From: Promethearchaeota archaeon
GTDB lineage: Archaea; Asgardarchaeota; Thorarchaeia; Thorarchaeales; Thorarchaeaceae
Length of the DNA: 30,979 nucleotides
Direction of reading: 5' to 3'
Assembly: GCA_027031765.1 (NCBI GenBank)
Contig: JALVPN010000110.1
Coordinates: 1 to 30,979 of the forward strand
The notes under the pieces: model-generated
Seen by the model: only the letters and a program-made list of their open reading frames with translations
Told to the model about the DNA's origin: nothing
Database searches by the model: none
Position numbers and translations under genes: made by a program
Shown: piece by piece, positions 1 through 30,979 of the stretch
Layout of the letters: each line of letters begins with the position of its first letter
How positions within the stretch are numbered: position 1 is the stretch's first letter

Positions 1-540
1 CCGAATGAGAGCCAGACTGACGATCTTGCTCGACGAGCTGAGAGCTGGTGCATGGCCATCGTAAATTCGTGCCGTGAGGTATCAGCTTAAGTGCTGCAAC
101 GAATGAGATCCCTGCCACCTAGTTGCCAGCCGGGGGCCACGGCCCTGACGGGGCACACTAGGGGGACTGCCGGCGATAAGTCGGAGGAAGGTGGGGGCCA
201 CGGTAGGTCAGTATGCCGCGATATGGGCGGGGCCACACGCGTGCTACAATGGCGAGGACAATGCGTTACGACACCGAAAGGTGAAGTCAATCGCCAAACC
301 TCGTCGTAGTCGGAATCGCGGGTTGGAACTCACCCGCGTGAACCTGGAATCCCTAGTATCCGCGTGTCACTATCGCGCGGAGAATATGTCCCTGCTTCTT
401 GCACACACCGCCCATCGCTCCATGCGAGCGGGTCTGGGGTGAGGCGCCGTCCACCGGGCGGCGACGAATCTTGGGCTCGCAAGTAGGGAGAAGTTGTAAC
501 AAGGTATCCGTAGCGGAAGCTGCGGATGGATCACCTCCTT
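1..540 (+). rRNA. rrs: 16S rRNA, 3' ~540 nt (about E. coli positions 1000-1542), archaeal and divergent
   Basis: Conserved blocks GGTGCATGGCC, GTGCTACAATGG, GGAAGGTGGGG, GCACACACCGCCC, h45 GGAA tetraloop and the anti-SD tail GGATCACCTCCT ending at 539-540. Truncated by the window start. Confidence 0.98.
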
Positions 541-861
541 TGCGTGCGCCGTGAAGAACTCGTTTTGACACGGCGTGGTGAAGATCACAGCGAACGGATG
601 GGTGTACAGGGACTTACCCACGCGCCGCTGTTGAGCACCCCATTTTTCAACAACACCCCTGACAGTCTGTTTCTGCGAGTACTGACAGTTGTCCACGGTC
701 ACCGCCAATGCGTGTCCTTACTGCTCTTGGTTGTCCTGATGAGCAGTGCTCGGCCGTCTGTCCACCGTCTGTCCCGCTGGCATGGTCTGAGGTGCGTGGC
801 ACAGGATGTACCGGAGTGTGGTCGGGACATCACCCACACGATATGCCCCAGACTGCGCAGC

Positions 862-2802
862 CTACTCAAGATATGTCGGGCATGGCCATCCATCGCACCC
901 CAGACAGTTTGTACAGCGGTCTGGGTCGACTACTATCTGCCCATTCTGCAGGCTGAGAGCCCCATGTCTGCACTTTGGGATGCAGGAGCCGCACCCCTGA
1001 CAGAAGAGTGCACGCCGCACAACCCGTTCCACCTGCCCTAGGAGCACCATTACCCCGTCTTTGCCAGGTCCACGGACTGTCACAGACCCAGAGCTGAAGA
1101 GCATGACCATGTACCTGTCCCGTCTTGTATGCACGACACCCAGGTCTTCAGAGTACCGCGTCGGACCGAATACTGGCATGAGCTGGGCGAGCCGGGCCAG
1201 GTCAAGGCCCTGGGTGAACTGCCCCTCCACGCTGTAGCCAGCTGATACGCATGGCGAGACTCCCCTGACCACCTCCAGCTGCAACTCCTGCTTTGGGCTG
1301 CCCCTTTCCGGTGCAATCTTGACTCCCATCTCCCTGGCGAGTTTCAGCTGGCCACTCGGCAGGCGTTTCCATCTCCAGAAGCCCAGGTCAGCCCACTCTC
1401 GCGGGAGGCCGTGTTCCTCAGCGAACCTGTACAGGTAGCCTGTCCAGCGCGAGTACATCTGAGGATGTGTCCTCGACAGCCCCTCAAGCTCCTCTAGGGG
1501 CGACGATGGACAGAGGTAGCAACCGAGCCTGTGGTAGCCCTGCAGGTACAGCGGGTTGAACTCCGCACGCTCGCGGAATATGTATAGCCACACCTCAAGG
1601 GCATTCCAGTTCCGGATTGGGTTCGCTGAGGTCTGGCCCGGCACCCACGGGTTGTTCGTCACCCTTGGTTCAACGGAGCGTTGGAAGGACTCGAGCCTCC
1701 GTTGCCCCATGAAACTCAGGCTCTGCGAGCCAAGTGCTTCGGCAATGGTCGTTGCTGCGGGCCCCAGTTTCAGGACTTTGCAGCACCATCTGAAGTCCCG
1801 TGCGGGTGGTCCAAATGTTGCCAGCGACTCCCAGAAACGGTCGCCTGCCTCCTTTCCAACTATCTCCACACCCCTCTTGTGCGCGAACTCGTGCACATAC
1901 GCCACGGTCTCCGGGAACTCCAGTCCCGTGTTGATGAAGAAGAGCGGGGGGCTGTACCCGAGTGCCTTCTCCACTAGGAGATATGCCACAAGAGAGTCCT
2001 TCCCACCACTGAACCCGACGACGACGGGGGCCTCTATCCGCTCTACAGTCCGCCTGATGAACGCCAGTGCCTCCCTTTCTGCTCTGCGGAGGTCATTTTC
2101 GTTGGCCCTGACGGCGTCGTCCCATGTGGCACTCTTCGGGTTGACCTTTGGTGGTGTCGGGTCCGCAGCCTCGCGCACTTTGACCGCCACGCCACGTCCC
2201 CCAGCGGCAATCTCCACCCCTGTCATCCTTGCAGTCCCAACAGCGACGACCTCTCCCGAAGGTACTCTGACCCATACCTCATCGCCTACCGCCACTTGCG
2301 GGTCGCATGCCACCACGCCGGGCCGCAACAGGCTCGCGCCCTTCTTGAGGTATTCAAGCACCCCACTCTCACATACCACCCGCTTCCGGTTCGTGTACAG
2401 TGCTGCCCTCCGGGCCCCCTCAACCGTCGGGAGAAAGACATAGTGCCTTTCTGGGATGTCGAACCTGAGCCGTCCGACGATGTATCCATCGACCACTATC
2501 TCATACATCGCGTCCAGTGCGGGGATTTTGTTCATCACGACCGGCTTGTCTGATGGGACTAGATGTCTGCCCAGCTCTCTCCCGAGCTGTGCATCAACCG
2601 TGTCCCTGACCCTCCGGAGGTGACCATTCATTGCCGGAAACGGGTCTCCTGGTGGCGAGATCTCGACACGCCGCGGGGCCGCACCACAGACCGAGCAGGG
2701 CGACTGCGACACCCGCGGGACGTTGCACGTGTCGCACCAGAACAACCGTATTCTTGCGAGGAACGGTGGGTGGCCTCTCCGCGGTCTCCTTCTGCGCGCC
2801 AG
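862..2802 (-). CDS. PAPS reductase-family protein: N-terminal Zn-ribbon, PUA domain, PP-loop core, C-terminal 2x[4Fe-4S] ferredoxin
   Basis: WCDTC..CSVC ribbon; PUA-like (LKKGASLLRPGVV..VAVG.ARM); GFSGGKDS PP-loop; RWCC and CYLC; CxxCxxCxxxC and CxxCxxC at the C-terminus. The frame extends upstream of the track's TTG (2745) to a CTG at 2802 with AGGAG just upstream. Confidence 0.88.
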   Translation of the reverse strand: MARRRRPRRGHPPFLARIRLFWCDTCNVPRVSQSPCSVCGAAPRRVEISPPGDPFPAMNGHLRRVRDTVDAQLGRELGRHLVPSDKPVVMNKIPALDAMYEIVVDGYIVGRLRFDIPERHYVFLPTVEGARRAALYTNRKRVVCESGVLEYLKKGASLLRPGVVACDPQVAVGDEVWVRVPSGEVVAVGTARMTGVEIAAGGRGVAVKVREAADPTPPKVNPKSATWDDAVRANENDLRRAEREALAFIRRTVERIEAPVVVGFSGGKDSLVAYLLVEKALGYSPPLFFINTGLEFPETVAYVHEFAHKRGVEIVGKEAGDRFWESLATFGPPARDFRWCCKVLKLGPAATTIAEALGSQSLSFMGQRRLESFQRSVEPRVTNNPWVPGQTSANPIRNWNALEVWLYIFRERAEFNPLYLQGYHRLGCYLCPSSPLEELEGLSRTHPQMYSRWTGYLYRFAEEHGLPREWADLGFWRWKRLPSGQLKLAREMGVKIAPERGSPKQELQLEVVRGVSPCVSAGYSVEGQFTQGLDLARLAQLMPVFGPTRYSEDLGVVHTRRDRYMVMLFSSGSVTVRGPGKDGVMVLLGQVERVVRRALFCQGCGSCIPKCRHGALSLQNGQIVVDPDRCTNCLGCDGWPCPTYLE

Positions 2803-2814
2803 TTTGTATTTCTC

Positions 2815-4593
2815 CTATGCCTCTATTCCCAACGAGCGGGTCTTCTCGTCTGTGGGCCGCCCGTCCTCGTCCCATCCACGTAGCCGATAGTACTCTGGCA
2901 GCATCTCGTCGAGATGGACGACCCTGTCACGTGAGTTCCCCTCTGGTAGTGGGACTGAAAACCGCTGTGGTAGCGCATCGTCCTGTCGTGTGAAGCCCTC
3001 TCTGATATTGAAGAGCCTCTCCATGTTCCAGATCCGCTCCCCCACCCTCAGGAGGCCCCTGCCGTCGAGTTCCAGTCCAGTCACTGCAGATGTGAGCTCG
3101 GCATAGTCGTCAACGCTCCATGCGAAGCTCGTGAAGCGGCACACGATGAGCGAGTCCATCGCTGCTGAGAGGTCCTGGAACAGGATTACAAGCTCCGCCT
3201 TCCCGTCTGTCCTGTCCCTGTCGACAAGGACAGGCACCCCCATTATTTCCGGGGCTATCATGTATGCCCTCAGATGGCACCCCCCACGGTTCGAGGTCGC
3301 ATATGCAAGTGCGTGTCCCTGCGCGCCCCTCGGGTCGTATGCGGGTATCTCAAGGCCCTTCACATGCATTGCTACATTTGGGGCCCCATGTGCTGTTGCG
3401 AGTGCGCGCGCCCCGTCTGCAAGTCTGTCGCCCAGTCCCCGGCGGTGTGCAATGTCCTCCAGTAACTCTAAGAGGCCATCCGTACTACCGAACCGTAGTG
3501 GCGCGTCCAGTTTCTGCATTCCCACAAGTTCCATGGCACATGCAATCGTGCTGCCCACAGATATTGTGTCTAGGCCGAGCAGGTTACACTTGTGGCTTGC
3601 CGCTGCGATGAACTCAAGGTCATTGATACCACAGGCCGGGCCGAATGCCCAGATGGTCTCGTACTCGGGGCCGCCCACCTCCTCTCCGTATGCACGGCTT
3701 ATCCTCCCACATCCAATTGGGCACCCATAACAGTGGTACCTGCGCACATGGAGGCGTTCGAGGAGCTTCTCTCCTGACACCCCATCGACATCGTTGAACG
3801 TGCCCTCTTGGAAGTTGTGTGTCGGCAGCATCCCATGTTCGTTGATGAGGTCGACCAGCACCGGTGTGCCATATACCGGTAGCGACTTGTTCGTCACCGG
3901 GCTCTTCTTGATCAGCCTGCGTGCCCGCTCGACCACCTCGCGGACATGGTCCTCGTTGTCCACTGGTGGTGTGGCCGTTCCATGGACCGCTATGGCCTTC
4001 AGGTTCTTCGAGCCCATCACAGCCCCCACGCCACCACGTCCTGCCGCACGGTGCTTGTCAGTGATAATTGATGCAATCTTGGCAAGGTTCTCGCCAGCGG
4101 GGCCTATGCATGCGACCTCGGCTTTCGAGTCTGTCTCTTCGCGTAGCGCATCAGTCGTACTCGCAGTGTCCATGCCCCAGAACCGTTTTGCGTCCCGGAT
4201 CTCGACCCCCTCGTCATCTATCCATACGTACACAGGTCTACTGGCCCTCCCCTCTACCACTACCGCACAGTACCCTGCCTTCCTGAGATGCGCCCCAAAG
4301 TGTCCACCCACATGTGAGTCGAACGCCGTGCCGGTCAGTGGCGACTTTGTGACCACCACGGTTCGCCCGGCAGTCGGCACAGTTGTTGCAGTCAGGGGGC
4401 CAACTGCAAACACCAGGATGTTCTCAGGCGACAGTGGGTCGACCCCGGCGTGGAGCTGCTCATAGAGCACCTTTACCCCCAGCCCACGACCGCCAAGGTA
4501 ACGTGTGAATGTGTCTGCTGAGAGCTCCTCTCTGTGCACTGTCTGCCTGGTGAGGGATATCCGGAGCAGAGTCATATCGTCTGGCGGTATCAA
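2815..4593 (-). CDS. aor: Aldehyde:ferredoxin oxidoreductase (tungsten-type AOR family)
   Basis: GGRGLG, KSPLTG, IGPAGENL, GRGGVGAVMGSKNLKAI, CYGCPIGC, GPEYET, AYDPRG, RGGCH and YYRLRGWD. TTG start with GGAGG upstream; alternative ATG at 4575. Confidence 0.95.
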   Translation of the reverse strand: MIPPDDMTLLRISLTRQTVHREELSADTFTRYLGGRGLGVKVLYEQLHAGVDPLSPENILVFAVGPLTATTVPTAGRTVVVTKSPLTGTAFDSHVGGHFGAHLRKAGYCAVVVEGRASRPVYVWIDDEGVEIRDAKRFWGMDTASTTDALREETDSKAEVACIGPAGENLAKIASIITDKHRAAGRGGVGAVMGSKNLKAIAVHGTATPPVDNEDHVREVVERARRLIKKSPVTNKSLPVYGTPVLVDLINEHGMLPTHNFQEGTFNDVDGVSGEKLLERLHVRRYHCYGCPIGCGRISRAYGEEVGGPEYETIWAFGPACGINDLEFIAAASHKCNLLGLDTISVGSTIACAMELVGMQKLDAPLRFGSTDGLLELLEDIAHRRGLGDRLADGARALATAHGAPNVAMHVKGLEIPAYDPRGAQGHALAYATSNRGGCHLRAYMIAPEIMGVPVLVDRDRTDGKAELVILFQDLSAAMDSLIVCRFTSFAWSVDDYAELTSAVTGLELDGRGLLRVGERIWNMERLFNIREGFTRQDDALPQRFSVPLPEGNSRDRVVHLDEMLPEYYRLRGWDEDGRPTDEKTRSLGIEA

Positions 4594-4605
4594 GCCTTGG
4601 GCCTC

Positions 4606-5427
4606 CTAGTCATTGAAAATGTTCTCGTCACGGTGAGGACATGTGATACACCGCTGCTTGTACCACAGGTAGACCTCCTTTGGCTGCTTGGCAAGACTGG
4701 CATGGCGGCTTGGGCAGAGCCAGCAGGGCCTGACCGGCTTCATCCATGAGTCACTGTACTTTGCCCACTTGTACCCCTCAACTATTGCAACGCCCGAGCT
4801 CGTACCCAGTCTGTCAGCACCAGCGTCTATCAGCCTCAGCGCGTCGGCAAACGTACGGATTCCACCTGCTGCCTTCACACCCATCCTGTCCCCGACGACC
4901 TCTCTCATCAGGCGTACATCGTATGGCGTAGCACCCATCGGCCCAAAGCCTGTTGATGTCTTGACGTAGCGTGCTCCCGCTTCCATCGCTATCTCACATG
5001 CCTCCCTCTTCTCGTCGTCCACAAGCAGGCCCGTTTCTAGGATTACCTTTACAGGCCTCCCGTCAGCCGCCGCCACCACACCCTCCATGTCACGCTTCAC
5101 AAGCCCTCTGTCACCGTCACGCATGGCGCCAATGTTCATCACCATGTCAATCTCGTCGGCTCCAAGACGCACGGCATGCCGTGCTTCGGTTGCTTTCACC
5201 TCAGGAAGTGTGGCACCCAGTGGGAACCCCACGACACAGCAGACTTTTACATCGGTGCCTTCTAGCAGTCCGGCCGCGTACTCCACATGGACTGGGTTGA
5301 TGCACACGGCTCCAAAACCATATGCCAGCGCCTCGTCACACAACTGCTTTATCTTGCCACGTTTGGTCTCGGGCTTCAGTACCGTATGGTCTATCATCCG
5401 CGCAAGGCTCTCTGGTGAGAGGTTCAC
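4606..5427 (-). CDS. deoC: Deoxyribose-phosphate aldolase with a Cys-rich C-terminal extension
   Basis: IDHTVLKP, VVGFPLGA, GADEIDMVMNIG, VKVILETG, YVKTSTGF (Schiff-base Lys) and VKAAGGI. GTG start at 5427 with GGAGGT upstream; the track start is 5448. Confidence 0.95.
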   Translation of the reverse strand: MNLSPESLARMIDHTVLKPETKRGKIKQLCDEALAYGFGAVCINPVHVEYAAGLLEGTDVKVCCVVGFPLGATLPEVKATEARHAVRLGADEIDMVMNIGAMRDGDRGLVKRDMEGVVAAADGRPVKVILETGLLVDDEKREACEIAMEAGARYVKTSTGFGPMGATPYDVRLMREVVGDRMGVKAAGGIRTFADALRLIDAGADRLGTSSGVAIVEGYKWAKYSDSWMKPVRPCWLCPSRHASLAKQPKEVYLWYKQRCITCPHRDENIFND

Positions 5428-5461
5428 GGGTGTACCTCCGGGCACCAAGAGCAGGCCGCCT

Positions 5462-5475
5462 CTATTATATTAATG
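5462..5475 (-). promoter_or_regulatory. Putative archaeal TATA box for the deoC-aor operon
   Basis: The minus strand reads ATTAATATAATAG, an AT island in ~60% GC DNA about 35-45 nt upstream of the deoC start. Confidence 0.55.
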
Positions 5476-5519
5476 CCTTCGAATGGTATGATGCGGGGCA
5501 CACCCACCCCGACAGTCCA

Positions 5520-5855
5520 CTACTGTGCGCCAAGATATGCCTGGATGTCGTCGAGGACCTCCTTCTGGAGCCGGATCACGTCGTGCACTTCAATCTCTTC
5601 AGCATCACGGACCACGGAGTTGAGCTGTACGACTGTGCCGACCGTTTCTATCGCGCTGAAGTCTACGGGGAACTCCACCTCTGCACCTTTGACTATCAAC
5701 TCCGAACGTACTGGGTGGAGTGATATGCGGATGCTCCTCACAATCCCAATCCTGCGGGCCCGGCTGTCAAGCACCTCCTTTCCCAGGAGCCGGCCGGGCA
5801 TGCTCAGTTCGTAGAGTTCCGCCTCAATCGTAGGCATCGGCTCGTCCGTTGTCAT
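5520..5855 (-). CDS. PRC-barrel domain protein
   Basis: LLGKEVLDSRARRIGIVRSI...FSAIETVGTVVQL is the typical PRC-barrel pattern. Confidence 0.8.
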   Translation of the reverse strand: MTTDEPMPTIEAELYELSMPGRLLGKEVLDSRARRIGIVRSIRISLHPVRSELIVKGAEVEFPVDFSAIETVGTVVQLNSVVRDAEEIEVHDVIRLQKEVLDDIQAYLGAQ

Positions 5856-6079
5856 CTGGTATCGACCCCTGTCACAACCCCCATGTCTACGGGGATTTTA
5901 GGAGTGTGTATTACTGTCCACTGCACAGCCGTGTGGGCACACTTGTGACATTCCACCTCTGCTGTTGCGCTGCTGCGCCGTGCTGCCAGTGACACGGTGG
6001 TGGCGACCCCGCAGTATGTACATAGTGGTATTCATATATCCCGAAACGGGGCCGTACGTCAGAGGGGCCGGGATGCAGT

Positions 6080-8497
6080 GTGTCTCATGAGGCCCACCGC
6101 TGGCCACTCGTTCCAGGAGTAAGGCCTCACACCAGAGGACTGAAAGGCAAACATGAACAAGAGTTGTCCGCATTGGTCGGCGTCAAGTATGTTGTACGGG
6201 ACGGCATCCGTCCCGGCACGCTCGAATACCGGGAGTACCAGGTGAGACTTGCCGAGATTGCCTCCTCAGAGAGCACCCTGATAGTCATCAGCACCGGTCT
6301 CGGGAAGACTGTGATTGCTGCACTTGTGGCGGCCAAGCGCCTCACCGAGTTCCCAGGGTCCAAGGTACTGTTCCTCGCCCCCTCGCGCCCCCTTGTAGAC
6401 CAGCAGGCGCGCTTCCTCCGACGAGTGCTGCTCCTACAACCTGACCATGTGTCATGTATGACGGGCAATGACCCCCCTGATACGCGCCCCACCATCTGGG
6501 CCCAGAGCCGCGTCATAGTCATGACCCCACAGGCGCTACAGAACGACCTCGTACTTGGGCGTTACGACCTCTCGGATGTATCTCTTGTAGTCTATGATGA
6601 GGCGCACCGCGGTGTGGGCAACTACGCCTACACCTTCATCGCAGAGCTGTACGAGCGTCAGGCAGAACACCCACTCTCTCTTGGACTGACCGCCTCTCCA
6701 GGGCATGAGGCGGAACAGATACGCACGGTCTGCGAGAACCTGCGGCTGTCAAGGGTCGAGACCCGGACGGAGAAGAGCCCCGATGTCCGGGGCTATGTTG
6801 TGGCAGTGGAGACCATAGTCCGCCCCCTCCATCTACCACCAGAGGTCGAAGCGCTACGTGACATACTGTTCGGCCTACTTGATGACTATCTCAAGCCCCT
6901 GGCATCCTATGGATATCCGAAACCGAACCCCCGGCGTGTGAGCAGGAAGGAGATACTCGCGCTCCAGAAACAGATCCGCGCAGAGATTGGCTCATTCACC
7001 AAGGTCCCACGCCACCTGTTCCTCCTCGTCCGCAACCTCACTGCTGCGCTCCGACTGGTCCACCTGCTTGAGTTCGTCGGCACACAGGGCCTGGGCCCCA
7101 CCCTCCGGTACATCCAGGGCATGTATGAGGAGATACGTAACAGGAAGAGTTCAAAGGGCGTACGGGATTTGGTCTCGCGGTCGGAGTTCCGGCAGTTCGA
7201 GGGGCTACTCCAGGCCCTGTTGTCAAAGGGGTTCCGACACCCGAAGGCCGACCTGATTGTGGAAGTTGTGAGCGAGCAGTTATCGGTAGACCCAGACTCA
7301 CGAGTCCTCGTCTTCACACGCTTCAGGGACACCGCAGCTGAGATTGTTGAACTGCTGTCGGAGCTTGACAGTGTGCGTGTGAGCCGCTTCGTTGGCCAGA
7401 GCTCTAGGGCGATGGACCGTGGCTTCAGCCAGAAGACACAGATTGCCGTACTCGAAGGCTTCCGGAACAATGAGTTCAACGTCCTAGTGGCGACGCAGGT
7501 CGGGGAAGAGGGGCTCGACATCCCTGAGTGCAACCTTGTTGTGTTCTACGACTGTGTGCCGTCCATCGTGCCGTTCATCCAGCGTCGTGGGCGGACGGGT
7601 AGACGCACCCCGGGCCGCGTTGTCTTGTTCGTTGCCAAGAACACGCATGACGAGTTCTACTATTGGAGTGTGGTCAGCAAGTTGAAGCGCATGCCAAGTG
7701 CACTGCGGGAGTCAGAGGGCCCCAAGGAGCAGACAAGCCTTGAGGAGTTTGCAAAGGGTGGGGTGGGGCCGGATGAGGTCGTCCCTGCCACCAGCACACC
7801 CAGTCCCACTTCACAGCCCACCCGTCAGCCTGCAGGACAAGAACAGGTGAGCCTGATTGTGGACTCGCGCGAACTGCCAACATCCGTTGCCCGCGAGCTG
7901 GCACGTCTGGGAGTTGCACTGTCCGGTGAGAGCTTGGAAGTGGGCGACTATGTGGCGTCCGATGAGGTCGCGGTCGAACGAAAGGTGACCGAGGACTTCC
8001 TCCAGTCCCTCGTCGATGGTCGCCTCTTCTCTCAACTTAGTGCTCTCAGCTCAGCATACCGGCGTCCCGTCCTGATTGTAGAGGGTGGTCCACTGACAGG
8101 TGTGAGGGCAATCAACCCCGCATCAATATATGGTGCCCTGGCATCCATTGCAGTCCGGTTCCGTGTCCCCATTATCTGGACGCGGAGCGCAGAAGAGACC
8201 GCAAATGTACTGTACCGGATAGCACGGATGGAGCAGGTTGCATCTGGCCGACCACTGAGGATACGTCCTGGTGATAAGCGCTCACACGACGCAGAAGTCC
8301 TTGAGTACATCCTTGCCGGCTTTCCCGGCGTTGATAGCGTCATATCCCGCTCGCTATTGACGCACTTCGGCACGCTGGAGAAGGTCTTTGGCGCCTCGAA
8401 AGAGGAGCTCCAGCAGGTGCGTGGTGTCGGCCCGAAGACCGCCGGCACCATTCGCCGCCTCCTCAAGACACAGTATCCGCTTCATAGTGACGAATAG
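6080..8497 (+). CDS. hef: Hef (FANCM-like SF2 helicase fused to ERCC4/XPF nuclease and HhH)
   Basis: YREYQ Q-motif, TGLGKT, DEAH, LTASP, QRRGRTGR, GDYV..VERK..D ERCC4 motif and C-terminal HhH (VRGVGPK). The true start may be somewhat downstream. Confidence 0.93.
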   Translation: MSHEAHRWPLVPGVRPHTRGLKGKHEQELSALVGVKYVVRDGIRPGTLEYREYQVRLAEIASSESTLIVISTGLGKTVIAALVAAKRLTEFPGSKVLFLAPSRPLVDQQARFLRRVLLLQPDHVSCMTGNDPPDTRPTIWAQSRVIVMTPQALQNDLVLGRYDLSDVSLVVYDEAHRGVGNYAYTFIAELYERQAEHPLSLGLTASPGHEAEQIRTVCENLRLSRVETRTEKSPDVRGYVVAVETIVRPLHLPPEVEALRDILFGLLDDYLKPLASYGYPKPNPRRVSRKEILALQKQIRAEIGSFTKVPRHLFLLVRNLTAALRLVHLLEFVGTQGLGPTLRYIQGMYEEIRNRKSSKGVRDLVSRSEFRQFEGLLQALLSKGFRHPKADLIVEVVSEQLSVDPDSRVLVFTRFRDTAAEIVELLSELDSVRVSRFVGQSSRAMDRGFSQKTQIAVLEGFRNNEFNVLVATQVGEEGLDIPECNLVVFYDCVPSIVPFIQRRGRTGRRTPGRVVLFVAKNTHDEFYYWSVVSKLKRMPSALRESEGPKEQTSLEEFAKGGVGPDEVVPATSTPSPTSQPTRQPAGQEQVSLIVDSRELPTSVARELARLGVALSGESLEVGDYVASDEVAVERKVTEDFLQSLVDGRLFSQLSALSSAYRRPVLIVEGGPLTGVRAINPASIYGALASIAVRFRVPIIWTRSAEETANVLYRIARMEQVASGRPLRIRPGDKRSHDAEVLEYILAGFPGVDSVISRSLLTHFGTLEKVFGASKEELQQVRGVGPKTAGTIRRLLKTQYPLHSDE

Positions 8498-8546
8498 GAC
8501 TGGACTGCAGTGACCCCCAGACCGTCTACTGTGCCCTGCACTCGCC

Positions 8547-9278
8547 CTAGTATACTGGGGGGTTCCTTCCCGGCCCCTTCCGGTACGCCTCCCGGAGTTT
8601 GTCTGTGACACTCCGGCTGAGGGCCCAGTACCTCTCATACTCGGTGTCGTTCAGTGTGACTAGGCTCAGCAGCCTGCGCAGCCTCATATACAGGTACGGG
8701 TCGCACTCATTGAGGCCACTCAGTATGCGCTTTGCCATCTCACGCCCCCGCATGTATATCCGGTCACACTCTACAAACTCATCTGCAATTGTCCTCACTG
8801 TTTCCGTGTCTGGTACTCTGAACCCCAGCTCTTTCATAATCGCGCCAATGTCCAGCGCTCTCTCAAGATCCGGGGTCGTGCCCGCCGGAAGGCCATCAAA
8901 GCTGCAGGTGGCGATGAATATGTTCTCGGCCGTGGCGCGCCAGCACTTCTGCATTATGTGTGAGTCGCCGTTCCCGGCCGGCTCGTATCCCTGCTGCTCA
9001 ATCAGTCCTGCACGCTCAAGTTCCTTCAGGTGATAGCGCACAGTCTGTGCCTTCACCTCCCGGTCTGGCTCCCTCTCCTGCAAGAGTTCGCGTATCTCGT
9101 TGGTCGTCATGGTGCGGGCACGCAGGGCATGCAGGATTAGCCTCCTGCTCTCGTCGCTGAGTGCACGGACTGCTGCCGCAATCTCCTCCTCACCTGTCAG
9201 GATTCTCAGGGTGTCCACCATCTGTGACCTCCGACTCATCGGCGGGTGTCCCCCGCCGTCTGAATACCTGTCTGGCAT
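8547..9278 (-). CDS. ArsR-like winged-helix transcriptional regulator with a C-terminal domain
   Basis: ALSDESRRLILHAL..MTTNEI..TVRYHLKELERAGLI winged HTH. The start could be at a downstream Met (MSRRSQ or MVDTL). Confidence 0.75.
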   Translation of the reverse strand: MPDRYSDGGGHPPMSRRSQMVDTLRILTGEEEIAAAVRALSDESRRLILHALRARTMTTNEIRELLQEREPDREVKAQTVRYHLKELERAGLIEQQGYEPAGNGDSHIMQKCWRATAENIFIATCSFDGLPAGTTPDLERALDIGAIMKELGFRVPDTETVRTIADEFVECDRIYMRGREMAKRILSGLNECDPYLYMRLRRLLSLVTLNDTEYERYWALSRSVTDKLREAYRKGPGRNPPVY

Positions 9279-9396
9279 CCGGTCTCGGCTACGACGTGCC
9301 GTTGTTAGTCAGCATGATGTTGTCTTCAGCCGCTAGTCGCGGCCGTACGAGAGGCCCTCCCTCTGAGCTCCTCTCGCAATGTTTCTCACGGGGCTT

Positions 9397-9642
9397 CTAT
9401 GCGGGGACATAGATCCACTGACGCATGTCCTGCAGACATGGCACTCTCTTGATCAGCTTCTTCTTGAGCAGCTTCCGAAGTGCGTATCTAACAGTCCTAG
9501 GAGCAAACGACACCTTGTCAAGCAACTGCTTGGGCGTAACACCATCCTTACCATTCTTTCGCAGTATCTCAAGCACTATCATCTGGCTCTTTGTGAGCTT
9601 CAGGTTCTTCAACTCTTCTGCGAGTTCTTGGTCCGTCATCAT
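9397..9642 (-). CDS. Small winged-helix DNA-binding protein (MarR/TrmB-like)
   Basis: LTKSQMIVLEIL..GVTPKQL..RTVRYALRKLLKKKLIKRVP. Start refined to MMTDQ. Confidence 0.8.
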   Translation of the reverse strand: MMTDQELAEELKNLKLTKSQMIVLEILRKNGKDGVTPKQLLDKVSFAPRTVRYALRKLLKKKLIKRVPCLQDMRQWIYVPA

Positions 9643-9832
9643 TTTTCGGTTCACCTTATCTCTGCTGTGCAAACCAGCAGCACACAGTGTGTGCGTCCGC
9701 TCACTACCGTGTCGTAGCCACTTATTAACTTATCGCAGTCAGCAAGCAGCGTGTCGCGGTCAGCCACCGCGTCATCCGTGGGATAAGGACAGGTTCATTA
9801 GTACGACTCGTCACACTGCACCGTGACTGACC

Positions 9833-11116
9833 ATGAAGAAGGCCGCCATACTCGCAGCAGGTAACTCGACACGTATGCTCCCACTCTCAGCCAACACCCC
9901 GAAACACCTCCTACCAGTGGGCGGGACACCCCTGATTTTCCATACTCTCCATGCCCTGGCGCACGCGGGCATCCGTGAGACCCTTGTCATCTACGGCTAC
10001 CGGGGCCATCTACTCCAGTCGGCTATTGACGCCGAGGACTGGGGTGGCATGGCAGTCCGGTATATTGAGCAACGCGAACGACGTGGTACTGCCCATGCAG
10101 CCAGTCACGCCCGCGAGTTCGCCGGCAGCGACCCTGTCCTACTACTCAATGGCGATGTGCTCTTCGGTGCGGGGACGATTGACCAGCTGGTGCGATACCA
10201 CGAGCAGGGGGGTTACAGCCTGACTGTGTCCGTATATCCAGTGGACAACCCATCCGCATATGGTGTACTGGATGTCCGTGATGGCGTGGCGGTCGGTCTG
10301 GTCGAGAAGCCCCCTCCAGGCAAGGCACCCAGCAACCTGATCAACGCAGGCATGTACTGTGCCACGGATGAGCTGTGGGATGCTATTGACAGCATCGAGC
10401 TGTCAGAGCGCAACGAGTACGAGATTACAGATGCCATTGCCAGGCTCATCAGTAAGGGGCGCGTCGGTGCATTCACAGTCCCCTCATGGTGGATTGACAT
10501 TGGGCGCCCATGGGATCTGTTGGAGGCCAACCGGTTCGTCTTGGGCGAGGCCTCATCGCGGATTGATGGTGTGGTCGAGGACGGGGCGACTCTGAAGGGC
10601 ACCGTGATTGTCGAGGCTGACGCGACTGTGCGGGCCGGTGCGTATATCGAGGGGCCTGCCTACATTGGCCATGGCTCCACCGTTGGGCCCAACTGTTACG
10701 TCCGGCCGCATACTTCCCTGTGTGGCCGCGTCAAGATTGGCAACGCCGTGGAGGTCAAGAACTCCATACTCATGGACGGTACGAACGTGGGGCATCTGTC
10801 TTACGTCGGGGACTCTATAATTGGTCAGCACGTGAACTTTGGTGCCGGGACGATTACGGCCAACCTCCGCCATGACAACCGGAACATACGTGTAACAGTG
10901 AAGGGTGAACGGGTGGACTCAGGGCGGCGGAAACTGGGTGCCATTGTGGGCGACAATGTGAAGACTGGGATTGGGACATGCATCGCCCCCGGAGTGGTCA
11001 TCCACCAGGGCGCGCGCACTGGTATGGGCGTGATTGTCGACTGCGACATCCCCCCATATACGCTCGTCCTTGCTCGTCAGCCCCAGACGACAGTGGAGCT
11101 TGAGCTATCAGGATGA
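9833..11116 (+). CDS. glmU: Bifunctional sugar-1-phosphate nucleotidylyltransferase/acetyltransferase (archaeal GlmU)
   Basis: AILAAG.STRM.PL...PK, EQRERRGTA, NGD, VEKP, hexapeptide repeats, HLSYVGDSIIG and NFGAGTITAN. Confidence 0.92.
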   Translation: MKKAAILAAGNSTRMLPLSANTPKHLLPVGGTPLIFHTLHALAHAGIRETLVIYGYRGHLLQSAIDAEDWGGMAVRYIEQRERRGTAHAASHAREFAGSDPVLLLNGDVLFGAGTIDQLVRYHEQGGYSLTVSVYPVDNPSAYGVLDVRDGVAVGLVEKPPPGKAPSNLINAGMYCATDELWDAIDSIELSERNEYEITDAIARLISKGRVGAFTVPSWWIDIGRPWDLLEANRFVLGEASSRIDGVVEDGATLKGTVIVEADATVRAGAYIEGPAYIGHGSTVGPNCYVRPHTSLCGRVKIGNAVEVKNSILMDGTNVGHLSYVGDSIIGQHVNFGAGTITANLRHDNRNIRVTVKGERVDSGRRKLGAIVGDNVKTGIGTCIAPGVVIHQGARTGMGVIVDCDIPPYTLVLARQPQTTVELELSG

Positions 11117-12681
11117 CTGGCAGGCCGCTACAAACACCAAGAGAGTGGAACTCGGTCGTGAAAGACCCTCGCAGAGTGGATGTGCTGTTCGGCTATTGCT
11201 TCCCCTCAAGTTACCGTGCCGGGATGACCAGTCTGAGCACCCACCTCTTCTACGCAGCCCTGAACCAGCGGGAGGACACCTCCTGTGAACGGTACTTCCG
11301 ACACGATGTCCCGTCACCAGGGCACTCCCTTGAGAGTGGCCGGCCCCTATGTGACAACCACATTGTGGGGTTCTCTCTCACCTACGAGGAGGACATCCTC
11401 AATGTTGTCCAGATGCTAGAGGCCGGCGGTGTCACCCCGCTTACCGCCAGACGTTCCCCTGATGACCCGGTTGTAGTCCTTGGTGGTCCTGCTGTGAGTG
11501 CGAACCCCGAGCCGTACGTCGACTTTGTCGACGCCTTCGTGATTGGTGAGGGCGACCTCGTCATCCACCGGATAGTTGACGTAGTCCGTGAGGCCAGCTC
11601 GCGCGACGCAGTCCTCGATGCCCTCGCCGACCTGCCTGGTGTTTATCTCCCTGTACGTGAGCAACCATTCGTCGAACGCATCATACTGCCTGCGCTCGAC
11701 CCGCTGTTCCACCCCACCGCACAGGTGGTGCCGGATGTGGCAACTGGGTCACGGCATGAGCCTGTGTTCGGGCGGTGCCTCCTCGTTGAGGTCACTCGGG
11801 GCTGTGGTCACTCCTGCAAGTTCTGCCTTGTGGGACACATCTGCCGTCCGCGTCGGTCGCGCTCCGTGGGGCGATTGCAGGAGATCATTGATGAGGGCAC
11901 CCGTCTGACCCCGGTCGGAAAGGTGGCACTGATTGGTTCATCCCTTGCCGACATGGGTCGCCTCGAGGAACTGGTCGCATGGACTGTCGACCGTGACCTC
12001 GGCGTTTCTGTGCCGTCACTCCGTGCCGACTCTGTGACAGCCGACCTGCTTGCAGGCCTTGTGATTGGGGGACAGCGGGTGCTGACGATTGCGCCCGAGA
12101 CCGGTTCGGCCCGGCTCCGGTACTCGGTCGGAAAGGCGATAGACGACTCCGTGATAGAGGGGGCCGTGTCACTTGCAGCAAGTGTCGGCATGCGTTCTGT
12201 CAAACTGTACTTCATAGTCGGCCTGCCGGGGGAGACCGATGCCGATGTACATGCCATTGCTGGGCTGGTACGCAGGCTTGCACGCTCTCATGACATCAGG
12301 ATGACCGTCAGCATCACGCCTTTCGTGCCAAAGGCACACACGCGTTTTGAGTCTGCACCACAGTTGCCCGTTCCAGAGATCCGCCGTCGCCTGCGAATGG
12401 TCCTCCAGGGCCTGCGGGACGTGCCCCGTGTCGCAGTCGAGTCGCTCGACCCACGGCATGCCCGCATCCAAGCGGCCCTGTCCATCGGCGACAGGACATT
12501 GGGCCAGGTGATACTCCGTGCGGCGAGCTATGGTGGCCTTGGTGGGTGGCGTCGTGCAGAACGGGAGACCGGCATCCCCATGTTGGGCCTCCCGACAAGG
12601 GACCGGGCCTCTCTCTCCCCGCCTCCGTGGGCCTTCATCCGACACCCGTCGGCGAAAGGCACTAGTCGTGAAAGATTATAA
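11113..12681 (+). CDS. Radical SAM protein with a B12-binding-like N-terminal domain, function unknown
   Basis: EVTRGCGHSCKFC (CxxxCxxC), GGPAVSANPEP, SLRAD, TIAPETGS, KLYFIVGLPGET and FVPKAHT. ATGA overlap with glmU. Confidence 0.85.
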   Translation: MTGRPLQTPREWNSVVKDPRRVDVLFGYCFPSSYRAGMTSLSTHLFYAALNQREDTSCERYFRHDVPSPGHSLESGRPLCDNHIVGFSLTYEEDILNVVQMLEAGGVTPLTARRSPDDPVVVLGGPAVSANPEPYVDFVDAFVIGEGDLVIHRIVDVVREASSRDAVLDALADLPGVYLPVREQPFVERIILPALDPLFHPTAQVVPDVATGSRHEPVFGRCLLVEVTRGCGHSCKFCLVGHICRPRRSRSVGRLQEIIDEGTRLTPVGKVALIGSSLADMGRLEELVAWTVDRDLGVSVPSLRADSVTADLLAGLVIGGQRVLTIAPETGSARLRYSVGKAIDDSVIEGAVSLAASVGMRSVKLYFIVGLPGETDADVHAIAGLVRRLARSHDIRMTVSITPFVPKAHTRFESAPQLPVPEIRRRLRMVLQGLRDVPRVAVESLDPRHARIQAALSIGDRTLGQVILRAASYGGLGGWRRAERETGIPMLGLPTRDRASLSPPPWAFIRHPSAKGTSRERL

Positions 12682-12750
12682 GCAAAAATCCAGAGCTGCA
12701 CTTGAGATACGTCGCTTGTGACTGTGCACTCCACAGTCTGGTGATCCCTC

Positions 12751-13083
12751 ATGTCTGACGAAGACTTCAGGAAGGCATTCCCGGCCCTCAGCAGGGAGCT
12801 GGAGTCCGGGGATACCGTCCGGTATAGAATTGGCGGAGTCCGTACATTGTCCGAAAGTGCAGATCCGGAACCCACTGATCACTTCACACCTGACGTGGTG
12901 GACTTCATCCGGAGGTGTGACACAGAGGAGCAGGCCATGGAGATTGTCGATTTTCTCCTCAAGCGTGGTGAGATTAGCAAGTCGCAGGCTAAGGCAATCA
13001 AGGCACAGCTGAGGACTCAGGGCGTCCGTAGTTTCGGTAGCAAGAAAGAGGCAGGGCACTACCTCCGTCATGGTCTGGGCTGA
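12751..13083 (+). CDS. DUF2095-like archaeal protein
   Basis: FRKAFPALSREL, PDVVDFIRRCDTEEQAMEIVDFLLKRGEIS and GVRSFGSKKE.GHY, recognised from memory of this family. Confidence 0.75.
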   Translation: MSDEDFRKAFPALSRELESGDTVRYRIGGVRTLSESADPEPTDHFTPDVVDFIRRCDTEEQAMEIVDFLLKRGEISKSQAKAIKAQLRTQGVRSFGSKKEAGHYLRHGLG

Positions 13084-13238
13084 GGGCCTGGGCGTGGCAC
13101 GGCTGGTATCTCACAGCAGCAGCCCTTGGCCTGTCAATAGTGCAGCGAGTTCCTTGGGCGTCATCTCAGAGGCCTCCTCTGGTATGTGGTGGTGCCCAAC
13201 AGTGTCCGGTGGACTGTGCACCATACAATGCTCCCTGT

Positions 13239-14639
13239 TCACGGTGGGGTGTACACACCACGTTCTTTTGCCCACGCTATTGTTTCTGGGTCACACCGCT
13301 TGAGTTCCCTTTCTGGGAACTCGCTCAACAGCTTCCAGCCTATGTCGAGGGTCTCCTCAAATGACCGGTCCTCGTATTCCCCCTGGTCTATGAACTGCTG
13401 TTCGAACTCGTCCGCAAACTTGAGGTACTTCTGGTCCCGGTCTGTGAGCGCTTCGCTCCCGACCACCGCCACGAGGTCTCGCAGGTCTCGTCCCTCTGAG
13501 TATCCGTAATAGAGCTGTGCCTGTACCTCCTTGTGGTCGAAGCGGGTCATCCCCTCGCCAATACCTTCCTTCATCAGTCTGCTGAGTGATGGCCCCGGGT
13601 CTATTGGCGGGTATATGCCCCTCCTGTGGAGGCTGCGGCTGACGATTATCTGCCCCTCAGTAATGTACCCGCTGAGGTCTGGGATTGGGTGTGTCATGTC
13701 GTCTTGGGGCATTGACAGGATTGGCATCTGAGTAATGGTGCCCTTGCGGCCCCTGATCCGGCCAGCACGCTCGTATATCATGCTCAGGTCTGTATACAAG
13801 TAGCCCGGATAACCACGCCGTCCCGGGACCTCAGACCTGGCAGCACTGATTTCACGAAGGGCCTCCGCATAGTTCGTCATGTCTGTCAGCAGTACCAGCA
13901 CATGCATGTCAGCCTCGTAGGCAAGGTACTCGGCTGCGGTGAGGGCTGCACGCGGTGTGATTATTCTCTCTATCGCAGGGTCATTCGCGAGGTTCAGGAA
14001 AAGGGCCGTGTGGTCGAGGGCCCCAGTCTTCTCAAAGGAGCTTATGAAGTACTGCGCCTCAGTAGCCGTAATGCCCATTGCTGCGAACACGATGGCGAAC
14101 TCCTCCTCCTGGCCGGGAATCTTGGCCTGCCTCACAATCTGGGCTGCAATGCGGTTGTGTGGCAGTCCGGCACCAGAGAAGATTGGGAGCTTCTGTCCAC
14201 GTACCAGCGTGTTGAGCCCGTCAATGACCGATAGCCCGGTCTGGATTGGCTGTCTCGGATACTGTCTGGCATACGGGTTGATGGGCGAGCCATAGATGTC
14301 CCACCTGTCCTCAGCATGTAGTGGTGGTCCGCCATCCAGCGGCCTGCTGGAGCCGTCTAGGACTCTGCCAAGTATGTCCATTGACACCGGCAGCTTCAGG
14401 GTCTCGCCGGTGAAGCGGACGGCAGTTGTGTCCGTGTCCAGTCCGCTCGTGCCCTCGAACACTTGTACGACCGCCCGTCCGCGGCCTGTTTCCAGGACGG
14501 TCCCGGTGAGCAGGTCCCCGTTCGGTGCAAGGATTTTCACGACCTCATTGTATGCAACATGATGGGTGTTCTCTACTACGATGATGGGGCCTCTCACATC
14601 AGAAACGGTCCGGTATACAACAGATGAGTGCTTTGACAT
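13239..14639 (-). CDS. atpB: A/V-type ATP synthase subunit B
   Basis: [62 protein letters not shown] and [16 protein letters not shown]. Confidence 0.97.
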
Positions 14640-14717
14640 GACACGGGGCCGCCTTTGCTAGGTCTTGCAGCTGCGCCTCGCGTAGCGTGCATGCGCTTTA
14701 AGACTTTATGTACGGGC

Positions 14718-15059
14718 TCACATGCTGGGCTCCTGTACTGTGTTGTCCGGATCCTGCTCTTCTATGGGCTCGACCACATAGTGCCCGCCCTCCATCCTGA
14801 GTGCCGCGCCACGCACAAGCGCAGCTGCTATCTTGTTCCTTGCAGAGGCCAGTATCCTGTTGAATGTTGGCTGGCTCACGTCCATCATTTCACTCGCCTC
14901 TCGCTGGTCGAGCCCCTCAAAGTCTGCGAGCCGGATGGCCTCGAACTCGTCCACAGTGAGCAGTATCTCTTCCAGCTCTCGGGCCGGTATGCCTGCAGGT
15001 TTGTAGACTGTGACTGGCGGTGTACACCTCACTCTTCTACAGCGCTTCCTGCGTGGCAT
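14718..15059 (-). CDS. DUF134-type HTH DNA-binding protein
   Basis: MPRRKRCRRV..YKPAG..LTVDEFEAIRLADFEGLDQREA..M.VSQPTF.RIL.SAR.KIA.ALV.G. Confidence 0.88.
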   Translation of the reverse strand: MPRRKRCRRVRCTPPVTVYKPAGIPARELEEILLTVDEFEAIRLADFEGLDQREASEMMDVSQPTFNRILASARNKIAAALVRGAALRMEGGHYVVEPIEEQDPDNTVQEPSM

Positions 15060-15153
15060 GACCGGGCGGTTCGTCCGTTCTCTGAAAAGACTTACGCAGT
15101 GCCAGTCCATTGATGTTTTAAGCAGATGCAGCAGCAGTGAACAGTGGTGCCAG

Positions 15154-16236
15154 ATGACTAGTACATGCTACCTCTGTGGAGCACCCTCCACTGTGGAGGG
15201 TCTCTGTGCGTCCTGCTATTCCCGGGAGCACCCACTAGTCCGTGTGCCGGCCACAATAACAGTTGTTGTGTGCAAGCGGTGCGGTGCTGTCAAGGTTCCC
15301 AGGGGCTGGCAGGTGCTCGACCACTCCCGCATGGGCCCCGATGGCCCCCTCCGACAGCAAGTGCAGGTCGCTCTCGGACAGCATGTGACACACCTCGTGC
15401 CAGGTGTTCAATTGGGGGTCGAGTTCGGGCGCCGCCTCGACCGTGTGCTGGAACTCACACTGACGGCATCTGGCAGGCCACACCCCTCTCTACCACCCTG
15501 CCGTGAGCAGCACAGCCTACAGGTCCGGTTTGAGTACAATACTTGCACCACATGTAGCATGATGAGTGGTGGGTACCATGAGGCTGTCCTCCAGATCCGT
15601 GCAGATGGCCGACACTTGACCGAGGCGGAGGAGTCTGAGATCGCCACACTCGTCATGGATCATCTAGAAGCCGAGTATGGCCGTGACACCAAGGCGTTCA
15701 TATCGAAGGTCACCCGGACACGACACGGGATTGACCTTCTCGTCGGTTCTGAACACCTGTGCAGGAAGATTGCTGACGACCTCGAGTCGCGATACCTTGC
15801 TATGAGAAAGGAGAACTACAAGGTAATCGGCCAGACACGTGGTGGCAAGGACAAGTATCGTATCACAGTCCTCATCCGGCTCCAGCGTTTCTCTGTTGGC
15901 GACTTTGTCCGGGTGATGGGTCGTCCCTGTCAGGTGCTCGCACTGGGCCGTGGCGGCCTCACTTGCTACGACCTCCAGTCCCATAACAGCTTCACCGTGA
16001 GCAGGAGGAGTGCCAAATGGCGTACAGTCGAGTTCATTGCGCCGGCCTCCGCCAAACGGGACTATATGGTCGTGTCACAGAGTTACGGCCAGCCCATACA
16101 ACTCATGGATATGGTGACGTATGAAACGGTAGAGTTGGATGACGGCCCTCCCTTGGCCTCCGTGGGGGTGGGAGCCATTGTGTCTGCGCTCCCACTCGAC
16201 GGCAGACTATACGTCCTGCCCGCTGGTGGCCCATGA
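15154..16236 (+). CDS. nmd3: NMD3 family large-subunit biogenesis factor
   Basis: CYLCG..LCASC, CKRCG, CTTCS.MSGGYHEAVLQIR and a C-terminal SH3/OB (eIF5A-like) region with QLMDMVTYET. Start refined to the ATG at 15154. Confidence 0.9.
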   Translation: MTSTCYLCGAPSTVEGLCASCYSREHPLVRVPATITVVVCKRCGAVKVPRGWQVLDHSRMGPDGPLRQQVQVALGQHVTHLVPGVQLGVEFGRRLDRVLELTLTASGRPHPSLPPCREQHSLQVRFEYNTCTTCSMMSGGYHEAVLQIRADGRHLTEAEESEIATLVMDHLEAEYGRDTKAFISKVTRTRHGIDLLVGSEHLCRKIADDLESRYLAMRKENYKVIGQTRGGKDKYRITVLIRLQRFSVGDFVRVMGRPCQVLALGRGGLTCYDLQSHNSFTVSRRSAKWRTVEFIAPASAKRDYMVVSQSYGQPIQLMDMVTYETVELDDGPPLASVGVGAIVSALPLDGRLYVLPAGGP

Positions 16237-16385
16237 CACTCACGTGGTGTTCCGGTTGTGGTGCAGGGTGTGTACGGCCCCCTGCGCCTTCCGTGGGCCC
16301 TCCATGTCGGTACGCTTAAATGCTCACTCTTCGAGCTCACCTGTAGCCTAGAAACATTCGTCCGGCTATCAAGTGGAGGATTATT

Positions 16386-16715
16386 TTGGCACGTCGCGGT
16401 AAACCGTCCAACCAGCAGCCTGCTGATGCAGAGCCACAGAGAGTACGTGTCCCGGACCGAGAGGCCGGGGAACTGTTTGCAACAATCATTCAGATGTTGG
16501 GGTTTGACAGAGTTCGTGTGAGGTGCGAGGACGGCAACATACGCATCGCCCGGATTCCGGGGCGGATGAAGAAGCGAGTATGGATGCGTGTCGGTGACCT
16601 TGTACTCATCGTGCCATGGAGCTTTCAGAGTGACCAAAAGGCCGATGTCGTATGGAGATACAAGGCCAATGAGATTGACTGGCTGGAAAGACGTGGAATC
16701 CTCAAGATGTTCTGA
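16386..16715 (+). CDS. eif1a: Translation initiation factor aIF-1A
   Basis: RVRVP...MLGFDRVRVRCEDG..RIARIPGRMKKRVWMRVGD.V...PW. TTG start with GGAGG 6 nt upstream. Confidence 0.97.
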   Translation: MARRGKPSNQQPADAEPQRVRVPDREAGELFATIIQMLGFDRVRVRCEDGNIRIARIPGRMKKRVWMRVGDLVLIVPWSFQSDQKADVVWRYKANEIDWLERRGILKMF

Positions 16716-16901
16716 CGGGCGGCTCCGGCAGCGCGTCTGTGCTCGTGAGCAGTCAGCAGTGTTCTTTGTCAAGCGCAGTAATGACCTCCGTTTCACTGGG
16801 GCCCGTCCGTTTCCGTACGGTCAGTCATTCAGTTGTTTCGATGGGCTGCGTTTGCAAGTGTTTTTCAGCATGCGGGCCAGTATATGTCATTTGAGGTGCA
16901 C

Positions 16902-17711
16902 ATGAGTAAGGGGTTGGGTGACTGTGACATGAGGCGCATCGATACCAAACGCAAGCTTATCGAGGCCGAGCTGGAAAGGCGGCGGATGCGGCAGCGAGAT
17001 GCTGATGACCTCAAGGTGGTAGAGGGTGTCATCGACACGCCCACTTTGAAGGCCGTATACAAGCTACTAAACCGTGGGACACTCCGTGCGCTCTATGGTG
17101 CAGTCAGCACAGGAAAGGAGGCCAACGTATACAGGGGCATCGATGCGCAGGGCAAGGCAATCGCTGTAAAGATATACCGTGTCACAACAGCAGAGTCCGA
17201 CTTCATGCTTGAGTACATCGTTGGCGACCCCAGGTTCGGGCGCGTCCGGCGGAGGAGCCGCGCACTGATTACACAGTGGGCAATGAAAGAGTTCAAGAAC
17301 CTCCAGCGATATCATGCGGCCCGAATTCGTGTACCCGTTCCAGTTGACATTCAGCGCAATGTCCTCGTTATGGAGTTCATTGGGGACGCCGAGTCTGGAG
17401 TTCCCGCGCCCCTCCTCAAGGATGCGGAACTCCCCTCGCCCGTTGACACGTACAATGAGATAGTCGACATGATTGAACGGGGCTACAGGGTTGCGCAGCT
17501 CGTGCATGCAGACCTCAGCGAGTACAACATCCTCTGGTGGGACGGGCCAGTGTTCATTGACGTGTCGCAGGCCGTGCTGACTGGGCATGACAATGCCACA
17601 CGGTATCTCTATCGTGACATTCAAAACATCTCGCGTTTCTTCAGAAAGCTGGGCGTTGACACAGAAGAGCCCGAAGTGATAGTGCAGCACATCATGTCGT
17701 CTGGTGAGTAG
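16902..17711 (+). CDS. rio1: RIO1 serine kinase/ATPase
   Basis: STGKEANVY, AVKIYR, WAMKEFKNL, VHADLSEYNIL and IDVSQAV. ATG at 16902 preceded by GAGGTG. Confidence 0.95.
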   Translation: MSKGLGDCDMRRIDTKRKLIEAELERRRMRQRDADDLKVVEGVIDTPTLKAVYKLLNRGTLRALYGAVSTGKEANVYRGIDAQGKAIAVKIYRVTTAESDFMLEYIVGDPRFGRVRRRSRALITQWAMKEFKNLQRYHAARIRVPVPVDIQRNVLVMEFIGDAESGVPAPLLKDAELPSPVDTYNEIVDMIERGYRVAQLVHADLSEYNILWWDGPVFIDVSQAVLTGHDNATRYLYRDIQNISRFFRKLGVDTEEPEVIVQHIMSSGE

Positions 17712-18282
17712 AGTAATGTTGTACCATGAAACAATCCGGGTGCCACTAGAACGGGTCGGCGTCATTGTGGGCCGCAATGGACGGGTAAAACGACGGGTTG
17801 AAGAGTTGACAAATGCCCGGGTTGATGTATCACACGACGGTGTAGTGACGATTACGAGCCCTGAGGACAATGAGGACCCGGTCCTCCTCTGGAAGGCACG
17901 CGACATGGTGCGGGCCATGGCCCGTGGCTTCAGTCCAAGCCGTGCCCTCTCTCTTGTAGACGACGACTATCGTCTGGTGGTAATCTCCCTCCGTGACTTT
18001 GTCGGGACATCCCCGAACCAGCAGCGTCGGGTTGCAGGCCGGATCATAGGTGAGCATGGTAGGACGCGCAGACTGATTGAACAGACCACTGAAACCATGG
18101 TATCTGTGTATGGGCGCACGGTGTCAATCATCGGTACGAGTCCAGGTCTCGAGTATGCTCAGCGTGCCATCATGATGCTCATCGATGGTGCGCCTCACGG
18201 TGTTGTGTACGCGCGCCTAGAGCAGATGCGCCGTGAGCTCAACCGCTATCATGCGGAGATCTGGGAGTCCTCAGTGCGGTAG
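17704..18282 (+). CDS. KH-domain small-subunit processing protein (Dim2/Pno1 family)
   Basis: RVGVIVGRNG.VK, KARDMVRAMARGFSP and GRIIGEHGRTR, which give two KH GxxG loops. Confidence 0.92.
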   Translation: MSRVMLYHETIRVPLERVGVIVGRNGRVKRRVEELTNARVDVSHDGVVTITSPEDNEDPVLLWKARDMVRAMARGFSPSRALSLVDDDYRLVVISLRDFVGTSPNQQRRVAGRIIGEHGRTRRLIEQTTETMVSVYGRTVSIIGTSPGLEYAQRAIMMLIDGAPHGVVYARLEQMRRELNRYHAEIWESSVR

Positions 18283-18312
18283 CGTGGCTGTTGTTGCTCT
18301 GGTATCAGTAAC

Positions 18313-19869
18313 ATGTCCACTAATAAGCTGTCCCGTCGTCCTTTGGTTGCGATGAGTGAACCGACGAGTCCATCGACACCGGACTTCATGAGTATCTCCC
18401 CCGCAGAGTTCTTCTACAGGAACCGCCAGATGGCTGGTTTTGGCAACCCGAGCGTGGCAGTCTTTTCAGCAGTGCGCGAAATGGTCGAGAATGCCCTCGA
18501 TGCCTGTGAGGACGCACGACGCGCACCTGTTGTCCGTGTTGACGTCCACAGTCTATCCCACGACCGCATTGAAGTGACGGTGGCTGACAATGGTGCCGGT
18601 ATCCCCTACGAGCATGTCCCAGAGGCGTTTGGTCGTGTCCTATATGGCAGCAAGTTCGCCACACGCCAGCGGCGTGGTACGTTTGGCCTGGGAGTGTCAA
18701 TGGCCGTACTGTATGGCCAGATCACCACGGACAGTCCAGTGATTGTCCACACCCGGCCCCCTGCGAGCACTGGCCGGCGCTATGAGATACTGATTGACAT
18801 TGAGAAGAACCGGCCAGTGGTCGAGTCAGTAACCGACATGCTACGCCCACAGGAGGGCACTACGGTGACAGTCCGTCTGAAGGGTGACCTGCGGAACCGT
18901 GACCGCATCGTGCAGTATCTCCGGCTGACCTCTGTGGGCTCGCCACATGCCCGGCTCGGACTTACCATTGATGGTTCGGAGGTGCTGGACATCGGCCCAG
19001 CGACCAGAGTACTCCCAACCCCTCCGGTGGTGACGCGGCCACATCCTCGTGCTGCTGACCTTGAGCTGCTGCGCAGACTTGTCAGTACCCGGCCGACCAC
19101 ACGACTGCGGGACTTCCTCGTCTCGTCGTTCCAACAGGTGGGCCGACAGTCAGTGTCGCGATTCGTCCAGTTCGCGTCGCTGAGTCCAAGTCGTCCAGTC
19201 GGTACACTGTCTCGTGACGAGCTGGCACACCTGAGCGATGCACTGCAGAAGTACCCCGGGTTCGGCCGGCCGGATGCGAGCAGTCTGAGCCCTATTGGGC
19301 AGGAGGGGTTCGTGCGTGCGGTCGAACAGGTCTTCTCGGCGTCGTGCGTCAAGTATGGCGCACGCCGGCCGGCCGAGTGGCATGGCAACCCGTTCATAGT
19401 GGAAGGGGTAGTTGCCACCGGGGACTCGTTTCCAAGCTCAGATGTCCCACAGTTATACCGGTTTGCCAACCGTGTCCCCCTTCTCTATGATGCGGGCGAC
19501 GATGCACTCCAGCGCACAGTCAAACGCATCGACTGGAAACGCTACGGGCTCGGCCCGGACTCTCGCTTTGCAGTCTTCCTCCACCTGTGCTCCACTCGCA
19601 TTCCGTACCGGGCTGCTGGCAAGCAGTCGGTCGATACGGTGCCAGAGATTGAGGCGGAGACCACACGGCTCCTCCGGTCACTTGGCCGGGCACTATCTCG
19701 TGTGGTCGAACGGCAGGCCCGGGCAAGACACGAGTCCCGGCGGAGGCGCAGCCTCCTGAAACACCTACGTCTGATTGCCAAGTTCAGCGCGTCCCTTGCC
19801 GGCATTGACGAGCCACCCGATGTCCGGCCACTTGTAGATGGACTGTTCGAGGCGAGTGATGATGACTGA
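18313..19869 (+). CDS. top6B: DNA topoisomerase VI subunit B
   Basis: ISPAEFFYRN, REMVENALDA, DNGAGI, GSKF, H2TH region, RFANRVPLLY and STRIPY..AGKQ. Confidence 0.96.
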   Translation: MSTNKLSRRPLVAMSEPTSPSTPDFMSISPAEFFYRNRQMAGFGNPSVAVFSAVREMVENALDACEDARRAPVVRVDVHSLSHDRIEVTVADNGAGIPYEHVPEAFGRVLYGSKFATRQRRGTFGLGVSMAVLYGQITTDSPVIVHTRPPASTGRRYEILIDIEKNRPVVESVTDMLRPQEGTTVTVRLKGDLRNRDRIVQYLRLTSVGSPHARLGLTIDGSEVLDIGPATRVLPTPPVVTRPHPRAADLELLRRLVSTRPTTRLRDFLVSSFQQVGRQSVSRFVQFASLSPSRPVGTLSRDELAHLSDALQKYPGFGRPDASSLSPIGQEGFVRAVEQVFSASCVKYGARRPAEWHGNPFIVEGVVATGDSFPSSDVPQLYRFANRVPLLYDAGDDALQRTVKRIDWKRYGLGPDSRFAVFLHLCSTRIPYRAAGKQSVDTVPEIEAETTRLLRSLGRALSRVVERQARARHESRRRRSLLKHLRLIAKFSASLAGIDEPPDVRPLVDGLFEASDDD

Positions 19870-20920
19870 CCGTCGTGACCGTGCACGTGAACTCCTCATG
19901 TTGTTAGGACTTCAAGTCCTCGACTCCATAGAACGTGGTGAGTTCCCAGTCCTCCACATTCCTGACCGCAGGACTAGCAATATTGTGTATGACCCCTCCC
20001 GGGGCCGCTTTGTGCTGGGCGGCTCGGTCCAGGTGCGTGACGCCCGCAATACGAAACACCTGCGTAGCTTCGTGCAGCTGATGTGGGCTGCCACATTCGC
20101 AAAGCAACTGCTCGAGTCTGGGAGGACGAGTTCGCTCCGCGACCTCTATTACTCCAGTGAGGCCTTCGGGATTGACTTCCGTAACCAGGCCGAGTCTAAC
20201 CGTATTGTGACCGACCTTGAGAGTCTGACAGGCATGCCACGTGAGGAAATGGGGATTTTTCCTGACGAGCACTCCTCTGTGTACGGCCCGGTCACGATGC
20301 GGTACACCGTGACGGGATACGAGGGTCGTGAGGTCGACCTGACCGTGAGTCCCGACGGCCTGCCCATTGGCCCCGCACTCACTACGGCCGAGCCTGTCGA
20401 CACCGACGCTGAGATTGTCCTTGCTGTGGAGTCTGGCGGTATGTTCTCACGTCTCATCGAGACCCGTGCGTGGGAAAAGTACCATGCGGTACTCGTGCAT
20501 CTCGGAGGCCAGCCACCACGGTCTGCAAGGCGTCTGATGCGGCGTCTGCACGATGTCCTTGGCCTCCCCGTGTTTGTGTTCACCGATGGTGACCCATGGG
20601 GTATGCATATTGCCCGTGTGATCGTTTCGGGCAGTGCAAATGCCGCACACATCGACAGGCTCACAGTCCACGACGCAGAGTGGATTGGTGTGACACCGGC
20701 AGACATCCGGGACTACTCGCTGCCCACTGACCCGCTGACTGATGCGGATTTGAAGAGGCTCAGCGACTTGTCAATAGACCCACGTTACTCCGACCCGCCC
20801 TGGTGCGACTACATCGTCGAGTTCAGGTCTTTGGGCCGGAAGGCCGAACAACAGGCCTTCAGCAGGTATGGCATTGACTTTGTCGTGGACACCTATCTCG
20901 CAGACAAGCTGGGCCAATAG
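19859..20920 (+). CDS. top6A: DNA topoisomerase VI subunit A
   Basis: SSLRDLYY (catalytic Tyr), VESGG (TOPRIM Glu), GGQP, FTDGDPWG and KAEQQA. Overlaps the top6B stop. Confidence 0.96.
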   Translation: MMTDRRDRARELLMLLGLQVLDSIERGEFPVLHIPDRRTSNIVYDPSRGRFVLGGSVQVRDARNTKHLRSFVQLMWAATFAKQLLESGRTSSLRDLYYSSEAFGIDFRNQAESNRIVTDLESLTGMPREEMGIFPDEHSSVYGPVTMRYTVTGYEGREVDLTVSPDGLPIGPALTTAEPVDTDAEIVLAVESGGMFSRLIETRAWEKYHAVLVHLGGQPPRSARRLMRRLHDVLGLPVFVFTDGDPWGMHIARVIVSGSANAAHIDRLTVHDAEWIGVTPADIRDYSLPTDPLTDADLKRLSDLSIDPRYSDPPWCDYIVEFRSLGRKAEQQAFSRYGIDFVVDTYLADKLGQ

Positions 20921-20929
20921 TCCCCAGGT

Positions 20930-21940
20930 CTATGACAGCAGGACAAATGCAACCCCTGCATATGCTATGACCGCCTGCAAGATGACCAGTGCCATGACGT
21001 TGCGTTTCTCCGTAATCCTCGTCAGATACGGCAGGATCCAGTAGACCGTGAACGGCCCCACCACTTCCAGAGTACCGTCCTCTCTTGGTGAGGCGAACTT
21101 TGCGTACTCAATCCGTGTTCTCCTCACGTAAATCCTGTACGCGATGTACAGGAGGAAGTTCAACAGGAACGGTGCATAGAGGATGACCGCAAGACGGTCC
21201 ATGTTCCCAAGGATTAGTGCTGCTGCCATTGCTGCACCCAGTGGTAGCCTGCCCACATCGCCTGGCAGTATCCTTGCCGGGTACCTGTTGAATATCAGGA
21301 ACGCGGCCGAGGCCCCCAAGAGGGCTGCAGCGACTACAACCGCATTGGCCTCCCCTCCCGTCAACGGACTCCCGTCACAGAGTGGTGCGAGGGCCAGGTA
21401 TATCAACACCGCAGAGGCGTTCACTGTGCTGAGCCCTGCTTCAAGGCCGTTCATCCCACCATACATGTTCGTCGAGTCAATGATGAACGTCATCATCAAC
21501 GGCACCACGACGAGGGGATAGACCACTCCTAAGTCAAGTGTCCCAAGAAAGGGTACAGCCATGGTGCTGGTGCCGACATTGAGCGCCGCCATTGGGACTG
21601 ACGCGACTAGTGGGAGGATGATTTTGGTCCTGTTCTTGAAGTCCAAGTTGTCATCAAGTAGGCCAATCATCCCTGCCATCAGCACTGCTACCAGCGCTGC
21701 GAGGAGCCCGACATCTACCGACTTGCCCTCGATGAATGTTGTCATGCCGATGACTACAAGTAGGCCGCTGGCTATTGCAAAAAGGACGACGAACCCGCCG
21801 CCCTTTGGGACTACCGGTCGGTCGGGCTTGTGAACGTCTACACCTGTCATCCCTCTTTCTCTGAGCATGCTGATTGCTGATGGCGTCACTGTGGCCACCA
21901 CTAGAAAGGCCACGATAAGAGATACTATCGGCTCTAACAC
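20930..21940 (-). CDS. aglH: UDP-GlcNAc:polyprenyl/dolichyl-phosphate GlcNAc-1-phosphate transferase (GPT/AglH/Alg7 type, PNPT family)
   Basis: Multi-pass membrane protein with G.DVHK..RP.VP..GG, GLLDD, NMYGGMNGLE and ILPGDVG. The motifs are GPT-like rather than MraY-like. Confidence 0.82.
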   Translation of the reverse strand: MLEPIVSLIVAFLVVATVTPSAISMLRERGMTGVDVHKPDRPVVPKGGGFVVLFAIASGLLVVIGMTTFIEGKSVDVGLLAALVAVLMAGMIGLLDDNLDFKNRTKIILPLVASVPMAALNVGTSTMAVPFLGTLDLGVVYPLVVVPLMMTFIIDSTNMYGGMNGLEAGLSTVNASAVLIYLALAPLCDGSPLTGGEANAVVVAAALLGASAAFLIFNRYPARILPGDVGRLPLGAAMAAALILGNMDRLAVILYAPFLLNFLLYIAYRIYVRRTRIEYAKFASPREDGTLEVVGPFTVYWILPYLTRITEKRNVMALVILQAVIAYAGVAFVLLS

Positions 21941-22170
21941 CTCTCATTCCTCACTCGGCTCGTATGTGTTGCACTCGTCCTATGTTTCATGGTGACGTTG
22001 GGTCCGGGACTGGTTGGCTTCGTGGTGCTACCTCTGATAACCCTTTCTGGGTGCAGGGCTTGAACGTCCGAAACCAATAAAAAGCGAACTCAGAGTCTGA
22101 GCCCACTGTTCGCGGTCCAGTGTACATTGAAGCCGCTGTCGCGAGCACCCTTCCAACATGGTGATACGCA

Positions 22171-25161
22171 TTGAGCATGCTCCATAGAAGGATTGCAACC
22201 GTCCTGCTGCTCACTCTCTTTGTAGCAAATGGTGCCATGGTGCAGTTGTTGCCCAACACGGCCGTCCAGCCTGTGTACGTGACAACTGTAGCCCAACAGG
22301 GGCAAACCATGGCTCAGTCCACAGTTGATGCCAGAGTCCCATACGTTGATGCACACTATGGCAATGCTGACGGCATAATCGACCCTTGGGAGTACGCATT
22401 CAACTATACCGACCCTGTGACTGGTGCAACCGTATATCTGGAGCACAACGGCACTGTACTGTTCATTGGTATCAAGGCCAATACCGGCGGCTGGGTCGCA
22501 ATCGGCTGGCAGGACTCGCCCTCGGCCTTTGCCACGGCCGGTCTGGATGGGAGTGACCTGCTCTTTGGCTACGCTCCTGGGGACTCGACTGTCACAGTCC
22601 AGCGGGTGACTCCCAATGATGCCGTCACAGTCCACTACAAGCTCTACTTCAGGAACGGCACGTTGGTGGAAGAAGGAGATGCCCCCGGTGACGAGTCGGG
22701 TGCACTGCAGGAACAGTCTCTACTGCAGATGTACAAGGACTCCATTGTTGGGATGCGCGTCGGCGAGGTGCGTCACTTTATAGTCCCTGCGTCCAAGGCA
22801 TACACAAACCCCTCCCACGACCTGTATGGGGAGGACCTCGAGTATGTCATCACACTGAACCGTATTGGTGAGAACCGCGACAACCCTGCCAGTGGCAGCC
22901 ACATTGTATATAGTGACCAACATGGTGTGTGCCCATACCAGCACCTCCCTGACGATGACCAAGGGCGAGTCCTTGCAGCCAATGCCAGCGAGGTCGTGAG
23001 TGGTACTACCCGGATCACACAGTTGGAGTACTCCATCCGGATGGACTCCAGCGACCAGGATGACATCACACTCCTGAACGGTACCGATATCAGTTACCCG
23101 ATGGTTCTCTTGGTCGGCGCCAGTGAGGACTGGACACAGTTCCCAATGTCCCATACTGACTGGTCGTCCCCGATAATGATGACCCTCCTCCCGAACGAGC
23201 GCCCAAAAGTCACGGTCATACAGCCCGAAGCTGGGACTGCGGTGCAGTGGATTGCAACAATTGAGGTCTCGGTCACTGACAACACGTTTGTCCGTACGCT
23301 CACGTGCCGTATTGATGATGACGAGTGGAGGACACTGAAGTACGACTTCAAGAGTGGTACGTGGAAACTGAAAGTTGATGTGTCCGACTATGGTGAGGGC
23401 ATCCACACGCTGTTGTTCAATGCTACGGATGCCTCCCATGTGAGTGCTTTCAAGTCGGCGCCACTGCCAATTGACCGTCCATATATGCCCCTTATGGGCA
23501 TGGGTCTCAGTGTGCAGCGAGTCCTCAAGACACTGAAGTATCACCTCACACTTGTTACGGATACGTTCAATGTCACAAACGAGGCCTCCGTCCCGGTGGA
23601 GTCTATCGATGTGTACCTCCCAGCTGTGTGGTCTTCCAAGTTGCTCTGGGTGAAGGCCAAGGACACGGAGGGGAACCGGCTCCGCATTGTGGGGCTTGAT
23701 GAGGAGTCTGGTCTGCGACACTGGAAGGTCTTCCTCTTCGAACCGGTTTCTCTTGGCGAGTCCTACCAGTTCCAGCTGTCAATGTATTTCCACTCGTTGC
23801 ACAGCATCACAAACCGTGAAGACTACCTGTACTCCATAAGCTTTCTCAAATACCCCGTTGTCCCCTACGTGCTGAACACGGCCTCCCTTACAGTCGACCT
23901 GCGGAGCGGTGAGGACTTCCGTGGTGGCAACCCGGCCTTTAGGGCATATGACATCGCCCCGATGACTGTCGAAGACCTGACCTTCACAATCAAGTCCTAT
24001 ACGCCTCTCATCCATGCCCGGAGGACAACACGTGTTACTGTCGACCCGTGGGGCTGGATGACTTACGAGGAGACAGTGTTCCTTGACAATGTGGGCCCGG
24101 CTAGGGAGAACATCTTCACGTTTACGCTCCCGAGCTACTGGTATGGTGTCAAGGTCTACGACGACGTGGGAGTGCTCGGCGCCTCACAGCACAGCATCTA
24201 CGAGAAGACCCCGGAGTCGGATGTGTATACCCTCAAGCCGTGGAACGATACGGTGTCTCTATCAATCAACCTGAGGGACGACCGGTTTGGAAAGGATGCT
24301 TTCTGGCCGGGCTACAAGTACACGTTCCACGTTTCATATCACATCCAGCTCGCGGCCCATCAGGTGGGCAGCCCACTGACGGGGGCGAAAGTTGAGATCC
24401 CAATGGCAACACTCTCTGAGGTGCTGGTGCTTGAGCATGTGGTCGAGGTCGTCACTCCCATGTCCGTCACGGTGTCGAACATAACCGCGGGGTCCCGCAC
24501 CCTGTACGGCCTGTTCGGCACAGTCTACCGGTTCGTCAACTACAATACTACAAAGTACAACCCGCCCGAGATTGCCCTCTCTTACTCGCTCACCGCCGGG
24601 GTACTTGCAAGGCCAATGCTTTTCGCATCTATCATCGCCATTCTGGCAGCTGTCTATGTGTCCCTCAGAAAGGCTGAGTTCGCAGTCGCCGGCGGTGAGA
24701 GCGAGGAGGCCGCAGCAAGGCTCGAGGCCACACGGGTCGGAGCGCCACCTGACATTCTCAGGCGTTTTGCAACACTGTACTCCAGAAAGACAGCCCTCAC
24801 ACTGGACCTTGAGAAGCTTAGGGCCGCCCGAGCACGTGGCAAGGTAAAGGCCCGTGAGTACCGGATGCGTGAGCACCAGATGACCGAAGAGCTCGAGAAG
24901 ATTGACAGCGAACTGCCAGCAGTCCGCGACGAGCTCATAAGCTATGGCCCGAGATACCGTACCATGATTGGCCAGCTCGAACTCGAAAGTGAGAGGATTG
25001 AAGGGGCAAAGGCGGGCCTCGCACAGCTGAAGAAACGGAAGAAGCGGATTAGCACTGGTGCTTACGAGCGCATGCGTGAGGACTACCTGAAGCGTATCCG
25101 AAAGGCAACAGCTGCCATCGACCGCATCATCATGTCGCTACAGGAAGAGGCAGGCGACTAG
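22171..25161 (+). CDS. Ribophorin I (OST1/RPN1)-like membrane protein with N-terminal DOMON/CBM9-like, inserted FKBP and Ig-like domains
   Basis: Signal peptide; DGIIDPWEY and GWVAIGW..GSDLLFG (DOMON-like); FKBP-like aa ~143-233; Ig-like aa ~341-435; ribophorin-like luminal region (DTFNVTN, VTVDPWGWMTYEETV); one TM helix near aa 815-840; C-terminal helical coiled coil; many N-x-S/T sequons. Alternative ATG at 22177. Confidence 0.78.
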   Translation: MSMLHRRIATVLLLTLFVANGAMVQLLPNTAVQPVYVTTVAQQGQTMAQSTVDARVPYVDAHYGNADGIIDPWEYAFNYTDPVTGATVYLEHNGTVLFIGIKANTGGWVAIGWQDSPSAFATAGLDGSDLLFGYAPGDSTVTVQRVTPNDAVTVHYKLYFRNGTLVEEGDAPGDESGALQEQSLLQMYKDSIVGMRVGEVRHFIVPASKAYTNPSHDLYGEDLEYVITLNRIGENRDNPASGSHIVYSDQHGVCPYQHLPDDDQGRVLAANASEVVSGTTRITQLEYSIRMDSSDQDDITLLNGTDISYPMVLLVGASEDWTQFPMSHTDWSSPIMMTLLPNERPKVTVIQPEAGTAVQWIATIEVSVTDNTFVRTLTCRIDDDEWRTLKYDFKSGTWKLKVDVSDYGEGIHTLLFNATDASHVSAFKSAPLPIDRPYMPLMGMGLSVQRVLKTLKYHLTLVTDTFNVTNEASVPVESIDVYLPAVWSSKLLWVKAKDTEGNRLRIVGLDEESGLRHWKVFLFEPVSLGESYQFQLSMYFHSLHSITNREDYLYSISFLKYPVVPYVLNTASLTVDLRSGEDFRGGNPAFRAYDIAPMTVEDLTFTIKSYTPLIHARRTTRVTVDPWGWMTYEETVFLDNVGPARENIFTFTLPSYWYGVKVYDDVGVLGASQHSIYEKTPESDVYTLKPWNDTVSLSINLRDDRFGKDAFWPGYKYTFHVSYHIQLAAHQVGSPLTGAKVEIPMATLSEVLVLEHVVEVVTPMSVTVSNITAGSRTLYGLFGTVYRFVNYNTTKYNPPEIALSYSLTAGVLARPMLFASIIAILAAVYVSLRKAEFAVAGGESEEAAARLEATRVGAPPDILRRFATLYSRKTALTLDLEKLRAARARGKVKAREYRMREHQMTEELEKIDSELPAVRDELISYGPRYRTMIGQLELESERIEGAKAGLAQLKKRKKRISTGAYERMREDYLKRIRKATAAIDRIIMSLQEEAGD

Positions 25162-25408
25162 CACAGCCGTACTGTACTGTCGCCTGTTTCGTAGGCAGTC
25201 CCACTGTGTCACAGCCTCTGATGGCAGTATCGACGTTGCACTGGGACTAGCATGTGGATACTAGACAGTCGGCTCTACCAGTATCTGTGACTGGTGCCAG
25301 GTCGACCTCGTCGTTGGTGGGTGCTGCCTGTACCGTCCGGTTGATGGCCTTGTAGCAATCCTTATGTGCGGTCAGGTGGTAGGTCTTTGCCCATAGGGGG
25401 TTCATCAC

Positions 25409-26299
25409 ATGGACGACCAACTGGTGTTCCATAGAGACCGCATAAGCGCTGGCGACCTCATCAGTCCCGGGACACGCACCTGGGACATGTACACGTACCT
25501 CAAGTCGAACCCACGTGTCCAGTCGTATCTCCGGACTGCAAACCGGATGGCGGTCTCGCGGTTGGGGTATACTGACCACGGTCCTGTACATGCTGAGGTC
25601 GCTACTTGGAACGCGCTGAGGGCCTTCGACATACTTGAAGAGAGCTTCCAGCCCAACGTTGTTGCCGAAGGCATCGGTGACATTGATGATGCGAGGCTTG
25701 TCGTCCTGGCGTCTACCTATCTCCACGATACAGGGATGGTCGTCCATCGGCTGGAACACAACCAGGCCTCTGTCCACCTTGCTGCGCCTATCCTCCAGGA
25801 AAAGCTTGACGAACTATATCCCGACCCGGGGCAGGCGACCGACATCATGTCCATGATCCTGCACAGTATCTATGCCCATGATGACAACACTCAGTGTCTG
25901 ACCCTTGAAGCGGGTATCACAAAGATTGGTGATGGCTGCGACATGACGAAAGGGCGTACGATAGTCCCGTTCCACAAGGGCAAGGTCGACATACACTCGG
26001 TGAGCGCACTTGCAATTGATGATGTGGCCCTCTCTACCGACCCTGAGAAACCCCTGCGGATCACAGTGACAATGGACAACCCCGCTGGTGTGTTCCAAGT
26101 ACAGGCAGTACTTGAGAAGAAGATATCGACCTCTGGCCTCCAGGATTACGTTGTCATTGATGTGATTGTCAATGGTGAGCGTCTGGTGCTCTCAAGAGTG
26201 AAACGTCTGTTCCGGGTCCATGTGGAGGAGCCCCCGGGTCCGTTGAGTATGAAAGAGAAGAGGGCATCATCAAAGACGCACTATGAAGATGATGAGTGA
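25409..26299 (+). CDS. HD-superfamily metal-dependent phosphohydrolase
   Basis: TDHGPVH, YLHDTG, IYAHD, IGDGCDMTKGR and DIHSVSALAI. Confidence 0.88.
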   Translation: MDDQLVFHRDRISAGDLISPGTRTWDMYTYLKSNPRVQSYLRTANRMAVSRLGYTDHGPVHAEVATWNALRAFDILEESFQPNVVAEGIGDIDDARLVVLASTYLHDTGMVVHRLEHNQASVHLAAPILQEKLDELYPDPGQATDIMSMILHSIYAHDDNTQCLTLEAGITKIGDGCDMTKGRTIVPFHKGKVDIHSVSALAIDDVALSTDPEKPLRITVTMDNPAGVFQVQAVLEKKISTSGLQDYVVIDVIVNGERLVLSRVKRLFRVHVEEPPGPLSMKEKRASSKTHYEDDE

Positions 26300-26301
26300 G
26301 G

Positions 26302-26408
26302 TGGTAGCCCCGTCCGGATTCGAACCGGAGTCGCTGGGGGTCTTCACCGGGGGCATCCCGCCCGACGGTACCAAAACCCAGTATGCTTGACCGCTACACC
26401 ACGGGGCT
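26302..26408 (-). tRNA. tRNA-Gln(UUG) with a 31-nt canonical intron and encoded CCA
   Basis: Acceptor stem AGCCCCG/CGGGGCT; anticodon stem CTGGG/CCCAG with loop TT-TTG-G|C; T-arm TCCGG-TTCGAAT-CCGGA; 107 nt total equals 76 + 31. Confidence 0.95.
26340..26370 (-). other. tRNA intron at position 37/38 forming a bulge-helix-bulge
   Basis: Central helix UUUU/GAAG (two G-U pairs), 3-nt bulges GG|U and AC|C, flanking ACCG/CGGU helix and a GGGC/GCCC hairpin. Confidence 0.9.
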
Positions 26409-26748
26409 ATCCTTCTGTTGTGCTGTCGTCTGCCGGAGTGGACAGGCCGAACGGGCGTCCATTGTCGAGGACATGCTCCGGGATGCGGTCCTTCCACTTC
26501 TCAAGGAACGCTGTTTCTACGTGCCTCTGCTTCTGCTCCAGCCTCATCTCATCAGGCAGCATGCACACTATCCCGTCAATCACGGGATACCAGCGGCCAC
26601 ACTTGCTGCAGACTATTAGCGCTTCGTCAATCTCCTCGACCTGCTCGCCACCAGAGTCCAGCATATGGCTTTCATAGACATCAATCTGGAGCTCTCCCTT
26701 GCAGTCCTCAGCAGGGCACGCAAGTATGTCCATCAGCCAGCGCTTCAC
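26407..26748 (-). CDS. trm112: Trm112 family methyltransferase activator
   Basis: MKRWLMDILACP..C..L....EEI.EALIVCSKCGRWYPVIDGIVCMLPD. GTG start with GGAGG upstream. Confidence 0.9.
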   Translation of the reverse strand: MKRWLMDILACPAEDCKGELQIDVYESHMLDSGGEQVEEIDEALIVCSKCGRWYPVIDGIVCMLPDEMRLEQKQRHVETAFLEKWKDRIPEHVLDNGRPFGLSTPADDSTTEG

Positions 26749-26788
26749 AGCCTCCACATCCTGTGGCCAGTCCTCCGGACTCAAGACA

Positions 26789-26800
26789 GTTTAAAAAGAA
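26789..26800 (-). promoter_or_regulatory. Putative TATA box for trm112-tRNA-Gln
   Basis: The minus strand reads TTCTTTTTAAAC about 40-50 nt upstream of the trm112 GTG. Its use on the plus strand is not excluded. Confidence 0.5.
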
Positions 26801-27082
26801 TTCTGACCTGCTACGCACACATTTTCCGCTTGGTTGTGGTTGCCGGGCCGGTGCGGCGTCCATGTGGCTGTTGACGGATGTCTGCCTCCTGTCGAAATGG
26901 TCTCGTGACGGGACTGCCACCTGCCTGTGTTGTACTCTCCTAGTGCTAGGATCGTGGTCAACCGGCGGTGTGGATGGCCGCTCATGGGTGGCCGCTCATT
27001 ACTGGCCATTTTACGGTCACCTACGCGAAAGCCTATTTTGGGGTCTTTGTCTGCTCATGGCCAGTACCCAGAGGGATTCGCC

Positions 27083-28483
27083 ATGGAGTTCCGGCATCCA
27101 TACCTCCCACTGACACGGGCTGACGAACAGGAGATGCTCGAGGCAATCGGCCTCCAACACATTGACGACCTCTTCTCTAACATCCCGCACGAGTTCCGGC
27201 TCAACAGGGATCTCGACATCTGTCCGCCCCACACGGAACATGAGGTCTCAAAAAGAGTGCAGGAGCTCGCCTCAAAGAATGTCCCCATGGCCGATGGGCG
27301 GGCATTCATTGGTGCGGGCGTCGGTATCCACTACATCCCTGCTGTGGTGACCTCTCTCGCAAACCGTTCCGAGTTCGTAACTGCGTACACGAGTTACCAG
27401 CCAGAGGTGAGTCAGGGGATGTTGCAGACCCTATTCGAGTACCAGAGCCTGCTGGCCGAAATCCTCGCAATAGATGTTGTGAACTCATCCCTGTACGACA
27501 TGGCCACGGCAGTGGGCGAGGCCGCACGGATGTGTGCACGTGTGGTCAGGCGCCGCTCCAGGTTTCTCGTGCCCGGTACGATGAACCCTGAACACCGGGC
27601 GGTACTGGAAACGTATTGTCGACCTGCAGGCATGACTGTGGAGGCCATAGAGTATGACCGCAAGACCGGCCTCATGTCCATCTCTGACTTGGAGGGCCGA
27701 CTGGGTGAGGATGTTGCAGGTGTGTATGTTGAGAACCCGAGTTATCTGGGTTTCATAGAGTCGCAGGTCGATGAGATCAGTCGCCTAGCACATGAGGCTG
27801 GTGCGCTCTTGGTCGCAGGAGTCGACATACTCTCGCTCGGCCTATTGCGTCCCCCTGGTGAGTATGGTGCTGATATCGTGGTGGCTGAGGGTCAGGGGCT
27901 GGGCTCACCCCCTTCATTCGGGGGCCCGCTGCTCGGTGTCTTTGGCTGCAGGATGGAGCGCCGGCTCGTCTATCAGCTCCCTGGCCGTCTTGTGGGCATG
28001 ACGCGCACCGTTAAGGAGCCCTACGAACGTGGCTTCGTACTGACGTTGAGTCCCCGTGAGCAGCACATCAGGCGCGAGAAGGCCACAAGCAATATCTGTT
28101 CCAATCAGGCGCTGTCTGCCGTTACGGCAGCCATATACCTCTCTCTCCTCGGCCCCTCTGGCCTACAGACCGTTAGCGAAGCAATCGCATACAAGTCGGC
28201 ATATGCTGCACGTCGTCTTGACAGCCTTGCCGGTGTGCGGGCCCCTGCCATCGGGAATGCCATATGGAAGGAGTTTGTCGTGACGTTCACAGACGGCATC
28301 ACTGTGGAGTCTGTGCACCAGGGGCTACTGGAACGTGGCCTCCATGGTGGGAAGGCGCTCCATGAGGAGTTCCCATGGCTGGGCGAGTCGATGCTGCTCT
28401 CCGTGACCGAGGTGCATTCGAAAGAACAGATTGACCGGATGGCGGCAGCGGTCGGCGAGATTGTTGGTGCAGGGGGTGACTGA
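27083..28483 (+). CDS. gcvPA: Glycine dehydrogenase (decarboxylating) subunit 1
   Basis: HPYLP, EF.TAYTSYQPEVSQGMLQTLFEYQS, NSSLYD.ATA, FGGP.LG and REQHIRREKATSNICSNQAL. Start refined to 27083. Confidence 0.96.
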   Translation: MEFRHPYLPLTRADEQEMLEAIGLQHIDDLFSNIPHEFRLNRDLDICPPHTEHEVSKRVQELASKNVPMADGRAFIGAGVGIHYIPAVVTSLANRSEFVTAYTSYQPEVSQGMLQTLFEYQSLLAEILAIDVVNSSLYDMATAVGEAARMCARVVRRRSRFLVPGTMNPEHRAVLETYCRPAGMTVEAIEYDRKTGLMSISDLEGRLGEDVAGVYVENPSYLGFIESQVDEISRLAHEAGALLVAGVDILSLGLLRPPGEYGADIVVAEGQGLGSPPSFGGPLLGVFGCRMERRLVYQLPGRLVGMTRTVKEPYERGFVLTLSPREQHIRREKATSNICSNQALSAVTAAIYLSLLGPSGLQTVSEAIAYKSAYAARRLDSLAGVRAPAIGNAIWKEFVVTFTDGITVESVHQGLLERGLHGGKALHEEFPWLGESMLLSVTEVHSKEQIDRMAAAVGEIVGAGGD

Positions 28484-28486
28484 ACA

Positions 28487-30052
28487 GTGGTCGGACACAC
28501 GCTTGACCATGTGCGACAGGCGAAGTGGGACGAGCCCCTCATATTCGAACTCCATCGGCCGGGCATCGTGGGCCACCTGTTCCCCGGGGCTGAAGCATCT
28601 ATTGTTTCCGAGGTCGGCCCTCTTGACTCCTTGATACCGCCAGAGATGCGTCGTTCTAGTCCTCCTGCGCTGCCTGAGGTGTCGGAGCCACGCATTGTGC
28701 GCCATTTCACCCGCCTGTCCCAGATGAACTTCTCGGTGACATCCGGGACGTACCCGCTTGGGAGCTGTACAATGAAGTACAACCCTGCCGTGGACGAGTT
28801 CTGCGCAGCACTACCTGGTTTCGCCATGTTGCACCCCCTCCAGGACCCGGCGACAACACAGGGTGCTCTAGAACTAATGTGGGAGCTTGAACAGTGGCTG
28901 GCTGAGATTACCGGTATGGATGCCGTGACGCTACAGCCTGCTGCCGGGGCCCATGGTGAGTGGACCGGCGTGATGATGGTGCGTGCATATCACGAGCATG
29001 TTACTGGGGAGTCGGGGCAGCGCGACGAGATACTGATACCAGACTCTGCACACGGCACCAACCCCGCATCCGCCGCCATGGCGGGATACAAGGTCGTTGT
29101 CATCCCCTCGAGCGAGGAAGGACTGGTCGACCTTGACGCCCTCAAGAGTGTTGCCGGCCCTCACACTGCGGGGCTGATGTTGACCAACCCAAATACCATT
29201 GGCGTGTTCGAGAAGGACATCAAGGAGGTTGCGGGAGTTGTCCATGATGCCGGTGGTCTCCTCTACTACGATGGCGCGAACCTGAACGCCATCATGGGTG
29301 TGGTGCGTCCCGGCGACATGGGCTTCGACCTTGTGCATATCAACCTTCACAAGACGATGTCGACCCCACACGGCGGCGGCGGGCCCGGCGCCGGCCCCGT
29401 CGGGGTCAAGGAGGGCCTCGCTGAGTTCCTCCCGGTACCCCGGGTGACCCGGCGTGACGACGGCACCTTTGACCTGGACTACGACCACCCCAAATCCATT
29501 GGGAAGGTCAAGTCTTTCTACGGCAACTTCGGAGTGCTCGTACGCGCCTACGCCTACATCTATGCGCTTGGTGGCCCCGGTCTCAAGAGGACTTCGGAAC
29601 TGGCAGTGCTGAATGCCAACTATGTGGCCCACCATGTGAGCAGGATACCAGGTCTCTCACTGCCCTTCTCAAAGGACGTGCCAAGGATGCACGAGTGTGT
29701 AATCTCTGCCTCGGGACTGAAGGAGGAGACCGGAGTCACTGCTATGGACATTGCAAAGCGCCTCCTCGACTTCGGTGTACATGCACCTACCGTATACTTC
29801 CCCCTGATTGTGGACGAGGCACTCATGATTGAGCCCACAGAGTCTGAGACCCGTGAGGAACTCGACTATCTGATCGGCGTCCTGCAGGAGATATCAAGGG
29901 AGGCACACGAACAGCCTGATGTCGTCCGGGGGGCCCCTTACTACGCAGCCATCCGACGACTTGACGAGTACAGGGCCGCCCATCCAAAGACACTCACGCT
30001 GTCATGGCGTGCCTACCGAAGACAGCAGGAAAGGGCCGAGGGCCAGGACTAG
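28487..30052 (+). CDS. gcvPB: Glycine dehydrogenase (decarboxylating) subunit 2
   Basis: YPLGSCTMKYNP, LQPAAGAHGE, SAHGTNPASA, YYDGANLNA, HINLHKT (PLP Lys) and HGGGGPG. Confidence 0.97.
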   Translation: MVGHTLDHVRQAKWDEPLIFELHRPGIVGHLFPGAEASIVSEVGPLDSLIPPEMRRSSPPALPEVSEPRIVRHFTRLSQMNFSVTSGTYPLGSCTMKYNPAVDEFCAALPGFAMLHPLQDPATTQGALELMWELEQWLAEITGMDAVTLQPAAGAHGEWTGVMMVRAYHEHVTGESGQRDEILIPDSAHGTNPASAAMAGYKVVVIPSSEEGLVDLDALKSVAGPHTAGLMLTNPNTIGVFEKDIKEVAGVVHDAGGLLYYDGANLNAIMGVVRPGDMGFDLVHINLHKTMSTPHGGGGPGAGPVGVKEGLAEFLPVPRVTRRDDGTFDLDYDHPKSIGKVKSFYGNFGVLVRAYAYIYALGGPGLKRTSELAVLNANYVAHHVSRIPGLSLPFSKDVPRMHECVISASGLKEETGVTAMDIAKRLLDFGVHAPTVYFPLIVDEALMIEPTESETREELDYLIGVLQEISREAHEQPDVVRGAPYYAAIRRLDEYRAAHPKTLTLSWRAYRRQQERAEGQD

Positions 30053-30059
30053 GCCAGGG

Positions 30060-30473
30060 ATGCGTGAGGCCCCAGCCATGAGGGAGTCCAGTGGAGTCGC
30101 ATTCCAACGGACATATGATGTGTGTGGCCGTGGACTCGATGTTAGTGTCCAGAGCATTGGGGCCGACCTGCTGGTGGTCATCACAGGTGGTGACCGTCCT
30201 CACGTGGGCGCTACTGCGACCGCGTCGGTGATGAGGAGCCCGTTTCGTGACGGTCTGAGTACCAGTGTGAGTACGCACTCTGTCCCTGGTCACAAGGAAT
30301 ATGTCCTTGCAACACGGGTTGCAGAACGACTGGCCAGGTCACTGTCGCGCACGGTGACCGTGGTGGTGGGCATCCATATTGACCGGGCGACAAGTGAGCA
30401 GATCCGCGAGGTCGTGGACGTTGTGGACACGGTGGTCGACGACATCCTGGAACTATATGAAAATGCTGAATAG
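30060..30473 (+). CDS. LpdD-like / proteasome-assembly-chaperone-4-like fold protein
   Basis: IGADLLVVITGGDRPHVGA, PGHKE and VVVGIHID match the GG..PH.GA / GH.(D/E) / GIH pattern I associate with this family. Confidence 0.6.
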   Translation: MREAPAMRESSGVAFQRTYDVCGRGLDVSVQSIGADLLVVITGGDRPHVGATATASVMRSPFRDGLSTSVSTHSVPGHKEYVLATRVAERLARSLSRTVTVVVGIHIDRATSEQIREVVDVVDTVVDDILELYENAE

Positions 30474-30504
30474 CGGACTGGCAGTCCTTCACTTGGTGTC
30501 CGAC

Positions 30505-30780
30505 ATGCGTGTCCGTATCAAGTCATTTGGGCCACTGTACCGTGCACTGGGTGAGCGCGTCCTCGAGTTGTCAGTGCCAGAAGGCGCCACAGTGCGCCGT
30601 GTAATGGAACATCTGGCCGAGTCGAGAGGAGTCGGGCACTTGGTGTTTGAGGGCGACGGGCTCAGTGGCAACTTCATCATCATGCTGAACAGACGCGATG
30701 TCGACACTCTTCAGGGCGAGGACACACCAGTACACGATGGTGATGTGATTACAGTCCTCCCCCATGTACAGGGCGGGTGA
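30505..30780 (+). CDS. Ubiquitin-like MoaD/SAMP/Urm1-family protein
   Basis: 91 aa beta-grasp pattern: IMLNRRDV..LQG.DTPVHDGDVITVLPHVQGG with a terminal Gly-Gly. Confidence 0.9.
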   Translation: MRVRIKSFGPLYRALGERVLELSVPEGATVRRVMEHLAESRGVGHLVFEGDGLSGNFIIMLNRRDVDTLQGEDTPVHDGDVITVLPHVQGG

Positions 30781-30790
30781 GGGGGCGCGA

Positions 30791-30979
30791 GTGGCACGTC
30801 ACACCTTCTACCTTGAGACATATGGCTGTTCGCTCAACCAGGCCGACTCGGACATGATTGTCGGGCGGTTACACGGTCTGGGCCTGCAACGTGTGGGGAC
30901 TGTTGGCGAGGCGGACGTCGTTATTGTGAACACATGTGGTGTGAAGGAGCCAACTGAAGACAAGATTGTCCACCGTCTG
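30791..30979 (+). CDS. MiaB-like tRNA methylthiotransferase (MtaB type), 5' part only
   Basis: GTG start. Manual translation gives MARHTFYLETYGCSLNQADSDMI...ADVVIVNTCGVKEPTEDKI, the UPF0004 N-terminal domain. Runs off the window end. Confidence 0.88.
   Translation, partial: MARHTFYLETYGCSLNQADSDMIVGRLHGLGLQRVGTVGEADVVIVNTCGVKEPTEDKIVHRL

Follow-up and report, generated by a model that had tools for sequence, protein, structure and literature searches.

The 16S rRNA of an Asgard (Thorarchaeial) archaeon carries an A1405-U1496 base pair beside the decoding site, in place of the nearly invariant G1405-C1496. Our analysis confirms the swap at the sequence level. Among the genomes that we searched it is new for Asgard archaea, and it is not new to nature. 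The host genome is a metagenome-assembled genome (MAG) from a hydrothermal vent, which comprises 2.95 Mb in 229 contigs and is 95% complete. We analyzed positions 1-30979 of its contig C110, a stretch of 30,979 nt that we call the window. The contig starts within the 16S gene, whose 5' part (model positions 4-828) lies at the end of another contig of the same genome, C48.

The match of the window to the archaeal 16S model RF01959 scores 490 bits against a gathering threshold of 50, and its 5' truncation is simply the start of the contig (Table 1). The two strands at the top of helix 44 (h44) read CACACCGCCCATCGCTCC (window 404-421) and GGGAGAAGTTGTAAC (window 486-500). We anchored the E. coli numbering on the universal motifs CACCGCCCNUC and AAGUNGUAAC, and the result agrees with the pair list of PMC5774723. 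It upholds the numbering given in an earlier note on this DNA, in which A414, G417, and T495 correspond to 1405, 1408, and 1496. The note had also proposed that A414 and T495 form a pair. In the consensus structure of RF01959, these positions are the G in CCGUCA and the C in AAGUCGUAA, which are paired with each other, and the model treats the A-U of the window as a standard pair. The neighbors of this pair are intact: it sits between C1404-G1497 and U1406.U1495, next to which C1407-G1494 and A1492/A1493 are also unchanged. The fragment has the hallmarks of an archaeal small-subunit rRNA, i.e., A491/A492, helix 45 at 505-528, and CCUCC at 534-538.

Table 1. Features of the 16S rRNA fragment in the window, with E. 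coli numbering of the nucleotides
Feature	Window position	Strand	Basis
Archaeal 16S rRNA, 3' part	1-539	+	Rfam RF01959, 490 bits, E 3.8e-142, model 943-1478
Helix 44 (decoding-site helix; E. coli 1399-1504)	408-503	+	Rfam consensus structure
A at 1405 (G in nearly all ribosomes)	414	+	Alignment: G in 21/21 of the family and 8/8 other relatives in the phylum
U at 1496 (C in nearly all ribosomes), partner of 1405	495	+	Alignment: C in 20/20 of the family and 8/8 other relatives in the phylum
G at 1408, norm of the lineage	417	+	CCCGTCGCTCC in every relative read
Decoding adenines A1492 and A1493, intact	491-492	+	Window sequence, Rfam alignment
C1409, U1410, C1411, C1412	418-421	+	Pair with G1491, A1490, G1489, G1488 (487-490), as in relatives
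Helix 45, GGAA loop at 515-518	505-528	+	Rfam alignment
3' terminus GGAUCACCUCCU, anti-Shine-Dalgarno CCUCC at 534-538	528-539	+	Window sequence, Rfam

To place the two bases in their phylogenetic context, we aligned the 539 nt of the fragment with 29 relatives, 21 from its own family and 8 from other families of the phylum. The window has a base missing from all family members at only 3 of the 539 positions: 138, 414, and 495. Position 138 is a variable site. Position 414 is a G in 29 of 29 relatives, and position 495 is a C in all 28 relatives that cover it. The near-invariance of G1405-C1496 claimed in the note is correct. Positions 414 and 495 are the sole departures from otherwise invariant sites, and the two pair with each other. 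We estimate that a random second change would restore a Watson-Crick pair with A414 in about 1 of 1,600 cases (538 other sites times 3 bases). Hence, chance or random error is very unlikely, as the note had argued for a double compensatory change. The rest of h44 in the window also diverges from the nearest relatives (94% identity), and it does so at paired positions, as expected of a genuinely evolving rRNA. We also computed minimum-free-energy folds of the isolated helix. The top pairs are not formed in the A-U, G.U, or A.C versions, and the energy is 1 kcal/mol apart from that of the G-C version. Such folds are uninformative, as it is the tertiary context that holds the top of h44 in place.

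The nucleotide at 1408 is a different matter. The note pointed to G1408 as the state of eukaryotic cytosolic ribosomes, but the base is no special trait of this ribosome. G1408 is found in 37 of 37 members of the family and in 8 of 8 relatives elsewhere in the phylum, and the 18-mer that contains it occurs in 37 other genomes of the family. This base was established before the split between archaea and eukaryotes, and it already disfavors many aminoglycosides (preprint 10.1101/2024.11.28.625670). G1408 is thus the norm of the lineage and is unconnected with the A-U swap.

Genomic context and other assemblies

The MAG has a single match to the 16S region, and the 18-mer of the G variant is absent from its 229-contig assembly. 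The host may have a second, unassembled rRNA copy carrying G-C. Downstream of the 16S gene, we found neither a 23S rRNA nor a spacer tRNA in the 30 kb of window 540-30979, which implies that the rRNA genes are unlinked here. The tRNA gene at 26305-26408 (minus strand) in the flank carries 34 inserted nt in the region of its anticodon loop; it scores 51 bits with Rfam and is missed by ARAGORN. An open reading frame of 171 aa begins in the 3' end of the 16S gene (526-1041, plus strand) and is annotated on public contigs (L160:495-1010 and L161:694-1209). It has no Pfam match and is probably a spurious gene call. For another open reading frame of 627 aa (862-2745), whose start codon is probably wrong, the protein look-up gave no match.

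The look-up of a flanking protein led us to two further public assemblies. In the first, the NCBI assembly GCA_029855965.1, contig JAGSHO010000342.1 matches the window without a difference for 15,817 nt, beginning at window position 32. In the second, the ENA assembly ERZ23491057, scaffold_7349 agrees fully with the window from position 302 onward, h44 and the adjoining flank included. Both carry A414 and T495 (L160 and L161, respectively). Upstream of 302, the ENA scaffold (L161:169-470) differs from window 1-301 at about 25 positions, mostly in variable helices, and must therefore be a separate assembly. The mismatch reflects either two 16S variants that share this 3' end or a chimeric join in one of the assemblies. 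The host organism was found in one sample only, and all three assemblies appear to derive from this one vent sample. The observation is thus independent of the assembler, but not of the sample.

We also searched the Logan contigs of the likely source run. The Logan contig with the flank comes from run SRR13622960, and the name of the ENA scaffold indicates sample SAMN10217873. Window 501-1600 is present there exactly, at a depth of 13.4, and the organism's own contig spans 501-1361. None of the Logan contigs of this run carries A414/T495. The only contigs covering these sites belong to relatives with G414/C495, which have depths of 20-54x and are more abundant than the host organism. As Logan contigs lose low-coverage alternative paths, their silence neither supports nor contradicts A414/T495. 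In three other runs, the Logan contigs gave just conserved pieces belonging to relatives. The support for the swap consists of assemblies from one sample, and this is the main residual doubt.

Distribution of the pair and insertions in related 16S genes

The family is represented by 86 species genomes. Of these, only the present one has the A form, and 37 of the other 85 have the G form. This genome is also the only one in the family with U1496 within an rRNA. The four other matches to GGGAGAAGTTGTAA in family genomes lie outside rRNA and are due to chance. A scan of 400 genomes of the phylum revealed no A form in any other rRNA. It returned 15-mer matches in two genomes (G227 and G076), which are chance occurrences in non-rRNA sequence.

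The picture changes at larger scale. We scanned one genome per prokaryotic species with a query that fixes A1405 and leaves the bottom strand open. At least 119 species genomes have A1405 and, among the matches listed, 116 have U1496 and 3 have C1496. Judging by the record titles, the carriers among the matches listed include many Candidatus Iainarchaeum and other archaeal MAGs. Micrarchaeota, Forterrea, Amesbacteria, Dojkabacteria, Levyibacteriota, and Cardinium/Amoebophilaceae are also represented, the last of these with some complete genomes. There are also scattered MAGs of Proteobacteria, Chloroflexota, Acidimicrobiales, Leptonemataceae, and Puniceicoccales among the matches listed. Iainarchaeia, the class of the Iainarchaeum genome, have A in 53 of the 53 genomes that match a 17-mer motif of the site. 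The order of Ignisphaera has A in 2 of 38 genomes, in a G1408 context as in the window, and three metagenome contigs of the Ignisphaera clade also have A-U. We then looked at three individual genomes: an Iainarchaeum MAG, an Ignisphaera MAG, and a complete Cardinium chromosome. Each has one match to the site pattern, which is of the A form, and lacks the G form. Hence, working ribosomes use A1405-U1496. The pair is rare overall, has arisen many times, and serves for translation in whole lineages. In the MAGs L052, L054, and L075 (a Methanomassiliicoccales, a Dehalococcoidia, and an Amesbacteria), A1405 faces C1496 in an A.C mismatch. These could be evolutionary intermediates or errors.

These results also settle how new the pair is. 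The note had envisaged that it might already be widespread and documented in archaea. It is indeed widespread in public genomes, archaea included, as the Iainarchaeia and the clade in the order of Ignisphaera exemplify, and to this extent the novelty is lost. As for documentation, no account of A1405-U1496 as a natural pair turned up in the searchable papers.

The 16S genes of the relatives revealed several small insertions. In L006, L008, L009, L010, L015, L017, L019, L020, and L022, an insertion of exactly 30 nt lies between A1499/A1500 and C1501, in the core of the decoding center (e.g., L015:485-545). It forms a 9-bp hairpin with covariation, in which double changes preserve 6 of the 15 predicted pairs. 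In the predicted fold, the insert's 3' end pairs with the exon nucleotides U1495-C1496-G1497, and a bulge of 3 nt remains. These elements look like bulge-helix-bulge mini-introns, a putative assignment that follows from the predicted structure. The 16S of the window has no insert at this site. An insertion of a second type, of about 27-30 nt, lies between GGAUGGA and UCACCUCC, just 5' of the anti-Shine-Dalgarno sequence, in L007, L011, L014, L017, L019, L020, and L022 (e.g., L011:2047-2099). Here, the predicted pairing joins GGAUGGA of the exon to UCCAUC in the insert, with a covarying hairpin further inside, an arrangement that again resembles a bulge-helix-bulge.

Other rearrangements affect single genomes. 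On the minus strand of L013 (relative G019), the GGAA loop of helix 45 has given way to three hairpins in tandem. One of these units (GCGTCACATTTCGTGGCGC) is nearly identical to the 1500-site insert of L008, an indication that the same small hairpin element sits at rRNA sites that vary between genomes. The 16S of our host has a 42-nt hairpin insertion after position 854 of the Rfam model (around E. coli 908; L161:38-81). It is upstream of the window and falls in the stretch missing between contigs C48 and C110 of the MAG. In relative G009 (L167, C9:9800-13800), the 16S end of ~45 nt (AACAAGG...GGATCACCTCCT) recurs three more times, each time with the same downstream trailer. These extra copies are spaced by 1.5-1.9 kb, lie apart from the real 16S gene, and are in a region without an Rfam match. 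Similar short matches are present in G015, G002, G027, and G025. We saw no such extra copies in the genome of the window.

Origin and meaning of the substitution

We think it likely that the swap is a genuine and tolerated compensatory substitution, nearly neutral, and one more independent origin of a variant that has been fixed in several lineages. G1405-C1496, near the top of h44, has been replaced in this lineage by one transition per strand, most likely through a G.U (or A.C) wobble intermediate followed by fixation. The Watson-Crick geometry is retained, so h44 and the neighboring decoding elements would keep their architecture and the ribosome would work normally. The chemistry of the major groove is altered: O6 of G gives way to N6H2 of A, and N4H2 of C to O4 of U, with N7 retained and one hydrogen bond lost. 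Neutrality and normal function are deduced from the other lineages with the pair. The note had suggested that an altered A-site may affect fidelity or drug sensitivity. The presence of an isosteric Watson-Crick swap in whole lineages argues against a large functional effect. Since whole clades carry the pair, an effect on fidelity appears less likely. An effect on the contacts of aminoglycoside- or hygromycin-type drugs appears plausible.

Two alternatives concern the identity of the molecule. A414/T495 might stem from a strain that lives alongside, from a variant of minor abundance, or from a chimeric 16S path, in which case the organism with the flanking genes would have another main rRNA. 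The contig does begin inside the 16S of a fragmented MAG, the window and the ENA scaffold do disagree upstream of 302, and the source run has the pair in no Logan contig while well-covered relatives show G/C there. Yet, this silence is not absence given the loss of low-coverage paths in Logan, and the three assemblies agree from 302 through h44 up to a unique flank. An assembler does not make up bases, and around 414 the k-mers hold the family-specific context CATGCGAGCGG. An artefact would also have to alter invariant sites at two places only, and in such a way that the two bases pair. We therefore regard an origin outside the main rRNA of this organism as unlikely. The other alternative is that of a diverged or decaying extra copy of the rRNA, either non-functional or a specialised paralogue. 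It could explain why neither a 23S nor a spacer tRNA is found within 30 kb of the gene, and a MAG may hide further copies. However, in several relatives the flanks that we read likewise have no 23S immediately downstream of the 16S, and a genome that is 95% complete has a single match to the region. With the other invariant positions, the decoding adenines, helix 45, and the anti-Shine-Dalgarno tail all intact, an extra copy of this kind is very improbable.

A further alternative accepts the substitution as genuine and gives it an adaptive cause. Under this hypothesis, the swap was selected because it removes the contacts of natural compounds that bind h44 and resemble either hygromycin or the aminoglycosides with a 4,6-disubstituted deoxystreptamine (4,6-DOS), or the target of a G1405-directed modification. 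The note had described G1405 as the contact of gentamicin-class aminoglycosides and as the target of ArmA/Rmt methylation, and the literature bears this out. Ring III of the 4,6-DOS drugs directly contacts G1405 (O6/N7) and C1496 (PMC12104382; PMC12391297), m7G1405 blocks them (PMC12391297), and the hygromycin B site as listed in PMC5774723 includes the 1405-1496 pair. The recurrence of the swap in many separate lineages would also fit with selection. However, G1408 already disfavors many aminoglycosides, and only 1 of the 38 species of the family has the swap. Many of the carrier groups (DPANN, CPR bacteria, and Cardinium endosymbionts) have small genomes or are host-associated, and their rRNA evolves fast. 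This points to drift over selection. A recurrent, selected reshaping of the major groove at the top of h44, by which ribosomes escape such compounds or enzymes, is thus an improbable account. If it were true, this Thorarchaeon would be the first Asgard example, in addition to its eukaryote-like G1408.

The window alone has minor weight: it adds one more lineage that swapped G-C for A-U in a conserved helix and left the surroundings undisturbed. The wider result is that the 'near-universal' G1405-C1496 has been replaced in whole lineages, namely the Iainarchaeia (apparently class-wide), Cardinium endosymbionts, and several CPR groups. These lineages are natural tests of the variation of the aminoglycoside/hygromycin pocket that is compatible with decoding. 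They also call for caution with probes, primers, and tables of drug-site conservation that presume G1405.

Comparison with known systems

The methyltransferases ArmA, Rmt, and Sgm modify nucleotide 1405 to m7G on the same (Hoogsteen) face where ring III binds. They are bacterial enzymes, acquired or encoded by producers, that methylate a G. In contrast, the base and its partner are themselves replaced in the window, a change that involves no enzyme. The same pair has also been altered on purpose, in what is the closest experimental precedent: to define the decoding center, Cunningham, Nurse, Weitzmann, and Ofengand reportedly made E. coli 16S mutants at C1404, G1405, C1496, G1497, and U1498 (1993, Biochemistry 32:7172). 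Those were bacterial laboratory ribosomes with A1408, whereas the window has a natural archaeal variant with G1408. The change C1496U is reported to confer resistance to hygromycin B in M. smegmatis.

The eukaryotic cytosolic 18S rRNA shares G1408 with the window (10.1101/2024.11.28.625670). The likeness is partial, since the eukaryote-type site of humans and yeast combines G1408 with A1491. The window has the former (G417), but its position 1491 is a G as in bacteria (G490, paired with C418, i.e., C1409).

The closest parallels are the natural carriers of the pair. The Ignisphaera clade shares with the window the A-U pair, G1408, and an identical top-strand motif, CCCAUCGCUCC. Iainarchaeia, Cardinium/Amoebophilaceae, Amesbacteria, and other CPR have the same A-U pair among conserved neighboring decoding nucleotides. 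In Iainarchaeia the pair is apparently class-wide, and most of the other carriers have A1408, unlike the G1408 of the window. The window differs from all these carriers by its independent origin in a different phylum, where it is found in a single species of a family that otherwise has G-C.
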